Source: Candidatus Sericytochromatia bacterium (GTDB lineage: Bacteria; Cyanobacteriota; Sericytochromatia; S15B-MN24; UBA4093). Taken from it: 64,000 nucleotides of DNA. Both the position numbers and the translations under genes were made by a program. The notes beneath the pieces are model-generated. The model searched no databases. It was not told the DNA's origin and saw only the letters and a list, made by a program, of their open reading frames with translations. Location of the stretch: NCBI GenBank assembly GCA_036676985.1, contig JAKFBU010000056.1, positions 1-64,000 of the forward strand, in the 5' to 3' direction. Of the stretch, positions 1 to 64,000 are shown piece by piece. Numbering within the stretch: position 1 is the stretch's first letter; each line of letters opens with the position of its first letter.

Positions 1-74
1 GTGGCCAGGGGCAGAATCGAACTGCCGACACCGGCATTTTCAGTGCCGTGCTCTACCAACTGAGCTACCTGGCC
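1..74 (-). tRNA. tRNA-Phe (GAA)
   Basis: Reverse complement GGCCAGGTAGCTCAGTTGGTAGAGCACGGCACTGAAAATGCCGGTGTCGGCAGTTCGATTCTGCCCCTGGCCAC forms a cloverleaf with anticodon GAA and T-loop GTTCGA. Any encoded CCA runs off the window edge. Confidence 0.97.
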
Positions 75-104
75 GTGCCGCGGTGTGAGCCGCAACGAGG
101 TCTC

Positions 105-132
105 AGTATAGCAAGCCAGGAAATGCTGTCAA
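105..132 (-). promoter_or_regulatory. sigma70 promoter of tRNA-Phe
   Basis: Minus strand reads TTGACA-16 nt-TATACT, about 30 nt upstream of the tRNA. Confidence 0.85.
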
Positions 133-224
133 GGGTCCAGAAGGGTTGGTTGCTGAATGACGTCGGATCTGGTAACTTGTAACGTCCATTCCGTGCGGAT
201 TGGCAGCCTTCAGGAGAGAACGAG

Positions 225-1775
225 ATGGCCTCGCAGAAATACTACCTCACGACCGCGATCGACTACGGCAACGCGCCGCCCCACATCGGCCACGCCTACG
301 AGAAGATCGCCGCCGACGCCCTCGCGCGCTTTCACCGCCTGCGCGGCGACGACGTGTTCTTCCTGACGGGCCTCGACGAGCACGGCAACAAGATCGAGCG
401 CGCCGCCCAGGCCGCCGGCATGGAGCCCCAGGCCTTCGTCGATGACATCGCCGCCAAGGCCCAGGACGTCTGGGCTGCCCTCAACATCTCGTTCGACGGC
501 TTCATCCGCACCTCCGACCCCAAGCACCGCGCGACCGTGCAGGGCATCTTCAAGCGCCTGCTCGATCAGGGTGACATCTTCAAGGCCAAGTACGAGGGCT
601 GGTACTGCCGCGGCTGCGAGGAGTTCAAGAACGAGCGCGACCTCGAAGAGGGCCGCATCTGCCCGCAGCACCAGCAGCCCGCCGAGTGGATGAGCGAGGA
701 GAATTACGTCTTCAAGCTCTCCAACTACCGCGATCGCCTGCGCGCCCACATCGAGAACAACGTCGAGTTCCTGCAACCCGAGACCCGGCGCAAGGAGATC
801 CTCAACCTGCTCGAGACCTTCCCCGACATCTCGGTCTCGCGCCAGAGCGTCCGCTGGGGCATCCCCGTGCCGGGCGACGACAGCCAGGTCATCTACGTCT
901 GGATCGACGCCCTCTCCAACTACCTGACGGGCGTCGGCTACGGCTCCGACGAGGCCATGTTCCAGAAGTGGTGGCCCGCCGAGCTCCACCTGGTCGGCAA
1001 GGACATCACCAAGTTCCACGCCATCATCTGGCCCGCGGTGCTCATGGCCCTCGACCTGCCGCTGCCGCGCCAGGTATTCGGCCACGGCTTCGTCAACGTT
1101 TCGGGCCTCAAGATCTCCAAGACCGTCGGCAACGTCATCGACCCCAAGGACCTCGCGGCCGAGTACGGCGCGGACGCCATCCGCTACTTTCTCCTGCGCG
1201 AGATCCGCTTCGGGCACGACGGCGACTTCACGTACGAGGCCTTCGAGAGCCGCGTGAACGCGGACCTCGCCAACAACCTCGGCAACGCCCTCAACCGCAC
1301 GCTCACCATCCTGGAGAAGAACTTCGAGGGGCTCGTGAGCCCGCGCCACACCGAGATCGAGGGCGACCTGCCCGCGCTCGCCGCCCGGACCGCTCTGTCG
1401 GTGCAGGAGCACATGGCGGCCATGACCATCGACGAGGCGATCGCCTCGGTCTGGGGCCTCCTGGACGCCATCAACAAGTACATCGACTCCACCGCGCCTT
1501 GGGCGCTCGCCAAGAACGGCGAGACCGAGAAGCTGGGCGGCGTGCTCTACGCCGTGCTCGAGGCCCTGCGTGTCGCCTCGGTGCTCGCCTCGCCCTTCAT
1601 CCCGACCCTGGCCGGCAAGATCTGGGAGCAGCTCGGCATCCAGGAGCCCCTGTCGACCCAGCGCTGGGACAACCTCACCTGGGGCGGTCTCGCCGAGGGC
1701 ACTCGCACCAACAAGCTCGGCCCCATCTACCCGCGCATCGGCGCCGAGCTCGCGGGCGCCAAGAAGAAGGGCTAA
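225..1775 (+). CDS. metG: methionine--tRNA ligase (short form without C-terminal tRNA-binding domain)
   Basis: HIGH motif (PPHIGHAY), KISKT (KMSKS variant), YVWIDAL, GKDITKFH and a Zn knuckle. Confidence 0.97.
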   Translation: MASQKYYLTTAIDYGNAPPHIGHAYEKIAADALARFHRLRGDDVFFLTGLDEHGNKIERAAQAAGMEPQAFVDDIAAKAQDVWAALNISFDGFIRTSDPKHRATVQGIFKRLLDQGDIFKAKYEGWYCRGCEEFKNERDLEEGRICPQHQQPAEWMSEENYVFKLSNYRDRLRAHIENNVEFLQPETRRKEILNLLETFPDISVSRQSVRWGIPVPGDDSQVIYVWIDALSNYLTGVGYGSDEAMFQKWWPAELHLVGKDITKFHAIIWPAVLMALDLPLPRQVFGHGFVNVSGLKISKTVGNVIDPKDLAAEYGADAIRYFLLREIRFGHDGDFTYEAFESRVNADLANNLGNALNRTLTILEKNFEGLVSPRHTEIEGDLPALAARTALSVQEHMAAMTIDEAIASVWGLLDAINKYIDSTAPWALAKNGETEKLGGVLYAVLEALRVASVLASPFIPTLAGKIWEQLGIQEPLSTQRWDNLTWGGLAEGTRTNKLGPIYPRIGAELAGAKKKG

Positions 1776-1778
1776 GCC

Positions 1779-2582
1779 GTGCAACTCATCGATTCCCACT
1801 GCCACCTCGACATGCTGCCGGGGTGGGTGGAAGGGGAACTGACGCTCGAAGAGGCCTTTGCCGAGATCGACGGGGCCGTCGAGCGCGCCAGGGCCGCGGG
1901 CGTCGAATGGATCCTCAACCCGGGCTCGACCTGGGCCGAGGCCCCCGCGGTGCTCGCCGTGGCCGATCGCTACCCGCACGTTTACGCGGCCGTGGGCATC
2001 CATCCCCACGAGGCGGACACCTGGGGACCGGAGAGCTACGAGCACCTCAACCGCCTGGCCCAGCACCCCAAAGTGGTGGCGCTGGGCGAGATGGGGCTCG
2101 ATTACTATTATCAGCACGGGACCGTGGACGCGCAGAAGCAGGCGTTCGCCGAGCAGATCCGGCTCGGGCGCGAGCTCGATCTGCCGCTCATCGTTCATAC
2201 GCGGGATGCCGAGGCGGATACGCTCGCCATCCTGAAGGCCGAGGGGCCTCACGTCGGCGTGATGCACTGCTTCACGGGCTCGGCGGAGCTCGCGACGGCG
2301 TCGCTGGAGCTGGGCTTCCACATTTCCTTCTCCGGGGTCATCACGTTCAAGAAGAGCGAGGAGCTGCGCGCGGTCGCCAAGCTCGTGCCGCTCGAGCGGA
2401 CGCTCATCGAGACGGATGCGCCGTACCTGGCGCCGCCGCCGTACCGCGGCAAGCGGAACGAGCCGGCCTACGTGGTGAAGATTGCCGAGCAGCTGGCGGA
2501 GATCCATGGGGTCTCCGTGGAGGAGATCGCGCGCATCTCGACTGAAAATGCGTTGCGGCTGTTCCGGATTCCACGGTCCTAG
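1779..2582 (+). CDS. tatD: TatD family DNase/hydrolase
   Basis: DSHCHLD, GIHPH, GEMGLDY, HTRDA, HCF, IETDAPYL and NEP motifs; metG-tatD synteny. Confidence 0.95.
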   Translation: MQLIDSHCHLDMLPGWVEGELTLEEAFAEIDGAVERARAAGVEWILNPGSTWAEAPAVLAVADRYPHVYAAVGIHPHEADTWGPESYEHLNRLAQHPKVVALGEMGLDYYYQHGTVDAQKQAFAEQIRLGRELDLPLIVHTRDAEADTLAILKAEGPHVGVMHCFTGSAELATASLELGFHISFSGVITFKKSEELRAVAKLVPLERTLIETDAPYLAPPPYRGKRNEPAYVVKIAEQLAEIHGVSVEEIARISTENALRLFRIPRS

Positions 2583-2668
2583 CCTTCGCCCTAGACCTCT
2601 TCAGCCTTGAAGGCTAGCGTTGCGGCCCCTCCTTCCTATCACCGATGATGGGACAAGGAGGAGACGCC

Positions 2669-4405
2669 ATGCGCAATGCCGAGGTCGCAGCCCTCTTGGG
2701 CCGGATCGCCGAGTTGATGGAGCTCCAGGGGCGAGACCGCTTCCGGGTCCACGCCTACTCCGAGGCCGCACGCGTCATCGGGGCCATGCCCGACGACGTC
2801 GAGCGCCTCTGGAAGGAGGACCGCCTCACCGAGATCCGCGGCGTGGGACCGTCCCTCGCCGCCAAGATCTCCGACTACCTCGAACACGGCAAGAGCCATT
2901 ACCTCACCGAACTCGAGAGCCAGGTCCCCGCGGGCGCCGTCGCCCTCACCCACATCCCGGGCCTCGGTCCCAAGCGAGCCCGACTCATCGCCGACCAGCT
3001 CAAGATCAAGAGCATCTCGGACCTCATCCAGGCCGCCGAGGACCACCGAATCCGCGAGCTGCCCGGCCTCGGCGCCAAGTCCGAGGAGCAGATCCTGCGC
3101 GAGGCCAGGCGCGTCAGCGAACGCACCCAGCGCATCCCCCTCTTCATCGCATGGCCCCTCGCCGAGGCCCTCGCCGACCAGCTGCGCCGCCTCCCGGCCG
3201 TCCGGAAGGTCGAGCCCGCCGGGAGCATCCGCCGGCGCATGGAGACCATCGGGGACATCGACCTGCTCGTGGCCTCGGACGACGCCGACGCCGTCTTCGA
3301 CCACCTGGGCTCCCTGCCCCTGGTTCAGGAGGTCCTGTTGCGAGGGCCGACCAAGTCCTCCGTCCTCACCACCGCCCAGCTTCAGGTGGACGTTCGTGTC
3401 GTCGCGCCCAACGACTGGGGGGCCGCCCTCCAGTACTTCACGGGCTCCAAGCGGCACAACATCCACCTGCGCACCCTCGCCATCGAGCAGGGCTACAAGA
3501 TCAACGAGTACGGGATCTTCCGGAACGACACCGGCGAACGGGTGGGCGGCCGCACCGAGGTCGAGATCTACGAGACCCTGGGCCTGGAGTGGATGCCCCC
3601 CGAGCTCCGCGAGGACACCGGCGAGATCGAGGCCGCGGCGGAGGGTAGGCTGCCCGACCTCGTCGAGCTCTCGGACGTGCGGGGCGACTTCCACACCCAC
3701 TCCACCTACTCGGACGGGCGCGACAGCCTCGAGACCATGGCCCGGGCCGCGCGCGACCTCGGCTACGAGTGGCTCGTCATCACCGACCACTCCTATGGCC
3801 TGCGCATCGCCCAGGGGCTGACCAAGGAAAGAGTCAGCGCCCAGCGGGCCGAGATCGCGCGGCTCAACCGGAAGCTCGCCCCCTTCCGGATCCTGCAGGG
3901 GGTCGAGCTCGAGATCCGCGAGGACGGCTCGCTCGACTTCGACGACGACTTCCTCGCCACCTTCGACGTGGTCGGGGCCTCCATGCACGTCGGGACCCGC
4001 AAGGCCGATGCCCCCAACACGCAGCGCCTCGTCAAGGCCCTGTCGGCCCCCGAGGTCGACGGCCTCAACCACCCGACCGGACGGGTGGTCGGAGGACGGG
4101 GCCCCTACGAGGTGGACCTGGACGCGGTCATCGCGGCCGCTCGGCGCGTCGGCAAGACGCTCGAGCTCAACGGCTCGACGCGCCTGGATCTGCCGTCCGA
4201 TCTGGCCCGACGGGCGCGGGACCGCGGCCTGGACTTCACGCTTTCGACCGATGCCCACAGCGTGCCGGAGCTCTCCTTGATGCGGTATGCGGTGGCGATC
4301 GCCCGCCGCGCGTGGGTCGAAAAGCCGCACGTCCTCAATACCCTATCAGCCGCCGAGCTCCTCGAGCGCGTGCGGGGCGGCGCACGCCCCCTCAGGAGGC
4401 GCTGA
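2669..4405 (+). CDS. polX: DNA polymerase X with PHP exonuclease domain
   Basis: HhH repeats, GSIRR, GDIDLL, VDVR, YFTGSK, PPELRE; PHP motifs HTHS, TDHS, HPTGR, TDAH. RBS AAGGAGG precedes ATG 2669. Confidence 0.95.
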   Translation: MRNAEVAALLGRIAELMELQGRDRFRVHAYSEAARVIGAMPDDVERLWKEDRLTEIRGVGPSLAAKISDYLEHGKSHYLTELESQVPAGAVALTHIPGLGPKRARLIADQLKIKSISDLIQAAEDHRIRELPGLGAKSEEQILREARRVSERTQRIPLFIAWPLAEALADQLRRLPAVRKVEPAGSIRRRMETIGDIDLLVASDDADAVFDHLGSLPLVQEVLLRGPTKSSVLTTAQLQVDVRVVAPNDWGAALQYFTGSKRHNIHLRTLAIEQGYKINEYGIFRNDTGERVGGRTEVEIYETLGLEWMPPELREDTGEIEAAAEGRLPDLVELSDVRGDFHTHSTYSDGRDSLETMARAARDLGYEWLVITDHSYGLRIAQGLTKERVSAQRAEIARLNRKLAPFRILQGVELEIREDGSLDFDDDFLATFDVVGASMHVGTRKADAPNTQRLVKALSAPEVDGLNHPTGRVVGGRGPYEVDLDAVIAAARRVGKTLELNGSTRLDLPSDLARRARDRGLDFTLSTDAHSVPELSLMRYAVAIARRAWVEKPHVLNTLSAAELLERVRGGARPLRRR

Positions 4406-4442
4406 CGGCACGGTATAATGAGCCCATCAGGAGGCTCTCACC

Positions 4443-5153
4443 GTGAAACGTCCGTCGCCCAAGGAAAAAGCCCGCATCCAGCGCGTCCTCGCCACGCTGC
4501 GCGCCAACTACCCCAACGCCGTCACCGAGCTCACCTACGCCAACGACTTCGAGCTCCTCGTCGCCGTCATGCTCTCGGCCCAGACCACCGACAAGCGCGT
4601 GAACATGGTGACGCCCGCCCTCTTCGCGCGCTACCCGAACGCGGCCGCCCTGGCGGCCGCGAGCGCCGAGGAGGTCCTGCCCTACATCGCGAGCGTCAAC
4701 TTCGGCCCCACCAAGGCCCTCAACGTCGTGGCCACCGCGCGCCTCCTGGTCGAGCGACACGCCGGCCAGGTCCCCGGCACCATGAACGAGCTTGTGGCGC
4801 TGCCCGGCGTGGGCCGCAAGACGGCGAACGTCGTCCTGAGCGTCGCCCACGACGTGCCCGCCATCGCCGTCGACACGCACGTCTTTAGGGTCTCCAACCG
4901 GCTCGGCCTCACGGACGGCACCACGCCGGAGGCCGTCGAGCAGGACCTCATGCGGGTCATCCCGCGCGAGGACTGGTCCACGGCCCATCACTGGCTCATC
5001 CTGCACGGTCGTTACACCTGCATCGCCCGGCGCCCCAAGTGCGAGGTATGCCCCCTCGCTCCGGACTGCCCCGCCTTCCAGAGCGGCCGGGAGCCCGAGG
5101 GATCGCTCACCCAGCCGCCGCTCCGAAAGAGCCGTCGCACGGCCCGGGCATGA
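4443..5153 (+). CDS. nth: endonuclease III
   Basis: LSAQTTD, LPGVGRKTANVV, VDTHV and FeS motif C-x6-C-x2-C-x5-C; TATAAT upstream at about 4415. Confidence 0.96.
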   Translation: MKRPSPKEKARIQRVLATLRANYPNAVTELTYANDFELLVAVMLSAQTTDKRVNMVTPALFARYPNAAALAAASAEEVLPYIASVNFGPTKALNVVATARLLVERHAGQVPGTMNELVALPGVGRKTANVVLSVAHDVPAIAVDTHVFRVSNRLGLTDGTTPEAVEQDLMRVIPREDWSTAHHWLILHGRYTCIARRPKCEVCPLAPDCPAFQSGREPEGSLTQPPLRKSRRTARA

Positions 5154-5278
5154 GCCCCGCCCCGGTACCTGGATCACCGCCCTAAAGGCTAGATTCCCCT
5201 ATCCTGGGGTATGGGAGTCTGGTATCATTGGTTCGCCCTCTCGCTTGGGGGCCACCCACTAAGGAGGAAGCCCGGCGG

Positions 5279-6397
5279 ATGCTGCACCATCGTTCGATTT
5301 GGCTCGGAGTTGCGCTCTCAATCGGGCTCGTGAGCGGTTGCTCACTTTTCACCGCTCCGGTGTCGTTCACCAGTCGCCCCAGCCTCAACGCCTACGTCGC
5401 CTTGCCCGCCGAGGACACGGTCGCGGTCGTGAGCCTCACGGAGAAGAAGGGCGGCGACGACCGGAACGTCATCAAGGTCGGTGACAACCCCGTCAACCTG
5501 GCCATCAACTCGCGCGCCAACCTCGAGTACCTCTACACCGCCAACTACAACGACGGCACCGTCTCGTTCATCAACCTCCGCAGCGGCCAGCTCGAGCAGC
5601 CGGTGCAGGCCGGATCGCAGCCCTGGGGCATCGACGTGACGCCCTACATGAAGCTGACGGGCACCGAGAACATGCGCCAGTGGATCGTCGTCGCCAACAC
5701 CGGCGACAACACCATCGCCTACATCGACCCCACCAGCCGTTCGACGAGCATCAAGCAGGTGGCGGGTTTCCGCCCCCACGGCGTCGTCGCGAGCCCCAAG
5801 TCGCTCGAGACCTTCATCCTCTCGGACACGCAGACCACGGGCGGCTGCCAGGTCCTGCGCATCAACGCGGACGGCACCACCGGCCAGCCGGTCACGGTCA
5901 CGGGCTCGGTCAAGCTCTGGAAGGGCGCCATCACCCCGGACGGCACCACCCTCTACATCACGGACCAGGGGGCGACCAACCTCTACAAGGTGGACATCTC
6001 GAACGGCAACTTCACCGTTCAGCAGCCCATCCCGCTTTCCGGCATGGGCTACGACATCGCCATCACCCCGAACGGCAAGACGGCGTACGTCTCGATCCCC
6101 GCCGGCACCTCGTCGGATGCCCAGGGCGTGGTCGACGTCATCGACCTGACGACCGGCAGCAAGACCGGCACCAAGCCCGTCAACCAGCGCGTCACCGAGG
6201 CCAACCGCCCGCAGGCGCTGGCCGTCAACGCCGCGAGCACGGAACTGTGGGTCGCGCTCCAGAACCGTCTCGGGTACTATGGCCTGAATAGCACGTCGGG
6301 CGACATGGAGGACGACCTCCGGATCGCCCCCTACACCTCGACGCCGGGCCAGGCCCCCCCCATCAGCGACATCGTGCTCGGCGCGGGCGTCCAGTAA
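5279..6397 (+). CDS. YncE/YVTN-type beta-propeller lipoprotein
   Basis: Lipobox VSGC; blade motifs such as IKVGDNP, LYTANY..GTVS, AITPDG..LY; RBS AAGGAGG. Confidence 0.75.
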   Translation: MLHHRSIWLGVALSIGLVSGCSLFTAPVSFTSRPSLNAYVALPAEDTVAVVSLTEKKGGDDRNVIKVGDNPVNLAINSRANLEYLYTANYNDGTVSFINLRSGQLEQPVQAGSQPWGIDVTPYMKLTGTENMRQWIVVANTGDNTIAYIDPTSRSTSIKQVAGFRPHGVVASPKSLETFILSDTQTTGGCQVLRINADGTTGQPVTVTGSVKLWKGAITPDGTTLYITDQGATNLYKVDISNGNFTVQQPIPLSGMGYDIAITPNGKTAYVSIPAGTSSDAQGVVDVIDLTTGSKTGTKPVNQRVTEANRPQALAVNAASTELWVALQNRLGYYGLNSTSGDMEDDLRIAPYTSTPGQAPPISDIVLGAGVQ

Positions 6398-6428
6398 CCA
6401 ATCATTCACCCCTAGGCAGGAGTTTCCC

Positions 6429-7766
6429 TTGGCAAAGAAGGTCGGAGTCGTCAGTCTCGGCTGCTCGAAGAACACGGTGGACACGGAGAACATGCTGGGC
6501 CTGCTCGCGCAGGACGGATACCAGATCGTCTCCGAGGAGACGGAGGCCGACATCCTCCTCCTCAACACCTGCTCGTTCATCGAGGACTCGCAGCGGGAGT
6601 CGATCCGCACCATCATGGAGCTCGGCACCCTCGACAAGAAGCTCATCGTGACGGGCTGCCTCGCGCAGCGCGCCAAGCACGAGCTCTTGGAGGAGATGCC
6701 CGAGATCACGGCCGCCATCGGCACCTCCGAGTTCCACAAGATCGTGGACGTGGTCAAGCGCGTGGAAGCCGGCGAGCGCTTCACCGAGGTCCAGGAGAAG
6801 GCGACGGCCCCCGTCCAGACGCTGCTGCCGCGCCTCCTGACCTCCATCGGCCCCTCGAGCTACCTCAAGGTCTCCGAGGGCTGCGACCATGCCTGCAGCT
6901 TCTGCATCATCCCGGTGCTGCGCGGCCGCTACGCCTCGCGCCCCATGGACAACATCCTCGACGAGGCCCGCATGCTCGTGACGGGCGGCGTCAAGGAGCT
7001 GGTGCTCATCGCCGAGGACACGACCCGCTACGGCCACGAGATGTCCGGTCAGTTCCTGCTGCCGCGCCTCCTGGAGCAGCTCAACGAGATCGAGGACCTC
7101 ACCTGGATCCGCGTCCTCTACGCGTATCCCAACTACATGACCAACGACCTCCTCGAGACCATGGCCCGCCTCGATCGCGTCGTGCCCTACCTCGACATGC
7201 CCCTGCAGCACACGCACCCCGAGATGCTCAAGGCCATGCTCCGGCCCCGCCACGAGCCCGTCGACCAGCTGGTGGCGCGCATGCGCGACAAGCTGCCCAA
7301 CCTGGTCCTGCGCACCACCTTCATCACGGGCTTCCCCGGCGAGACCGAGGAGCACCACGAGCACATGCTCGAGTTCGTCCGCACCCAGCGGCTGGACCGG
7401 GTCGGCGCCTTCGCCTACTCCCCCCAGGAGGGCACCCGCGGCTTCAAGCTGGAGCGCGAGCAGGGCGTTCCCGAGGAGATCAAGCAGGCGCGCCGCGAGG
7501 CCGTCATGCGCGAGCAGCAGGCCGTGACGCTCGGCATCCACCAATCACTGGTGGGCAGCGTCATCCCCATGCTCGTCGAGGGCGTCGAGACGACGACCGG
7601 CCGCCTGGTGGGCCGCACCCACCGCGACGCGCCCGAGATCGACGGCACCACCTACGCCACCACCACCTTCCCGGCGTTCGCGGGCGATCTCGTCAACGTC
7701 CGGATCACCGAGGCCGAGCCCTACGACCTGCACGGAGAGGTCGTTTGGGACGGCGCAGGCCAGTGA
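6429..7766 (+). CDS. rimO: ribosomal protein S12 methylthiotransferase
   Basis: SLGCSKN, NTCSFI, radical SAM motif CDHACSFC, RTTFITGFPGE and APEIDG (TRAM domain). Confidence 0.95.
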   Translation: MAKKVGVVSLGCSKNTVDTENMLGLLAQDGYQIVSEETEADILLLNTCSFIEDSQRESIRTIMELGTLDKKLIVTGCLAQRAKHELLEEMPEITAAIGTSEFHKIVDVVKRVEAGERFTEVQEKATAPVQTLLPRLLTSIGPSSYLKVSEGCDHACSFCIIPVLRGRYASRPMDNILDEARMLVTGGVKELVLIAEDTTRYGHEMSGQFLLPRLLEQLNEIEDLTWIRVLYAYPNYMTNDLLETMARLDRVVPYLDMPLQHTHPEMLKAMLRPRHEPVDQLVARMRDKLPNLVLRTTFITGFPGETEEHHEHMLEFVRTQRLDRVGAFAYSPQEGTRGFKLEREQGVPEEIKQARREAVMREQQAVTLGIHQSLVGSVIPMLVEGVETTTGRLVGRTHRDAPEIDGTTYATTTFPAFAGDLVNVRITEAEPYDLHGEVVWDGAGQ

Positions 7767-8269
7767 ACCTTCCGAACCTCATCACCCTTCTCAGGCTGGG
7801 CATCGTGCCCGGCCTGGTCTACTTTCTGGAAGTGACGGGCGGCAACCGCATCGCGCTGGTGCTCTTCCTCATCGCCTCCATGACCGACTGGGTGGACGGC
7901 TACCTGGCCCGCAAGCTGAACCAGACCACCGCCCTCGGCGCCCTGCTGGATCCGCTGGTGGACAAGGTGCTCGTGACGGCGGCCCTCCTCGGCCTGGTGG
8001 CGCAAGACCTCGTGCCGGCGTGGTCCGTGACGCTGGTCTTGACCCGCGAGTTCCTCATCACGGGGCTGCGCACGGCCGCCATGAGCGCCAACATCCTGCT
8101 TGCTGCGAGCTGGACCGGCAAGACCAAGACGGTGCTCCAGATGACGGCGATCGCCCTCCTGCTCGCGGGCATTCAGCCCTACGGCACCTATGCCTGGTGG
8201 GCCGCCATCGTCTTGACCGCCTACTCGGGCATCGAATACCTCTGGCAGACGCGCCGACTCTGGGTGTAG
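7763..8269 (+). CDS. pgsA: CDP-diacylglycerol--glycerol-3-phosphate 3-phosphatidyltransferase
   Basis: NLPNLIT..R and the CDP-alcohol motif DWVDGYLAR...GALLDPLVDK; GTG start overlaps the rimO stop (GTGA). Confidence 0.93.
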   Translation: MNLPNLITLLRLGIVPGLVYFLEVTGGNRIALVLFLIASMTDWVDGYLARKLNQTTALGALLDPLVDKVLVTAALLGLVAQDLVPAWSVTLVLTREFLITGLRTAAMSANILLAASWTGKTKTVLQMTAIALLLAGIQPYGTYAWWAAIVLTAYSGIEYLWQTRRLWV

Positions 8270-8318
8270 GATGGAGGGGCCGCAACCCTTTCCCGCGGCC
8301 CACCAAGAGGAACACCCG

Positions 8319-8978
8319 ATGGTCCATCTCGCGATCGAAGCCGACACCAACCTCGTCATCCTCGACCACCCGCTCGTCCACCATGCGCTGGCCGAGCTTC
8401 GCCACAAGGACACCCCCACCTCCAAGTTCCGGCAGCGCGCCCGGGAGCTCGCCAAGTACCTGGTGCTGGAAGCCACCCGCGACCTCAAGACGGACCCCAT
8501 CGAGGTGCCCACGCCGCTCGGCGTGATGGCCCCGGGCCGGACGCTGGGCAACCGCCCCATCGTCATCGCGCCCATCCTGCGCGCGGGCCTCGCGATGGTC
8601 GAGCCCGCCATGGAGCTGTTGCCCGAGGCCGAGGTCCGCCACATCGGCCTCTACCGCAACGAGACGACCCTGCAGCCGGTGGAGTACTACGTGAAGCTGC
8701 CCGAGCAGTACCCCGCGGAGACCACCGTCCTCATCATCGACCCCATGCTCGCCACGGGCGGCTCGGCGGTCTCGACCATCGACCTCTTCAAGAAGCGGGG
8801 CGTCACCCGCATCAAGTTCCTCTGCCTTATCGCGAGCCCGGAGGGCATCCGTAACGTGCGCCAGCACCACCCGGACAGCCAGATCTTCACGGTCTCGGTG
8901 GACAGCCACCTCAACGAGCTGGGCTACATCGTCCCGGGACTCGGGGACGCGGGCGATCGCACCTTCGGAACCCACTAG
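8319..8978 (+). CDS. upp: uracil phosphoribosyltransferase
   Basis: PILRAGL, DPMLATGGS and YIVPGLGDAGDR motifs. Confidence 0.96.
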   Translation: MVHLAIEADTNLVILDHPLVHHALAELRHKDTPTSKFRQRARELAKYLVLEATRDLKTDPIEVPTPLGVMAPGRTLGNRPIVIAPILRAGLAMVEPAMELLPEAEVRHIGLYRNETTLQPVEYYVKLPEQYPAETTVLIIDPMLATGGSAVSTIDLFKKRGVTRIKFLCLIASPEGIRNVRQHHPDSQIFTVSVDSHLNELGYIVPGLGDAGDRTFGTH

Positions 8979-10229
8979 ATGCGCGCGGAGATCCTGAACA
9001 TCGGCACCGAGCTCCTCATCGGGCAGGTGGTCAACACCAACGCGACCTACCTTGCCCAGGAGCTCGCCCGCCTCGGCATCGACTGCTACTACGTCACGAC
9101 CGTGGGCGACAACCCGCTGCGCATCCTCGAGGCCCTCAAGCTCGCCTGGGAGCGTGCGGACCTCGTCATCTGCACGGGCGGTCTCGGCCCGACGGCCGAC
9201 GACCTCACGCACGAGATGGTGGCGGAGTTCGTGGGCGATCGCATGGAGCTCGACGCGGAGATCCTCGCGCGGATCCAGGCGGCCTTCAAGGCCCGGGGGC
9301 GCGACCTCCTGCCCACCGAGCAGAAGCTCGCCATGTTCCCGGCGTCGGCCACCCTCATCCGCAACCCGGCCGGCACGGCCTCGGGCGTCTACATCGAGCG
9401 CGGCGACAAGCGGCTCATGACCTTCCCCGGCGTGCCCCACGAGCTGCGCCACATGTGGGAGTCGTGGGCGCGTCCCACCCTCGAGCAGCTCACGGGCGGC
9501 ACCATCCGCTCGCGGCTCCTCAAGTTCGTGGGCATCGACGAGGCGGATGCCGCCAACCGGGTGAGCGACCTCCTGGAAGGCACCAACCCGACGGTCGCGC
9601 CGTACGCCGGCAACGGCGAGGTGCACCTGCGCGTGACGGCCAAGGCCGACAGCGCCGAAGCGGCCGACACCCTCCTCGCTCCGGTGGTCGCGGAGATCAC
9701 GCGTCGGCTCGGCGAGTGGCTCTACGGCACGGACGACGACACCCTGCCCGGCGTGATCGGACGCATGTTGCGCGAGCGCAGCGAGAAGCTCGCGGTCGCC
9801 GAGTCGTGCTCGGGGGGGCTCCTGGCCAGCCGGATCACGGACGTCTCGGGCTCGTCGGACTACTTCCTCGGAGGCGTGGTCAGCTACGCCGTGAGCGAGA
9901 AGGTGCGCTTTTTGGGCCTGGACGAGGCCTTCATCCAGCACCACACGCACGTGAGCCACGAGGTGACGGAAGCCATGGCCAAGGCCATCGTGGACGTCAC
10001 GGGCGCGACCTGGGGCGTCGGCATCACGGGCTACGCGGGTCCGAGCTCCAACACGCCGGAGGACGAGGTGGGCCATGTCTACGTGGCCGTCTGCGGGCCC
10101 GAAGGGACGGAGACGCACTCGTACCGGTTCGGCCGTCACCCGCGGGACAAGGTGAAGTGGTTCGCCACCCAGCGGGCACTGGCGCTCTTGTTCCAGAGCC
10201 TGCGACGCAAGGCTCCGGCCGGCATCTGA
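8979..10229 (+). CDS. cinA: CinA (MoCF domain fused to PncC NMN deamidase)
   Basis: GTELLIG, GGLGPTADD, PGVP, AESCSGG and TGYAGP motifs. Confidence 0.93.
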   Translation: MRAEILNIGTELLIGQVVNTNATYLAQELARLGIDCYYVTTVGDNPLRILEALKLAWERADLVICTGGLGPTADDLTHEMVAEFVGDRMELDAEILARIQAAFKARGRDLLPTEQKLAMFPASATLIRNPAGTASGVYIERGDKRLMTFPGVPHELRHMWESWARPTLEQLTGGTIRSRLLKFVGIDEADAANRVSDLLEGTNPTVAPYAGNGEVHLRVTAKADSAEAADTLLAPVVAEITRRLGEWLYGTDDDTLPGVIGRMLRERSEKLAVAESCSGGLLASRITDVSGSSDYFLGGVVSYAVSEKVRFLGLDEAFIQHHTHVSHEVTEAMAKAIVDVTGATWGVGITGYAGPSSNTPEDEVGHVYVAVCGPEGTETHSYRFGRHPRDKVKWFATQRALALLFQSLRRKAPAGI

Positions 10230-10242
10230 CACCTGTCCTCGA

Positions 10243-10271
10243 GGCCCCGCCATCTCGGCGGGGCCATTTTT
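10243..10271 (+). terminator. intrinsic terminator after cinA
   Basis: GGCCCCGCC-ATCTC-GGCGGGGCC followed by ATTTTT. Confidence 0.8.
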
Positions 10272-10401
10272 CTCGCGCCCCTGGTAACGAGCGCTTGCCC
10301 CAGGAGAGATGAAGTTGCCATCCGTACGAAGATACGTCACAATACGAACCCTTGGTAACGTTTCTTGAAACACCGTCGTCCGACGGAGGAGGTGCCGCCC
10401 C

Positions 10402-11943
10402 ATGGAACGCTCCGTCCCGCTGCAGCCCGGCTCGATCGTGGGGGCCCAGCGCTCCGCCCTGCTGCAGCTGACCCGGTTGCTGGACATGTCCTCGGATGCC
10501 GTGATGGTACGGGATCTCGACGGCCGTCTCACCTACTGGAACCAGGGCGCCGAGCGTCACTACGGCTGGAAGGACCACGAGGCGGTCGGTCGGATCGGTC
10601 TCGACCTCCTGGGGACCACGCTGCCCGCCCCTCTGGAAGCCGTCGAGGCGGCGTTGCATGAGACGGGTCATTGGGAGGGGCGGCTCTCGCAGGGCCATCG
10701 CGACGGCCACCGGCTCTCGGTCACGAGCCGGTGGGAGGTATTTCGCGACGAGAATGGCCAGCCTAGCGCCGTCCTGCAGGTCGAGCGTCCGGCTCCCGTC
10801 TCACAAGAAGCCGCCGAGTGGGCCGTGGTCCTCGAGGATCTCATCCAGAACCTGCCGGCGACCTTCGTGTATCTCGACACGAACTGGATCTACCGGATCG
10901 TCACGGAGCAAACGGCCCGCTTGATGGGCCTGACGGTCGAGGCCATGGTCGGGCGCCACTTCCTGGAGGTGTTCCCGGATGGCAAAGCGGAAATGGAGGC
11001 CATGCACCAGGCCGTCTGCGTCGAGGGTCGGACCCTCTCGAGCGTCGGGGCCAGGATGCCCATTCCCCAACCGGACGGCACCCAGCTCGAGACCTACTGG
11101 GATTACACCCTGCGCCCGGTCCACGATCGGCAGGGTCGGCTCACGGGCTTCATCTCGCTCGGCTACGAGGTCTCCACGCGCGTGTCCCTGGAGGCCGCGG
11201 TCGCCGATCACACCGCCGCCCTGGAGCGGGCCAACCGCGAGCTCAAGGAGACGGACCGCTACAAGGACGAATTCCTCTCGGTGGTCAGCCACGAGCTCAA
11301 GACGCCCCTCAACTTCATCATGGGCTTCGCGAGCATCCTCGCGGACGAGGTGAACGGGCCGCTCACCCCCGATCAGCACCAGCACGTCCAGCGCATCCAG
11401 GATGGGGCCGAGCGCATGCACGACCTCGTCAACGACCTCCTGGACATCGGGCAGATGGCGGCCGAGCGGTTCCAGATCACGCGCCGCGCGATCGCGCTCG
11501 ACTCGTTGGTAGACCAGGCGATCGCCACCCTGCGCCCGCTGGCCGACCACCGCAACCTCCGGATCACGTCGTCCGGGAGCCTCGCACGAACCCTCCTGGC
11601 GGACCGCTCCCGCATCCTCCAGGTGCTCACCAACCTCATCGGCAACGCCGTCAAGTTCAGCCCCATGGGCGGCGAGGTCCGGGTGGAGGTCCGCGAGGGG
11701 GAGGCGTGCGCCCAAGTGCACATCATCGACAGCGGTCCCGGGATCGCGGCGGACGATCTCGCGCGCCTGTTCGTGCCCTTCAGGCAGATCGACATGAGCC
11801 CGACCCGGCGGGTCGGGGGCACGGGGCTCGGCCTCTACATCTCCAAGATGCTGCTCGAGGCCCATGGGGGACAGATCGGCGTCGAGAGCGAGCCCGGACG
11901 GGGCAGCCGCTTCTGGTTCGAGCTGCCCCTCGACGAGGACTAG
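10402..11943 (+). CDS. cytoplasmic PAS-PAS sensor histidine kinase (no adjacent response regulator)
   Basis: Two PAS/PAC domains, H-box SHELKTPL, N-box [10 protein letters not shown]-boxes DSGPGI and GTGLGL. Confidence 0.92.
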
Positions 11944-13325
11944 AAGCCCAGCTGCACCCCGAGGGCGAGACCCGTCTGGTTGGCCTTGCCGAAGCGCGTC
12001 TCGCCTGTCAGGTAACCCACCGGCGCCTCCCAGACGTTGAGGCCCGCCGTCACGGCCAGCTTCGGCGTCACGTGGTACTCGACGCCCGCCTCCGACGAGT
12101 AGAGGATCAGCCCCGAGGGGTTTGGCGTCGTCGGGTTGCCGCCCGCGAGCTGGGATCCCAGGAGCATGCTCGAGAGCCCGCCCTTGAGGAAGAGACCCCA
12201 GGGTCCGTTGCCTGGCCGCAAGTAGCCGACTGCCCCCACGCCCGGGCCCATGAACAGGTAGCTCTCGCCGGGCGCGAAGTCCGCATACGCGCGCAGGCCC
12301 AGGTAGGGCTGGAGCTGTACTGGGCCCAGCATGGGCACCTGGACCATCACCCCGAACGTCTCGTCGAGGGCCGTGCCCGAAGACGAGCCGGAGCCCAGGC
12401 CCGCCAGCGCGCCGGACTGGAGCTGGAGGCGCGTGTCCGAGAGGAAGAACCAGGATCCCGCATAGCGCACGTACCGCATGCCGAGCGCCTGCAGCATCTG
12501 ACCGTTGCCGCTGGCCGGCAGCCCGCCCGTGACGCCCGAGTCGAGCTCCAGGCGCAGGGGCGTGAGGTCCTGATAGCGTCGGGGGCTCGCGGAGAGGCTC
12601 TCCGCTTCCTTCTGGCGGCCCGTCTCGGCGATGAGCTCGCGGATCTGGGGCACGGTCTGGGAGATGGCCTGCGCGTACTGGTAGCGCGTCAGCTCCTCGG
12701 GCCCGCGGAAGGTGCCGTCCGGAAAGCCCACCATGACCTTGTAGCGCTGCGAGACGTCGAGCACGTCCCGGTAGGCCCAGTCCTTGGGGCTCACGTCCGA
12801 GAACGTGGGGCCATCACCCACCTTGCCGCGCGGGCGCACCAGGTCCTTGGACTCGGCGAGGCGCAGGAGGTTGTCGATGATCTTCGCCATCTCGTAGCGG
12901 GTGACGGTCTTCTCCCCGTTGAACCGATCGGGCGTCACGTCCGGGACGCCCTCGAAGAGGCCGTAGTCGTTGGCGATCGCCAGCACCCGGTCCCGGTCGG
13001 CTCCCGGCTTGACGTCGGCGTAGCTGTTCATCGGGTGGTCGATGGGCCGCCAGGAGGTCTTGCTGAGGGTCTCGAACTCCTTGAGCAGGCTCACGAGGCT
13101 ATCCACGAACTGGAAGCGCGTGAACGGCTTGTCGCCCCGGAAGGTGCCATCCGGATAGCCCCGCATGAGGTCGCGCTTGATGGCCACCTCGGCGACTCCG
13201 ACCTCGGCCCAGTGGCCCGCGGGCACGTCCTGGAAGGTGTCGGAGGCGAGGCTCGCGAAGGCGGGGGCGGCGAGCGCGACGGACATGGCGATCGCGAGAA
13301 CGAACGGGCGGCGAAGCTGCTTCAT
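11940..13325 (-). CDS. S-layer-homology (SLH) domain outer-membrane beta-barrel protein
   Basis: Signal peptide; SLH motifs [16 protein letters not shown] and [15 protein letters not shown]; amphipathic strands ending in terminal Phe (GVQLGF). Confidence 0.8.
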
Positions 13326-13539
13326 GGGGGCTCCAGTCGATCATGGGCCCCGGCCGCACGCCGCGGCGCGGGGGCTTTCCCTATCGTAGCGCGCCCGGTC
13401 CCGGCCGACAACGGCGGGCGTTCGCGTCTCTACCGAGGGTTTGACGCCATGGCCGCCGCCCGGGTTCCCTCGGTTGCGGGAAGGGCCGGTCTTCGTTAAG
13501 ATCTGTGACGTCACCCGCTCGTATCGAAATCAGGAGCCC

Positions 13540-16500
13540 ATGCTGCGCACGCATCCGCCGGACGAACTCGCCGCCCACTTCACGGACCTCTCCGCCTGGC
13601 TCGCCCCGGGCGGGCTCGACGAGGCCGCCGACGCCTTCCTGCAGTATTGCCGCACCGGGGGCAATGCCCCCTACCAGGCGACCAAGACGCTGCATGGCCT
13701 CTTGAAGCCCGACGAGACCCGACACCTGGGCCTCAAGCTGGTGCAGGCCCTCAAGGCCCGCGCGCGGGACGCCCACGACGAACACTTCCGGATCGAGACG
13801 CTCGACATCGAGATCGCCGGCCGGCGGCACCGCCTGGACGTGCTCGTCCTGCCGAGTATCTTCACGCCGGAGGACTGGGGCTACACCTTCCTCGAAGGCC
13901 TCCTGCGCCGCCCGCTCGAGGACTACGACGACAAGACGCTCGTCGAGGTGGGCTGCGGCTCGGGCTGGATCTCCATCGCGCTCGCCAAGTTCACGGACGT
14001 CAAGCGCATCGTGGGCCTCGACATCAACCCGCGGGCCGTCATCGTCAGCGAGGTCAACGCCCTCATCAACTCCTACGACGCGGACGGCCGGCCCCTGTAT
14101 GACCGCTCGCGACGGCTCGTCTTCGAGCGCTTCGAGGTCAAGACCTCCAACCTGTTGCAGGAGGTGATCCAGGGCGGCGAGAAGGTCGACTTCATCATCG
14201 GGTGCATCCCGCAGGTGCTCGCGCCGGACGAGAACCTCGATCTCGCGCGCCTCTCCGAGTACTCGGACTCCAAGCTCCTCGGGGACCTGGGCAACTACTG
14301 CGCCCTGCAAGGCGTCTTCGAGGACCAGTTCGGCCTCGGCCTCAACGCCGCCCTGCTCGAAGAAAGCGTCCGCTGCCTCAAGCGCGACGGCCGGGTCATC
14401 CTCAACCTGGCGGGCCGCCCGGGTGACGGCGTCATCCGCCTCATGTTCACGCGTCGGGGCTTCGAGCCCAAGGTCCTCTGGAAGAGCCGCGTGCCCCAGG
14501 CCTCGGACACCAACATCGAGCCCCTCGTGACCCTGGAGCGCCGCATGGGCAGCGACTTCCAGTTCTTCATGAACCAGGCCTCCAGCGAGCCCATCAACGC
14601 CCAGACGGCCCGCGAGCTGCGCGAGGCGGGCGGCGACCTGTGGCACGATCTGTCGGTCTACGAGGCGCACATGCGCGACCCGGTGGAGCTGCGCGAGCTG
14701 GATCGGCTCCTGGGGCAGCTCGGCCTGAACGCCCTCAAGCGCGAGATCGACCTGACGGCCATGCGAGGCGACCAGCTCGCCTTCATCAACCGGATGGCCG
14801 CCCTGTTGCGCGATCGAAAGAAGGCCCCCTACGTCCACGAGTGCGGCAGCCCGGCCTTCCGGGCGAAGCTCGCGAGCTTCCTCACCAAGCAGTACCAGCT
14901 CGCGCTCGACGCCGACAGCCTGTTCGTGGGCCCGCAGCGCGAGCAGGTCGTCTTCTCCCTCTTGGTCAGCCTCTGCAACCCGGGCGATCGCGTGCTCGTC
15001 AGCCGCAACCTCGCCGACCGCTACCGCCTGGCGGCCAAGAAGGCGGGCGTCCAGCTCACGGTCGCCAACGACACCCTCGAGGAGATCCACCAGCTCATCG
15101 GGCGCTTTGCGCCCAAGGTGGCGCTGATCGCCATCGCGGACCGGGAGCGCAAGAACTGGTCCAGCCTGCGCCGCATGCTCGAGGCCGCGCAGACGGCCGT
15201 CATCCTCGACGAGACCGACGAGCTGGTGCTCAGCCAGGAGGCGCCACCCAACGACGTCCTCGACGTCCTGAACCGCGAGGGGCTCCTCCACGAGGCCATC
15301 GTGCTCGCCGAGTTCGCGGCCCCCGAGACCTTCCCGACGTTCGCCGCGACGGTGGTGGCGAACGCCAACCGCGAACTCATGCGCAACCTCGCCATCATGG
15401 CCGAGGTGACCTACTCGCGCCTCTCCCTGGTCGTCGAGGAATTCTTCCTCAAGCGCGTCGAAGAGGCCCTCGCCTTCTCGATCGTGCCCCAAGGCGGCCC
15501 TGGGCGCTCGGCGGCTCCTGCCGACACCCGCCGGTCCCTGCGCTTCAGCAACCGGATCATCCAGGCCAACGACGCGCCCGCCTTCGAGGAGGTCCCGGAG
15601 TCGGAGGCCGTGATCCGGCTCGACTACGGCGAGAACGAGCTGCAAATCCCCCAGCGCCTGGTCCTCGGGCTGCTCAAGGGGCTGTTCGACCGGCCGGGTC
15701 CCGGCACGGAGCTGCAGACCAAGCAGGCGATCGCCGCCTACCTCTCCGAGACCCGGCAGGTCTCCTACGCTCCCGAGCACCTGGTGCTCGGACAGGGCGT
15801 CATCCCCCTCATCGGGGACGCCATCCGGGCGGTCGGTCGGCGCACGGGGCGATCGCACGTGACCGTCGCCCTGCCGCGCGGCCACTACGGGGTCTTCCCG
15901 CCCCTGATTCAGCTCGCCGACGCGAGCCTGCAGCTCCTGGAGTCCCAGCCCGAGCGGGGCTTCAAGGTGACGGTCGAGGCCCTCGAGCGCCTGCCCTACC
16001 CGCCGGACGCCCTGTTGCTCGTCAACCCCAACAACCCGTCGGGCGTGTACTACGAGCGCCGGGAGCTCTTGGAAATCGCCCGCTACGCCGTGACCCACCA
16101 GATGACGATCCTGAGCGACGAGATCTTCGCCCTGACGGGCGACCCCGAGCGCTTCACCTCGCTCGCCGCCCTGGACCGCGACGTGCCGGGTCTGGCCGAG
16201 CGGGTCGTCACCTTCGGCGGGCTCTCCAAGGAGTTCGCGGCGGGCGGCCTGCGGGTCGGGTACGCCGCGGGGCGCGATCGCGAGCTCATGCGCGACATGG
16301 AAGGCCTCGGCCTGGGGCCGGTGGATGCTGTCGCCATGCGCGCGGCCGAGGTCCTGTTCGGAGCGTTCCGGCGCACGGACCTGGGACGCCTGGTGGACGA
16401 GACGGGCTACCACGAGGTGGTGCGCTACCTCGATCTGCAACGAGAGCATCTGACGATGCGCTACCAGCGCCTGCGCGAGGTGCTCGAGGGCCTGGGGCTG

Positions 16501-16776
16501 GTACCCGAGGCGCCCTGGGCGGGGGGGCTGTTCGTCCTGGCGCCCACGAGCGCATGGCACGGCCGCATCTGGCAGGGACCGAGCGGCCCTGTCCGCCTGG
16601 ACGAGTCCAACCTGCCCGTCCTGTTGCGCGAGGAGGCAGGCGTGCGCGTGAATCCGGGCGAATGGGCCGGGGCTCCGGGGCACGTGCGGATGGTCTTCGC
16701 CCTGGAGGAACGTCGCCTCAACGAAGCCCTGCGACGCCTCCAGGCCTTCGCACATCGACTCGATCCAGAGAAATAG
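13540..16776 (+). CDS. plant-type methionine S-methyltransferase (SAM methyltransferase fused to class I/II PLP aminotransferase-like domain)
   Basis: PSIFTPEDW, EVGCGSGWISIA, GLDINPRA, GCIPQVL, YCALQGVFEDQFGLGL and NLAGRPG match MMT/MmtN motifs. C-terminal NPNNPSG, SDEIF and GGLSKEF..GLRVG. RBS AGGAG precedes ATG 13540. Confidence 0.85.
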   Translation: MLRTHPPDELAAHFTDLSAWLAPGGLDEAADAFLQYCRTGGNAPYQATKTLHGLLKPDETRHLGLKLVQALKARARDAHDEHFRIETLDIEIAGRRHRLDVLVLPSIFTPEDWGYTFLEGLLRRPLEDYDDKTLVEVGCGSGWISIALAKFTDVKRIVGLDINPRAVIVSEVNALINSYDADGRPLYDRSRRLVFERFEVKTSNLLQEVIQGGEKVDFIIGCIPQVLAPDENLDLARLSEYSDSKLLGDLGNYCALQGVFEDQFGLGLNAALLEESVRCLKRDGRVILNLAGRPGDGVIRLMFTRRGFEPKVLWKSRVPQASDTNIEPLVTLERRMGSDFQFFMNQASSEPINAQTARELREAGGDLWHDLSVYEAHMRDPVELRELDRLLGQLGLNALKREIDLTAMRGDQLAFINRMAALLRDRKKAPYVHECGSPAFRAKLASFLTKQYQLALDADSLFVGPQREQVVFSLLVSLCNPGDRVLVSRNLADRYRLAAKKAGVQLTVANDTLEEIHQLIGRFAPKVALIAIADRERKNWSSLRRMLEAAQTAVILDETDELVLSQEAPPNDVLDVLNREGLLHEAIVLAEFAAPETFPTFAATVVANANRELMRNLAIMAEVTYSRLSLVVEEFFLKRVEEALAFSIVPQGGPGRSAAPADTRRSLRFSNRIIQANDAPAFEEVPESEAVIRLDYGENELQIPQRLVLGLLKGLFDRPGPGTELQTKQAIAAYLSETRQVSYAPEHLVLGQGVIPLIGDAIRAVGRRTGRSHVTVALPRGHYGVFPPLIQLADASLQLLESQPERGFKVTVEALERLPYPPDALLLVNPNNPSGVYYERRELLEIARYAVTHQMTILSDEIFALTGDPERFTSLAALDRDVPGLAERVVTFGGLSKEFAAGGLRVGYAAGRDRELMRDMEGLGLGPVDAVAMRAAEVLFGAFRRTDLGRLVDETGYHEVVRYLDLQREHLTMRYQRLREVLEGLGLVPEAPWAGGLFVLAPTSAWHGRIWQGPSGPVRLDESNLPVLLREEAGVRVNPGEWAGAPGHVRMVFALEERRLNEALRRLQAFAHRLDPEK

Positions 16777-16840
16777 GGCGCACCTCGGCTACCGATCTCG
16801 GGTATAACCTCCTTGGTTGTACCCATGAGGAGGGACCGAG

Positions 16841-18751
16841 ATGACCTATAAAGTCGATGGTGGCGGCGGCATCGACGCCGCTGCCCGAGCCAGGGCCGCG
16901 GAAGCGGCTCGCAAGGCCGCCGAGGAAGCCGCGCGCAAAGCTGCCGAAGAGGCCGCTCGCAAGGCCGCCGAAGAGGCCGCGCGCAAGGCTGCCGAAGAGG
17001 CCGCGCGCAAGGCTGCCGAAGAAGCGGCCCGCAAGGCGGCTGCCCGGGAGCAGGAAAAAGAAGCGATCGGCACCAAGGCCGCCGGTCGCTATGCCGCCTA
17101 TGGCGCTCCGGAGGAGGCGGCGGCTCCCCAGGCCAAGCCCGAGACCAAGCCGGCGGCCAAGACCGAGGGCGTCGAGGCCAAGGCGGAGGCTCCCAAGGCG
17201 GAAGCACCCAAGGCCGACGATGGTCCCATGTCCGCGATCGACAACATCCTCAACAAGGTCAAGTCGTTCCTCAACATCGGCGGCCCGGAGGCCTCCGCCC
17301 CCAAGCCGGAGCCTGCCAAGCCGGAGGCCCCAAAGGCCGAAGCGGCGAAGCCGGAAACCGACGCAGCCGCTGGTAAATCCCTCGAGCCGCCCGCCCTCCC
17401 CGAGTCCATCAAGGCCGAGATGGAGCTTGCCAAGGAGCAGGCCATGTCCAAGCAGGCGGACCGCAAGGAGCGCATGGCGAAGCCGAGCGAGGCGGAACGG
17501 ATGGAGCGCGCCAAGGAGCCCATCGCCGCAGACCAGGAGGCCATGTTCAACACCCTGGAGCCGGCTCAGCAGCAGGCCTTCCGGGAGCTTACTCCCAAGA
17601 GCCGCGAGGACTTCAACAAGGTCTACGAGGCCGTGGGCGGCATGTGGGCCGAGCAGCACGACTTCTCTCAGGTGGCCAGCCATGGCATGCGCAAGATGCT
17701 GCAGGAAGGGCGGCTCGAGGTCAAGGACACCACGGGTCAGACGCTCGTCGGCAACCTGGCCGAGCGGGTCGGCCAGGAGCTCCAGCCGTCCATGCAGACT
17801 CACAACACGACGGCCGGCACCCTGATGAGCGCCATCAAGCAGGTGGCCTATCCCGACCAGGTCTGGCAGGGCCAGAACACCAACACCTGCGCGAGCACGG
17901 CCCTGCAGGGCATCATGGCCAACGAGGACCCCGCGGAGTTCATGCGCATCGCCACGGGCCTCGCCTTCGACGGCAAGGTCCAGCTCGCCGGAGGCGCGAC
18001 CCTCGCGCTCGACGCGAGCAAGATCGGCGATGCGACCGACGGCAACCGCAGCGCGCTGAGCCAGGCGGTCCAGACCTCCTTCGATACCTTCGCCAAGACC
18101 TTCCCGGCTGAGTCCGATACGGACTTCGCCGGAGGCCGGGCGGGCGGCGGCGGCCGCTACGGCGGTGGCCGGGTAGGCAGCGCCGACCGCTTCGGCGGCG
18201 GTCGGGCCGGCGGCGGCGGCAAGTACGGCGAGGGCGAGGTCGCTGACGCGGTGGAGGGTGTGGCCGATGCGGTCGCCGCGGGTGTGCAGAGCATCGGCGG
18301 CCGCAACGGCGGTCAGGTCGACGGCGGAGGCCTCACGCAGAACCAGGTCGAGAAGCTCTACGAGAACGTGGTCGGCCGCCTGGCCGTCAACACCTCGGTC
18401 ACCGAGGACAACCGGTTCGACACCATGGACGGGATCGCAGCCTCCCTCGCCAACGGCATCAAGGTCCCGGTGGGGGTGCAGGGCATCGACGATCAGGGCA
18501 ACGCGACCCACCACATGATCACGGTGCTGGGTATCCGCCAGGATGCCAAGGACCCCGGCAACGATCAGGTGGTCTTCACGGATCCGGGCACCGGCAAGCA
18601 GGCCGCCCTGCCCGTGCGGGACTTCACGCAGATCCTCGAGGCCGCGATCATCCCGGCCCAGTTCGCCGACCACATGCGCTGGAACGTGGCCCCCGACTCG
18701 GCGGATCCGTTCGGCGGGGGCCGTGCCGGCGGCGGGGGCCGGAAGGGCTAG
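16841..18751 (+). CDS. Ala/Glu/Lys repeat protein with C-terminal papain-like (C39/C70-like) peptidase domain
   Basis: RBS GAGGAGG; EEAARKAA repeats; Q..NTC (C350), HHMITVLG (H558) and VVFTDP (D581). Confidence 0.6.
   Translation: MTYKVDGGGGIDAAARARAAEAARKAAEEAARKAAEEAARKAAEEAARKAAEEAARKAAEEAARKAAAREQEKEAIGTKAAGRYAAYGAPEEAAAPQAKPETKPAAKTEGVEAKAEAPKAEAPKADDGPMSAIDNILNKVKSFLNIGGPEASAPKPEPAKPEAPKAEAAKPETDAAAGKSLEPPALPESIKAEMELAKEQAMSKQADRKERMAKPSEAERMERAKEPIAADQEAMFNTLEPAQQQAFRELTPKSREDFNKVYEAVGGMWAEQHDFSQVASHGMRKMLQEGRLEVKDTTGQTLVGNLAERVGQELQPSMQTHNTTAGTLMSAIKQVAYPDQVWQGQNTNTCASTALQGIMANEDPAEFMRIATGLAFDGKVQLAGGATLALDASKIGDATDGNRSALSQAVQTSFDTFAKTFPAESDTDFAGGRAGGGGRYGGGRVGSADRFGGGRAGGGGKYGEGEVADAVEGVADAVAAGVQSIGGRNGGQVDGGGLTQNQVEKLYENVVGRLAVNTSVTEDNRFDTMDGIAASLANGIKVPVGVQGIDDQGNATHHMITVLGIRQDAKDPGNDQVVFTDPGTGKQAALPVRDFTQILEAAIIPAQFADHMRWNVAPDSADPFGGGRAGGGGRKG
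16898..17041 (+). repeat. intragenic 24-bp tandem repeat, about 6 units of (E)EAARKAA
   Basis: Units such as GCCGAAGAGGCCGCGCGCAAGGCT with synonymous variation. Confidence 0.9.
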
Positions 18752-18790
18752 CCCCCGGAAAGCCAACAGGCGAGACATTAACCACTCCGC

Positions 18791-18822
18791 GGCGCGGCCC
18801 TCAGGGGCCGCGTCTCCTTTTT
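18791..18822 (+). terminator. intrinsic terminator
   Basis: GCGCGGCCC-TCAG-GGGCCGCGT followed by CTCCTTTTT. Confidence 0.65.
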
Positions 18823-18894
18823 GGCGTCGGTTCGCTCGTTTGCCCGGCCGCATTCCGGGGAACATTACCCACGTCATCGATATGGGGGAACGCC

Positions 18895-20805
18895 GTGCAA
18901 CGCATCGCCAGTTTCAAACGCCTCGCCGCCGTCCTGTCCGTCACGGTCCTGCTGGGCTGTACGCCGAACGGCTTTCTGCCGATCCTCGGAGGGAACGGAT
19001 CCAAGGATCCGACGCCCATCTCGAGCTCGAACGGCGGCCTGATCAGCAACAACTCGGGCGGCATCATCTCGAACAACACCGCGAACCTGGCGGGTCTCAT
19101 CACGGGACCGGGGCAGCTCATCAGCAACAACGCGGGCGGCCTGGTGTCGAACAACGCCGGCAGCTATCGCATCGCGGCCCTGGAGCTCTCTCCGGTCGCC
19201 AACGCCGTGGTCTACCTGACCACGCCGAACGAGCAGTTCTACGCCGGCGACGACGGCAAGGCCCTCTACACCTTCACCGACGACAAGGGCGCCTACACCT
19301 TCGCGAAGGCGCCGGCCGACAAGCCCGTCATCGTCACGGTGCTCCTGCCCAACAACCGGCGCCTGGTCGGCTTGCTCATGTCCAAGGAGGGCGCGAACAC
19401 CCAGAACGTCGACCTCGCGACCACGGTGGTCACGGAGTTCCTGCGCGATCAGGCCCGCCTCGCGGGCAAGACCATGGGCGACTACCCGAACCTCGCCACC
19501 AAGCTCGAGACGATCATCGGCCTGACGCGCGAGCTCATCGCCGCGGGCAAGATGCGCTTCAAGGAGTCCCCGACGGACACCCGCGCGGGTTACGTGGACC
19601 TGGACGTCAACGCGATCCCGGCCCTGCGCAACGAGTACGTCCGCGCCTTCGCGGCGGACGACCAGGCGCTCAGCGATGCCTGGAAGGACCTGCTCGGCTA
19701 CCGCCCCTTGCTCGTCGAAGAGGTCGAGGTGGGGCTCGGTGCCGGCATGCAGCCCCTCGCGGTGGCCACCGACGGCGACAAGACCTACACGGCGGCCACC
19801 AACGCCTACCAGCTCATCGTCACGCGCACCACGGGCTCGGCCGCCGAGACCGTGCTGCGGGTCGCGCGCGGAACGAGCAACCTCGAGTACGTGGGCGGGA
19901 TGCTCGCGAGCGGCAACTCCTTGCTGCTCGGCGTGGCGGGTCTCGGCCAGCTCGAGATCGAGGCCGGCACGACCAACTCGGAAGACCTCTTCTACGATCC
20001 GGCGAACATCTCGGGCGGCGGCCTCGGCTACGTCGCCATGAACGACGCCTACCAAGCGGTTCCGGACGACGACAACAGCTGGGAGCTCTTCTCGGCCTTC
20101 GACGTGGCCAAGAAGGACGAGTGGGTCTACGTCTCGGATGACAACAACCACCGCATCCTGCGCTACCAGGTGGATGACGGAGGCTTCGCCGCAGCCGGCA
20201 CGGGCCAGATCCTGGCCGGCAAGTCCCTCGACGACGCAGGGGCGGGCTACCATGACGGGACCGGCCGCAACTTCTTCAACGGCGACGACAAGCAGGCCGG
20301 GACCGAGGTCGCCCTGAACTACCCGTCGAGCCTCACGGTGCACGAGGCGGACGGCAAGACCTATCTCTACTTCGCGGACACGGACAACCACCGGATCCGT
20401 CGGATCGAGCTCAACGGGACCGACTTCCCGGTGGAGACGGTGCTGGGTCGCGGGACGGTCGCCTACGGCAACATCATGACGCCGATCGTCGATCCCAAGA
20501 TCGACGACCCGGCGGGCGTTGCGGTGGCCTCGGCCTCGCTGAACTTCCCGCACAAGATGGTCTTCGATGCTAACGGCCGCATGTTCGTGGCCGACACGGA
20601 CAACCGGCGCGTCCGGATGCTCGAGAACGGGGTGGTCAAGACGGTCGCGGGCTCGGCCTCCGGCATCTACACCGGCACCGGCGACTCGCGGCGGGTGGGC
20701 CTCGGCGAGGTCACGAGCCTCGCGTGGGACGCCCAGGGCAACCTGCTCATTGCGGATGCCCGGTCGCACAAGCTGCGGCGGCTGCGCCTGCCGTTCGGAT
20801 TCTAG
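18895..20805 (+). CDS. lipoprotein with ISNNxGG repeats and NHL beta-propeller
   Basis: Lipobox LLGC; four [LI][IV]SNN units; NHL blades (YFADTDNHRIRRI, FVADTDNRRVR). Confidence 0.8.
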   Translation: MQRIASFKRLAAVLSVTVLLGCTPNGFLPILGGNGSKDPTPISSSNGGLISNNSGGIISNNTANLAGLITGPGQLISNNAGGLVSNNAGSYRIAALELSPVANAVVYLTTPNEQFYAGDDGKALYTFTDDKGAYTFAKAPADKPVIVTVLLPNNRRLVGLLMSKEGANTQNVDLATTVVTEFLRDQARLAGKTMGDYPNLATKLETIIGLTRELIAAGKMRFKESPTDTRAGYVDLDVNAIPALRNEYVRAFAADDQALSDAWKDLLGYRPLLVEEVEVGLGAGMQPLAVATDGDKTYTAATNAYQLIVTRTTGSAAETVLRVARGTSNLEYVGGMLASGNSLLLGVAGLGQLEIEAGTTNSEDLFYDPANISGGGLGYVAMNDAYQAVPDDDNSWELFSAFDVAKKDEWVYVSDDNNHRILRYQVDDGGFAAAGTGQILAGKSLDDAGAGYHDGTGRNFFNGDDKQAGTEVALNYPSSLTVHEADGKTYLYFADTDNHRIRRIELNGTDFPVETVLGRGTVAYGNIMTPIVDPKIDDPAGVAVASASLNFPHKMVFDANGRMFVADTDNRRVRMLENGVVKTVAGSASGIYTGTGDSRRVGLGEVTSLAWDAQGNLLIADARSHKLRRLRLPFGF

Positions 20806-20810
20806 GGGGT

Positions 20811-22880
20811 ATGGTCGTGAAGCGTTTCAAGAACTATCTTTCCCTGGCTACGGCCCTGCTCCTGGTGGGCTGCCCCGGCGTCCCCGGACCGATCAATACC
20901 AATGGCCAGAATCCTCAGACGGGGACGGCTGATCTGGTCTCCAACAACACGGCAGGCTTCGTCGGATCGGTGCGGGTGCCGGAGACCCTCATCTCCAACA
21001 ACTCGGGCGGCCTCATCTCGAACAACGCCGGGGGTCTGGTCTCCAACAACTCGGGCAGCTACCGGATTGCGGCCCTCGACGAGATTCCGCTCGCCAACTC
21101 CCTCGTTTACCTCTTGAGCCCCAACGAGCACTTCTACACGGACACCAAGGGCCAGCGCTTCGTCACGACCACGGACGCGAGCGGCAGCTACAAGTTCGAC
21201 AAGGTCCTGCCGGAAGGCGCCCAGGTCATCGTCAGCGCCCTGTTGGCAGGCAACCGTCGCATGGTGGGCTACACGCTCGCCGCCAAGGGCGACAACCAGG
21301 TCAACATCAGCGTGGCGACCACCTACGTCGTCGAATTCTTCCGGGCCCAGGCCAAGGCCGCAGGCAAGAACATGTCCGACTACGCGCAGGCCATGGCCAA
21401 GCTGCCGGCACTCGTCACGGAGACGCAGGCGCTGCTCGACGCCGGCAAGCTCCCCCTGCCGGACCTGACCATCGGCAACGCTGGCGCCATGAACAAGGCC
21501 TACTTCGCCGTCTTCGCCGCGCAGAGCAAGACGCTCAGCGACGGATGGGCGGACCTGCTCGGCCATCGGATGATCCCCCTGACCACGGTCGCGGGCAACT
21601 ACGCGCTCGGCTCGCAGCAGGCGGCCGGCGTCCAGGCGACCTCCTTCGGCCTCAACCTGCCGACGGGCGTGGCCGTCGACACCCAGGGCAACGTCTACGT
21701 GGCGGTGCAGCTGCACCACGTGGTCTACAAGATCGCGCCGGACGGCACGACGACGGTACTCGGCAAGTTCCGGGGCGACGGGTCCATCACGACTCCGGTC
21801 ATGGTGCCCGGTCCCGACGCTGTGGACGGGGTGCCGATCGCGGACCTCTCGATCCCCATGCCCCAGGACGTGGCGACCATCGGAGACAACCTGGTCATCG
21901 TGCCGAGCGCCGCCAGCGACGCGACCATCCACAACAACGTCCTGCTCTTCGTCTGCCAGACCACTGGAACCTACTTCGGCAAGCCCATGACCGCGGGCAA
22001 GGTCTACCGGCTGGGGGTGGACAGCGACGAGATCGGAAATGATCCGGTCAGCCGCTTCAAGGACGGCAACGTCTTCACCCAGGCGCGCTTCCGGAGCCCG
22101 CAGGGCGTGGGCACGGATGACGCGGGCAACCTCTTCGTCGCCGATCGCCGCAACAACCTGATCCGGCGCATCGACCTCGAAACCGGTCTGGTCACGACCA
22201 TCGCGGGCAAGCTCACGACCGATGCGGCCGGGACGTACGGCGATCAGCTGGGCAGCACGGCGGCCGTCGAGGGCAGCACGGCCGGCTGGAACGGCATCGA
22301 CAACGGCGACGGCGGCACGGCTGTCGGGGCCGTCATCAACCGGCCCTACGACGTGGCGTGGCGCCGGGTCGGCCCCACCCAGGAGGAGGTCTTCGTCTGG
22401 GAGGGCTTCAACCCGGACCTGGTGCCGGGGACGGCGGCCGCGGACATCATGCTGACGGGCAACGCCATCCGGCGGGTCGCCTTCCCGAGCACCGACCGCA
22501 CGGCGGGCACGATCAGCACGCTCATCGGCGGCAACAAGCAGCGCGGAGACTCGGGTGACGGGGGTCCGGCCGCTTCGGCGCTCATCAAGCTCGTGGATCC
22601 GGCCTTCCCGGACGTGCCGAATGCCGGCATCGCGGTCTCACCGGACGGCAAGTACCTGTATTTCTGCGACTCGCACAACCAGCGCCTGCGCATGGTGGAC
22701 CTCGCGGCGGGCACGGTGCACACGGTCGCCGGCGCGGGAACGGTCGAAGGGGACACGGAGGTCGGGCTGTCCGCCCTCAAGGACGTCTCGGGGCTCGCGG
22801 TAGACGCGCACGGCAACGTGTACTTCGCCGACGCCATCTCGAACGTGGTCCGGCGGATCACCTACCAGTACGGCCGGTAA
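20811..22880 (+). CDS. paralogous lipoprotein with ISNNxGG repeats and NHL beta-propeller
   Basis: Lipobox LVGC; LISNNSGGLISNNAGGLVSNNSGSYRIAAL; NHL blades (PTGVAVD..GNVYV, FVADRRNNLIRRI). Confidence 0.8.
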   Translation: MVVKRFKNYLSLATALLLVGCPGVPGPINTNGQNPQTGTADLVSNNTAGFVGSVRVPETLISNNSGGLISNNAGGLVSNNSGSYRIAALDEIPLANSLVYLLSPNEHFYTDTKGQRFVTTTDASGSYKFDKVLPEGAQVIVSALLAGNRRMVGYTLAAKGDNQVNISVATTYVVEFFRAQAKAAGKNMSDYAQAMAKLPALVTETQALLDAGKLPLPDLTIGNAGAMNKAYFAVFAAQSKTLSDGWADLLGHRMIPLTTVAGNYALGSQQAAGVQATSFGLNLPTGVAVDTQGNVYVAVQLHHVVYKIAPDGTTTVLGKFRGDGSITTPVMVPGPDAVDGVPIADLSIPMPQDVATIGDNLVIVPSAASDATIHNNVLLFVCQTTGTYFGKPMTAGKVYRLGVDSDEIGNDPVSRFKDGNVFTQARFRSPQGVGTDDAGNLFVADRRNNLIRRIDLETGLVTTIAGKLTTDAAGTYGDQLGSTAAVEGSTAGWNGIDNGDGGTAVGAVINRPYDVAWRRVGPTQEEVFVWEGFNPDLVPGTAAADIMLTGNAIRRVAFPSTDRTAGTISTLIGGNKQRGDSGDGGPAASALIKLVDPAFPDVPNAGIAVSPDGKYLYFCDSHNQRLRMVDLAAGTVHTVAGAGTVEGDTEVGLSALKDVSGLAVDAHGNVYFADAISNVVRRITYQYGR

Positions 22881-22885
22881 CGGCG

Positions 22886-22923
22886 AGCGGCCCCGTCCTC
22901 TGGGACGGGGCCGCTTCCTTATT
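22886..22923 (+). terminator. terminator hairpin between convergent genes
   Basis: 13-bp stem AGCGGCCCCGTCC/GGACGGGGCCGCT. Confidence 0.7.
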
Positions 22924-22936
22924 GACAGCTATTTCG

Positions 22937-22984
22937 CCCCCCCCTTCCCCCCCTGCTTCGCAAGGGGGGGAAGGGGGGGTCAAA
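22937..22984. repeat. stand-alone REP-like palindrome, same family as the DUF559 cassette flanks
   Basis: C8-TT-C7-TGCTTCGCA-A-G7-AA-G7-TCAAA. Matches 45206-45237 and the G7AAG7TCAAA end at 44850-44870. Confidence 0.85.
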
Positions 22985-23005
22985 CGAGTCGCCCCTCCGG
23001 CCGCC

Positions 23006-23737
23006 TCAGATCCCCGCCCCATGGATGAAGTCATCCACCTCGCCAATCGGCGTCGGACGCTGGCCGTTCAGCCGCGCCCCCAGGGCCGGCTCCAGGGGCT
23101 CCGTCCCCGTGGAGGCCTGAATGGCCTCCACGGTGGCCTCGAGCTGGTAGATCCGATCCGCCAGGGCCTTGATGGCCTCCGCCTCGGGATCCGGATTGAC
23201 CGCCTTCGACTCCTCGACGGGCTCGCCCTTGATGAAGACCACCCGCCCCGGAATCCCCACCACCGTCGCATGGGGCGGCACGTCCCGCAGGACCACCGAG
23301 TTGGCCCCCACCCGCGCGTGGTCCCCCAGCGTGATGTTACCGATCACCTTGGCACCCGCCCCCACGATGACCCCGTTGCCGAGGGTGGGATGGCGCTTGC
23401 CGCACTCCTTGCCCGTACCGCCCAGGGTGACGCCGTGGTAAATGAGGCAGTCGTCCCCCACCACCGCCGTCTCCCCGATCACCACGCCCATGCCGTGGTC
23501 GATGAAGAGCCGCTTCCCGATCCGGGCCCCCGGATGGATCTCGATGCCCGTCACGAACCGGGCGACCTGCATCATGGCCCGCGGGAAGAAAGGCACCTTC
23601 CGGCCATGCAGCCAATGCGCCACGCGATAGATGGCCAAGACATGGACCGAGGGGTAGCAGAGCACCACCTCGAGCCAGCTCTTGGCCGCCGGATCCTGCT
23701 TCAGGATGGAACGAACGGACTCTCCGAAGTCTCCCAC
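23006..23737 (-). CDS. cysE: serine O-acetyltransferase
   Basis: DPAA, TGIEIHPGA, FIDHGMGVVIGET, GVTLGGTG..KRHP and VVGIPGR motifs. Confidence 0.96.
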   Translation of the reverse strand: MGDFGESVRSILKQDPAAKSWLEVVLCYPSVHVLAIYRVAHWLHGRKVPFFPRAMMQVARFVTGIEIHPGARIGKRLFIDHGMGVVIGETAVVGDDCLIYHGVTLGGTGKECGKRHPTLGNGVIVGAGAKVIGNITLGDHARVGANSVVLRDVPPHATVVGIPGRVVFIKGEPVEESKAVNPDPEAEAIKALADRIYQLEATVEAIQASTGTEPLEPALGARLNGQRPTPIGEVDDFIHGAGI

Positions 23738-23747
23738 GTCCGCTCCC

Positions 23748-24731
23748 TTACTTGGCGGCAGACGACGCGGCCTGGGCCTCGGTGTTGAAGAGCGGAGTAC
23801 TCAGGTAGCGCTCGCCGCTGGAAGGCAGGACGACCACGATGAGCTTGCCCTCGGCCTCGGGACGGCGGGCGATCGCGAGCGCCGCCTCGACGGCCGCCCC
23901 GCTCGAGATGCCGACCAGGAGGCCTTCCTCCTTGGCAATCCGCCGCGCCATGGCCATGGAGGCCTCGGAGGAGACGGCGACGATCTCACCCAGGCTCTTG
24001 TCGCGCAGGCCCGCGAGCAGCGTCTGGTCGAAGAGCCCCGGAATGAAGCCCGGGCCGATGCCCGCGATCTTGTGCGGCGAGGGCTCGCCGCCCGCGAGCA
24101 CCTGGCTCTCCGTTGGCTCGACCGCGACGTAGCGCAGGCCCGGCTTCTTGGCATGCAGAGCCTGGTAGAGCCCCGTGATGGTCCCGCCCGTGCCCACGCC
24201 CGAGACGACGTAGTCCACCTGGCCCTCCGTGTCGTTCCAGATCTCCATGGCCGTGGTCTCGGAGTGGATCTTGGGGTTGGAGGGATTCTCGAACTGACCG
24301 AGGATGTAGCCGTCAGACGTGCCGGCGAGGATCTCGTTGGCCTTGGCCACCGCGCCCTTCATGCCCTTGGGACCCTCGGTGAGGACGAGCTCCGCGCCGT
24401 AGGCCTTGAGCAGCGCCCGGCGCTCGAGGGACATGGTCTCGGGCATGGTCAGGATCAGGCGGTAGCCGCGGGCGGCCGCCACCATGGCGAGCGCGATGCC
24501 CGTGTTGCCGCTCGTGGGCTCGATGAGAGTGGTGCGGCCGGGCGTGATGAGCCCCCGCTCCTCGGCATCCTGGATCATGGCCACGCCGATCCGGTCCTTG
24601 ACGGAGCTGGCGGGGTTGAAGCTCTCGACCTTGCCCACGACCCGGGCCTTGAGGCCCTCGGTGATCTTGGTGAGCTCGACGAGCGGGGTGTTGCCGAAGC
24701 GTTCGGTCACGTTGCGGGCGATGTTCGCCAT
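23748..24731 (-). CDS. cysK: cysteine synthase A
   Basis: GNTPLV, SVKDRI (PLP Lys), [16 protein letters not shown] and ERYLST motifs. Confidence 0.96.
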
Positions 24732-24853
24732 AAAAGCCTCCTCAGCAGGGATGTCATGCGGCTTTCTCGGCGCCATTGCCACGAGCCTGGAAACACCCCA
24801 TGTTAATCCACGTAAACCAGGAGGGCAACCGACCGGGTGAGCCCCGATCGTCG

Positions 24854-25414
24854 CTAGCTCGTAGGCGGCAGGTCCCCGTCGCTCAGGTAACGCATTGGCT
24901 GGCTGTGGGCGGTGCCCGTCTCCAGGTCGAAAACGTCCATCACGTCGAGGGGGCCCGCGTAGAAGTGGAGGGTCAAGAGGCGGGTGCCCGCACCGCCGGC
25001 ATTGCCGAGGCGGTGGATCATGCCCACCGGCGCGACGGAGAGCGCTCCGGCCGCATGGTCGAGCATGGTGGTTCGCTCGACCCGGTCGCCCTCGAGCCGC
25101 CGGAAGATCTCCTCGCGCATGGTCCCTTCCACGATCCGAACGACGCCGTAGGACCGACCGTGGTTGTGGACGCTCGTGCGCTGCTCGTCCTGCCAGCAAA
25201 GCAAGATGGCCTCGAAGAGCTCGTTCTTGAAGAGCAGGTTGCGCGCGTAGGCCTCGGAGCAGTACTGGACGCGGTCCGCGTACAGGTCCGGGCTCATGTC
25301 CAGCCGGGAGACGAGGTCCTTGAGGTGAGAGAGCTTGAAGGTCTCGGGGGTATAGGCCGTCGTCTCGGTCAGGAACTGGTCCCAGCTCAGGGCGTGTTGG
25401 GCGGGCATCTTCAT
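24854..25414 (-). CDS. cysteine dioxygenase family (bacterial Gly-type thiol dioxygenase)
   Basis: YARNL, TSVHNHG..YG, IHRLGN and TLHFY define a 3-His cupin. Confidence 0.85.
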
Positions 25415-25508
25415 CGATCCTCGGGACATGGTCGGCGCGCATGGCCGGCCATCAGGGGCTTTTCGCAGCAACGTCGCTACGAACGCTCCCTCGTCGAGGA
25501 GCAAGGGT

Positions 25509-25539
25509 ATTGTCCAACGGGCGGCCCCGATTGTCCAAC
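25509..25539 (-). promoter_or_regulatory. 10-bp direct repeat with 21-bp period overlapping a putative sigma70 promoter of cdo-cysK-cysE
   Basis: ATTGTCCAAC at 25509 and 25530; the minus strand reads TGGACA-17 nt-GACAAT. Confidence 0.55.
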
Positions 25540-25549
25540 CGGAGATCGT

Positions 25550-26356
25550 TCAGCTGGCCTTGGCAGCCTTCGGAGTGCGAGGAAGCGGCATGGCGAACGG
25601 CTTGGTGGCCTTGTCGAGCAGAACCTGGGCCTTCTTGGCCTCCGGCGAGTGCGGGGCCTCTCGGATGATCCCCTTGAGGATCCGCTCGCCCTTCTGGAAG
25701 CGCCGCTTGTTGGGCGGCCCCCAGGTGACGCCCGACGCGTAGATGTAGTCCCAGCCGATGGCGAGCTTGGCGGCGAGGCGATACTTGCTGCGCGGGTACT
25801 GGCGCAGGAAGCGCTCGTGCCGCGTCGCGTCGCGCAGGGCCGGGTCGACGCTCAGGTCGTGCTCGCCGTCGTCCTCACGCGGGATCAGGCGCCACGCGGC
25901 CTCTTCGGCGAGGGCATGCCGGGGGAACTTGGCGACCAGGAGCTTGTACGCATCTCCCTCGTAGCGATAACGCCCCCGGGGGTCGTAGTAGTTGAAGGTG
26001 GCGTAACGCTGCTCGGCCCAGCGCTGCTCCTTGCGGACGTACTGGAGCCAGGACGGGCTGCGCGGGTTGAGGCGCGATCGCTTCCAGTAGCGCTCGTTGA
26101 CGGACTTGACGTAGACCTCGGAGGCCTCGGCCAGGAGCATCAGAAGGGCGGGACCCGACGGATCGGATCCGAACGAGCGGTCCTTGGCGGCCTGCGCCAG
26201 GGTGTCGATGGTCTTGCGGTACTGCTTGGCCTTGAGGGAGACCTGCGCGCGCGCGATCGCCGCCCCGGCAGGAGCCTTGGGCGCGGCCGCCAGTGCCTGG
26301 AGCGGTGCCGCCAGCATGGCCAGCAGGAGAAGCACGACCCAGTTGCGCTTGCTCAT
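25550..26356 (-). CDS. secreted basic helical-repeat (TPR/BamD-like) protein
   Basis: Signal peptide; repeated L..FP/YP.S..A helical hairpin motifs. Confidence 0.55.
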   Translation of the reverse strand: MSKRNWVVLLLLAMLAAPLQALAAAPKAPAGAAIARAQVSLKAKQYRKTIDTLAQAAKDRSFGSDPSGPALLMLLAEASEVYVKSVNERYWKRSRLNPRSPSWLQYVRKEQRWAEQRYATFNYYDPRGRYRYEGDAYKLLVAKFPRHALAEEAAWRLIPREDDGEHDLSVDPALRDATRHERFLRQYPRSKYRLAAKLAIGWDYIYASGVTWGPPNKRRFQKGERILKGIIREAPHSPEAKKAQVLLDKATKPFAMPLPRTPKAAKAS

Positions 26357-26440
26357 CTCCACCCTCCGCCTACAAGACATCTCAGTATCGGGGACCCGTA
26401 TGAACGCAAGACGTCCGATACATCAAGTCGGCATTAACTC

Positions 26441-26458
26441 ATTGTAACCAATTGTAAC
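26441..26458. promoter_or_regulatory. ATTGTAAC direct repeat with 10-bp period (OmpR-type operator candidate)
   Basis: ATTGTAACcaATTGTAAC in an AT-rich divergent intergenic region. Confidence 0.45.
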
Positions 26459-26538
26459 GTCTCGTCCAGCCCTTGAGGTGCAAAGGAATGCACGCTTGGG
26501 GTATAACAAGCAAGTTAGCCAGCCTTCGAGGGGGACGG

Positions 26539-26763
26539 ATGCGCGAACGGAAATTGTGCCTATTTCATTGCTCGACGGTCGAGCACAACGTGCGCGTGAC
26601 CTACTTCAACCAGATGGACCGGTGGAAGCGGCGGCCCGTTTCCCAGCAGATCGTCTACTGCAGCTTCAAGACCGAAAACCTCTGCAAGGTGGACTTGTAC
26701 CCGCCCGAAGGGGACTCCCAGTGCCCGGCGGTCAAGCTCGCCGTCATCAACCAGTTCCGATAA
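26539..26763 (+). CDS. small Cys-rich hypothetical protein (74 aa)
   Basis: RBS GAGGGG, high GC at third positions, its own terminator and 5 Cys. Confidence 0.65.
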   Translation: MRERKLCLFHCSTVEHNVRVTYFNQMDRWKRRPVSQQIVYCSFKTENLCKVDLYPPEGDSQCPAVKLAVINQFR

Positions 26764-26767
26764 GCCA

Positions 26768-26793
26768 AGGGCCGCCCGATGGGCGGCCCTTTT
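26768..26793. terminator. bidirectional terminator
   Basis: AAGGGCCGCCC-GAT-GGGCGGCCCTT followed by TT. Confidence 0.85.
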
Positions 26794-26798
26794 CACGT

Positions 26799-27146
26799 TT
26801 ACTCGTCGGTCAGCTCGAAGAGGCCGAGCAGGTGGCCGTCCGGATCCCGGAACTTCGCGAGCTTCGCGTAGGGCTGATCCAGGACGATGGCCGTGAACTC
26901 GACACCCTTGGCCTTGAGCTCCTCGACCTTGGCCTCGATGTCGTCGACCTCGAAGTCGATGGTCATGCTCACGCCGGGGCTCATGTACTGCTTTTCCATG
27001 TACTGGAGGCCAAAGCTCAGGCCCTCGAGCTCGAACTCCGTCAGGAAGGGGGTGCCGACCCGGACCGGCAGGCCCAGGACGTCCCGATAGAAGGCGACGG
27101 AGCGCTCCATGTCGCTCACGAAGATCTGAATGCTGTGTACGCGCAT
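26799..27146 (-). CDS. VOC/glyoxalase family protein
   Basis: VSDMERSVAFYRDVLG, FEVDD and FRDPDGH motifs. Confidence 0.9.
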   Translation of the reverse strand: MRVHSIQIFVSDMERSVAFYRDVLGLPVRVGTPFLTEFELEGLSFGLQYMEKQYMSPGVSMTIDFEVDDIEAKVEELKAKGVEFTAIVLDQPYAKLAKFRDPDGHLLGLFELTDE

Positions 27147-27147
27147 G

Positions 27148-27936
27148 TTATCGTCCCTTCCAAGTGGCGGGGCGCTTCTCCACGAAGGCCCGCATGCCTT
27201 CCTTCTGGTCCTCGCTGCCGAAGAGCATGTAGAAATTCTTGCGCTCGATCATCAGCCCCTGGGCCAGGAACGACTCGTAGGCCTGGTTGACGGCCTCCTT
27301 GCCGAGCTGGAGCGCCAGCGGGGCCTTCGAGGCGACGTCGGCCGCGAGCTTCTTGGCCTCGTCCAGGAAGGCCTCGACCGGCACCACCCGGTTGACCAGG
27401 CCGTACTGGAGCGCCTCCTGGGCGTTGAGCTGGCGGCCCGTGAGGACCATCTCCATGGCGATCGCCTTGCCGACCACGCGGGTCAGACGTTGGGTGCCGC
27501 CCGCCCCGGGGATGACGCCGATGTTGATCTCGGGTTGGCCGATGCGGGTGGTCTCCGAGGCCACGACCATGTCGCACATGAGCATCAGCTCGCTGCCGCC
27601 GCCGAGCACATAGCCGCTGACAGCGGCGATGAGGGGCTTCTTGAGGCCGGCGACCTTGTCCCAGGTAGCCAGGAAGTCGCGCCGGAGCATCGAGACGACG
27701 TCCGCCTCGACCATCTCCTTGATGTCGGCTCCCGCGGCGAAAGCCTTCTCGCTGCCGGTGAGGACGATGGCCCCGATGGCCTCGTCCTGGTCGAAGGCAT
27801 GCAGGGCCGTCACGAGCTCGGCCATCAGGGCGGGCGAAAGGGCGTTGAGGGCCTTGGGGCGGTTCAGGGTGATGATGCCTACCCGGCCCTCCACGGAGAC
27901 CAGGAGGTTCTCGTAGGTCGTGCTTTCGGTGGTCAT
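27148..27936 (-). CDS. enoyl-CoA hydratase (PaaF/EchA8-like)
   Basis: LNRPKALNAL, AFAAGADIKEM, GGGSEL and GQPEINIGVIPGAGGTQRL. Confidence 0.92.
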   Translation of the reverse strand: MTTESTTYENLLVSVEGRVGIITLNRPKALNALSPALMAELVTALHAFDQDEAIGAIVLTGSEKAFAAGADIKEMVEADVVSMLRRDFLATWDKVAGLKKPLIAAVSGYVLGGGSELMLMCDMVVASETTRIGQPEINIGVIPGAGGTQRLTRVVGKAIAMEMVLTGRQLNAQEALQYGLVNRVVPVEAFLDEAKKLAADVASKAPLALQLGKEAVNQAYESFLAQGLMIERKNFYMLFGSEDQKEGMRAFVEKRPATWKGR

Positions 27937-28213
27937 GCGGTTCCTTTGCTGGATGGGTGCTGCAAGGATCCCGGGCGATCGCTCGTGGAAGCCTGCTTGG
28001 TTCGCACGCCATCATAAGAAGCCGCCTGGCGCCTGTCAAATCCTACCAACGAGCCCTTGGATCCCTATCGGCAGGCCCTCCGGCAGCGACCGGTCCAGGT
28101 CGCTGCCGTGAGCATGATCTGAAGAATAGGTGAGGCTTTCGTGGCCGAACCCTCGCTTGAAGGCTACATCTGCTACCATGACGCGGCTAAGTATCAACGT
28201 CATGGAGCGTGCC

Positions 28214-30763
28214 ATGTTCATCCAGCGGTCACAGGCGAACAACCCCTATGCCGCGTACCAGAAGCTGGTCGAGCGGCGTGCCCTCACGGGCTCGAGCAGC
28301 ATGGCCCTCAATGGGCCGGAGCTGAGCCTCGGGGACCTCGTCGCTCCGGCGGTGAGGACCCGGTTGCTCGCCCATTCCGAGCGCTACGAGCGCCTGGGGA
28401 ACAGCGCGCGGGCGTTGCTGCCGGCGCTTGGCGCCCTCGCCGAACCGGGTGCGACATGGCTCGGACACCTGTCCTCCAGGATCCCGGCCGGATCGGCGGC
28501 TGACTCCCTCCAGGCCCCCGCCATGGCGGCGACCGGGGCCGCGGCCGCCGCCCGGCCCGCGACCCTTCGCGGCGACGTGGCCATCTCGCTGCGCCCGGGC
28601 CAGGCAGGCACCACGGCCAGCATGATGAGCGAGGCGCCCCGCCTGGGATCGGAGACGGGCACCCCTGCGACCTTTGCCAGCCTCACCATGGGCCACGTCG
28701 CGCTCGAGACGAGCAAGATGGTCAAGGCCGAGTTGCACGGGTCCAACCTCAAGCTGCACAAGGCCAAGGAAGCCGACTTCGGATCCATCACCATCAACGG
28801 CGTCACGACCACGATCGGCGTCGCGGCCCCCCAGAACGACCTGGAGGCGGCCCAGTTCATCGCCGATCGGATCAACGGCAACGCGGACAACACGGTCACG
28901 GCCACCATCGACCGGAACGAGCGGAGCGTCATCCTCACGGCGAAGAACGCCGGGACGGCCGGCAACATCTCGATCGATCGGGTGACGGCCGACTCGGACG
29001 GCAAGACGTCCAACGACGTCTCGACGGGCTTCAAGGTGGGTGCCGCCGCCGCCGGCTCGGACGGCGGGTCGAGCGATTTCGGCTCGGTCACCATCAACGG
29101 CGTCACGACCTCCTTCGGCGTTCGCAGCAACGCCCAGCAGACGCCCCAGTCGACGGCCCAGTGGCTGGTCGATCGCCTCAACGCCAACACCGCGAACGAC
29201 TTCACGGCGAGCGTCGGCGGCGACGCGCTCGACCAGATCGTCCTGACCTCCAGGACCCCGGGCAGCCAGGGGGTGCTGCGGATCGACCAGGTCCTCTCCG
29301 ACAGCGACGCCAACCTTTCGAACACGGCCATCACGGGCTTCACGGCCGGATCCTTCGCCCAGGGCCAAGACGCCGCTCCGGGCATGACGGACCTGGGATC
29401 GGTCACCATCAACGGGGTCACGACGACCTTCGGCGTGGTGAGCAACGCCGATCAGACCTCGCAGGGCATCGCCCGCTTGATGGTCGATCGCCTGAACGCC
29501 AACGAGGACAACACCGTTATCGCGAGCCTGGGAGGCCAAAATCAGGACCAGGTCATCCTGACGGCCAAGACCCCGGGCAGCGCGGGCAGCTTCCGGATCG
29601 AGCGCAGTTCGAGCGACTCCAACGGTCGTACCGAAGACGACGGCTTCAACGGCTGGGCGGAAGGCCGCTCGGCCGCAGGCGTGGATGCGACGTCCGGATT
29701 GACGGACTTCGGGTCCCTCACCATCAACGGCTTCACGACCCGGCTCGGGGTGCTGGACGGCCGGGAGCACACGCCCCAGAGCGCCTTGCAGTACCTCATC
29801 GACCGACTCAACCAGAGCAACCCGACCATCACCGCCCGCGAGGAGGACGGTCACCTCGTGATTGGCTCCCGGACAACGGGGAGCAAGGCGTCCCTGACGG
29901 TCGAAGCCGTGACGTCCGACAGCGACGGGGATCCCACCAACGACCAAGCCCTGGGCTTTGCGCCCGGCATGGCGGCCGTGGGCTCGGATGCCTCCAGCTC
30001 CGGCTCCGGTTCCGCCTCGGTGGCGATCGCAGGGAGCTCGCGTGGCTCCACGATCGAGGGATTCATGGACCAACAGGTGGACGACCAACAGGTGGCCCGC
30101 CAGGTGGACAAGGCCTCGGGGTTCGCCCAGGACCTGACCCGTTACCTCCAGTCGCTGCGCGAGCAGGCTCAGGACCTGCCCCGTAGCGTCCAGGGCTTTG
30201 GAAACGAGCTGAGGAAGACCCTCCAGGGCGAGGCCGAGACCCTGCAAAAGCTCGGCATGCGGCTGACGGACGATGGGCTGGAGGTGGACGAGGCGACCCT
30301 CGGGAAAGCCATGCAGCAGGACCCCGGGTCGGTGACCGACGGCTTCAAGCGCCTGCACCAGGCCCTCGAGGCCTCCGTCGGAGCCCAGGCCTTCGCGCTC
30401 GACGAGATGCGCGCCGCCACCCATACGACCGGAGATGCGGCCACCACCATGAGCCAGGTCGCCGCGAGCATCTACAAGATCCAGCATCGCGCCGGGCGGA
30501 TCCAGTGGATGCTCGAGCAGGTGCAGCCCGCCGCGGAGTCGCTGCGCGAGCAAAGCGAACGCCTCCGCAAGCTGGCCGAGGAGAAGGACGAGCAAAAGGA
30601 GAAGCAGGTCGAGCGCCAGCAGAAGGACGAGGCGGACCAGACCGGGCTCGCTCGGCCGTCAGAGCGCGACGCCCGCGGGTTTGGACTCATGCGCTCCCCC
30701 GTACCGGAGGGGTACTTCGCTGCCGCCCCTAATCGAGGCTCGCAGCCTCAATGGCCCTTCTAG
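28214..30763 (+). CDS. FliD-like/flagellar-type protein with four ~100-aa beta-rich repeats
   Basis: Four D[FL]GS.TING.TT repeats resembling flagellin hook IN motifs; C-terminal LG...DDGLEVDEATL.KAMQQDP..V resembles FliD_C; no signal peptide. Start codon uncertain. Confidence 0.55.
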   Translation: MFIQRSQANNPYAAYQKLVERRALTGSSSMALNGPELSLGDLVAPAVRTRLLAHSERYERLGNSARALLPALGALAEPGATWLGHLSSRIPAGSAADSLQAPAMAATGAAAAARPATLRGDVAISLRPGQAGTTASMMSEAPRLGSETGTPATFASLTMGHVALETSKMVKAELHGSNLKLHKAKEADFGSITINGVTTTIGVAAPQNDLEAAQFIADRINGNADNTVTATIDRNERSVILTAKNAGTAGNISIDRVTADSDGKTSNDVSTGFKVGAAAAGSDGGSSDFGSVTINGVTTSFGVRSNAQQTPQSTAQWLVDRLNANTANDFTASVGGDALDQIVLTSRTPGSQGVLRIDQVLSDSDANLSNTAITGFTAGSFAQGQDAAPGMTDLGSVTINGVTTTFGVVSNADQTSQGIARLMVDRLNANEDNTVIASLGGQNQDQVILTAKTPGSAGSFRIERSSSDSNGRTEDDGFNGWAEGRSAAGVDATSGLTDFGSLTINGFTTRLGVLDGREHTPQSALQYLIDRLNQSNPTITAREEDGHLVIGSRTTGSKASLTVEAVTSDSDGDPTNDQALGFAPGMAAVGSDASSSGSGSASVAIAGSSRGSTIEGFMDQQVDDQQVARQVDKASGFAQDLTRYLQSLREQAQDLPRSVQGFGNELRKTLQGEAETLQKLGMRLTDDGLEVDEATLGKAMQQDPGSVTDGFKRLHQALEASVGAQAFALDEMRAATHTTGDAATTMSQVAASIYKIQHRAGRIQWMLEQVQPAAESLREQSERLRKLAEEKDEQKEKQVERQQKDEADQTGLARPSERDARGFGLMRSPVPEGYFAAAPNRGSQPQWPF

Positions 30764-32201
30764 CGTTGACCCGCCCGAAGCCGTAGTACCCGTCCCTCCC
30801 GGGCTCCCCCAGGTCGTCGGCGGAGCGCTGCAGGCGCCCGATCACCCGAGCGGCGAAGCTCGAGGTGCGGGTCACGGGCACGGACTCCGAGGCGTAGCGC
30901 GCGATCACCAGGGCCGCCACGCCAGCTGCATAGGGGGCGGCCATGGACGTCCCCGAGATGGCCCGGTAGGGGTTGGCCGAGGCGTCGGTGCCGCCGATGG
31001 AGCTGTTGAAGCGAGGCACCGTGGACCAGATGGCCCCTCCGGGCGCGGCCACGTCGATCCGCCCGCCGAAGTTGGAGAAGCCCGAGAGGAACTCGTAGCC
31101 GAGCGACGCCGAGGTGGAGCTGACGGCGAGGCACCGGCCGGAGTTGGCGGGCGCCGTCACGGGGCCCGACTCGTTGCCGGCCGCCACCACCGTCACCACC
31201 CCGCGCTCGGCGAGGTACCCGATGGCCTCGTCCATGGCCACGTCCGTGTGGAAGAGCCCCGCCGTCCCGAGGCTCATGTTGACCACCCGGACCCGGGCCC
31301 CGTCGGGGGCCTCGTAATCGGCGGCGAAGTACATGGCCCGCAGGATGTCGAAGGTGTTGGCGTAGCGGCCTCCGAACACCTTCAAGGGCATGATCCGTAC
31401 GCCCCAGGCGACGCCGGCCACGCCCCGGGCGTTGGCCCCGGCCGCTCCCACGATCCCCGCCACGTGCGTCCCGTGGCCGCTGGTATCCACCACGTTGCTC
31501 GCGGTCGCTGCAGGGTAGCCCCCGAGATCCGGGTCGAAGGAGTTGGTGGCCGTGAAGTTGCGCGGCGCCTCCAGCCGCCCCGCGAACTCCGGGTGGCCCA
31601 CGTCGAGCCCGGTATCGATCACGGCCACGATGACCCGGGCCTGGCTCGCTCCGGATCCCGGCAAGGCCGACAAGAGGTCCCAGGCGCCCTCGGTGTCGCC
31701 GTGCCCCGGGCGGTGCGCCCACTGGGAGGCGTAGTGGGTGTCCTGCATGCCGCTCGGAAAGGAGTAGGTCGGCTGGTAGAGGCGGTTCAGAGCCGCGTAG
31801 CGTACGCCCGGCACTCCGTAGAGCGCACGCGAGGTCTCCTGGGGCGTGGAGCCCGGAGCGATCGCCACCCGGATCATGCGCCGCGTTCCGTCCACCCGCT
31901 CCAGCACCCGGACGCCGGGCAGCCGGTCCAGGAGCGCGGACTCGTCCGTCGCACCCTCGAGAGCCACCAGGAGCTCGTCCGGGGCGTAGGCCGTGGACGC
32001 CCGGCCGATGGGCAGGGGCTCCTGCACGTGTGCCCAGCCGGACGGCTCACCTGGCGAAGTCACGCTCCCCTGCTCGACGCGCACGGCCGGATCGGCCGCG
32101 GGCTGCGGCGGAGCACCGGACAGCTGGGGCGGCGTGCAGCCCGCAAGCCCGGCGAGCGAGAGGCCCAGGGCGAGGGAAAGGTTGCGCAGGCGTCTCGTCA
32201 T
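30729..32201 (-). CDS. S8 subtilisin-like serine protease lipoprotein
   Basis: Lipobox LAGC; catalytic motifs VIDTG, GHGTHVAG and SGTSMAAP; AAGN. Confidence 0.92.
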   Translation of the reverse strand: MTRRLRNLSLALGLSLAGLAGCTPPQLSGAPPQPAADPAVRVEQGSVTSPGEPSGWAHVQEPLPIGRASTAYAPDELLVALEGATDESALLDRLPGVRVLERVDGTRRMIRVAIAPGSTPQETSRALYGVPGVRYAALNRLYQPTYSFPSGMQDTHYASQWAHRPGHGDTEGAWDLLSALPGSGASQARVIVAVIDTGLDVGHPEFAGRLEAPRNFTATNSFDPDLGGYPAATASNVVDTSGHGTHVAGIVGAAGANARGVAGVAWGVRIMPLKVFGGRYANTFDILRAMYFAADYEAPDGARVRVVNMSLGTAGLFHTDVAMDEAIGYLAERGVVTVVAAGNESGPVTAPANSGRCLAVSSTSASLGYEFLSGFSNFGGRIDVAAPGGAIWSTVPRFNSSIGGTDASANPYRAISGTSMAAPYAAGVAALVIARYASESVPVTRTSSFAARVIGRLQRSADDLGEPGRDGYYGFGRVNARRAIEAASLD

Positions 32202-32211
32202 CCCGGCCTCC

Positions 32212-33498
32212 CTAGGGTGCATAGACTTCGACCACGCGGGTCGCGCGCCCGGCGGCATCCGCGCCGCCCAGGGCGTAGAGACGGCCGTTGTGGGGTACCA
32301 GGGCCAGGATCGAGCGGGCCGTTGGCATCGGCGCCAGGGTGGCCCAGGTGTCGGTGGCCGGGTCATAGGCCTCGACCGTACGCAGGGTCGCCCCGAGCTC
32401 GTTCTTGCCGCCCACCACGTAGATCTTCCCGTTGAGGGCAGCCACGGCGAAGCCGTACCGCTCGGTGGGCATGCGCGCGGGGCCGCCCGGCTCGCCCGAG
32501 ATGAGCCATGCGTTGGTCGCGGGATGGTAGACCTGCATCAGCGTGTCCGCATCCGGCCGATCGGCCGCCGCGCTCGCGAGGGTGTAGCCGCCCACCGCGA
32601 AGATCCGACCGTCCACGGCCGCAAGGCCGAGTCCCGCCCGCGGGAAGCGGAGGGAGGCGATGGAGCGGGCCAACCGCACCTGCCGGAAGGGATCCGACGG
32701 GTCGGGCGGCTGGAGCGTGTCGAAGACGTAGCTCGCACTCCGGACCGTCTGCAGATCGCGGCCACCCGCGACGTAGACCTTGCCGTCCAGCGAGGTCACG
32801 CCCATGGAGTAGACGGGTTGACCGGCAAGCTCCAAAAGGGCGGACGGGTAGTCCGGCTGCTTGGGCATGCCCATGGGGTCCCGGCTCCCGAGCGCGAGGC
32901 CCGTGTAGTTGGCGCCCCACTCGTCGCCCGACATGCCGCCGAGCACCGCGACGGTGGAATCCACCATGGCCGCCCCGGCGAAGTAGAGGTTCGTGCCGCC
33001 CTGCCCGAGCCCGCCGAAGGACGAGCGGTAGCGCTGCCACTGGCCCGTCGCGTACGTGAAGGTCTCGTCCGTCAAGGAGCCGTCTCCGGTGAAGACGAAG
33101 AGGCGATCGCCCCCATCGACGGCCACCAGCCCCTGCCGCGCCAGGATCATGGGCGTGTGGGGCGACCACGAGTTGGGAGCCATGTCGAGGGTACGCACGT
33201 CCAGGCCCCCGCTGCCCGAGGGAGCAGTGGTCGGGGTGGGGCTCGGCGTGGGCGTCGGGGTCGGGTCGGCCGAGACGTCCGGCGTGGGCGTCGGATCAAC
33301 CGAGGAGGTGGCCGTGGGGGCTGGGCTCGGCGACCTGGTGGGGGTGGGCGAGGGCGATCGCCGCACCGTGATCGTGCCGTCGCTGCCCACGTTGAGCCCC
33401 GTCCCGCCGAGCCCCGGGCACCCGGTGGTGAAGGCGGCAACGGCCACGCTGAGGGCTGCCATGCCCACTCGAACGGTCGATTGTGCGCGTCGGCTCAT
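32212..33498 (-). CDS. Kelch-repeat lipoprotein with Pro/Thr linker
   Basis: Lipobox TTGC; PTPTP linker; Kelch blades GKIYVVGG..VEAYDP..W. Confidence 0.85.
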   Translation of the reverse strand: MSRRAQSTVRVGMAALSVAVAAFTTGCPGLGGTGLNVGSDGTITVRRSPSPTPTRSPSPAPTATSSVDPTPTPDVSADPTPTPTPSPTPTTAPSGSGGLDVRTLDMAPNSWSPHTPMILARQGLVAVDGGDRLFVFTGDGSLTDETFTYATGQWQRYRSSFGGLGQGGTNLYFAGAAMVDSTVAVLGGMSGDEWGANYTGLALGSRDPMGMPKQPDYPSALLELAGQPVYSMGVTSLDGKVYVAGGRDLQTVRSASYVFDTLQPPDPSDPFRQVRLARSIASLRFPRAGLGLAAVDGRIFAVGGYTLASAAADRPDADTLMQVYHPATNAWLISGEPGGPARMPTERYGFAVAALNGKIYVVGGKNELGATLRTVEAYDPATDTWATLAPMPTARSILALVPHNGRLYALGGADAAGRATRVVEVYAP

Positions 33499-33507
33499 GG
33501 CGCTCTC

Positions 33508-35361
33508 CTACGGCACGAACGACTCGACGGTGTCCTGGGGCGCGCCTTCGAGGCCGGCGCTGCCGCCGTCCCCTCCGCCCGCGACCACGATGCGTCCGTT
33601 CACGAGGCCCGCCGTCACGTAGCCGCGCGCCCGGCGCAGGGGCGGCTTGATGGCCCACCGCCCGGTCACCGGATCGAACACCTCCACCGAGTTGAGGGGG
33701 ATGCCCCCGATGGTGCAGCCGCCGATCACGTAGATCTTGCCGTTCGCCGCGACCGCCGCCGCCCCGCCGCGCGCCGTGGGCATGGCGGGCTCCAGCCGCC
33801 ACTGCCCGTTGGCATCCGCGCTCTCGACGGCGTTGGAGGGGAACTGGACGTAGGAGCCCGCGAAGTCCGAGAACTCTTGGCCACCGAAGGCGTAGATCCG
33901 GCCAGCCTGCACGACGGTGGCCATGTCGCCGCGCGCGACGTTCAGACCGGTCGGCAGGGTAGCCCACGTGTTGGCGGTCGGATCGTAGCGGAAGCTCTCG
34001 GTGGCGTTGAACTCGGCCGAGAAGTCCCGGTCGTAGGCTGTGTTGCTCTCGGGATAGCTCCCATACGGCCCCCACGAGGCGTCCCGGAAGCCGCCCACCA
34101 GGTAGAGATGCCCGCCGAGGGCCGCCACCGAGGCCCCTCCGCGCGGTACCGGCAGGCTCGGCAGCGTGGACCAGGCACCGCCGTCGAAGCGATAGACGTC
34201 GCGCGCAAGCGCCAGGCCAAACACCCCCGGGCGGATGCCCCCCGCCACGTAGAAGGATCCCCCGAGGCTCGCTCCCTGGGCGTAGCCGAGGACGGCCGGC
34301 AGTCCGGCCTTCTGGGACCAGGACGCGCCATCGTAGGCCCAGACCTGGTTGTGGAAGTAAAGGGAGTCCGTCGCGCGTCGTAGGCCGCCCGCCTGGATCA
34401 GGAGGTCCTCGCCCCCGACGGTCAGCAGGCCGCAGGCACCCGCCATGCCGGCCACGGGCATGGCGCCCTGCACCTGATCGGGCGGCGCGCCCAGGTTCAC
34501 GGACACGGTGGCCGTCTGGTTGGACGTCAGCGTGAGGGAACGGGTGGCCTCGACGCCCATGCCGAGGCTCCGCGCGTGCAGCACCCACGTGCCCGGCGCC
34601 ACCGGCGTCACGCGGTGCGTCCCGTTGTGCAGGGTGACGTTCTTGGGAGAAAGCGGGTCGTCGAGCCAGACGTCTGCCGGAGCCGGTCCCGGGATGCCCT
34701 CCAGCGTCACGTCCAGGGTCGCGGGATAGCGGACGTAGCGCGTCTCGAAGGAGGGCACCCGGCCCGCCAGCTGGATGTCCGCGGCGATCGCCTCCGCGTT
34801 CACGAGCTCGGGATAGACGGCTCCTTGCCGGATCACCGCCTCGACGAGCCCTTGCAGTGCGGCTTCGTTCAGCGTCTCGGCGAGGTGGCGGTCCTGGGCG
34901 CGATCGCCCGCGAGCACCCGCTCGAAGACCATGCCGCGCGGCGTGGTGACCTTGCCGAGGTCGGCCCGAGCCGAGGTGCCCGCGACGATGTCGACGGTGG
35001 TCTTGAGGGTGCCGCCCGGGACCGGGGCCCCCTGCGCGTCGAGGCGGTCCAGGGTCACGATGCGGTTGGGCCCCGCCGGCAGGTTCGAGACGACCAGCGA
35101 GGCGGTGGCCTCGCTGGAGAGGTCGGCCGTCAGGACCACCGGCGCGCTCATGCCGGGTCCGTCCACCGAGAGGCGCGCCCGCGCGGCCGGGGCGGCCCAC
35201 TGGGTGGCGCGTGCTTCGGCGCCGAGGACGAGGCGCACTTCGCCGCGGGCCGTGGAGGGCAGGGTGGTGGAGGTCGTCAGGGCGCGCGGCGTGCAGCCCG
35301 CGAGGCCCACGCAGGCGGCGAGGGTCAGCCAGCCGATTGTCCGAGGGGTGCATGCCGGCAT
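33508..35361 (-). CDS. Kelch-repeat lipoprotein
   Basis: Lipobox LAGC; six GG-containing Kelch blades in the C-terminal half. Confidence 0.85.
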   Translation of the reverse strand: MPACTPRTIGWLTLAACVGLAGCTPRALTTSTTLPSTARGEVRLVLGAEARATQWAAPAARARLSVDGPGMSAPVVLTADLSSEATASLVVSNLPAGPNRIVTLDRLDAQGAPVPGGTLKTTVDIVAGTSARADLGKVTTPRGMVFERVLAGDRAQDRHLAETLNEAALQGLVEAVIRQGAVYPELVNAEAIAADIQLAGRVPSFETRYVRYPATLDVTLEGIPGPAPADVWLDDPLSPKNVTLHNGTHRVTPVAPGTWVLHARSLGMGVEATRSLTLTSNQTATVSVNLGAPPDQVQGAMPVAGMAGACGLLTVGGEDLLIQAGGLRRATDSLYFHNQVWAYDGASWSQKAGLPAVLGYAQGASLGGSFYVAGGIRPGVFGLALARDVYRFDGGAWSTLPSLPVPRGGASVAALGGHLYLVGGFRDASWGPYGSYPESNTAYDRDFSAEFNATESFRYDPTANTWATLPTGLNVARGDMATVVQAGRIYAFGGQEFSDFAGSYVQFPSNAVESADANGQWRLEPAMPTARGGAAAVAANGKIYVIGGCTIGGIPLNSVEVFDPVTGRWAIKPPLRRARGYVTAGLVNGRIVVAGGGDGGSAGLEGAPQDTVESFVP

Positions 35362-35533
35362 GCCGTCCGCCTTCCCGCCTGATTGCCTCTAGAGGTTGTT
35401 CCCGCGATCGCCGGCGGCTAATCCGGCCCCCGAGCGCCCAAATTGCGCCACGCTCGGTCGGTTGATATACTGGGGCGCATCACACCCGTCCCCAGGGGGT
35501 GGATGGGGCACTCGAGCCAACAAAGGACGGCCC

Positions 35534-36583
35534 ATGCACGGCGACCTCACGTTCCGGGAAATCCTCGAGCAGCCGGCGGTCTGGCAGCGCGTGCTCGACA
35601 GCCTGCCCCAGCGGCTCGAAGGGCTCGACCTCGAAGGAGTCGAGGAACTCCTCTTTCTGGGCTGCGGCAGCTCCTACCACCTGGCCGAGGCGGGCGCCAA
35701 GATCTTCGCGGACGTCACGGGCGCCCGGGTCCGGTTCGCCCCCGCCTCCGAGGTCTTCCTCGCCCCCCACACGCTCTTCCACAAGGGCGATCGCATCGCC
35801 GTCGTCGCCATCTCTCGCACGGGCACGACCTCTGAGGTCCTCAAGGCCATCGACCTGTTCAAGCGCCTGCGCACGACCGGTGACCTGTCGGGACCGGTCT
35901 ACGGCGTCACCTGCACCCCGGACAGCCCGATCGTCGCCGCCTGCGACCAGAGCGTGCTCGTCCCGGCCACCGAGGAGAGCCTGGTGATGACCCAGGCCTT
36001 CACCGGGACCCTCCTGGCGATCGCCCTCTGGGCCGCGGCCGTGAGCGCGGAAGCAGGCTCCCTGGGGGCCCTGAGCGCCCTCGACGCCGCGGGCCAGCAG
36101 GTCCTCGAACGCGCCTCCATGATTAAAGAACTGGCCTCTTACGCCGAGATCCGACGCTTCGTCTTCCTCGGATCGGGCCCGCTGCACGCGATCGCCGAGG
36201 AGGGCGCCCTCAAGCTCATGGAGATGGCGCTGGTGCCGGACGTCGCCGCCTACCACGCCTTGGAATACCGGCACGGCCCCAAGTCGACCATCGGCCCCGA
36301 CACCCTCGTGGTCATGCTCCTCTCCCAGGCCGCGGGCCGTTACGAGCGGGAGCTCCTCGCGGAGCTCAAGGGGCTCGGGGCGCGCACCCTCGTGCTGGTC
36401 GGCAACGAAGCGGAGGCGGTGGCCCCCCATGCCGATTACCAGGTCGCGGTCGGGGCCTACCCCGACGCCCTGCGCGCCGTGCTCTACACGCCGCTGCTGC
36501 AACTATTGGCCTACCACCGGGCCATCCTGCGCGGGACCGATCCCGACCATCCCCAGCACCTGAGCCGTTCGGTCATCCTCTAA
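35534..36583 (+). CDS. double-SIS sugar-phosphate isomerase/deaminase (AgaS/GlmS-C-like)
   Basis: EILEQP, GCGSSY, SRTGTT.E, EGALKL.E and EYRHGPKS motifs. Confidence 0.85.
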   Translation: MHGDLTFREILEQPAVWQRVLDSLPQRLEGLDLEGVEELLFLGCGSSYHLAEAGAKIFADVTGARVRFAPASEVFLAPHTLFHKGDRIAVVAISRTGTTSEVLKAIDLFKRLRTTGDLSGPVYGVTCTPDSPIVAACDQSVLVPATEESLVMTQAFTGTLLAIALWAAAVSAEAGSLGALSALDAAGQQVLERASMIKELASYAEIRRFVFLGSGPLHAIAEEGALKLMEMALVPDVAAYHALEYRHGPKSTIGPDTLVVMLLSQAAGRYERELLAELKGLGARTLVLVGNEAEAVAPHADYQVAVGAYPDALRAVLYTPLLQLLAYHRAILRGTDPDHPQHLSRSVIL

Positions 36584-36594
36584 GGAGTCGCTCC

Positions 36595-37473
36595 ATGCCG
36601 CTGGTCCCCGCCACCTCCGTTCTCGCCGCCGCACGCGCGGGCCGCTACGCCGTGGGCGCCTTCAACGCCCACAACCTCGAGTTCGTCCAGGGCATCCTGC
36701 GCGCCGCCGAGGAGCTGCAGGCCCCGGTCATCCTCCAGCTCACGGCGCGGGCCATCCACTACGCCGGCCTCCGGACGCTCGCGTCCATGGTCCGCGCCGC
36801 GGCCCAGCAGTCGCCGGTGCCCGTGGTCATGCACCTGGATCAGGGCGACTACGAGATGAACATGCGCTGCCTGGTGGCGGGCTTCACGTCCCTCATGTTC
36901 GACGGCTCGGCCCTACCGTTCGCCATGAACGTGGAGGAGTCGCACCGGGTGGCCGAGGCCGCGCACGTCATGGGGATCCCCGTGGAAGGCGAGCTCGGCC
37001 ACGTCGGCGGCCGGCGCCAGGCCGCTCCCGGCGCTCCGGAGGACTTCACGGATCCCGACGCCGCCCAGCGCTACGTGACGCTCTCGGGGGTGGACAGCCT
37101 CGCGGTCACGGTGGGCTCCGTGCCCCGCATGCGCGAGAAGACCGCCCGGCTCGATATCGCCCGCATCCGGGCCCTCTCCCACGCCACGGGCGTTCCCCTC
37201 GTGCTCCGCCACTCCTCGGGGCTCACGGACGACGACCTGCGCCAGGCCATCTCCAACGGCATTGCCAAGGTCGTGGTCGGCACCGAGCTGAACCACGCCT
37301 TCACCGGCGCCCTGCGCCAGGCGGTGGAGCGGGATCCCGAGCAGATCGACCCCAGACCGCTGCTCGGAGCGGGGCGCACGGCGATCGCCGAGGTGGTCCG
37401 CGAGAAGATCCGGCTCTTCGGTTCGGCGGGCAAGGGTCTAGAGGCTGCTTCCCAGGCGATTTCGGGGCGCTGA
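36595..37473 (+). CDS. class II fructose/tagatose-bisphosphate aldolase homolog with altered Zn ligands
   Basis: YAVGAFN, SLMFDGS, VEGELG, TDP..A and DPR are present, but HLDQG, GSVPR and VLRHSSG replace the His motifs. Confidence 0.8.
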   Translation: MPLVPATSVLAAARAGRYAVGAFNAHNLEFVQGILRAAEELQAPVILQLTARAIHYAGLRTLASMVRAAAQQSPVPVVMHLDQGDYEMNMRCLVAGFTSLMFDGSALPFAMNVEESHRVAEAAHVMGIPVEGELGHVGGRRQAAPGAPEDFTDPDAAQRYVTLSGVDSLAVTVGSVPRMREKTARLDIARIRALSHATGVPLVLRHSSGLTDDDLRQAISNGIAKVVVGTELNHAFTGALRQAVERDPEQIDPRPLLGAGRTAIAEVVREKIRLFGSAGKGLEAASQAISGR

Positions 37474-37700
37474 ATCGTTACCTAACTTCAAATTTCGCTT
37501 GGATGTAAACGTCCGCCGGGCTGGTGTATCCACCCGGCGGACGCGGCTATGACTTGCTCAGCAAGAGGGAGCCACCGCAATATCTCGACACGTATCGCAA
37601 GAATATTGCCGATTTGCTGCGGGTAGGAAGGTGTCACGAAGAAAGATTGCGCCATATTTCTCGGCCGCAACCTCTCGCAACGAAAGGACACTTTTTCCGA

Positions 37701-39260
37701 ATGGCTTCCAAGCACCAGACCCTCAAGACCCTCTTCTGCTCGAGCGTGGCCATGGCCGTCCTGGCCGGCTGCGGCACCGGCCCCTCCATGGTGCCGACGA
37801 TCGAACACGGCATGGGCTTCGGCGGCACCGTTCCGTCGATCCAGGCCGGGGCCCCGAACCTGGAAGCAGGAGCAGCCGGTTTCAAGATCTTCGTCAACGA
37901 CGTGACCCACCCCTCGAACAGCTTCGTGCTCGCGACCAACCGCAACCACGTCTCGGACAACTTCCCCAACGGCGCCGCCAAGCTCGCCAAGCTCAAGGAG
38001 CTGCGCCCGAGCTGGGGTCAGGGCCGCTACATGTACCGCATCGGCCATGGTCCGACCGACGGCCGCAACGACTACAACTACATGACGGGCTACCACTTCG
38101 AGCAGCACTGGAACAAGAACGGCGGCTACCCCTACGACGACCTCCGCAACGCGCTCAAGGACGCCAACGACCTCGACGCCGAGCAGCTGCACGTCGTGAA
38201 CTTCGGCACCGGCACCGCCGAGGAGGCCGGCCGCTACGTCAGCTACCTGAACAACCCCAACGACGCGAACCGCAAGCAGTACCCCTTCCCCGTCCAGAAC
38301 GCCAAGTACTTCGAGATCGGCAACGAGATCAGCTGGTCCATGGTGCGCGGCCACGCCGAGCACGCCGCCACCGAGACGCAGTATGCCAAGCGCGCCAAGG
38401 AGTTCGCCCAGGCCATGCGCAAGTCCAGCCCCACGCCCATCAAGATCGGCGCGGTGGCCTCGACCAACTCGGCCTGGCGCTGGGACGGCGGCGGCGCCGA
38501 GGACGAGATCGTCAAGAACATCCTGACGACCATGGGCACGGACGTGGACTTCCTCATCTACCACGGCTATCCCAGCTGGCCGATCAAGAACGAGGGCGAC
38601 CTCAACACCTACATGGCCCAGAACGCCTGGAACGATCGTCTCCTGACCCAGAAGATCGAGCCTGCGATCAAGCAGTACGCCAAGCACAACGTCCAGATCG
38701 CCAACACGGAGTTCTTCACCGAGCAGTACAACGACACCAAGAAGGCGCGTGGCCTCTTCGGCGCCATCTACTCGGCCGACACCGTCAGCCTCGCGCTCAA
38801 CCACAACATGCTCGTCGCGAACCAGTTCTGCCTGGACCACGGCGAGTCGGCGGACGCCGCCTTCTTCTACGGCGACAACCCCGAGCGCGTGACGCCCATC
38901 TTCCAGTTCCAGAAGATGCTCGCCAAGCACTGGGGCGACCAGCAGATCAAGGTCGACGCGCAGGCCATCCCCACCAACCAGGTCGGCGACATCGCGGTGC
39001 CCAAGCTCGGCATCACGGCCTCCAAGGGCCGCAACGGCAAGGTCTACGTGATGGTCACCAACCGCACGCAGTCCGAGGCCGTCAACGCGAAGCTCGCCCT
39101 CGGCTTCACGCCGAAGTCGGCGACCGCCCACGTCCTGTCCGGCACCGCCGGCTGGGACTCGGACGAGAACAACACCAAGGTCGAGACCAAGGCCGTTGGC
39201 CTGAACGGCGCCTACTCGTTCCCCGCAGCCTCGGTCACCATCCTCGAAATCACGCCCTAA
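37701..39260 (+). CDS. clan GH-A glycoside hydrolase lipoprotein (GH51/GH79/GH44-like)
   Basis: Lipobox LAGC; YFEIGNE acid/base and IANTEF nucleophile; C-terminal beta-sandwich ending FPAASVTILEI. Confidence 0.75.
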   Translation: MASKHQTLKTLFCSSVAMAVLAGCGTGPSMVPTIEHGMGFGGTVPSIQAGAPNLEAGAAGFKIFVNDVTHPSNSFVLATNRNHVSDNFPNGAAKLAKLKELRPSWGQGRYMYRIGHGPTDGRNDYNYMTGYHFEQHWNKNGGYPYDDLRNALKDANDLDAEQLHVVNFGTGTAEEAGRYVSYLNNPNDANRKQYPFPVQNAKYFEIGNEISWSMVRGHAEHAATETQYAKRAKEFAQAMRKSSPTPIKIGAVASTNSAWRWDGGGAEDEIVKNILTTMGTDVDFLIYHGYPSWPIKNEGDLNTYMAQNAWNDRLLTQKIEPAIKQYAKHNVQIANTEFFTEQYNDTKKARGLFGAIYSADTVSLALNHNMLVANQFCLDHGESADAAFFYGDNPERVTPIFQFQKMLAKHWGDQQIKVDAQAIPTNQVGDIAVPKLGITASKGRNGKVYVMVTNRTQSEAVNAKLALGFTPKSATAHVLSGTAGWDSDENNTKVETKAVGLNGAYSFPAASVTILEITP

Positions 39261-39284
39261 CGCACGTCGCATCCACGCAAATCG

Positions 39285-39315
39285 GCGTCCCCCTGGCTTC
39301 AGGGGGACGCTTTTT
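39285..39315 (+). terminator. intrinsic terminator
   Basis: GCGTCCCCCTG-GCTT-CAGGGGGACGC followed by TTTTT. Confidence 0.9.
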
Positions 39316-39360
39316 CGCTCTGATCGTTTATGATGAGAGCGATCACCCCAGGGAGGTGTC

Positions 39361-39645
39361 ATGTTCGACCACCTACAGACGCCCGAACAAATCGAGGCCT
39401 ACCTCGCCGAGGCCCGCACCCGGCTCGACGAAGCCGCCTGGCGCCAACTGGTCCACCAACTCGCCGACGAGATGGCCAAGCGCGCCGACTCGCCCGGTGC
39501 CGAGCTCTTGCAGCGGATCCGGGTCTACAAGCGGGCCACCGACCAGCTGGAGCTGCCGCCCGAGCTCGAGGCGACCACCGAGTCGCCCAAAGCCAAGGCC
39601 CGCGGCTGGAAGGTCCTCTTGGGCGGACGCACGCGCCCGGAATAG
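39361..39645 (+). CDS. hypothetical protein (94 aa, helical)
   Basis: Strong RBS GGAGGTG and typical codon usage. Confidence 0.65.
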   Translation: MFDHLQTPEQIEAYLAEARTRLDEAAWRQLVHQLADEMAKRADSPGAELLQRIRVYKRATDQLELPPELEATTESPKAKARGWKVLLGGRTRPE

Positions 39646-39826
39646 CCGTCCCGGGCCTCGAGCAGGTGTCCTGCGGGACGGCAATACGGCTTGAAGCGCC
39701 CGTCTCGCCGGGGCTTCCGCTTGCCGTTGCGCTGGCTGGGCGCACGCGGTAAGCTTGCTTTGAGTGCGTCGCCCCCAGGCCCCTGACCACGAACCTGACC
39801 TGGTATCCCGACCGAAGGAGAATCCC

Positions 39827-40603
39827 GTGCGCTCCGCTTTCATCGCCGCCATCGCCGTCCTGGGGCTCACTGCCCCGGCTCATGCCTATCCGACCGCGCT
39901 CGTGAACGTGCCGACCGGAGGCGTGACGCCGTACAAGAGCTATCACTTCGGCCTCTACAACTACGTGCAGCCGAGCCTGATCCCCACCATGGACTCGCCG
40001 TACCTCGGCATGGGGTCGCTGTCGGTCGGGCTCGTGCCCTTCTTCGATCTGGCTCCGGGCGTGGCGGCGGGTGCCGTCGAGCTGGGCGTGGACGGGTTCT
40101 ATCCCTTCCCGAGCAGCCTCTATCCGGTCGACGCGGCATGGCCGTCGGGCGGCGGTCCCCTCATGGCGCAGCCGCACTTCAAGATCGGCCTCCTGCAGGA
40201 GACGGACATCCTGCCCGGACTCGCGGTGGGCAGCTACTTCCTCGGCCTGCCGGACATCACCTTGTCGGCCAACATGCTGCATGCGAGCGCCACCAAGTGG
40301 CTCACGCTGCAGGACTGGGATCTGGGCCAGTTCACCGTCACGGCCTACCACGGCAACCCGCTCGCCCTCGGATCCAGCGCGAACGGTCTGATGGCGGGCT
40401 ACTACCGCAACCTGCCCTGGAACCTCTACGTCATGGGCGACTACACGACGGGCTCGAGCCAGATCAGCGGCACCAACCTTGCGCTCGGCTACACCGTCAA
40501 CCGCACGCTCAGTGTCACGGGCGGCGTCTTCGTGTCGGGCCGTGCCGGCAACGAGAACAAGGGCTTCATCTTCCTCGACTGGATCGGCGATCTGCCCATC
40601 TAG
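39827..40603 (+). CDS. putative outer-membrane beta-barrel protein
   Basis: RBS AAGGAG; signal peptide ending AHA; aromatic/Gly-rich alternating strands. Confidence 0.6.
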   Translation: MRSAFIAAIAVLGLTAPAHAYPTALVNVPTGGVTPYKSYHFGLYNYVQPSLIPTMDSPYLGMGSLSVGLVPFFDLAPGVAAGAVELGVDGFYPFPSSLYPVDAAWPSGGGPLMAQPHFKIGLLQETDILPGLAVGSYFLGLPDITLSANMLHASATKWLTLQDWDLGQFTVTAYHGNPLALGSSANGLMAGYYRNLPWNLYVMGDYTTGSSQISGTNLALGYTVNRTLSVTGGVFVSGRAGNENKGFIFLDWIGDLPI

Positions 40604-40609
40604 CCGCTT

Positions 40610-42112
40610 ATGAGCGATCGCCTCTCACGCCGGGATTTCCTCAAGCTCCTGGGCCTGTCGGGCGTCTCGCTCGGTCTTTCGAGCTGGCCGGCCGACGCCT
40701 TCGCCGCCGCCCCTGACGTTAGGGTGCTTGTCGGCGGCGAGGACCTGCGCCTCGGCCACATGCTGCGGGATGGCCACCGTCTTGAGGCCCCTGCCCCGTC
40801 GCTGAAGGTGGACGTCGTGGTGGTCGGCGGCGGCATCAGCGGCCTCACGGCCGCCCACTACCTGCGCGACGCGGACTTGCTCGTGCTCGAGAAGGAAACC
40901 CGCCTCGGCGGCCATGCCCGCAAGGGCACCTGGCGCGACCTGACCTACAGCGAAGGGGCGGCCTACCTCGTGGACGCCTCGGGCCACGTGGGGGACCTGC
41001 TCGGCGACCTGAGCCTGGACCTGCGCCGCATCCGAGAGCCGGGGGACGCCTACTACCTCGCAAAGCGCCATGTGACGGACTTCTGGGGTGAAGGGGCCGA
41101 GCGCCTTCCGCTCTCGGAGGCTGCCCGGCGGGGCTTCCGTGCGTTCATGCGCGACCTGTCCGCCATGAAGGAATTGCCCACCCTTCCGGTGGAAAAGGCG
41201 TCGTCTGCCGCCTTGCGGCTCGATACCCAGTCGTTTGGCGCATCCGTCCGCCGTTATGGGCCGGAGGTCCACCGCTACCTCGATCTCTACTGCCGCTCGG
41301 CCCTGGGGGGACCGGTGGACGGGATCTCCGCCTACTGGGGCCTCAACTTCATGAGCGGCGAGTTCGACCCACGCTACACCATGCCGGGCGGGCTAGCGGC
41401 GGTGGCGGAGGCGCTCACCCGCTCCGTGGATCCCGCGCGCGTCCGGACCGGGGCGCACGTCTTTCGGGTCGAGCCCGTCGGCGACCGGGTCCATGTGAGC
41501 TTCCTGCAGGGAGACGAGCCCGTGACGGTCGCGGCCAGGGCGGCCGTGGTGGCCATGCCCAAGCAGATCGCCAAGCACGTGGTGGTGGGCTTGCCTGACA
41601 AGCAGCGGGCGGCCATGGCGGCCATGCGCTACGAGCCCTACGTGGTGGCGAACGTGCTCCTGACCATGCGGGCGAGTCGCCCGGCCTACGACACCTGGGT
41701 AGCCGGCGAACCCTTTACGGACGTCATCGTCGCCGACTGGGTCAACCCGGATCCGGGCCGGCGCCACTCGGTCCTGACGGCCTACTGCCCGTTGCCGCAG
41801 GCGGAGCGCTTCCGGCTCTTGGACGATCGGTGGGTCCATGGCCTGGGGCGCCGGGTGGTGCAGTCACTCGATCGCATGTATCCGGGTCTGGCGAGCCAGG
41901 TGGTGGAGGTCCGCGCCTATCGGCGGGGGCATGCGATGGTGCAATCGGCGCCAGGGGCGCTCACGACCCTGCGACCCGAGGCGATCAGGCCGCACGGATC
42001 GATCGTCTTCGCGCACTCGGACTCCCAGATGGCTGCGGCCATCGAGTGCGCCATCTGGGAAGGCCAGGAGAGCGCCAAGCAGGTCAAGCGACTCCTCACG
42101 CGTAAGGGGTAA
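40610..42112 (+). CDS. Tat-exported flavin amine-oxidase family oxidoreductase
   Basis: Twin-arginine SRRDFLK; VVGGGISGL dinucleotide fold; LEKE.RLGG; GHAM; FAHSD. Confidence 0.85.
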   Translation: MSDRLSRRDFLKLLGLSGVSLGLSSWPADAFAAAPDVRVLVGGEDLRLGHMLRDGHRLEAPAPSLKVDVVVVGGGISGLTAAHYLRDADLLVLEKETRLGGHARKGTWRDLTYSEGAAYLVDASGHVGDLLGDLSLDLRRIREPGDAYYLAKRHVTDFWGEGAERLPLSEAARRGFRAFMRDLSAMKELPTLPVEKASSAALRLDTQSFGASVRRYGPEVHRYLDLYCRSALGGPVDGISAYWGLNFMSGEFDPRYTMPGGLAAVAEALTRSVDPARVRTGAHVFRVEPVGDRVHVSFLQGDEPVTVAARAAVVAMPKQIAKHVVVGLPDKQRAAMAAMRYEPYVVANVLLTMRASRPAYDTWVAGEPFTDVIVADWVNPDPGRRHSVLTAYCPLPQAERFRLLDDRWVHGLGRRVVQSLDRMYPGLASQVVEVRAYRRGHAMVQSAPGALTTLRPEAIRPHGSIVFAHSDSQMAAAIECAIWEGQESAKQVKRLLTRKG

Positions 42113-42175
42113 TCTCAGCCGACAGGCTTACGAATTCCCGGCAGAGGATGTGCCCCCCTTGAGCCCCACAAAAAT

Positions 42176-42232
42176 CCGTTTGTCTTGAGCCAGGTCGAAA
42201 GCATGTCCAGAGCTTGTCGAAGGGGCAAACGG
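42176..42232. repeat. degenerate second REP-like family element
   Basis: CCGTTTG...CAAACGG inverted ends enclose two related units, GTCTTGAGCCAGGTCGAAAG and GTCCAGAGCTTGTCGAAGG. Confidence 0.5.
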
Positions 42233-42241
42233 TTCCTTATC

Positions 42242-43990
42242 CTACCGCTTGATGGGCAGTCCAGCTTCCTTGGCCGCCTCGAACAGCTCCTTCAGCGGCC
42301 CCTCGGAGCGCAGCACCGTGATGCCCTCGGCCGCCGTGCGGGGGTTGATGCCACCGTAGACGATGCCCTCCAGGAGGTGGCTCGCCTCCTTGGGGTCAAG
42401 GGCCTCCTTCACGATCCGGTTGATGGTCAGGTGGGGCACGTCGGGCCACGCGAAGCGCACCTGGCTGAAGGCCTCGCGCGGATTCGTGAGCTTCCGCGCC
42501 ATGTAGTTGTGGTTGCCGTCCGAGAAGAGCACGCGGCTCGCCAGGTCCGACTCCTTGTAGCGCATCATCGACTCGCCGTACTTGGCGATGTCCCGGGCGT
42601 ACTTCTTGTTGCCGCCCACCGTGACGTAGAGCGGATTCTCGCCACGCAGGCCGAGGCGCAGGTCGGCGGCGTTGCGGCGCAGCACATAGCCGAGGCCCTT
42701 GTGCTTGATCTGATCCTTCACGGGCAGGTCGTACAACGAGCGGATGCGGCCTTCCTTGATGGCGCTCACGAGCGCGCTGTTGGGGTAGTTCGCCGCGATG
42801 AACATCTCCTTGCGGACGTAGTCGTAGAGCGCGCCGTACTTGCGCTCGGCCACTTCCCGGCTGCCGAACTTCTCGGTGAGGACCTTGAGCGTGTCCTCCT
42901 TGTAGCGGGCGGCATTGGCGCGGCTCTGCGCCCAGGACTCGAGGACGCGGGGGTGCAGCTTCTGGACGGGCTGCAGGCCGACCTTGCGGATGGCGTCCTG
43001 GTGCTGGCCGGCGGCCTCGCCGAGCGCCTCTTCGATGCCCGAGAGGCCCCGCTCCTTGGCGAGCGAATCGTAGAAGCCGAGCATATCCGTGCGCAGGTTC
43101 TGCTTGCGGCGGACGGCCGCATTCACGAACTCATCGGCGGTCTTGTAGCCGGCGAGCGGCTGGCCCTGCTGGTAGCGGGCCGCGGCGTAGGGACGCAGCA
43201 TGTCGCGGAACGTGTCGTCGGAGAGCGCCTCGACCTTGGCGACCTGGTCCAAGCCCTTCTGGAAGTCGAGCTTGACCTTGCCCTCGACGTAGCCCTCCCA
43301 GAGGTTGTTGAAGATGGGCTTCTTGGCGTTGGGCTGGTAGAGGCGATCCAGGGAGTCCGAGGGGAAGAAGCGGTACATCTGGCCGAGGTCGATGGTCTCG
43401 ATGGCGCCGGACTTGTGCACGAGGAAGTTCTCGACCTTGCCGTCGTGATCCGAGATGAGCCACCGAGCGACGTGCGACTGCGTGAGCTCATCGACCTGGG
43501 CCTGGGTCAGCTGGGTCACATCCGAGGTCAGCTTCTCGCCGCTGTGCTCGACCATCTGCTGGATGGTGCCGAAGCGAACCTGGCCGTTGATCGACTGCTC
43601 GGTCAGGTGGACCTTGGGGGTGCGGATGCCGACCGCGCCGAGCACGTCACCGCCGACCTTGTCGCCGAGGGCGCGGAACTCCTCACCCGAGGGAACGGTC
43701 TTGAACATCCAGCGTCGGCCGAACTGGTCCTCCATGATCTGCTTGGGGAGGTGGCCGCCCGACAGACCGCCCTGCTCGGCGGCGCGCTTGAAGACGAGCT
43801 CGGCGAGCTCCGCGTCGGGCTTGAGGGGGATGGCGCGCTTGGCGGCGCTCGAGAGCTGCAGGACGTCCTTGCCGAGGCCCTTGGCGGCGGTCTCGGCGCC
43901 CTGGCGGGCCGCGTCGTCCGAGACGGAGGTGAGCGTGCGACGCACCGCCGCCTGCATCCGGTCCAGTCCTGCGCGAATCATCGAGCCCAT
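42242..43990 (-). CDS. putative effector: HipA/PI4K-like kinase domain plus DUF3626-like (ART-fold) domain
   Basis: Kinase motifs RWMFK, WLISDHDGKVENFL and TIDLG. C-terminal motifs ANYP, EGRIRSLYD, NPLY, KYG, RVLFSDGN and LEGIVYGG. Low-complexity N-terminus. Confidence 0.6.
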   Translation of the reverse strand: MGSMIRAGLDRMQAAVRRTLTSVSDDAARQGAETAAKGLGKDVLQLSSAAKRAIPLKPDAELAELVFKRAAEQGGLSGGHLPKQIMEDQFGRRWMFKTVPSGEEFRALGDKVGGDVLGAVGIRTPKVHLTEQSINGQVRFGTIQQMVEHSGEKLTSDVTQLTQAQVDELTQSHVARWLISDHDGKVENFLVHKSGAIETIDLGQMYRFFPSDSLDRLYQPNAKKPIFNNLWEGYVEGKVKLDFQKGLDQVAKVEALSDDTFRDMLRPYAAARYQQGQPLAGYKTADEFVNAAVRRKQNLRTDMLGFYDSLAKERGLSGIEEALGEAAGQHQDAIRKVGLQPVQKLHPRVLESWAQSRANAARYKEDTLKVLTEKFGSREVAERKYGALYDYVRKEMFIAANYPNSALVSAIKEGRIRSLYDLPVKDQIKHKGLGYVLRRNAADLRLGLRGENPLYVTVGGNKKYARDIAKYGESMMRYKESDLASRVLFSDGNHNYMARKLTNPREAFSQVRFAWPDVPHLTINRIVKEALDPKEASHLLEGIVYGGINPRTAAEGITVLRSEGPLKELFEAAKEAGLPIKR

Positions 43991-44047
43991 TGTGTCCCCC
44001 TAACCCGACCGTAACTTGACAGCCTATTAACACAACCCGTAGGGGGT

Positions 44048-44074
44048 ATATCGGCCCGGCGGCCGCATACTTTC
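44048..44074 (-). promoter_or_regulatory. sigma28 (FliA/SigD)-type promoter
   Basis: Minus strand GAAAGTAT-N11-GCCGATAT, compared with consensus TAAAGTTT-N11-GCCGATAA/T; about 58 nt upstream of ATG 43990. Confidence 0.7.
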
Positions 44075-44213
44075 TTAAGTACGCGGTAAGAATCGGAAAA
44101 GGTTGAAGCAAGCAGGTTATGGAGGGTTGGGGAGGGGTTAAATTTAAGCGTTTTTGACAAGTCGTTAACAGGTCTTCTGGATAACCGGTATGTAAGGTCC
44201 GAGGAGGTTGGCG

Positions 44214-44753
44214 ATGATGTTCGATGGCTTGCTGAAGGGACAACCGATCAACCAGGTCTTCAGCAAGGCCGTTCGTCCGTTCGCGGCCTCGGAGGCACAG
44301 GGCCAGCAGGCGCTGCAGGCGAATGCCGTCCAGTCGTCGGCGGTGCTGCCCGCTCAGATCCAGGATTTGAACGAGGGTCAGAGCGCCCAGTTCCAGCGCA
44401 AGAGTGCCGAGTACTTCGGCAAGCTGGTGGCGCAGGGCCGGATCAATCCCCGCACGGTCACCAAGGAAGAGTTCGTCGTCAAGGCGGAGCCTTTGGCGAC
44501 GAAGGACCCGTTTTCGTTTGATTGGTTGGAGACGGCGAAGCGTTTGCTGTCGGCGTTCACGATGGTGGCGGACGTTCGCATCTCGGGCAACCGGGAGCGG
44601 GTGGAGCGCGAGGAAGCGCTGCATCAGCTGCAGCAGGTGCGCGAGATCGGGCTGAAGCAGGTGGAGGCTCGTCGCTCGGTGATGGGCCGGGACCAGATGC
44701 TCATCAGCCCGGCGGCCTTGGCCGTGTCGCGCGAGCGGGCGATCAAGCGCTAG
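44214..44753 (+). CDS. hypothetical helical protein with C-terminal D.x.IS.AA motif
   Basis: RBS GAGGAGG; open frame of about 180 codons ending DQMLISPAALAVS. Confidence 0.7.
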   Translation: MMFDGLLKGQPINQVFSKAVRPFAASEAQGQQALQANAVQSSAVLPAQIQDLNEGQSAQFQRKSAEYFGKLVAQGRINPRTVTKEEFVVKAEPLATKDPFSFDWLETAKRLLSAFTMVADVRISGNRERVEREEALHQLQQVREIGLKQVEARRSVMGRDQMLISPAALAVSRERAIKR

Positions 44754-44817
44754 TAACGAACTTACGGTAAAATATCAACCATCACTCCATCCCCCTGCTT
44801 TGCAGGGGGATAATTCC

Positions 44818-45242
44818 TTATGCCCCCCTTGCCGAAGGCAGGGGGGGAAGGGGGGGAAGGGGGGGTCAAATGGACAGCGTCCGCGTGAGAGCCAGAGAGT
44901 TAAGAAGAGACATGACCGAGCCCGAATACAGGCTCTGGCACGCGCTCAAGCACAACCAGTTAGGCGCCAAGTTCCGCCGCCAGGCACCAAAGGGCCCGTA
45001 CATCTTGGATTTCTACTGCCCGCAACACAAGCTCGTGATCGAAGTCGATGGTGAGTCGCATGCCATGGATTCCCGTGATGAACGGAGAGACGCCTGGCTG
45101 ACGAATCAGGGGTTTCGCGTGCTCCGATTCTGGAACCACGACATCATGCGCAACTTGGACGGAGTGGTGGCGGTGATTTATCGTGAGCTGCGAGGTGGCG
45201 GTTAACCCCCCCTTCCCCCACTGCTTCGCAAGGGGGGCATAA
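44818..45242. mobile_element. putative mini-element: DUF559 nuclease gene bracketed by palindromic inverted repeats
   Basis: Left TTATGCCCCCCTTGCCGAAGGCAG7AAG7AAG7TCAA; right, reverse-complemented, TTATGCCCCCCTTGCGAAGCAGTG5AAG7TTAA. Extra hairpin ATCCCCCTGC-TTT-GCAGGGGGAT at 44789-44811. Confidence 0.65.
44870..45205 (+). CDS. DUF559 (Vsr-like) endonuclease domain protein
   Basis: RARELRR.MT..E..LW, KFRRQ.P.GPYILDF, LVIEVDG..H and RD..L...G.RVLRFWN motifs. Confidence 0.93.
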   Translation: MDSVRVRARELRRDMTEPEYRLWHALKHNQLGAKFRRQAPKGPYILDFYCPQHKLVIEVDGESHAMDSRDERRDAWLTNQGFRVLRFWNHDIMRNLDGVVAVIYRELRGGG

Positions 45243-45280
45243 AGCGTTTCCCTGTGGGAATATTTTTGGTGGTTTTTTCC

Positions 45281-46477
45281 CTAGAATGCCTTCAACACCT
45301 CGGCCAGGCGCTCGGCGGCGAGGTGCAGCTCCGCCTCCGTGTTCAAGATGTCCGGGCACAACCGCAGATACCCGCTCCGGGCATCCGTGTTCACGCCCTC
45401 GGCATGCAGCGCCTTCGACACGTCCGCCGCCCGCGCATGCCGCACCGTCACGAACGCCCCCCGGTCCGGACGTGCCCCGACCGCTGCGACGCCGCGCTCC
45501 GCGAGCGCCCCCACCAAGATCGACTGCTGGTGCAGCGAGTAGGTCCGCAAACGACCCACCCCCAGCTCCCACACCAGCTCCAGACCCGCCCGGGCCTGGA
45601 ACAACGGCAGGATCGGCGGCGTCGACTCGAGAAAGGCATCCCCGCCCACCCCGAATTCCGGCACCTCCGGACGCCCGTAGCGGAACGGCTCCTTTTTGGC
45701 GAACCAGCCCGTGTCCAGGGTCGACATCCCCGCGTCCAGGTGACGCGGATGTACGTACAGCCAGCACGCCCCCGGCCCGCCGCGCAGGTACTTGTAGCTG
45801 CCCCCGATGGCGAAGTCCGCGTTCAGCGCCCCTACGTCCACCGGCACCGTCCCCACCGCATGGTAGAGATCCACCAACACCCGCGCCCCATGCCGATGCG
45901 CCGCCGCGACCACCCGATCCAGGCCCTCGACCACCTGACCGGTCACGAACATGACCATCGACACGACCACCAGGTCCGTCGCGTCGTCGATGGCCGCCAC
46001 CAGGTCGTCCGCCCGGAACTCCCCGGCCGCGTCCGGCTCCACGTAGACCAGGTCCACGCGCCGATGCTCCCCATACACCTTCAGGATGAAGTCGATGGAG
46101 TCGAACTCGCCCCGGGTCGTGACCACCTTGATCCGGTCCCGGTACGTGTTGAGCACCGCCCGCAGGCCCTGGCCCGCGCTCGTCTTGGGCACGATGCAGT
46201 CCGGACGGGACGCGCCCAAGAGGCCCGCCACCCGGCCCCGGAAGGCCGACATGGCCTCCAACCAAGGCTCCCAGGCCCCGTCCATGTCCCGGTACCACAG
46301 GTCCATAGCCTCCTGGACGTCCTGGGCCGCGCGATCCGGCGGACGACCCAGCGAGTGGTTCGCCAGGTAAACCTCCTCGCGCGCGAGCACCCGCGAGAAC
46401 AGGGGATGCACGTGCTCCTCGAGGGCAGCCTCGGTCAACAGGTGCGGGCCCAGCGCCCGGACGGCCGCATGGATCAT
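45281..46477 (-). CDS. kynU: kynureninase
   Basis: [12 protein letters not shown] and GGSYKYL.GGPG motifs; ATGA-coupled to kynA. Confidence 0.85.
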
Positions 46478-47319
46478 CGGACGCCGATCTGCGTGCGCAC
46501 GTCGAACAGCTCCGGGAAGAACGTCAGATCCAGCGCCCGCTTGAGGAAGTCCACCCCCGACGAGCCGCCCGTGCCATGCTTGAACCCGATGGTGCGCATG
46601 ACCGTCCGCATGTGGCGGAAACGCCACTGCTGGAACTGATCCTCGACGTCCACCAGCTTCTCGCACATCTCGTAGGCGTCCCAGTAGCGCTGCGGATCCT
46701 CGTAGATCTGCTTGAAGACGGCGATGAGCTCGGGCTGGCGCTCGTAGGGCTGCGACCAGTCCCGCTCGACGCAGGCGGCCGGGATGGCGAAGCCCCGGCG
46801 GTGCAGATGCCGCAGGAACTCGTCGTACAGGCTCGGCGCCTGGAGGACGGCCTCGAGCTCCGCGTACGTCGCGGCGTCATGGGCGAAGACCTGGATCAGC
46901 TGCGGGTGCTTGTTGCCCAGGAGGAACTCGATGGCCCGGTACTGCGCCGACTGGAAGCCAGAGGCCGGGCCCAGGACGTGCCGGAACTCCATGTACTCGC
47001 TCGGCGTCAGCGTCGCGAGCACGCCCCATTGCTCCGTGAGCTGGTGCTGGATGTTCTTGACGCGGGTGAGCACCTTGAAGCAGGGATCCAGCTGGTCGGC
47101 ACGCACGAAGGCGATCGCCGCCCTCAGCTCGTGCAGGATGAGCTTCATCCACAGCTCCGAGGTCTGGTGCTGGATGATGAAGAGCATCTCATCGTGATGC
47201 GGCGGATCGCTCAAGGGCTTCTGGGCGCTCAGGAGCTCGTCCAGGCACAGATAGCCCGAGTAGGACATGCGATCGCGCAGATCGAGGGCAATGCCGGTTT
47301 CCAGGTCGCGCTTGTTCAT
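46474..47319 (-). CDS. kynA: tryptophan 2,3-dioxygenase
   Basis: [30 protein letters not shown] and GTGGSSG motifs. Confidence 0.96.
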
Positions 47320-47424
47320 ACCCCTCCCATAACAAACTGGCGCACCGGAGTCAAACCGCCCCCCGGTGCTATAATCGGGAACATACCTCTTGCCCCAATG
47401 CGTCACACTGCCGGAGTTTTCGCC

Positions 47425-48537
47425 ATGAATTCGCACCCCATCACCCGTACCCAGCTGGTTCCCCGCTATATCGAGCAGCTGGTGCCTTACAAACCCGGTA
47501 AGTCCGTCGAAGAGGTCCAGCGCGAGCTGGGTCTCGAGCGGGTCTACAAGCTCGCCTCCAACGAGAACCCGCTCGGCCCCTCGCCCAAGGCCATGGAGGC
47601 CATCAACGAGAGCCTGCTCTGCATCCACCAGTACCCCGACGCGACGGGCTACCGGCTCCGTCAGGCCCTGGCCGGGCGCTACAAGGTCAAGCCCGAGAAC
47701 GTCATCATCGGAGGCGGCTCCGAGGGCATCATGGCGACCATCGTGCGTACGTTCCTGCACGGTGACGACGAGGTCCTGACCTCCGAGGGCACCTTCATCG
47801 GGTTCATGGTGCTCGCGCGCGCCCAGGGCGTGCCCATCACCACCGTGCCCCTCAAGGACTACGGCTACGACCTGGAGGCCATCGCCGCGGCCGTCACGCC
47901 CTGGACCAAGGTCATCTACCTGGCGAACCCCAACAACCCGACGGGCACCATCTTCCACCGGGCGGCCTTCGAGAAGTTCCTCGAGACCGTGCCACCGCAC
48001 ATCCTCATCATCCTCGACGAGGCCTACTACGAGTTCGTCGGCGACAACTACGACTACCCCGACAGCCAGCTCTACCGCGCGGACAACGTGCTCACGCTGC
48101 GCACCTACTCCAAGGCCTACGGCCTCGCCGGCATCCGGATCGGCTACGGGATCGGGCACGAGAGCCTCATCTCCCAGCTCTGGAAGGTCAAGCTCCCCTT
48201 CGAGCCCAGCACCCCCGCGCAGGCCGCGGGCATCGCCGCCCTCGAGGACGACGAGTTCCTCGCCACGACCCTCGAGATCAACCGCGAGGGCCTCGAACAG
48301 CTCTACGCCGGCTTCGATCGCCTGGGCGTCCGTTACGTGCCCAGCAGCGCGAACTTCGTCATGCTCGACATGGGCTCCGAAGACGAGGTCATGCGCCTAT
48401 TCGACGGCCTGTTGAACCAGGGCATCGTGGTCCGTCCCCTCAAGGGCTTCGGCCTGCCGCACTGCCTGCGCGTCAGCGTGGGCCTGCCCGAGGAGAATGC
48501 GGCCTTCCTCGCGGCCTTCGAGAAGCTCGTCGGCTAG
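47425..48537 (+). CDS. hisC: histidinol-phosphate aminotransferase
   Basis: [24 protein letters not shown] and [14 protein letters not shown] motifs; extended -10 TGCTATAAT upstream. Confidence 0.92.
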
Positions 48538-48548
48538 TCCCCAACACG

Positions 48549-48582
48549 AAGCGACCGGGAGGCGTATGCCTCCCGGTCGCTT
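48549..48582. terminator. terminator hairpin between convergent genes
   Basis: 15-bp stem AAGCGACCGGGAGGC/GCCTCCCGGTCGCTT. Confidence 0.8.
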
Positions 48583-48593
48583 GTCGTTCGAGC

Positions 48594-49337
48594 CTACTGA
48601 ACGACGATGGGAATGGGCTTGGTCTGGCCGTAGAAGTTGGGGCCACCGAAGGTGCCGCCCGACTTCCAGTACTTCACGACGTAGTACCGGGTGCCCGCGG
48701 TGACCTGGTTGTTGAGGGTCACCGTGGCCTGGGTGGCCGCAGCGCCTTCCGCGGGGAAGGTCTGGAGCGCGCCCGACTGGGTGTTCGAGGTGCTGAAGAT
48801 GGTCACCTGGTACACCGCGCCGGAGGCGCCGTTCTTCTCGGGCCAGTCGAAGTTGACCTGGCTGCCGGCCGTCACGGTGGCGTTGGGCGCCGGAACCGCG
48901 CTGGTGAAGTCCCAGGCCAGCTCGAGGTTGACCTGCTGAGCTGCGGTCTGGGTGCTGGTCACGGCGACGGGGTCGGCGGCGGCCACGCCCGCCGTGTTGA
49001 AGGTGGTCGCGGCGACCTTGCCCTCGTCGTCGTAGTAGACCTGGTAGTCGGCGGCCGAGAGGCCCGTGAACGAGTAGTTGCCGTTGTTGTCGGTCTGGGT
49101 CGTCTTGTCGGTGACGGCGAAGTTCGCCGAGCTACCGGTGGCGCGGCTGCGCAGCCGGACCGTCAAGGGCTGGCCGGGGTTACTGCCCGAGTTGAGGGCG
49201 AAGGTCAGGCGGCCCTGGAGGGCGCCGCCCGGGCCGCCGGGGGTGGTCCCGGGAGGCGCGGTGGTGGGGCAGCCCGCGATCGCCGTGACCGCCAGGGCGC
49301 CGGCAAGAACGGCGACGAGTTTGGTTTGAAGCTTCAT
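48594..49337 (-). CDS. lipoprotein with prealbumin/Ig-like folds (paralog of 50409-51236)
   Basis: MKLQTK...AIAGC; LQGR.TFALN; YQV.YDD; YYVVKY..GG..YGQTK. Confidence 0.75.
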   Translation of the reverse strand: MKLQTKLVAVLAGALAVTAIAGCPTTAPPGTTPGGPGGALQGRLTFALNSGSNPGQPLTVRLRSRATGSSANFAVTDKTTQTDNNGNYSFTGLSAADYQVYYDDEGKVAATTFNTAGVAAADPVAVTSTQTAAQQVNLELAWDFTSAVPAPNATVTAGSQVNFDWPEKNGASGAVYQVTIFSTSNTQSGALQTFPAEGAAATQATVTLNNQVTAGTRYYVVKYWKSGGTFGGPNFYGQTKPIPIVVQ

Positions 49338-49458
49338 CGAGTGTTCTCCAATGAGGGGGGGGCAACGGGTTTACAAAGTTTAATATGGAATTCTGAAGCT
49401 AGCAAGCGGACCTCCGGACGCCGCTAGCTCACGCTGGTCATGAACGGCTCGAAACGCG

Positions 49459-49494
49459 AAACGACAACGGTACCCACGGTAGCCGTTGTCGTTT
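49459..49494 (-). terminator. hairpin downstream of 49563-50273
   Basis: AAACGACAACGG...CCGTTGTCGTTT. Confidence 0.6.
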
Positions 49495-49562
49495 GCTGAC
49501 TCATTTCAAAAGCAAGAACGCTATCGCGCGACCATTTGATCGGCGCATGGCGCCCAGCCGTC

Positions 49563-50273
49563 TTAGCGGGTCGTCGCGGTCCAATTGCCGGCGCCGACGC
49601 CACCTTCGGTCTTGACGCCAAGGCGAACCTGGGTGGTGCCGCCGGCGAGCGTCGACGGAGTGGCGACGGTCGTGCCGGGGGTCCAGAGGTTGGCGCCTGC
49701 CGCCACGCTCTCGTAGGTCGTGCCCGAGATGCCCCACTGCACGAAGTCCGAGAGGTTCGCCGAGGCGGTTGCCGTCTTGCTGGCGAACAGGGCGAGCCCA
49801 CCCCCGCGATTCAGCTGGGGGGCGAGGCTGACATCGGTCCGGGCCTCGACGGAGGCCAGCGGGTTGGCCCCGGTGAAGAGGTAGACCCGGATCGAACCGG
49901 TCGCGCCCAGGTTGCCGAACGCCGCACCCGCGGCAGTGACGATGGACGCCGTCGCCACGACGTTGCCCGTGCTGCCGCTGGGGTTGACGGCGATCATGTA
50001 GTTGTTGAGGTTGATGGGCGAGGTCGTGAGGTTCTTGATGGTGATGTAATGCTCGCCCGGATTGAGGCTCGCCGTCGCGGCCGTGGTGAAATCGACCGTC
50101 TGGAAGATGAGCTGCTGAGAGCTCGTGCGGGTGTAGGGCGTCGGGGTCGGCGCGGGAGTAGCGGTGGCTCCCGGGGTCGGCGAAGGGGTCGTGGTGGGGC
50201 CGCCCGGGCATCCGGCGATCGCCGCCACTGACGCCGTGGCCGCTGCAGCCAGGTAGAAATGCTTGAACTTCAT
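49563..50273 (-). CDS. lipoprotein with lamin-tail-like domain
   Basis: Lipobox AIAGC; PT linker; EHYITIKN.T..PINL..Y and DFVQWG motifs. Confidence 0.65.
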   Translation of the reverse strand: MKFKHFYLAAAATASVAAIAGCPGGPTTTPSPTPGATATPAPTPTPYTRTSSQQLIFQTVDFTTAATASLNPGEHYITIKNLTTSPINLNNYMIAVNPSGSTGNVVATASIVTAAGAAFGNLGATGSIRVYLFTGANPLASVEARTDVSLAPQLNRGGGLALFASKTATASANLSDFVQWGISGTTYESVAAGANLWTPGTTVATPSTLAGGTTQVRLGVKTEGGVGAGNWTATTR

Positions 50274-50357
50274 GGGGGAGATCTCCTTAAGAAATGACTA
50301 AGTTCAGAACAATTAACATAGATTCCTGAACGAAGCAAGCATCCCTTGGCGACATGA

Positions 50358-50390
50358 CGAGGCGCCCGTGGGAAACCCACGGGCGCCTCG
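50358..50390. terminator. hairpin downstream of 50409-51236
   Basis: 15-bp perfect stem CGAGGCGCCCGTGGG-AAA-CCCACGGGCGCCTCG. Confidence 0.65.
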
Positions 50391-50408
50391 GTTTGGAGCG
50401 TCGCGACC

Positions 50409-51236
50409 TTAGTTGTTCAGCGTGAAGCGGATCATCTTGGTCTGACCGTAGTAGTTGGAGCTCTTGTTGCCCCAGCCGCCGCCGGTCTTGTAGTACTTGA
50501 CGACGTAGTAGTTCACGCCCGTCGGGGTCCCTTCGTAGGTGACTCCGCTCGCCGAGCCCGCATTGGCCGGAATGCCGAAGGTCAGCGTGGTGTTGGCGGT
50601 GCCGACGGTCGCCGAGGGCGAGGAGAGGGTCGCGCTGCCCGGCACGCCGCCGTTGTCCTTGAAGATGGTCACCCAGTAGCTGGCATCCGAGACGCCGGCC
50701 TTCGCCTGCCAGTTGAAGGGCACGTTCTGGCGCGCGATGGTGGTGTCGGTCTTGGGGCCCCAGTTGGCCGTGTTGTTGAAGTTCCAGGCAATCTCCATGT
50801 TCACCTGGGGCACGGCGGTCTGGGTCTTGGAGACAGCCACGGCGTCCGAAACGGCCACGCCAGTGACGTTGAAGCCATCGGTGCCCGTCACCACGGTGCC
50901 GCCATCGTCGTAGACGACCTGGTAATCGGCGTCCTCGAGGTTCTCGAAGGTGTAGTTGCCCTTGACGTCGGTCGAGGTCGTGGCGTTGTTGAGCGTCGTG
51001 AACTCGGTCTCGCCGGCCTTCTTGCGCTTGACCTTGAGGACGAGCTTTTCACCGGGATCCTGCGTCCCATCGGTGTTCAGGGCGAAGGTGATGCGGCCCT
51101 GCAGCTTGCTGGCGGGCGAGACGTTGGGCGTCGGGGTGGGGTTGGTCGAGACGGGGAGCATGTTCGGGCAGCCCGCGATGGCCACGACCGCCAGGGTGCC
51201 GGCAAACGCCAGGCTGATTTTGGTTTGCAGCTTCAT
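50409..51236 (-). CDS. lipoprotein (paralog of 48594-49337)
   Basis: Same signal peptide and motifs as 48594-49337. Confidence 0.75.
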   Translation of the reverse strand: MKLQTKISLAFAGTLAVVAIAGCPNMLPVSTNPTPTPNVSPASKLQGRITFALNTDGTQDPGEKLVLKVKRKKAGETEFTTLNNATTSTDVKGNYTFENLEDADYQVVYDDGGTVVTGTDGFNVTGVAVSDAVAVSKTQTAVPQVNMEIAWNFNNTANWGPKTDTTIARQNVPFNWQAKAGVSDASYWVTIFKDNGGVPGSATLSSPSATVGTANTTLTFGIPANAGSASGVTYEGTPTGVNYYVVKYYKTGGGWGNKSSNYYGQTKMIRFTLNN

Positions 51237-51513
51237 TCCTACGAATACTCCTTACATGTTGAGGATCAGAGCCTTCGTAACACGCCGTTACATTGACCCC
51301 AAGACCCATCGGCAACGTTTGGTTCCCCGATCTTAACTAATTACCAGCCATACGACAAGAACACCTGCCTGCTACATTCGGAGGTCAAAGGTTCCAGCCC
51401 CCGCGAAGGCCCACGGTGGGCCCATGCCGCCGGGGTCGGACCAGGCAGTGTGCTATAATCCCATAGCCAGGACCATTACCTGACTAATCCCGCTGGCCTA
51501 GAGAGCAACACAC

Positions 51514-52167
51514 TTGGATCGTCTGGAAAACTTGCCGTCGTACCGCTATCCGGTCGAGGACCTCATCAAGGAAATCTCCGAGCCGCCGCCCCCCGGGGCG
51601 TGCGCTGCCGCCTCGTGGCTGTGCGCCATCGCCGCGGCGCTCGTGACCAAGGCCGCGCGCCTGACACTCGGCCGCGAGGGGTTCGAGCCCGTCTCCGAGG
51701 AGATGCTGCGCGTCGTCTCCCGCGCCTCGACCCTGGGCGAGCAGTGCGAGGAGCTCATCGACCAGGATCCCACGGCCATGAACCGCCTGACGGCCGCCGC
51801 CGCCCTGCCCCAGACCACCGTCGAGGAGACGGAGATCCGCCGGGCCTGCGTCCAGACGGCCCTCAAGAACTCCGCCCAGGTCCCCATGCTGGTGGCCCAG
51901 CACGGCATGGAGGTGCTGGGGCTCGCCGAGACGGTCGCTCGCTACGGAGCACCCGGCGGCGCGAACGAGGCGCTGTTGGCCGTGCGGACGGCCGCGAGCG
52001 CGGTCGAAGGGGCCCTCATCGCGGCTCTGACCAAGCTGCCTAACCTGGACGACGAAGCCTTCGTGGCCGAGACGCGCGAGAAGGCCCGCGCCCTGCGCGA
52101 ACAGTCGGCCGCCCTCGAGGCGGAGCTGTCGGCGAAGACCTGGGACAAGCTGCTCTCGGGAGAATAG
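51514..52167 (+). CDS. cyclodeaminase/cyclohydrolase (FTCD_C) family homolog, divergent
   Basis: All-helical pattern PPG..AAA..A.AAAL...AR.T.G, LID.D and A..P; TGCTATAAT upstream. Confidence 0.65.
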   Translation: MDRLENLPSYRYPVEDLIKEISEPPPPGACAAASWLCAIAAALVTKAARLTLGREGFEPVSEEMLRVVSRASTLGEQCEELIDQDPTAMNRLTAAAALPQTTVEETEIRRACVQTALKNSAQVPMLVAQHGMEVLGLAETVARYGAPGGANEALLAVRTAASAVEGALIAALTKLPNLDDEAFVAETREKARALREQSAALEAELSAKTWDKLLSGE

Positions 52168-52200
52168 AAACGCCCGGCCAACCAGCGAGCGTCTCAACGG

Positions 52201-52226
52201 AAAGGGCGATCGCCGTGCGATCGCCC
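52201..52226. terminator. hairpin between convergent genes, built from two GCGATCGC octamers
   Basis: AAAGGGCGATCGC-CGT-GCGATCGCCC. Confidence 0.6.
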
Positions 52227-52241
52227 GATTGCTTTTCGAGG

Positions 52242-52733
52242 CTAGGACTGTCCCCCGAACTTGCCGAAGTCGCTGGGCTTGACCTCGTCCAGGAACTTGC
52301 GGAACTGCTCGGCGTCGACCTCCTCTTCCTCCTTGTTGATGGGAATGGAGCTGTTGGCCATGACGTCCTCGGCGACGTCGATGGGCGCGTGGAAGCGGAT
52401 GGCGAGGGCGATGGCGTCGCTCGGCCGCGAGTCGATGACGACCTCCTTGCCGCTCACGTCGAGCACCAGCTCGGCGAAGAAGGTGTTGTCCCGCATCTCG
52501 CTGACGCGGATGCGCGTGAGGGTCGCCCCGAGGGCCGTCAGGGTGTTGCGGAAGAGATCGTGCGTCAGGGGGCGGGGCGTCTTGATCTCCTCGATGCCCA
52601 GGAGAATGGCGTTGGCTTCCGGCTCCCCCACCCAGATGAGCAACGCCCGGCGCTCGTCCGCATCCTTGAGCACCACGATGGGCGACTTGGTCTTCGGCTC
52701 GAGGATGACCCCCGACACGTTCATCTCAACCAT
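52242..52733 (-). CDS. bifunctional nuclease (DUF151)
   Basis: L.IWVG..EA.AI, RPLTHDL and DSRPSDAIALA motifs. Confidence 0.93.
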   Translation of the reverse strand: MVEMNVSGVILEPKTKSPIVVLKDADERRALLIWVGEPEANAILLGIEEIKTPRPLTHDLFRNTLTALGATLTRIRVSEMRDNTFFAELVLDVSGKEVVIDSRPSDAIALAIRFHAPIDVAEDVMANSSIPINKEEEEVDAEQFRKFLDEVKPSDFGKFGGQS

Positions 52734-52941
52734 GGGCGGCTCCTTTGCTGCACAGTTGTGGGCATTATACGAGCGCCCTCATGGGGAGTAAAGCTGCGTG
52801 CATCGTCCCGGGACGAGACGGGGCAGGCCCCGATCCTAGGCCAACGATCCAGCCTTGGCTTCGGCCAAGTCGACGCTTGCTTTCGGACGGAGTGGCCGGA
52901 AGACGAACCGCCCGCCAGTCAGTGGCGGGCGGGCGAAGGGA

Positions 52942-54120
52942 CTAGCCGGCGGCACCCGTTTGCTGGAGGGCCTGGGCGAGCGTCGTCTGCCAGACGACCT
53001 TGAGGGGCACGCCCTGCTTCTTGGCAGCCGAGACGCAGTCCTTGAACTCGGGCATGAGGTTCGTCACCGAGCCCATCTGGCGGGCGACCTTGACCCGGAT
53101 GGGGCCGAAGTCCGTCTTGACCGAGAGGATCTCGCGATCCAGCACCCGGCGCTCGGTGATGTAGGTGCGCACGCCGATGGAGGGCGTCTCGGCAAAGATG
53201 ATGTCCGTGATGGCTTCCTGCTTCTCGGGCGTCACCAGGGCCGTGAGCTTGATGCCCGGGCGGCCGCGCTTCATGATGATCGGCGTGAGGAAGACGTCGA
53301 CGGCTCCGGCGTTGAACAGGCGCTCGATGACGTACTCGTAGAACTGGGGGTTGGCGTCGTCGATGTTGGTCTCGACCACCCCGATGCTCTCGCGAGTCTC
53401 GCCCTCGGCGGTCGCCTCCTGGCTGAGGAGCACCCGGCAAAGGGCCGGCTGCTTGCCGGTGCCCGCCCCCCAGCCCTGGGAGGCGAGGCGCATGGCCGGC
53501 ATGCGGCCGAAGTCCTTGATGAGGGTCGAGAGCATGGCGGCCGCGAGCGTCGTGACCTGCTCGCCCGCTTCGCCGTTGTCGTAGACCGGAACGCCCGCCA
53601 GGAGCTCGACCACCACCGGGGTGGGCACGGGCATGAGGCCCTCCGGCGTCTTGACCGTGCCGCTGCCCATGGGCAGGGCCGAGCAGCTCAGCTGGGCGAG
53701 CCCGAGCTGGTCGAGCAGGAGCACGAAGGCCGTGACCGTGGCGATGGCGGCGAGGCTGCCCGCCTCGTTCATGACCACGGTCTCGGGGGCCTTGTCCTGG
53801 AGGCGGCCCCAGGCCACCGCCAGGCGATGGAAGACGCGCAGCGTCCGCTCCTGGACGGACTTGGAGAGTCGGCTCTTGAGGATGACGGCCGCCACCTCGC
53901 GCATCTCGCGGCGGATGGCGTCGTCCTTGGCCTTGATGGCGATCCGGCTCACGGCGAGGCCCCGCTCCTGCACCTTGGAGACCGAGAGGTGGACAGCGCC
54001 CGGCACCAGATCCTGGAGGTCGTCGCGCAGGCGTTCGAGGTCCGCACCGGCGTCGAGGAGGGCGCCGAGGAGCATGGACTCCGTGGCTCCTTGGTAGCAA
54101 TCGAAATACGCCGTGCGCAT
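52942..54120 (-). CDS. larC: LarC (DUF111) nickel-insertase homolog, His-depleted
   Basis: YFDC..G...MLLGALLDAG, PVP.P, ETNIDD, MKRGRPG, ET.SIGVR and PEF.DC; follows larB. Confidence 0.85.
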   Translation of the reverse strand: MRTAYFDCYQGATESMLLGALLDAGADLERLRDDLQDLVPGAVHLSVSKVQERGLAVSRIAIKAKDDAIRREMREVAAVILKSRLSKSVQERTLRVFHRLAVAWGRLQDKAPETVVMNEAGSLAAIATVTAFVLLLDQLGLAQLSCSALPMGSGTVKTPEGLMPVPTPVVVELLAGVPVYDNGEAGEQVTTLAAAMLSTLIKDFGRMPAMRLASQGWGAGTGKQPALCRVLLSQEATAEGETRESIGVVETNIDDANPQFYEYVIERLFNAGAVDVFLTPIIMKRGRPGIKLTALVTPEKQEAITDIIFAETPSIGVRTYITERRVLDREILSVKTDFGPIRVKVARQMGSVTNLMPEFKDCVSAAKKQGVPLKVVWQTTLAQALQQTGAAG

Positions 54121-54261
54121 GGTCTTCTCCTCGCGGAAGCGGGTGCTACCAGTTGGATACCATAACGCCGATCGCCAAGACTGTGACGGATGCCGCTCCT
54201 GCGCCCTCCTGGAGGGCCTCTCAGGGCCCGCCGGGCGGCCCGGGAGGGCCCATGGCGGGAA

Positions 54262-55011
54262 TTATGTCGCGCTGCCCGCGATCATGCCGGCCAGGTAGCC
54301 CGCCCCGAAGCCGTTGTCGATGTTGACGACCGAGACCCCGGCGACGCAGGAGTTGAGCATGGCCAGGAGGGCCGCGAGGCCGCCGAAGCTCGCCCCGTAG
54401 CCGATGCTGGTCGGCACCGCGATGACGGGCCGGGGCACGAGCCCGCCCACCACGCTCGGCAGAGCACCTTCCATGCCGGCGACCACCACGAGCACCCGTG
54501 CGGCCTGCAGGACCTCCTGGTGATGGAGGAGCCGGTGCAGGCCCGCGACGCCCACGTCGTAGATCCGTACCACCGTCGAACCGCGCATCTCGGCCGTGAT
54601 GGCGGCCTCCTCGGCGACGGGCAGGTCCGAGGTCCCGGCCGCGAGCACGGCCACCTCGGGCGTACCTTGCCGGGGGGCGTAGCCGAAGGTGAGGACGCGG
54701 GCCTCCGGGTGGTAGCGCAGCTCCGGCACCTCCTGCATGACGGCAGCGGCGACCTCGGGAGCGACCCGCGTGGCCAGGAGGCGGCCATGGGCCTGCACGA
54801 TGGAGCTTGCGATCGCCGCTATCTGCAAGGCCGTCTTGCCCAGGCCGAAGATGACCTCCGGGAAGCCCGTCCGCAGCTCCCGGTGGTGGTCGACCTTGGC
54901 GAAGCCCAGCTCCGAGAAGGGCAGGGCCCTGAGGTGGCCGATGGCCTCTTCCAGGGAGGTCTCGCCCGCGCGGACGCCTTCCAGGAGGGCCCGGAGGTCT
55001 TCCTCGCGCAT
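54262..55011 (-). CDS. larB: nickel-pincer cofactor biosynthesis carboxylase/hydrolase LarB
   Basis: GFPEVIF..GK, AGTSDLPVAEEA, DVGVAGLHRL, AGMEGALPS, PTSIGYG and VNIDNGFGA. Confidence 0.95.
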   Translation of the reverse strand: MREEDLRALLEGVRAGETSLEEAIGHLRALPFSELGFAKVDHHRELRTGFPEVIFGLGKTALQIAAIASSIVQAHGRLLATRVAPEVAAAVMQEVPELRYHPEARVLTFGYAPRQGTPEVAVLAAGTSDLPVAEEAAITAEMRGSTVVRIYDVGVAGLHRLLHHQEVLQAARVLVVVAGMEGALPSVVGGLVPRPVIAVPTSIGYGASFGGLAALLAMLNSCVAGVSVVNIDNGFGAGYLAGMIAGSAT

Positions 55012-55808
55012 CAGAGGACGGCGTTGAGGCTACCCATGCGGTAGCCCTCGAGGTCGAGCGTGACGAAGTGGTAGCCGAGGGCCTTGAGGGCGGAGGTGAG
55101 GCTTGCGCGGTGGGCGAAGGCCGCCTCCATGTCCTCCGGGCGCACCTCGATGCGGGCGAGGTCCCCGTGATGCCGGACGCGCGCCCCGAGGAAGCCCGCC
55201 TGGGCGAGCACCAGCTCCGCCCGGCCGACCTGGTCGAGGACCTCGAGCGTCACGGGCGTGCCGTAGGGCAGGCGACTCGCAAGACACGCCGCCGCCGGCT
55301 TGTCCCAAATGGGCAGGCCCAGGTGCTTGGCCACCTCGCGGACCTGCGCCTTGGTCATGCCCACCTCGAGAAACGGGCTGTGCACGCTGCGCTCGGTCGC
55401 CGCCTGGAGGCCGGGCCGGTAGTCACCCAGGTCGTCGGCGTTGGTGCCGTTGAGGAGGGCGGCGTAGCCCTCTTCTAGGGCGATCGCCGCGAGGTCCTGG
55501 TAGAGGGTGGACTTGCAGTGGTAGCAGCGATCGGCGTGGTTGGCCGCATAGGCCGGGTTGTCGAGCTCGCGGGTCTCGATGAAGCGGTGCGGAAAGCCCT
55601 GCGCCCGGGCGAACTCCAGGGCCGCCTCGCGCTCGGTGGGGGCGAGGCTCGCGGAGCGGGAGGTGACGGCGAGCATGCGATCGCCGAGGACCCGGTGGGC
55701 GACGACGGCGACGAGCGCCGAGTCGATCCCGCCCGAATAGGCCACGAGCGCCGAGCCGTGGCGCGCGATGGCCGCCTCCAGCTGGCTCAGGAGCGCTGGG
55801 ACGTCCAC
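55011..55808 (-). CDS. larE: ATP-dependent sulfur transferase LarE
   Basis: PP-loop SGGIDS, RCYHCK, GTNADD..DYRPG, WDKP..ACLASR and RVRHHG. Confidence 0.95.
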   Translation of the reverse strand: MDVPALLSQLEAAIARHGSALVAYSGGIDSALVAVVAHRVLGDRMLAVTSRSASLAPTEREAALEFARAQGFPHRFIETRELDNPAYAANHADRCYHCKSTLYQDLAAIALEEGYAALLNGTNADDLGDYRPGLQAATERSVHSPFLEVGMTKAQVREVAKHLGLPIWDKPAAACLASRLPYGTPVTLEVLDQVGRAELVLAQAGFLGARVRHHGDLARIEVRPEDMEAAFAHRASLTSALKALGYHFVTLDLEGYRMGSLNAVL

Positions 55809-55809
55809 G

Positions 55810-56151
55810 CTAGGCCTCCTTGGTATTGAGGTAGCGCTCGAATACCACGTACGCCCAGAACAGGCCGCCGCCCACGACGACGAGCGCGACGTCTCCGAGC
55901 ACCACGGCCGCCATGCGGGGCACCAGGCCGAGGTGGAACAGGATGATGACCAGACAGCGCAGCGACAGGGCCCCCGAGGCCACGAGGAAGCTCGTGACGA
56001 CGCCCGAGAGGAGGCCGGAGCCGAGGATGCGCCGCACCCGCGGGGCGATGAGCAGGCCCACGGAGCAGGCGGAGAAGGCCAGGAAGAAGGTGACGAGGTT
56101 CAAGAGGAGGGCGCCCGAGCGCCAGGCCTCTAGGTTGACGAAGGTTTCCAT
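55810..56151 (-). CDS. small membrane protein (about 3 TM helices)
   Basis: Hydrophobic segments; ends 1 nt upstream of larE; TATAAT just upstream. Confidence 0.6.
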   Translation of the reverse strand: METFVNLEAWRSGALLLNLVTFFLAFSACSVGLLIAPRVRRILGSGLLSGVVTSFLVASGALSLRCLVIILFHLGLVPRMAAVVLGDVALVVVGGGLFWAYVVFERYLNTKEA

Positions 56152-56202
56152 GGCCCCATTATAACGGATTGGCGCTGCCCGGGCTGCGGCCGCCTGCGGC
56201 GC

Positions 56203-57594
56203 CTAGGATCCCGCGACGAGGACGAGCGCGTTGTTGACCGAGCGCTCGGACCCGTCCGAAGGGCTGTTGACGAGCTTGCCGCGGACGACCATGGCCGTCG
56301 AGCCGCCCCCGTCGAGGTTGATGGCGTCACGCGCCCCCAGCTCGTGCATGAGCCGTGCGAGCTCGTAGAGCGTCATGCCGACGCTGTGCTGCTGGCGCCC
56401 GTCCACCGTGACCATGACCACCGAGGTGCCGCCCAGGTAGCCGATGGCCGTGCGCGGGGCGCGGCCGCGGGCGATCTCGGGCCCGAAGCGCTCCTCGCGG
56501 GCCGTCACCTTGACCCGGCCGTCGGCCACGAGCGTCGGGCCGCCGCCGATGGCGGACTTCACGCCCTCCCACTCGTTGGAGAGCTGCGAGTAGAGGACGG
56601 CCCTCGAGCCGACCTTGAAGTGCTGCATCAGGCCGGGCAAGGCCTTGCCCTGGCCCGAGACCACGAAGCCGTCCCGGGGGATGACCGAGTTGCCGGTGTT
56701 GGCCGCCATCACCGTCCCGTCGCCGCTCACCGTGAACTCGCGTCGGCTGGGATCGGGCACCGTGCGGGTGCGATCGCCCCAGTGGGGGGTGTAGAGGAGG
56801 ATCTGGTTGCGGACGGCCTGCTGGTTCACGCCGTTGAAGAGGAAGACCTTGTCGTCATCGAGGCGCACGGCCGAGCGCAGCCGGGCGTTGTTGATGAAGC
56901 AGGTGCCGTCGTAGCGGATGCCGAATACCGAGCGGTTGAAGTAGCTGGAGCTCACGATCTGCCCGTCGAGCATCAAGAGGCCGATGGGGTCCTTGCCCTT
57001 GGGCGAGAAGAAGGATCCGTTGATGGCCGCGAGCGCCCTGGAGCGGCGCGCGATGGCCGAGACGGGCTCCGCCGAGAAGCCCCGGCCGCGCCGGGCGAGC
57101 TCCGGCAAGAGGGCGTTGCGGCGCAGGTCGGCCTTGACGACGTTGACGGACACGGGCCCCGCGAGCGTCCAGCGCTTGATGCGCTGGAACTGCACGTCGC
57201 GTCCGAGGGCCGTGACGCTCCGGCGCGTGATCTCGTGCGGGATGAAGAGGACGAAGCGATCGGCCTTGACCTTGGGCGCCATGACGAACGGGAAGCGCCA
57301 GCGCGCGACTACGCGCACGTAGCGCCCCTTCTGCTCGATCTCCACGGTGCTCAGGGGGCCGCGGGCGAGGTGCTTGGTGACGCGGTTCCGCACGCTGTTG
57401 CTCACCTGGATGTCCCAGCGGATGCCGTCCACCAGGGGCACCTTGCGGATGACCTTGGGGTTCTTCAGGCGCACGGTGAAGTCCACGCCCTTCTTAGAAG
57501 CGGTCGTGGACCAGGTCTCGGCCGACGCGACGCCCGCGTGCCCGAGGAGGATCAGCAAGAACAGGAATAGCGGTCGAATGGCTCTCACGGTCAT
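56203..57594 (-). CDS. phosphodiester glycosidase (NAGPA/DUF2233) family secreted protein
   Basis: AINGSFF, GGGP.L, PRTAIG, VDGR and A.NLDGGGS motifs. Confidence 0.9.
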   Translation of the reverse strand: MTVRAIRPLFLFLLILLGHAGVASAETWSTTASKKGVDFTVRLKNPKVIRKVPLVDGIRWDIQVSNSVRNRVTKHLARGPLSTVEIEQKGRYVRVVARWRFPFVMAPKVKADRFVLFIPHEITRRSVTALGRDVQFQRIKRWTLAGPVSVNVVKADLRRNALLPELARRGRGFSAEPVSAIARRSRALAAINGSFFSPKGKDPIGLLMLDGQIVSSSYFNRSVFGIRYDGTCFINNARLRSAVRLDDDKVFLFNGVNQQAVRNQILLYTPHWGDRTRTVPDPSRREFTVSGDGTVMAANTGNSVIPRDGFVVSGQGKALPGLMQHFKVGSRAVLYSQLSNEWEGVKSAIGGGPTLVADGRVKVTAREERFGPEIARGRAPRTAIGYLGGTSVVMVTVDGRQQHSVGMTLYELARLMHELGARDAINLDGGGSTAMVVRGKLVNSPSDGSERSVNNALVLVAGS

Positions 57595-57673
57595 CTCAGC
57601 AGCACGGCCCCAGCGCTTCCTATACCCGCCTACCCCTTCCCCTATCAGAGCAGGCGAGTGGACAGGGCCACGC

Positions 57674-57704
57674 AAAAGCGGCCTCCCCGCCGGGGGAGGC
57701 CGCT
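57674..57704 (-). terminator. intrinsic terminator
   Basis: AAAAGCGGCCTCCCC-GCCG-GGGGAGGCCGCT. Confidence 0.75.
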
Positions 57705-57717
57705 CGAAACCGGGTAC

Positions 57718-58011
57718 CTAGGCGATCGCCGCTCGGCTCTTGAGCGCGTCCAAGAGCAGCTGGGCACCGTCCGGCGTGGTGGCCGCGAACATCACCTCGG
57801 CGCTCACCCCCAGCATGCGGCTGAGCTCGGCGACCGACTCGCGGCGCTCGGCCTGGCGGCGATAGTAGCGCAGCGCCGTCACGGCCTCGTCCGGCGCAAA
57901 GCGACGGGTCGCCTCCTCGAAGCCCTCGCCGATGTGGCGGGCGAGCTCCGTGTAGAGCTCATGGTAGGTGATCCCCAGCTCGGGCGACACAAACGCGAGG
58001 ATCTTGCGCAC
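57718..58011 (-). CDS. hypothetical protein (97 aa, possible HTH-like C-terminus)
   Basis: RBS AAAGGAG, GTG start, its own terminator; SVAELSRMLGVS. Confidence 0.65.
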   Translation of the reverse strand: MRKILAFVSPELGITYHELYTELARHIGEGFEEATRRFAPDEAVTALRYYRRQAERRESVAELSRMLGVSAEVMFAATTPDGAQLLLDALKSRAAIA

Positions 58012-58102
58012 GGGAGGCTCCTTTCGATCTTAACGCAACGTAAAAAGCTTAAGTCGTTATTAACCTTATCGCCATGGCCCCGGTAAACTTGCGTCCGCCC
58101 GG

Positions 58103-58141
58103 AAAAAAAGTCGCGGGGCCGCCGAGTGGCGACCCCGCGAC
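58103..58141 (-). terminator. intrinsic terminator
   Basis: A7 run plus stem GTCGCGGGGCCGCC/GGCGACCCCGCGAC. Confidence 0.8.
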
Positions 58142-58152
58142 CGGACATCCGG

Positions 58153-58698
58153 TCAAGGTTCCTTGCGGTCGACGACCCGTTCGTCCGCGGACTGGAAGAC
58201 GTTGATCTCGTCGATCACCCAGTCCTCGGGCAGCGTGCCCCCTTTGAGGGGAGCACCCGTTTCGTCGACCGGGTGGTTGAGAAAGTTGATGCCCATGCTG
58301 TCGTCGGCAAGGCCGTACAGGCCGGGGACCCTGGGCGGCGTGAGGCCCGGGAACATGATGAGGGCGTTGCCGCCCGGTTCGCCGACCTTGAGGCCCGTGG
58401 AGGTGGCGTAGCGGTTGGAGTTGGTGCCGACGAGCACCACCTGCTCGTGCTCGAAGCCCACCACCAGCGAGTGCGCGCGCCACTGCATGAGGGCGTGGTG
58501 CTCGTCGATGGTCCGCACGTCGTCCGGCTGGCCCATGCGGGCCTTGACCTCCTCGAGCGAGTTGCCCAGGGCGACCGGGCCGATGGACTTGCCCGGCACG
58601 ATGAGGTGCGCGGGGTCCGGCCTGGCGATCGCGGTCTGGCTCGTCGCGAGCCAAGCCACGGCAGCTCCCAGGACCAAGAGCTTCCAACGCCCCTTCAT
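58153..58698 (-). CDS. secreted hypothetical protein
   Basis: Signal peptide; IVPGKSIGPV.LG...EV...G.P and T.TGLKVG motifs. Confidence 0.7.
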   Translation of the reverse strand: MKGRWKLLVLGAAVAWLATSQTAIARPDPAHLIVPGKSIGPVALGNSLEEVKARMGQPDDVRTIDEHHALMQWRAHSLVVGFEHEQVVLVGTNSNRYATSTGLKVGEPGGNALIMFPGLTPPRVPGLYGLADDSMGINFLNHPVDETGAPLKGGTLPEDWVIDEINVFQSADERVVDRKEP

Positions 58699-58778
58699 CC
58701 GTGCCGCCCTCCTCTCAGCTAGCGCTCGACAATCAGGACTTTCCCCATCCTATGCAATTCTAATCGACGCCTGCCGCC

Positions 58779-59288
58779 TCAGTCGACGAGTGCGTCGACC
58801 ACGTACTGGTAGGTCGTGTCCAAAGAGGCGCGATCGCCCAGCGCGAAGCGGCGCAGGAGCGCATGGACGGGGAAGAATTGGAGGCCGACCCGCGGAAAGC
58901 GGATGCTCGCACGCTCCTTGTCGGGACGTACGACCCAGGCCCCGCCAAGGGACTGGATCACGAGCTCGCCCGCATAGGCACCCCAGCCCAGGGCGATCGC
59001 CCCGAGTTCGTCCTCGGACGGCAAGGTGCCGGGCCAGCCGTTGGCGATGAGCATGTCGAGGATCTCGAAGTCCTCCTCGGTCTGCCGGAGAGGGACCTCG
59101 AAGGAGCTCTCGATCTCGGACTGCGAGTCCTCGGCCTGCTCCGTGAGGTCGGCGACGCCCTGGCGCCAGGTCTCGCCGTCGCGCTCGCCGGCCCCGAACT
59201 GGGCGTCGGCCTCGGCGTCGGGCACCAGGACGGGCAGCTTTTCGATGGCTTCCAGGAGTTCTTTAGAGGGTTGCGTTGGTTGATCCAT
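58779..59288 (-). CDS. hypothetical acidic protein
   Basis: WGAYAGE....LGGAW motif resembling DUF3806-like proteins. Confidence 0.6.
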   Translation of the reverse strand: MDQPTQPSKELLEAIEKLPVLVPDAEADAQFGAGERDGETWRQGVADLTEQAEDSQSEIESSFEVPLRQTEEDFEILDMLIANGWPGTLPSEDELGAIALGWGAYAGELVIQSLGGAWVVRPDKERASIRFPRVGLQFFPVHALLRRFALGDRASLDTTYQYVVDALVD

Positions 59289-60354
59289 CTCGATTCCTTG
59301 CGGGCATCACGCGCCAGACGGCCGCTTCCACGGCCTCGACGCCCAGGGTCTTCATACAGGTGAGCTCGTCGCAGGACGTCTGGCGACGATCCCACAGGCA
59401 GGGCCGGCAGCTCAGGCCCTCGACGTGGATGGCCTGGTGGACCGTTCCAGTGGGCAAGAGCTTGGCGGGATCCGTGGGCCCGAAGAGGGCCACGGTGGGG
59501 GTGCCCACCGCCACGCCGAGATGCATGGGCGCCGAGTCGACGCAGACCAGGATCGAGGCGTTGGCGATGAGGGCGGCAAGCTGACCGAGGCCCTTGGTCT
59601 GGCCGTAGGCCTCAATGGGCTTGAAGGTGAGCTTGGACTTGATGTCGGCGATGACCTCGGCGTCGTCCGGACCGCCCGCGATGACCACGTGCACGCCGTC
59701 GGCATGCAGGCGCGCGGCGAGCTCCGCCCACTTGGCACTCTCCCAGTTCTTGTGGAACTTCTTGATGATCGAGAGCTTGCTGGTGCCCGGGTGGATGACG
59801 ACCACGGGATCTCCGGGCAGCACGCCGTGCTCGGCGAGGAAGCCCTTGGCCCACTCGCGATCGCCCTGCGTGAGCGCCGCCTGCGGCAGGCGGAAGGGGA
59901 TGGGGATCCAGCTGCGGATCAGGTCGTAGTACATCTCCGCCGCGTACTGCTGCGGGTTGCAGGCCGCCTTCTCCGTGAGCGTCCAGCTCAGCTTGTTGGC
60001 GTCGTAGCCCGCCCGGTACCTGGCCCCCGACAGGAGGAGCAGGATCGGCATGATGGGCGAGCGGCCGGACCCGATGGCCAGGTCGAAGCCCTTCGAGCGC
60101 AGCGTCCCCATGACCTCGAGCAGCTCGCCCAACGACGGCTTGCCCTTGACGTCGAGGGTCACGACCTCGTCCACGGCCGGGTTGAAGGTCATGATCCCGC
60201 GGCAGCGGGGCTCTACCAGGGCCGTCAAGTGCGCCTGGGGATAGGCCTCGCGCAGGCTCTGGATCACCGGGAAGAACAGGATCTCGTCCCCGATGCCCCC
60301 GAAGTTGACGACCAGGATGCGCTTGATGCTCGAATCGACGGGAATGCGGCTCAC
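59263..60354 (-). CDS. glycosyltransferase family 9 (LPS heptosyltransferase-like)
   Basis: GGIGDEILF.P, IHPG, K.W and DSAPMHL..A.GTPTVALFGPTDP motifs. Confidence 0.93.
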   Translation of the reverse strand: MSRIPVDSSIKRILVVNFGGIGDEILFFPVIQSLREAYPQAHLTALVEPRCRGIMTFNPAVDEVVTLDVKGKPSLGELLEVMGTLRSKGFDLAIGSGRSPIMPILLLLSGARYRAGYDANKLSWTLTEKAACNPQQYAAEMYYDLIRSWIPIPFRLPQAALTQGDREWAKGFLAEHGVLPGDPVVVIHPGTSKLSIIKKFHKNWESAKWAELAARLHADGVHVVIAGGPDDAEVIADIKSKLTFKPIEAYGQTKGLGQLAALIANASILVCVDSAPMHLGVAVGTPTVALFGPTDPAKLLPTGTVHQAIHVEGLSCRPCLWDRRQTSCDELTCMKTLGVEAVEAAVWRVMPARNRDGSTNATL

Positions 60355-61802
60355 GCGGCGCCTCTTTCACGATGCGGAAGGTGCAGGATCACGGCCAGCG
60401 TGAGCCAGAACAGGATCTGGACGCTGGGACGGTAGAAGACGGTGTCGACCATGCCGTGGACGGACAGGCCGACCAGGACGGCGATCGCCGCCGCGCTCCA
60501 GATTCGATCGACCTTGGCGGCGGCCATGTAGAGAGCCCGGAAGATGGCGGCCAGGATGAACCACAGGAAGAGCAGGAGCCCGAAGACCCCCTTCTCGACC
60601 GCCTCCTCCAGGAAGATGTTGTAGGCGCCGAGCGCCTCGAAGCCGCTCACCATGTAGAGGGCGTAGACCTTGCGGAAGGTGTCGTTGCCGAGGCCGATGC
60701 CCGCCCACCACGAGTCCCGGATCATGCGGATCACGCCGTCCCACACGTTGAGCCGAAAGGAGTTGGACGAGTGCGTGCGGGTGGCCGTGATGGACATGAG
60801 GCGCTCCTGGAGCGCCGGGGAGTGCGCGTAGACGAACACCGCGGCCACCACGCCCAAGAGGAGCACCCCGCCCAGGAGGGCCAGGAGCCAGGGCCGGCGG
60901 CGAATGTGCGGCCACAGCGCGAAGAGGCCCAGGACGCCGAGCACGGCGACCTCGGCCACCAGGCCCAGATAGGCCCCGCGCGAGTACGTGAAGTACAAGC
61001 AGATCGGAGCCGCCAGGGCCGTGGCCAGGGCCAGGGCGCGCAGGGCCCAGTTGCGCCAGGTCAGAGCGGCCGCGATCGCGAACGGGATGATCGGGATCAA
61101 GTAGCCCGAGAGCAGGTTGGGGTTGTTGAGCGTCCCGTAGACGCGGGTCAGCTTGACCTCAGCCTCGGCGTCATCCCAGAGAGCCAGGGGCGGCACCTTG
61201 ATCTGCCACTGGTAGATGCCGTAGAGGGATTGAACCAGGGCCGCCACGAAGAGGGCCGCGAACAGGGGCACCCAGCCCCGCTCGCCGCGCCTCAGCGCCC
61301 CGCGAAAGGCCGCGAAGCTCATCCAGAAGACGAGCATCTTGGCGAGACCCTTGAGGCTCAGAACCAGGTAGGGGGAGAAGCCCACCGCCAGCAGGGAGAT
61401 GACGAAGAGGGCGAGAAACGGCAGATCGAGCGCATCCGCCGGCCGCTCGCGCGGGGGCTCGACGGCCCACTGAAAGAGCAGAGACCCGAAGGCCGCCAGG
61501 ACCAGGAGCGCGTTGAGGCCCGTCCCGACGTAGGGGGAGACGAGCAACAGGAGGCACGCGCAGAACAGCGAGAGCGCCGGGGCGAGCCGCGCCGCCCAGG
61601 ACGTCTCCCGCAGCGGCGCAAGCCATGCGTCGAGGCGCCGGCGCCCCGCGCTCACCAATCGATAGGGCGCGCTCTTCCGGACGGCCGCCTGCCATGCGGG
61701 CTGCAGGGAGACCAAGCCGAGGCTCGCGAGGACGCCCAGCAGGGGACGATCGGCGGCGGCCGGACGTGACGCGGGCATGGCTCCTCCCGTGGGTGCGGCC
61801 AT
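60351..61802 (-). CDS. IctB/O-antigen ligase family membrane protein
   Basis: ALW.D.......TRVYGTL.NPNLL.GYL, TYSRG, SSNSFRLNVW, GIG.GN and HG.VDTVFYRP (cyanobacterial IctB-like). Confidence 0.88.
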   Translation of the reverse strand: MAAPTGGAMPASRPAAADRPLLGVLASLGLVSLQPAWQAAVRKSAPYRLVSAGRRRLDAWLAPLRETSWAARLAPALSLFCACLLLLVSPYVGTGLNALLVLAAFGSLLFQWAVEPPRERPADALDLPFLALFVISLLAVGFSPYLVLSLKGLAKMLVFWMSFAAFRGALRRGERGWVPLFAALFVAALVQSLYGIYQWQIKVPPLALWDDAEAEVKLTRVYGTLNNPNLLSGYLIPIIPFAIAAALTWRNWALRALALATALAAPICLYFTYSRGAYLGLVAEVAVLGVLGLFALWPHIRRRPWLLALLGGVLLLGVVAAVFVYAHSPALQERLMSITATRTHSSNSFRLNVWDGVIRMIRDSWWAGIGLGNDTFRKVYALYMVSGFEALGAYNIFLEEAVEKGVFGLLLFLWFILAAIFRALYMAAAKVDRIWSAAAIAVLVGLSVHGMVDTVFYRPSVQILFWLTLAVILHLPHRERGAA

Positions 61803-61805
61803 GGG

Positions 61806-62318
61806 CTAGAGCTTGGGCTGGTCGACGAGGCGGACGTCGACGATGGAGCCGCGCAGGCGGTACTTGAAGCCCTCGATGTCGATGGGCACGCCGACCTTGA
61901 CCTTGTTGCCGCCGAGCACGATGGCGTCGTCGGTGATCTGGGCCTTCTCGCGCAGCGTCAACAGCACGTCCTTGCTGTAGGGCTCGGACGGATCGGGATA
62001 GGCCTTGACGCCGCCCGGCACCGGCATGGTGATGGTGCGGGGGGTGACGCGCACCTTGCGGATCGTGAGGGCCGCATAGGGCTGGTTGCGGATGGTGATG
62101 AAGGTCTTCTCACCTTCCTTGAAGATGGCCGGATCGGCGACCCCGCCGCGGATGAAGAGGTCGAACTCGGCCATGGCCTCGCCCTTGAGCTGCTGGTTGA
62201 CCCCGGCCTTGCCCGCTCGAGCGAGGCCCGCTCCCACCAAAAAGGCCACGAGCACCACCACGACCATGAGGTCGAGGGGGTTGACCTTTCCGAACAGGCG
62301 TCCCTGCTGATCAATCAT
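61806..62318 (-). CDS. DUF4330 family protein
   Basis: ID.QGRLFGK.N..D plus one TM helix; IRNQPY; G..VKVG. Confidence 0.8.
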   Translation of the reverse strand: MIDQQGRLFGKVNPLDLMVVVVLVAFLVGAGLARAGKAGVNQQLKGEAMAEFDLFIRGGVADPAIFKEGEKTFITIRNQPYAALTIRKVRVTPRTITMPVPGGVKAYPDPSEPYSKDVLLTLREKAQITDDAIVLGGNKVKVGVPIDIEGFKYRLRGSIVDVRLVDQPKL

Positions 62319-62718
62319 CGATTGAGTCCCTTTCCACCGCCCCTTCGGGGCGTCTTCACCGTACAGACGAGGTCCCATGATGCCGGGTTTCCCCCGAACA
62401 TGCAAGATTGGCCCCGCTTCCGGTGGGCGTCATGGCGGGCCTTCGCGGCCATTGGGGGCGTTCGCGCCGGGGGGAGCGGGGCGGAGATCGAGGCCCGGCA
62501 TACCCATTACGGGTACCGAAATGCAAGCACGCTCACGATTTGCTCACAAGCCATCCATCCTATCAACCCAATCCCTGATGGTTCAGGATCCAAGCAATCA
62601 TTCACAATCCTCACGGCACGTGACCGGAATACCCTCATCCGTGAAAGTTTTATAAACGGCCTGGCGGGGAATACGTGAAGGGACTGCTTGTCTGTTTTGC
62701 ACCAAAGTAGGGGGTCGC

Positions 62719-63726
62719 GTGCGCCTCACACCTGCCGCCCGCCTCTCGACGGGAATCCTGCTCTTCCTGGGCCTGGTCGGATGCCAATGGCTGCCCGTTT
62801 CGAGCGGCTCGCCGGCCGCCGACCTCAGCGGCACGGTGGATTTTGGGGGCGGGCGCCACGCCCAGGCCTCGTTCGACCAGGTGGCGGACGCCGCGACCAT
62901 CTCCCTCATGGAGACGTCGGGCCCGACCTCCACGACCATCGCCTCGACCATCACCCGGCAGGGTGGTCTGTTCAGCCTTTCCATCCCGCGCTTCGTGCCG
63001 GACCCGACCAAGATCTACATCCTCGAGGCCATCAAGGGGCTCTACGGCAACGCCGTGAACAAGGACGCGGCCCGCGTTCGGACGCTCATCCGCTACACCG
63101 ACGGCAGCTGGACCTCGCTGACGAACCTCGTGCCCGGCCCCATCAACCTCGGGGTGGGCTCGACGGCTCTATGCGTCATGTACGGCCTGCGCTCCGGCGA
63201 GGCGACCATCAACCCCGCGGAGCTCATGGGCAGCATCGCCCTAGGCAACGCCGAGGCCCTGCCCCTGCCGGCCGCCGCGGACACCTTCACGCCGCCGGCC
63301 TCGGTCGCGGCGGTCATGACCAAGCAGGACTTCCACACGGTGAGCGACCTGGTCGGGCGCGCGGTGCAGGGCGACTCGGACCCCATCTCCGCGGTGCAGT
63401 ACACGCTGGCGGACGGCTATTTCGTCAAGACGGCCCAGGACCCCTTCATCGACAACCTGAGCTCGACGGCCGCGGGCTACGGCGCTCCGCTCGTCATCAC
63501 GGGCTACCGCTTCGACCCGGTCATCGCCAACAACACCGTCTACTTCGGCGGGCCCACGGGCACCGTCGCTGCCATCGACTCCTCCAAGCCCAACTCGGCC
63601 AACGTCCTGTACGTCACCGTGCCGGAGGGAGCGCCGAGCGGCGTGGTGATGGTGCGCAACGGAACCGGCCTCAGCAACGGCATCCAGTTCACCGTCGTGC
63701 CGCGCATCGGCGGCAAGCTCAACTAG
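62719..63726 (+). CDS. lipoprotein with C-terminal IPT/TIG domain
   Basis: Lipobox LVGC; ATISL; YILEAIKGL; VITG..F...V.FGG..VTVP.GA.SG.V.V. Confidence 0.75.
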   Translation: MRLTPAARLSTGILLFLGLVGCQWLPVSSGSPAADLSGTVDFGGGRHAQASFDQVADAATISLMETSGPTSTTIASTITRQGGLFSLSIPRFVPDPTKIYILEAIKGLYGNAVNKDAARVRTLIRYTDGSWTSLTNLVPGPINLGVGSTALCVMYGLRSGEATINPAELMGSIALGNAEALPLPAAADTFTPPASVAAVMTKQDFHTVSDLVGRAVQGDSDPISAVQYTLADGYFVKTAQDPFIDNLSSTAAGYGAPLVITGYRFDPVIANNTVYFGGPTGTVAAIDSSKPNSANVLYVTVPEGAPSGVVMVRNGTGLSNGIQFTVVPRIGGKLN

Positions 63727-63739
63727 TCCGGAGGCCCCG

Positions 63740-64000
63740 ATGAACGCCCTGACCCGACTCCTCGTCGCCTCCGTGAGCATCGTGCTGCTTGCCTGCAACC
63801 CCTTGCCCGTGCAGCTGACGGCCTCGAAGCCGGTGCCACGTGACGCCGAGAGTCAGACCCAGCCGATCTCCAGGGCCCACGCCCTGGAGGGGAGCGTCGC
63901 GTTCGACGCCGGCACCCGCGACACCCAGGCGATCTCGGGCGACGTCGTCAACCTCGCGACCATCTCCCTCATCGACACCACCGCGGCCCAGACCCGGGCC
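63740..64000 (+). CDS. partial lipoprotein, paralog of 62719-63726 (truncated by window)
   Basis: RBS GGAGG; MNALTRLLVASVSIVLLAC; LEGSVAF..RDTQA..V..ATISLID. Confidence 0.75.
   Translation, partial: MNALTRLLVASVSIVLLACNPLPVQLTASKPVPRDAESQTQPISRAHALEGSVAFDAGTRDTQAISGDVVNLATISLIDTTAAQTRA

Follow-up and report, generated by a model that had tools for sequence, protein, structure and literature searches.

The window, the stretch of 64,000 nucleotides of contig JAKFBU010000056.1 analysed here, encodes a protein resembling plant methionine S-methyltransferase (MMT) over its full length, in a host that is indeed, as the preliminary description of this DNA had it, related to cyanobacteria (class Sericytochromatia). 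What does such an enzyme make in a bacterium, does its fused aminotransferase-like part have a function of its own, and how did the gene come to be there? The answer that we favour, with a probability of roughly 0.62, is that the protein is a Group III MMT making S-methylmethionine (SMM), that its aminotransferase-like modules form a pseudo-dimer with a composite PLP site, and that the gene was acquired horizontally.

The gene and its three-module product

The reading frame is open from a TTG at 13441 to 16776, and the ATG at 13540, which is preceded by AGGAG and corresponds to the start in the closest homologues, gives a product of 1078 amino acids. The GC3 of the gene (0.93) is like that of the adjacent genes. 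Scans of 13200-17000 returned no promoter-like site and one terminator-like site, which did not rise above shuffled sequences. The features of the gene are as follows.

13540..16776, plus strand: MMT-family gene, 1078 aa plus stop (open reading frame and translation)
13540..14721, plus strand: N-terminal SAM-dependent methyltransferase module, residues 1-394, with an MmtN-like core at about 108-338
13951..13965, plus strand: GxGxG SAM-binding motif, G138/G140/G142, invariant in 101/101 aligned sequences and equivalent to G46-x-G48-x-G50 of 7vvv
14722..15564, plus strand: middle degenerate aminotransferase-like module without PLP lysine, residues 395-675
14830..14832, plus strand: codon of Y431, in the motif Y431-x4-G436-x4-R441, aligned to Y-x4-G-x4-R of aspartate aminotransferases
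15565..16773, plus strand: C-terminal complete class I aminotransferase fold, residues 676-1078
16228..16230, plus strand: codon of K897, the PLP Schiff-base lysine (GGLSKEF), equivalent to K234 of Thermus AspAT

The product has three modules: an MmtN-like SAM methyltransferase is followed by a module that resembles aminotransferases but is degenerate, and then by a class I aminotransferase fold that is complete. All four motifs quoted in the preliminary description are present in the translation, PSIFTPEDW at residues 105-113, GCIPQV at 221-226, YCALQGVFEDQFGLGL at 253-268 and GGLSKEF at 893-899. Its claim of a full-length plant homologue was likewise borne out, as rice MMT is collinear with the window protein (27% identity over 1097 columns, E 8e-118) and Selaginella MMT aligns from residue 26 to 1071 of the query and from 9 to 1084 of the target. 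With an E value of 1.9e-99 for the latter and of 0 for the best homologues, the homology is far beyond chance. No NCBIfam model reached its cut-off on the window protein, the best being GntC with 114.5 bits against 415. The AF2 model of the single chain has a pLDDT of 92.9 and a pTM of 0.91; when the whole model was compared by VIA-align, the aminotransferase fold filled the list, so that this search barely probed the methyltransferase and middle modules, which were assigned from sequence and profile matches.

The methyltransferase module

The Pfam models PrmA and MTS match residues 124-210. A solved chain of 305 aa named 'SAM-dependent methyltransferase', 7vvv, matches residues 108-338 with an E value of 7.1e-10; we take it to be MmtN as solved in Peng 2022. 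In this alignment D161 corresponds to D69 and C222 to C121. Both D69 and C121 are among the SAM-binding residues of MmtN, for which the parts of the study consulted here also report methionine binding by R132 and E250, and binding of both SAM and methionine by E127 (Peng 2022, PMC9135737). In the pairwise alignment R132 falls in an insertion, E127 corresponds to A228 and E250 lies outside the aligned stretch. Among the methyltransferase sites conserved in at least 95% of 85 bacterial homologues, 60 of 62 are retained in 16 plant MMTs, and over this module the window protein is 42-43% identical to plant MMT. From the conserved sites shared with plants we infer that the N-terminal module would methylate methionine at its sulfur with SAM as the donor, yielding SMM and SAH, as plant MMT and MmtN do.

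The aminotransferase-like modules and the PLP site

The middle module is a distant copy of the last one (hhalign of 395-675 against 676-1078: probability 97.6, E 2.8e-12, 203 columns), and its profile matches the class I aminotransferases 2gb3 (E 1e-6) and 1j32 (E 3e-4). The residue at its PLP-lysine position is not lysine. Its Y431-G436-R441 corresponds to Y64-G69-R74 of Thermus AspAT, and Y431 is kept in 85/85 bacterial and 8/16 plant sequences. In the C-terminal module, Pfam PF00155 (Aminotran_1_2) covers residues 725-1067 with 115.3 bits (cut-off 19.7), VIA-align superposes the fold on 4my5 with Z 42.0 and an rmsd of 2.4 over 369 residues, and the Foldseek TM scores on the target are 0.79-0.86. 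The ACC synthase 7dlw (Z 41.5) ties with the aminotransferases (Z 40-42), and by sequence ACC synthases reach the window protein only with E values of 1e-5 to 1e-4.

Aspartate aminotransferases hold PLP through a lysine, contact its pyridine nitrogen through an aspartate, its O3' through an asparagine and its phosphate through an arginine, and bind the substrate carboxylate through a further arginine. By alignment, Y783, N832, D860, K897, R905 and R1050 of the window protein correspond to W125, N175, D203, K234, R242 and R361 of Thermus AspAT. All 85 bacterial homologues retain N832, D860, K897 and R905; Y783 is present in 82 of them and R1050 in each of the 83 that extend to its column (two loci end earlier), counts to be read in the light of the many close Myxococcaceae relatives in the sample, which are thus not independent tests. 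K897 and Y783 are missing from each of the 16 plant MMTs and R905 from 15 of them, and of the 29 conserved C-terminal sites plants have kept only 12. The Thermus Y206 position, whose tyrosine hydrogen-bonds PLP O3' in aspartate aminotransferases, holds F863 in the window protein and F or Y, mostly F, in the bacterial homologues; with this phenylalanine in place of tyrosine, ordinary transamination may be poor. Judged by aligned positions, the C-terminal fold thus has every canonical PLP- or carboxylate-binding residue except this one tyrosine. The earlier distinction between a last domain with its PLP lysine, K897, and a degenerate middle one is upheld by the hhalign comparison and by residue conservation. 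Our literature search found no paper discussing the PLP-site residues of MMT; Bourgis 1999, Kocsis 2003 and Williams 2019, which lay outside it, may bear on the point.

A proposed internal pseudo-dimer

In ordinary dimers of this fold, Tyr64 (Tyr70*) is donated by the partner subunit across the dimer interface. The last module of the window protein has R718 at this position and the middle module has Y431. Together with the homology of the two modules, the placement of Y431-G436-R441 on the Tyr64 motif and the pTM of 0.91, this points to an internal pseudo-dimer that would have a single active site and a putative second reaction. In the geometry drawn from these motifs and the pTM, the two aminotransferase-like modules would pack against each other and enclose a single composite PLP site, to which the last module would contribute K897, N832, D860, R905, R1050 and Y783, while Y431 of the middle module would replace the tyrosine otherwise provided by a second subunit. 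The composite site might bind PLP and perform or sense a second reaction, whose substrate would be an alpha-amino acid and most plausibly SMM or methionine. Conservation of the PLP site renders some PLP chemistry more plausible, though this does not in itself identify the substrate.

Plant MMT works without the lysine, and the PLP site is thus dispensable for methionine methylation. If the site is catalytic in bacteria, the 'aminotransferase-like domain of unknown function' of textbook MMT would be what is left of a second enzyme, and SMM in soil bacteria would be an intermediate and not an end product. We entertain, as a speculative and rather unlikely extension, that bacterial MMTs are bifunctional, making SMM and then using its dimethylsulfonium group as leaving group or handle in the PLP pseudo-dimer. 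The outcome could be either an ACC-synthase-like elimination or cyclisation releasing DMS or a transamination towards 4-dimethylsulfonio-2-oxobutyrate; methionine would then be converted to a new product within one protein, of which plants would have retained the first half only.

Phylogeny and relation to plant MMT

Phylogenetic analysis was carried out with FastTree (92 rows) and IQ-TREE (48 rows). In both trees the window protein falls in a mainly myxobacterial clade apart from the clade containing the plant enzymes, the split having a support of 100, and the two clades are 28-45% identical to each other. The nearest named relatives are Myxococcota, at 38-46% identity. Among the matches listed, the name 'methionine S-methyltransferase' is given by JGI to more distant, plant-like homologues, the clade of the window protein being named only generically, and NCBI annotation of this clade is generic as well. 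The 'plant-type' label of the preliminary description therefore applies to the architecture only, since the two trees place the protein outside the plant clade. Nor is the suggestion that the gene may inform the origin of plant MMT supported, since other bacteria are closer to plants and the window gene says little on the matter. The MMT family comprises two deep clades, and every bacterial member examined keeps the PLP site that plants have lost, its trans-tyrosine being probably drawn from the degenerate middle module.

Acquisition of the gene within a lineage-specific block

The MMT gene lies in a block bounded by genes that are syntenic in relatives.

13263..22931, no strand assigned: lineage-specific block of ~9.7 kb with MMT and three repeat-protein genes, absent from relatives
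11940..13325, minus strand: left flank, SLH-domain protein (Pfam SLH), 38-53% identical in five same-family genomes and syntenic
16841..18751, plus strand: downstream gene 1, a repeat-rich open reading frame with no Pfam family
18895..20805, plus strand: downstream gene 2, NHL/beta-propeller repeat protein (Pfam NHL, TEN_NHL)
20724..22880, plus strand: downstream gene 3, SGL/NHL beta-propeller, paralogue of gene 2 (Pfam SGL, NHL, SBBP)
23006..23800, minus strand: right flank, hexapeptide-repeat transferase (Pfam Hexapep), 58-69% identical and adjoining the SLH gene in relatives

Downstream gene 1 contains 24-nt tandem repeats at 16871-17062, and downstream genes 2 and 3 have the direct repeats D2, D5, D6 and D14 in common. 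In five same-family genomes the SLH and Hexapep genes are neighbours, and MMT and the three downstream genes found no match in the stretches searched. A contig of run X3 connects 13262 with 22932, which is weak evidence, the short side measuring 36 letters and the contig being ~90% alike. No direct or inverted repeats were detected at the boundaries of the block. A same-genus genome, G076 (87% complete, 610 contigs), has neither MMT nor a match to the flanking CinA gene and is uninformative on the block.

Counting its own genome, the MMT gene occurs in 3 of 301 genomes of the phylum and in 2 of 47 of the class, and the two class copies fall in different clades. Given this sparse distribution, the different clades of the two copies and the five syntenic same-family genomes without the gene, the MMT gene entered this Sericytochromatia lineage horizontally, within the ~9.7 kb block. 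A reading of the gene as an heirloom of the cyanobacterial lineage gives way to one of lineage-specific acquisition, and the MMT family has reached the non-photosynthetic sister lineages of cyanobacteria through at least two separate transfers.

Pathway context and habitat

A Pfam check of the neighbours in the window agrees with the earlier remark that no DMSP accessory genes are adjacent, and no gene for a decarboxylase, amine oxidase or aldehyde dehydrogenase was found near MMT. Across 80 homologous loci and the window (763 ORFs), no gene of methionine, SMM or DMSP metabolism recurs alongside MMT, the neighbours being lineage-bound housekeeping genes only; one 'conserved' neighbour cluster turned out to be an antisense shadow ORF of the MMT gene and was discarded. 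The host genome encodes a YitJ-type homocysteine S-methyltransferase (NF006396, 752 bits against a cut-off of 453), whose gene adjoins a frame of 1180 aa that is probably MetH. The presence of this homocysteine S-methyltransferase makes an SMM cycle in the host possible. DNA matching the window was found in soil and groundwater metagenomes, no RNA data set being listed among its sources, and only one of the four Group III MMT bacteria whose testing is described in the consulted parts of PMC9135737 made DMSP. On the grounds of habitat and of these tests DMSP synthesis by the host is unlikely, and a role of the protein in it is not supported.

Alternative explanations

The PLP site admits a less eventful interpretation, in which the protein is an ordinary SMM-making MMT, its aminotransferase-like part only a scaffold, an oligomerisation or a ligand-sensing module, as it has to be in plants, and any bound PLP structural. 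None of the 16 plant MMTs, which represent the reference methionine S-methyltransferases, has the lysine, F863 stands where tyrosine is usual, and the fold comparison also matched effector domains with a PLP fold, GabR among them (Z 32-33). What a scaffold leaves unexplained is why clades that differ as widely as these two should strictly retain the lysine, the two arginines and the trans-tyrosine, and the fact that exactly the lysine, arginine and trans-tyrosine sites have decayed in plants; we regard this explanation as possible but doubtful. An intact PLP site could also be enlisted for DMSP synthesis, by transaminating or decarboxylating SMM, the methylation pathway's first intermediate, and the single DMSP producer among the tested Group III strains would agree with it. 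This is improbable, however, in view of the soil and groundwater origin of the matching DNA, of the missing decarboxylase, oxidase and dehydrogenase genes nearby, of the 80 loci without a recurrent pathway gene, and of the three tested strains that made no DMSP according to the same parts of PMC9135737.

The preferred reading, an SMM-making Group III MMT with a composite PLP site, would have to be revised at its root if the methyltransferase acted not on methionine but on the product of the PLP site or on another thioether or selenoether amino acid, the likeness to MMT being one of family only. Generic annotation of the clade by NCBI and JGI leaves room for this, as do the MmtN residues R132, E250 and E127, which could not be mapped onto the window protein, but the 60 sites shared with plant MMT and the degree of identity in this module make such a substrate very improbable. 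The nearest named relatives being Myxococcota and the contamination of the assembly being estimated at 5.09%, the gene might also be foreign to the genome, as a mis-binned or chimeric myxobacterial fragment. We give hardly any credence to this possibility, because the gene sits within a long contig, the genes on either side of it share their order with same-family genomes at 52-84% identity, and contigs of runs X2 and X3, as well as one of run X4 from a different study, cover both the 5' end of the SLH gene and the beginning of MMT.

Comparison with known systems

The window gene is a member of the bacterial MMT family, Group III of Peng 2022, and its kind is already known: plant-like MMTs have been published from some Deltaproteobacteria and Oligoflexia (Peng 2022, PMC9135737, citing Williams 2019), and the consulted sections of that study call their role hard to predict. 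Those sections likewise report no linked DMSP, NRPS or methionine-cycling genes; they refer to the C-terminal part as an aminotransferase domain and do not mention its active-site residues. Sericytochromatia are not named among the hosts there, and the string 'cyanobacteri' is absent from the text of PMC9135737.

Plant MMT (EC 2.1.1.12; Selaginella, Marchantia, Oryza, Amborella and 12 other sequences) is alike in length and in its collinear three-part architecture, but it belongs to a different clade and is only 17-21% identical in the two modules outside the methyltransferase. It lacks K897, Y783 and mostly R905, and half of the sequences lack Y431, whereas the window protein has all of them. 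MmtN (Group I) has a homologous methyltransferase core, with GxGxG and the counterparts of D161 and C222 in common, yet it is a stand-alone enzyme of 305 aa and not one of three modules in a protein of 1078. Its phosphate-pocket residues P169 and R183, described as needed for the trimer in the parts of Peng 2022 (PMC9135737) used here, correspond to F260 and E274 of the window protein in a low-identity pairwise alignment anchored at GLGLN.

With the class I aminotransferases (Thermus AspAT 1bjw/1b5o, 4my5) and with ACC synthase (7dlw), the window protein has the complete fold in common, as seen in the Z scores of 42.0 and 41.5, and it places the lysine, the asparagine, the aspartate, both arginines and a ring-stacking aromatic residue as the aminotransferases do. 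It departs from them in the phenylalanine at the Tyr206 position and in Tyr64, which has no counterpart in the C-terminal module and would come from the degenerate copy of the fold fused to it, where ordinary dimers rely on a second, identical subunit.

Gene structure and predicted modules

The methionine S-methyltransferase (MMT) family gene occupies an ORF at 13441-16776 (+ strand), in which AGGAG precedes an ATG at 13540, the same start as in the closest homologues, yielding a product of 1078 residues. Its GC3 (0.93) is comparable to that of the adjoining genes, in a window with a GC content of 63-73%. Three modules can be delimited: a methyltransferase module (residues 1-394), a middle module (395-675) and a C-terminal aminotransferase-like module (676-1078). 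None of the NCBIfam models reached its cut-off with this protein; Pfam gave the following assignments.

Pfam assignments in the MMT product
Residues 124-210, small-molecule methyltransferase models
Residues 725-1067, Aminotran_1_2 (115.3 bits, cut-off 19.7)

Searches among solved structures matched residues 108-338 to chain 7vvv (305 aa, titled 'SAM-dependent methyltransferase'; E 7.1e-10), presumably the MmtN structure reported by Peng 2022, MmtN being the stand-alone bacterial methionine S-methyltransferase, and the C-terminal part to Thermus aspartate aminotransferase (AspAT) with E ~1e-19 to 1e-20. In an AlphaFold2 model built from an alignment of 84 sequences (mean pLDDT 92.9, pTM 0.91), residues 665-1077 superposed on complete class I aminotransferases over 369 residues (Z 42.0, rmsd 2.4); ACC synthase tied with them (Z 41.5), and Foldseek was concordant with this fold. 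The middle module is a diverged copy of the C-terminal fold: it aligned with the C-terminal module by hhalign (probability 97.6, E 2.8e-12, 203 columns), and a profile of 33 middle-region sequences matched aminotransferases (2gb3, E 1e-6; 1j32, E 3e-4). The preliminary description had proposed a 1078-aa fusion of a methyltransferase with aminotransferase-like domains, the middle one degenerate; ORF, domain, fold, hhalign and profile results therefore confirm it on both points, and the four motifs it quoted were all found in the translation.

Genomic setting and acquisition of the gene

Five genomes of the host family, from three genera, share with the window the order MetRS-TatD-PolX-Nth-x-MiaB-Upp-CinA-SLH-Hexapep as far as the stretch extends, the common proteins being 38-84% identical. 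SLH adjoins Hexapep in these relatives, and MMT and the three genes downstream are unmatched in their syntenic stretches.

Features of the MMT region
10402-11943, + strand, PAS/HisKA/HATPase histidine kinase gene, extra in the window between CinA and SLH
~13.3 to 22.9 kb, extra block of MMT and three repeat/beta-propeller genes, absent from the relatives' stretches
24854-25549, - strand, cysteine dioxygenase type I-like gene (Pfam CDO_I, E 3.9e-10), ~8 kb from MMT

The histidine kinase was likewise unmatched in the syntenic stretch of the five relatives and is therefore a second lineage-specific gene adjoining the MMT block. In two public metagenome runs (X2 and X3), positions 13167-16996 are covered by a contig of 3830 letters that spans the junction between the 5' end of SLH and MMT, and a run of another study (X4) has a contig over 13203-13821 with the same SLH-MMT junction. 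A further X3 contig, ~90% alike, joins 13262 to 22932 in the manner of an empty site, a weak joint since its short side measures only 36 letters. The runs containing most of the stretch were soil and groundwater metagenomes (two studies, of which one may have yielded the window sequence itself). The relatives' synteny and the junction-spanning contigs show that the window contig is genuine and the MMT gene a lineage-specific acquisition.

The cysteine dioxygenase-like gene belongs to the conserved backbone and keeps its place in relatives devoid of MMT, so it is unlinked to MMT. In Silvanigrellales (L030, L031, L038 and other loci) MMT lies among genes for rpoB, ribosomal proteins L1/L10/L11, a cytidylate-kinase-like protein, uridine kinase and CinA, and the window MMT is ~3 kb from CinA and Upp; this proximity to CinA is probably a coincidence, because the relatives show that CinA-Upp is older than MMT at the site. 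The CinA matches of two genomes from a single genus of the host family (G055:C30 and G112:C153; L097, L098) contain a single in-frame stop codon each (one TAG, one TGA).

The gene directly downstream of MMT starts with an Ala/Glu/Arg/Lys-rich repeat encoded by a 24-nt unit present six times in tandem (16871-17062) and also carries Gly-rich 33-nt repeats (18124-18240); Pfam assigned it no family. The adjoining paralogues at 18895-20805 and 20724-22880, whose common blocks lie ~1870-1900 nt apart, encode Ser-Asn-Asn-x-Gly-Gly-type and NHL/SGL beta-propeller repeats. Because the two frames overlap by ~80 nt, one of these genes probably begins at a later start codon.

Distribution and phylogeny

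With the methyltransferase module as query and the own genome counted, the gene was present in 3/301 sampled genomes of the phylum (Cyanobacteriota) and 2/47 of the class (Sericytochromatia), and in none of the nine other genomes of the host family, which are 81-100% complete. One genome per species (185,579 species) gave 178 loci encoding relatives. Those listed belong chiefly to Myxococcota and Silvanigrellales/Oligoflexia, the other listed carriers being Holophagaceae, Planctomycetota, Bacteroidota, a few Actinomycetota, Xenococcaceae cyanobacteria, Melainabacteria and one member of Sericytochromatia.

Two unrooted trees (FastTree, 92 rows; IQ-TREE, 48 rows) both divided the family into two clades with support 100 on each side. 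Plant MMTs are nested among proteins of Acidobacteriota, Xenococcaceae, Oligoflexia, Bacteroidota and the other Sericytochromatia genome, the bacteria nearest to them differing between the two trees. The window protein falls in the second clade, with Myxococcota, Planctomycetota, Holophagaceae, Actinomycetota and Melainabacteria; it clusters with four metagenome proteins (61-86% identical), in a group sister to Myxococcales/Deltaproteobacteria MAG proteins (support 100). The earlier suggestion that this gene informs the origin of plant MMT was thus not borne out, since its product lies outside the clade holding the plants; it is a bacterial MMT homologue of an already published kind.

JGI names, where given, read 'methionine S-methyltransferase' for more distant homologues (29-31% identical); for the closer relatives JGI gives only aminotransferase/methylase and NCBI 'aminotransferase class I/II-fold PLP-dependent enzyme'. 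Annotation-based surveys would overlook this clade. Several relatives (P0192, P0195, P0198, P0203 and others) are 1200-1800 aa long; before the methyltransferase and aminotransferase parts they have 350-700 extra N-terminal residues, to which Pfam assigned no family. One relative, P0184, begins with a YbaB-like domain that may be a gene-call fusion. The MMT of a record titled Comamonas sp. (L064) is nested within the Myxococcus clade with branch lengths of 0.04-0.05; the record name or bin may be wrong.

Metabolic context

No gene for methionine, SMM (S-methylmethionine) or DMSP adjoins MMT in the window, in keeping with the initial observation that DMSP accessory genes are not adjacent, and such genes were not recurrent beside MMT in 80 of the 178 homologous loci. 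These results agree with passages of Peng 2022 (PMC9135737), where the bacterial plant-like MMTs (Group III) are unlinked to such genes, their role is hard to predict and only 1/4 tested strains made DMSP. Given that proportion and the absence of a DMSP gene beside MMT, the proposed role in DMSP synthesis is not supported, and it is improbable that the window MMT serves this pathway.

The own genome encodes, at G000:C1:105960-110272 (L089, L090), a YitJ-type bifunctional homocysteine S-methyltransferase/MTHFR (752 bits, cut-off 453) and an adjoining 1180-aa frame that shares its N-terminal domain and is probably MetH. YitJ-type enzymes use SMM, and the presence of this homocysteine S-methyltransferase would make an SMM cycle possible.

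Comparison with MmtN, aspartate aminotransferases and plant MMT

Alignment to 7vvv showed that GxGxG, D161 (D69 of MmtN) and C222 (C121 of MmtN) are all present; D69 and C121 are included among the SAM-binding residues of MmtN in the passages of Peng 2022 (PMC9135737), which also name E127 for binding both SAM and Met. In the same alignment no counterpart could be mapped for the substrate-binding R132, E250 and E127; P169 and R183 of the MmtN trimer pocket align with F260 and E274.

The rice and Selaginella MMTs aligned end to end with the window protein (27% identity, E 8e-118 for rice; E 1.9e-99 for Selaginella). Identity to plant MMT is 42-43% for the methyltransferase module, 17-21% for the middle module and 20-21% for the C-terminal one. 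Sites were compared between 16 plant MMTs and 85 bacterial homologues, namely the window protein, 10 proteins from databases and 74 loci; these are the 80 loci less six with frames <950 aa (five short relatives and L051).

Sites with ≥95% conservation among the bacterial homologues, by module
Methyltransferase module, 62 sites, 60 kept in plants
Middle module, 15 sites, 11 kept in plants
C-terminal module, 29 sites, 12 kept in plants

With 60 of 62 conserved sites common to plants, the methyltransferase module very probably has the same action as plant MMT.

PLP-site residues of the C-terminal module aligned with Thermus AspAT
Y783, at W125; 82/85 bacterial sequences
N832, equivalent to N175; 85/85
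D860, equivalent to D203; 85/85
F863, at Y206 (Phe for Tyr)
K897, equivalent to K234; 85/85
R905, equivalent to R242; 85/85
R1050, equivalent to R361; 83/83 reaching the column, two loci stopping short

The last domain thus retains its PLP-site Lys, as originally described. In AspAT, Y64 of the Thermus enzyme (Tyr70* in pig numbering) enters the active site of the partner subunit. In the last module this position is occupied by R718, and the middle module carries the exact motif Y431-x4-G436-x4-R441, aligned to the Y-x4-G-x4-R of aspartate aminotransferases, with Y431 in 85/85 bacteria and 8/16 plants. We infer that the middle and C-terminal modules form an internal pseudo-dimer, in which one composite site would be kept and the other lost in both halves; the predicted PLP module of the bacterial family would probably be single-site.

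The sites conserved in bacteria and lost in plants concentrate in the C-terminal module (R693, Y696, G697, G753, Y783, K897, A901, R905 and F998). At position 897 none of the plant MMTs (0/16) has Lys, the residue there being T, Q, P, S, F or L; position 783 is Asn in 16/16, and R905 is missing from 15/16. Judged from these alignments, the notable feature is a predicted PLP module that is intact across the whole bacterial family, and not in the window protein alone, and decayed in plants.

What the first reader, a model, noticed from the sequence alone, without database searches (positions are those of the whole stretch)
44214..46477. Strand-asymmetric composition around the palindromes, consistent with recurrent DNA breaks
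Seen by eye, not computed: the top strand is G/T-rich left of each repeat and C/A-rich right of it. Gene 44214 uses unusual TTG, GAT, TTT and CGT codons, and the kynU 3' region is C/A-rich on top, unlike other minus-strand genes. Inside the DUF559 gene the first half is C/A-rich and the second half G/T-rich, as expected between two repeats. The same polarity appears around 22937. Known: 5'-to-3' resection exposes 3' single-stranded tails prone to C-to-T change, which predicts this polarity. Inference: the repeats are repeatedly cut or processed, by the DUF559 nuclease or a host hairpin nuclease, making them local mutation hotspots.
Basis: partly seen in the sequence, partly recalled or inferred. 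Interest (0 to 1): 0.78.

Follow-up and report, generated by a model that had tools for sequence, protein, structure and literature searches.

The report
Strand skew flips at palindromic repeats
In this uncultured bacterium, silent codon positions switch from G-rich to C-rich exactly at hundreds of small palindromic repeats and the effect fades over about 500 bases, a footprint that looks like repeated DNA breakage and repair and appears not to have been described in bacteria.

Summary
The three genes abutting the window's repeats lie at the 99th-100th percentile of 4161 genes for coding-strand G-over-C excess at fourfold sites. Over 87 loci of this C7/G7 family, the strand running 5'->3' toward the repeat becomes G-rich in genes of either orientation. 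The effect decays exponentially, length 545 +/- 41 bp, and 75 of 83 loci show the polarity.

Repeat-free tandem and divergent junctions show nothing; convergent ones show about a quarter of the effect. Two unrelated repeat families show it more weakly and a fourth not at all. It is derived: orthologues in genera without the repeats are normal.

The polarity fits a break-and-resection process. However, the change is C-to-G and A-to-G, not C-to-T. Synonymous divergence from a sister species is not raised: 1.09-fold, 0.92-1.28. DUF559 is not required.

My best reading is recurrent end-initiated repair with a strand-biased outcome. The closest analogue is the asymmetry at human meiotic break hotspots. 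The scan has often noted DUF559-palindrome pairings on other DNA, but not this skew.

The parts
22932..22993 (.). F1 repeat, short form: one long hairpin, C7TTC7-TGC TTC GCA-AG7AAG7
   Evidence: Read. It folds as single-stranded DNA at -24.5 kcal/mol; 0 of 200 shuffles fold as well. It is a member of the 87-locus family F1.
20811..22880 (+). Left flank gene of the 22937 repeat, transcribed toward it; mild excess of G
   Evidence: Coding GC4 skew is -0.097, 76th percentile. The last 750 bp hold 69 G against 54.8 expected, of 137 sites.
23006..23737 (-). Right flank gene of the 22937 repeat (hexapeptide transferase), transcribed toward it; extreme excess of G on its coding strand
   Evidence: Coding GC4 skew is +0.217, 99th percentile. 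Pfam Hexapep matches at E=8e-13 on this strand. The top strand holds 54 G against 82.0 expected, of 137 sites.
42156..42239 (.). Copy of the unrelated repeat family F2, in a convergent junction
   Evidence: The family as a whole shows the same footprint at lower amplitude: A=0.182, decay length 444 bp.
44208..44753 (+). Small gene of no known family, transcribed toward the repeats; extreme excess of G
   Evidence: Coding GC4 skew is +0.268, 99th percentile. It has no Pfam match. Its orthologue in the sister species G001 has +0.181 and also ends at an F1 hairpin.
44786..44866 (.). F1 units left of DUF559: a degenerate hairpin (44789-44811), then a hairpin followed by three G7 runs (44823-44865)
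   Evidence: It folds at -24.5 kcal/mol, z=-3.1.
44870..45205 (+). DUF559 (Vsr-like) endonuclease gene, bracketed by inverted F1 units. The first half is C/A-leaning and the second half G-rich.
   Evidence: Pfam DUF559 matches at E=2.6e-37. It is one of 2 copies in the genome, and both abut F1. The 56%-identical gene at the same place in G004 is bracketed by that genome's own repeat family.
45206..45242 (.). F1 half unit right of DUF559 (C7TTC5 run plus hairpin); it starts directly after the stop codon
   Evidence: On its own it is a weak hairpin: -7.7 kcal/mol, z=-1.0.
45281..46477 (-). kynU (kynureninase), transcribed toward the repeats. It has the most G-skewed coding strand in the genome, with a gradient that falls away from the repeat.
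   Evidence: GC4 skew is +0.427, 100th percentile. Pfam Aminotran_5 and KYNU_C match. Orthologues in 6 genomes of other genera run from -0.03 to -0.28. At aligned sites, G/(G+C) is 0.75-0.78 here against 0.45-0.50 in the outgroups.
46474..47319 (-). Tryptophan 2,3-dioxygenase gene, 1.2-2.1 kb from the repeat: the tail of the effect
   Evidence: GC4 skew is +0.008, 91st percentile.

Best explanation
The palindromic repeats are sites where DNA ends or nicks arise again and again. This applies to family F1 and, more weakly, to the unrelated families F2 and F3.

Repair starts at the element and runs outward for a few hundred bases. On each side, the strand that runs 5'->3' toward the element is kept as the 3' tail or template, while its partner is removed and re-made or paired with another copy. 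The outcome of that repair is strand-biased: on the kept strand, G is favoured over C and over A. Over evolutionary time this rewrites silent sites with opposite sign on the two sides.

Because the substitution rate is not visibly raised and the change is mostly C<->G, I think the bias lies mainly in how mismatches or lesions are resolved. That would be a strand-asymmetric, conversion-like fixation bias, for example unequal handling of C.C and G.G mismatches in heteroduplex of fixed polarity. I do not think it is hypermutation of exposed single strands.

Shown: the footprint, its polarity, its decay, its specificity to certain repeat families, and that it is derived. Inferred: breaks, resection, heteroduplex and the source of the bias. 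The cutting enzyme is unknown. DUF559 may be the partner of F1 but is not needed for the footprint.
For: 1. Polarity and symmetry. Excess G on the toward-running strand: left flanks 76 of 85 positive, right flanks 75 of 85 of the mirrored sign, 75 of 83 loci with D>0. Mann-Whitney p=4e-33 against all repeat-free junctions and 1e-19 against convergent ones.

2. It follows the DNA strand, not transcription. Genes transcribed away from the repeat become more C-rich, -0.409 against a -0.20 baseline. In tandem junctions the toward-facing and away-facing flanks shift alike, 0.046/0.066 and 0.108/0.076.

3. Clean exponential decay. F1 has A=0.251 and L=545+/-41 bp; F2 0.182 and 444+/-44; F3 0.154 and 368+/-59. 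It is also seen within single long genes: 18 of 19 have proximal > distal, p=1e-5.

4. It is a regional pressure, not a motif. The log-odds shift is +0.58 to +0.88 in all 8 fourfold codon families and +0.66 to +0.92 in all 4 next-base contexts. No single 5-8-mer stands out.

5. It is derived. At aligned sites within 750 bp, G/(G+C) is 0.47-0.49 here against 0.39-0.40 in genera lacking the repeats, and equal beyond 1 kb. This holds at 5 of 6 loci with near data, plus kynU.

6. No rate rise. The near/far ratio is 1.085 (0.916-1.281). The predictions are 1.01-1.02 for a fixation-type or symmetric bias, 1.29 for C-to-G up only, and 0.80 for G-to-C down only.

7. The gains are of G, from C and from A. 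A/(A+G) at two-fold sites is 0.033-0.055 against 0.078-0.09 in controls.

8. Known analogues:
- At human meiotic break hotspots the flanking 2 kb shows C>N and A>N on the strand that is single-stranded left of the break, and the complement on the right. C>G, A>G and C>A peak 700-800 bp out (PMC7615360, passages read).
- Break processing sets the strand bias of mismatch resolution (PMC9001825, abstract).

9. The loci are structurally unstable among close strains. A 106-bp core is replaced by an 8-nt loop in 2 of 4 runs, and run lengths vary.

10. MutS is present.

11. The footprint is replicated at 14 loci in the sister species. It is weakly present around a different, young family in another genus.
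Against: There is no direct evidence of breaks, ends or single-stranded DNA. The laid runs are contigs, and none of them showed places where many molecules begin or end; contigs cannot show such places.

The direction of a C.C versus G.G repair bias cannot be predicted from first principles. Simple mismatch-repair logic gives either sign.

The rate test is of moderate power. The upper bound of 1.28 just touches the 1.29 predicted for a purely mutational C-to-G rise, so a mutational origin is disfavoured but not excluded. A past burst that is now relaxing is also not excluded.

Conversion bias needs mismatched partners, such as several chromosome copies or imported DNA. That is unknown for this organism.

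Family F4 also has a hairpin and inverted ends yet shows nothing: D=0.020, 16 of 28 positive. Being a palindrome is therefore not enough.

The effect is about twice as large at convergent as at tandem junctions, which I cannot explain. Repeat-free convergent junctions keep a small effect of their own, D=0.049.

Most of the sister-species loci are orthologous to loci here: at least 8 of 14 by my comparison of coordinates. That replication is therefore not independent.
Confidence: 0.5

Rival explanations
1. Breaks at the repeats expose 3' single-stranded tails, cytosine deamination (C-to-T) on them makes the flanks hypermutable, and the skew is the residue.
For: The polarity, symmetry and decay are the same as under my explanation. 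There is a small rise of T/(C+T) at two-fold sites in the first 250 bp, 0.156 against about 0.13. Gene 44208 has an excess of TTG and CGT codons. Yeast inverted repeats raise mutation in flanking genes through resection (PMC3681665, abstract).
Against: T at fourfold sites does not rise, staying at 0.035-0.043 at all distances, while C and G exchange by 0.2. Transition differences between the sister species are flat, 0.055-0.074. Total and C/G divergence are also flat, ratio 1.085 (0.916-1.281). Raw TA skew around the repeats equals that of controls.
Confidence: 0.12
2. This is target choice. The elements insert into, or survive only in, places that already have a terminus-like skew switch, so the repeats are markers of the skew and not its cause.
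For: The families sit mostly in convergent junctions: F1 57 of 87, F2 53 of 75, F3 47 of 65. Repeat-free convergent junctions have a small inflection of the same sign, D=0.049-0.066.
Against: Orthologous genes in genera without the repeats have baseline composition at the very same aligned sites, 0.39-0.40 against 0.47-0.49; for kynU 0.45-0.50 against 0.75-0.78. Tandem-junction loci show the footprint too, although tandem controls have none: D=0.17-0.21 against 0.003-0.008. The gradient is centred on the element and exponential. A young family with many identical copies in G004 shows only a weak gradient.
Confidence: 0.05
3. This is selection on function. G-rich RNA or DNA heading toward the element and C-rich heading away would be selected, for example for Rho loading on read-through transcripts, for R-loop-assisted termination, or for oriented Chi-like or KOPS-like words.
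For: RNA leaving the element would be C-rich and G-poor, as Rho prefers (this preference is my own knowledge). The elements lie at gene ends. The absence of a rate rise fits a fixation bias.
Against: The shift is equal in all 8 codon families and all 4 next-base contexts, and no oligomer accounts for it. It reaches 1-1.5 kb into coding DNA with an exponential profile. It needs a per-site bias of about e^0.9 at hundreds of silent sites per locus, which is implausible for such functions. No RecC was found, so there is no RecBCD-type Chi system.
Confidence: 0.08
4. This is transcription from the elements. Outward promoters in the repeats would drive transcripts into both flanks, and the genome's usual transcription-linked bias (C over G on the non-template strand) would be superimposed.
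For: Coding strands in this genome are C-rich at fourfold sites, and more so in ribosomal protein genes: about -0.3 to -0.5 against -0.20. Outward transcription would therefore give the observed sign on both sides.
Against: Short-form F1 copies are about 45 nt of C and G runs with no promoter-like AT-rich hexamers, yet they show the effect at D=0.153. The flanks would need antisense transcription stronger than that of ribosomal protein genes in order to reverse the sign. If the baseline bias is translational selection, antisense RNA has no effect. No RNA run was available to test this.
Confidence: 0.06
5. This is replication. The hairpins would be fork barriers where forks from both sides tend to meet or restart, so each flank is mostly copied as leading strand toward the element, which would give a miniature terminus.
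For: The sign is that of a replication terminus (established knowledge of GC skew). The genome has no consistent replication-linked skew at fourfold sites on its 8 largest contigs. That would fit irregular replication.
Against: A fork-direction effect should extend to the next origin and not die out in 0.5 kb. There are about 230 such loci. The local amplitude, 0.2-0.4 in skew, far exceeds any replication skew seen here, which is at most about 0.1 and inconsistent.
Confidence: 0.07

Closest known systems
Strand-asymmetric mutation footprint at human meiotic double-strand-break hotspots (Hinch et al. 2023, PMC7615360; passages read)
   Same: Both show a sign flip at the break site. Both affect the strand that is single-stranded after 5'->3' resection, and the effect is confined to 1-2 kb. 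C>G and A>G are among the asymmetric classes, which matches the gain of G from C and A here.
   Different: There, de novo mutations and a raised rate were measured at mapped breaks. Here there is only an equilibrium composition, no measurable rate rise and no mapped breaks. The organism is a bacterium, the centre is a palindromic repeat, and the decay is shorter, 0.37-0.55 kb.
Fragile inverted repeats that raise mutation in flanking genes in yeast (Saini et al. 2013, PMC3681665; abstract read)
   Same: Hairpin- or cruciform-forming repeats act as break sites whose repair alters flanking genes on both sides.
   Different: In yeast the effect is a rate increase reaching 8 kb and depends on Pol zeta and Sae2. 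Here no rate increase is seen, and the footprint is a directional G/C exchange within about 1 kb.
REP/BIME elements with RAYT transposases, and the Ssn nuclease family with its NTS/SRM hairpin repeats (REP/RAYT from my own knowledge; Ssn: Chenal et al. 2025, PMC11893778, abstract read)
   Same: These are families of short extragenic palindromes, mostly behind convergent genes. A small nuclease gene is bracketed by inverted copies of the genome's own family.
   Different: No Y1/HUH transposase is present. The bracketed gene is a PD-(D/E)XK Vsr-like DUF559, not GIY-YIG or HUH. I know of no flank skew reported for these systems, and my searches found none.
Replication-associated GC skew switch at the terminus (established knowledge)
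   Same: The sign pattern is the same: G-rich on the top strand to the left, C-rich to the right. It is visible at silent sites.
   Different: A terminus occurs once per replicon and the skew extends over whole replichores. Here there are about 230 loci, each decaying in about 0.5 kb, in a genome without a consistent replication skew.
GC-biased gene conversion, and break-directed strand bias of mismatch resolution (gBGC from my own knowledge; Pokusaeva et al. 2022, PMC9001825, abstract read)
   Same: Both are a fixation-like bias tied to recombination initiation. It changes composition without a matching rise in rate and acts on all neutral sites regionally.
   Different: gBGC favours G and C over A and T symmetrically on both strands. 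Here G is favoured over C on one strand, so the bias is strand-asymmetric. This has not been described for bacteria in the papers my searches reached.

Membership tests
Break-hotspot strand asymmetry (as at meiotic DSB hotspots) | The composition or mutation asymmetry changes sign at the centre and is mirrored on the two sides | tested here: met
   Left flanks: 76 of 85 have an excess of G. Right flanks: 75 of 85 have the mirrored sign. D>0 in 75 of 83 loci. A gene-call-free test on raw GC skew gives 71 of 85, p=1e-10.
Break-hotspot strand asymmetry (as at meiotic DSB hotspots) | The effect is confined to resection-tract distances and decays with distance | tested here: met
   Exponential fits give decay lengths of 545, 444 and 368 bp for F1, F2 and F3.
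Break-hotspot strand asymmetry (as at meiotic DSB hotspots) | The local mutation or substitution rate is raised | tested here: not met
   The near/far ratio of fourfold-site distance to the sister species is 1.085 (0.916-1.281), over 21,810 sites and 41 loci.
Break-hotspot strand asymmetry (as at meiotic DSB hotspots) | Physical breaks or ends are mapped at the centre | not testable with these tools
   Only contigs of public runs were available. They cannot show molecule ends.
REP/RAYT system (REPtron) | A RAYT (Y1 HUH transposase) gene flanked by inverted REPs | tested here: not met
   Pfam Y1_Tnp (PF01797) gives 0 matches in the genome, while the control rings in 6 of 14 genomes.
REP/RAYT system (REPtron) | Short imperfect palindromes, many copies, extragenic, mostly at gene 3' ends | tested here: met
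   F1 has 87 loci, 57 of them in convergent junctions. 8 of 202 hairpin units lie inside genes.
DUF559-palindrome cassette (noted repeatedly by this scan on other DNA; unpublished AI notes) | A DUF559 gene bracketed by inverted copies of a hairpin-plus-G-run unit that is also scattered gene-free | tested here: met
   In the window, a hairpin plus G7AAG7AAG7 precedes the ORF, and C7TTC5 plus a hairpin follows it. 2 of 2 DUF559 genes abut F1. The 56%-identical gene at the same place in G004 is bracketed by inverted copies of G004's own 58-hit family.
DUF559-palindrome cassette (noted repeatedly by this scan on other DNA; unpublished AI notes) | The nuclease acts on the repeat | not testable with these tools
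   No assay was possible. By presence and absence: DUF559 was found in G000, G004 and G008. It was not found with this query in G007, G003, G005 or G001, and G001 is rich in F1 but only 87% complete.
Cut-and-paste MITE | Terminal inverted repeats with a target-site duplication and a related transposase-bearing parent | tested here: inconclusive
   Inverted ends are present. I saw no clear duplication: the flanks are often themselves inverted repeats, as at C1:42740 and C4:42453. I did not search for a parent element. A long-versus-short form polymorphism exists among strains.
Replication terminus / dif-type skew switch | A single switch per replicon with replichore-wide skew | tested here: not met
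   About 230 loci in three families, each decaying within about 1.5 kb. There is no consistent replication skew.

The most novel reading that the evidence does not exclude
REP-like palindromic repeats would be the bacterium's endogenous recombination-initiation hotspots, a bacterial counterpart of meiotic hotspots. Repair from them would carry a strand-asymmetric biased gene conversion: G over C and A on the 3'-tailed strand, plausibly from unequal handling of C.C and G.G mismatches. This would rewrite silent sites for about 0.5 kb on each side.

If so, break sites, their polarity and their tract lengths could be read from a single genome sequence. Part of bacterial codon usage would be set by neighbouring repeats. 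DUF559 nucleases would be one of the enzymes that create such sites.
Probability: 0.3. Interest if true: 0.92.

Novelty: new variant of a known kind. Interest (0 to 1): 0.8.

Why it matters
Strand asymmetries in bacterial genomes are ascribed to replication and transcription. Here a third source is visible. It is local, centred on small palindromic repeats, stronger than either of the others in this genome, and able to push ordinary housekeeping genes such as kynU to the extreme of the genome's codon-usage range.

If it reflects recurrent breakage and biased repair, several things follow:
- It gives REP-like repeats, whose function has been argued over for decades, a measurable activity.
- It offers a sequence-only way to find break-prone sites and repair-tract lengths in uncultured organisms.
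- It warns that atypical codon usage next to such repeats should not be read as horizontal transfer or low expression.
- It gives a concrete, testable link between mismatch-type-specific repair and genome composition.

Tried and rejected
1. A Chi-like or other oriented word as the cause. I compared 5-8-mers on the toward-running strand of 322 flanks with shuffles of the G/C at fourfold sites. This gave only general codon-context preferences and avoidance of G runs, with no dominant word (one search had timed out).

2. Gene-calling error as the cause. It is rejected for two reasons. 34 of 35 genes near repeats that had alignments show mismatch rates in the order pos3 > pos1 >= pos2. The raw, gene-call-free skew gives the same result.

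3. A gene-level cause such as foreign origin or low expression. It is rejected by the gradient within genes, 18 of 19. The lowest-scoring genes reach only about -0.10, not +0.2.

4. Generic G/C-run hairpins. The 47 other C6..G6 hairpin loci show almost no shift.

5. A population test from public runs. Four runs were laid on a 20-kb stretch with four F1 loci, but only 40 of 924 differences were listed, so no position-resolved spectrum could be made. No RNA holder was listed.

6. Search for the repeats elsewhere. An exact F1-B core in the genome collection gave 2 unrelated hits. F1-like hairpins are abundant only in the sister species. The F2 core gave 0 hits in 5 genomes of other genera.

7. 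A test of generality in a distant complete genome (G030, 800 kb fetched). I abandoned it. The genome is 25.7% G+C, my training filter found no genes, and G/C fourfold sites would be too few.

8. An E. coli K-12 stretch, fetched to test REP elements. It carries no REP annotation in this copy and I did not use it.

9. Taxon from kynU relatives. This was uninformative: the best matches are 50-63% identical and spread over several phyla.

10. Literature. Searches for a flank skew at bacterial repeats found nothing relevant. This covers only the open-access library searched.
Full report
**What is there**

The window is contig C56:1-64000 of a 4.68-Mb, 67% G+C draft genome of 79 contigs. Earlier notes of this scan call it a Sericytochromatia genome, that is, a non-photosynthetic relative of cyanobacteria. 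I did not check this.

Around the finding the layout is as follows:
- a small gene of no known family, 44208-44753 (+)
- a cluster of C-run/G-run hairpins, 44786-44866
- a 111-aa DUF559 (Vsr-like) gene, 44870-45205 (+)
- a further C-run-plus-hairpin unit, 45206-45242
- kynU, 45281-46477 (-)
- a tryptophan dioxygenase gene, 46474-47319 (-)

A single long hairpin of the same family, C7TTC7...G7AAG7, lies at 22932-22993 between convergent genes. It folds at -24.5 kcal/mol, and 0 of 200 shuffles fold as well.

**The observation in the window**

I called genes with a codon-likelihood caller of my own. It gives 4161 genes and 88.5% coding. It was later checked: 34 of 35 genes near repeats show mismatch rates in the order pos3 > pos1 >= pos2 against relatives.

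Coding strands in this genome prefer C over G at fourfold sites. The per-gene mean skew is -0.199 with sd 0.163. The genes that abut the repeats are outliers:
- 44208-44753: +0.268, 99th percentile
- kynU: +0.427, 100th percentile
- 23006-23737: +0.217, 99th percentile

Gene 44208 has TA skew 0.000. Of the four codons named, only TTG is clearly in excess, 6 against 1.24 expected.

**Genome-wide test**

The repeat belongs to a family, F1, of 87 loci. Most are MITE-like pairs of hairpins about 100-130 bp apart, in three subfamilies by loop sequence.

Pooling fourfold sites around all loci gives these coding-strand skews:

| Distance from repeat | Genes transcribed toward | Genes transcribed away |
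|---|---|---|
| 0-250 bp | +0.209 | -0.409 |
| 250-500 bp | +0.101 | -0.360 |
| 500-750 bp | -0.038 | -0.329 |
| 750-1000 bp | -0.091 | -0.284 |
| 1-1.5 kb | -0.141 | (not quoted) |
| baseline | about -0.22 | about -0.20 |

So the effect belongs to the DNA strand: the strand running 5'->3' toward the repeat gains G. Per locus, 75 of 83 have the polarity, with Mann-Whitney p=4e-33 against all repeat-free junctions and 1e-19 against convergent ones. Raw GC skew, which needs no gene calls, agrees: left +0.061, right -0.058, in 71 of 85 loci, p=1e-10. Control convergent junctions have the opposite sign, -0.020/+0.029.

In tandem junctions both the toward-facing and the away-facing flank are shifted alike, at 0.05-0.11. 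Convergent junctions reach 0.16-0.18. Within single long genes the end nearest the repeat is G-richer than the far end in 18 of 19 cases.

**Controls**

- Repeat-free tandem and divergent junctions show no shift.
- The 428 repeat-free convergent junctions show a mild shift, -0.107 near the junction. It falls further once other repeat families are removed: D=0.049 for 269 junctions.
- 47 other C6..G6 hairpins show almost nothing.
- The highest-scoring 'repeat-free' junctions turned out to carry two other, unrelated repeat families.

A systematic clustering of intergenic repeats gave four large families:
- F1: D=0.259, 76 of 84 loci positive
- F2: D=0.169, 57 of 69
- F3: D=0.105, 44 of 58
- F4: D=0.020, 16 of 28

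F4 sits mostly upstream of genes and is no younger by copy divergence.

The profiles are clean exponentials, with amplitudes 0.251, 0.182 and 0.154 and decay lengths 545+/-41, 444+/-44 and 368+/-59 bp. The genome has no consistent replication-linked skew at fourfold sites.

**Nature of the change**

- At fourfold sites C falls from 0.575 to 0.373 and G rises from 0.36 to 0.57. A and T stay at 0.02 and 0.04.
- At two-fold sites A/(A+G) drops to 0.033-0.055, against 0.078-0.09 in matched controls. T/(C+T) rises only slightly, 0.156 against about 0.13.
- The log-odds shift is the same in all eight codon families, +0.58 to +0.88, and in all four next-base contexts, +0.66 to +0.92.
- No oligomer accounts for it.
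- Positions 1 and 2 move a little in the same direction.

The strand therefore gains G at the expense of C and A. This is a regional pressure, not selection on a word, and it is not dominated by C-to-T.

**Cause or marker?**

kynU orthologues in six genomes of other genera, none with F1, have normal skews of -0.03 to -0.28.

For six F1 loci chosen systematically (every ninth locus), aligned fourfold sites within 750 bp have G/(G+C) of 0.47-0.49 here against 0.39-0.40 in the outgroups. Beyond 1 kb there is no difference. Five of six loci with near data agree. Sites are counted once per outgroup genome, so the n values are inflated.

The sister species G001 carries F1 in abundance and shows the same gradient at 14 loci. 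At least 8 of those 14 junctions also hold F1 here, by my comparison of coordinates, so this is largely shared ancestry. A different, young family in another genus (58 hits in G004, many identical, 3 weak hits in its congener G007) shows a weak gradient of the same sign.

**Is it a mutation hotspot?**

I aligned 21,810 fourfold sites around 41 repeat loci between this genome and G001. Divergence is flat with distance. The two-state C/G distance is 0.84-0.95 within 400 bp and 0.82-0.83 beyond 1 kb. The ratio is 1.085, with a bootstrap by locus of 0.916-1.281.

Given the observed composition shift, the predicted ratios are:
- 1.29 for a rise in C-to-G alone
- 0.80 for a fall in G-to-C alone
- 1.01-1.02 for a fixation-type or symmetric bias

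All of this is; earlier, smaller versions are. A large rate increase is excluded. A purely mutational origin is disfavoured but not excluded.

**Mechanism**

The polarity, symmetry, independence of transcription and exponential decay are what a process starting at a DNA end or nick in the element would leave, if it proceeds outward with a fixed strand polarity. The closest documented case is the human meiotic hotspot. There the 2 kb flanking the break carries C>N and A>N mutations on the strand that is single-stranded on that side, and C>G and A>G are among the off-centre classes (PMC7615360, passages). Inverted repeats are break sites that alter flanking genes in yeast (PMC3681665, abstract). 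Break processing sets the strand bias of mismatch resolution in mouse cells (PMC9001825, abstract).

The rate is not raised, and the main exchange is between C and G. For that class the two possible heteroduplex mismatches, C.C and G.G, are handled very differently by MutS-type repair (my own knowledge). I therefore favour a strand-asymmetric, conversion-like bias over hypermutation. MutS is present. RecC, an SbcD C-terminal domain and any Y1 transposase were not found.

I cannot say what makes the ends. Candidates are hairpin or cruciform cleavage, a topoisomerase, a transposase, or DUF559 for F1.

**DUF559**

The skew does not need DUF559: F2 and F3 have no such gene beside or between their copies. 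The gene does, however, seem to be tied to F1:
- Both copies in the genome abut F1, each a different subfamily.
- The window copy is framed exactly by inverted hairpin-plus-run units.
- The 56%-identical gene at the same place next to kynU in G004 is framed by inverted copies of G004's own dispersed family.
- G007, a complete congener of G004, has neither that family nor a detectable DUF559.

This scan has noted such DUF559-palindrome pairings many times on other DNA; those are unchecked notes. A DUF559 protein of Caulobacter is described as a Vsr-like mismatch endonuclease that can cause breaks (PMC12907096, passages).

**Limits**

- The gene calls and the two-state model are my own.
- The genome is a metagenome-assembled draft with 5% contamination.
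- No physical evidence for breaks exists.
- Generality outside this family of organisms was not tested: the G030 attempt failed and the E. coli stretch was not used.
- My claim that this is not in print rests on five full-text searches of the open-access library.

Noticed in passing
window 44786-45242; L002 3540-3975 (G004): The DUF559 gene is framed by inverted hairpin-plus-G-run units of the genome's own dispersed family. The 56%-identical gene at the same place in another genus is framed by that genome's different family. DUF559 and that family are both missing from the complete congener G007. This looks like a nuclease-repeat partnership of the REP/RAYT type.
   Followed up: partly
G000:C7:53045-53184 (L137 18376-18515): Close strains in 2 of the 4 runs laid (X2, X5) have the 106-bp core of a long-form F1 element replaced by the 8-nt loop CTCTAGAG. 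So the long (paired) and short (single hairpin) forms interconvert on short time scales. The lengths of the C/G runs also vary (L137 place 1517).
   Followed up: partly
window 42156-42239 and genome-wide: There are two further abundant palindromic families: F2 (75 loci, core GGAACCGTTCG...) and F3 (65 loci, core CGTCATTCTCGCGAAAGCGGGAATCCA...). Both lie mostly in convergent junctions. F2 was not found in 5 genomes of other genera. No partner gene is evident for either.
   Followed up: partly
G000, e.g. C23:134203-134280, C25:29922-30007: Family F4 has 31 loci of about 80 nt, with inverted ends and a GCCGCC..GGCGGC hairpin. It lies mostly upstream of genes in tandem or divergent junctions and has no flank skew. 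It may be a structured RNA or a regulatory element rather than a mobile repeat.
   Followed up: no
G000, 8 largest contigs: Fourfold-site GC skew corrected for gene orientation shows no consistent replication-linked sign along contigs of 190-325 kb.
   Followed up: partly
G000, repeat-free convergent junctions: A small inflection of the same sign remains at 269 convergent junctions free of all recognised repeats (D=0.049). The cause could be lost or unrecognised elements, or a general property of convergent gene ends.
   Followed up: no
flanks of F1/F2 loci genome-wide: The palindrome GCGATCGC is over-represented: 136 against 76.6 expected from shuffles in 241 kb of flanks. From my own knowledge, this octamer is the highly iterated palindrome of cyanobacteria, which would fit the reported affinity of the genome.
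   Followed up: no
G000:C14:1013-14224: Six copies of a 78-nt repeat with a GGCCAGCAG..CTGCTGGCC hairpin are spaced 1.3-6 kb apart on one contig (family 6).
   Followed up: no
G000:C76:664-15351: Ribosomal protein genes prefer C-ending fourfold codons more strongly than average (about -0.3 to -0.5 against -0.20). The baseline coding-strand skew is therefore linked to expression.
   Followed up: partly
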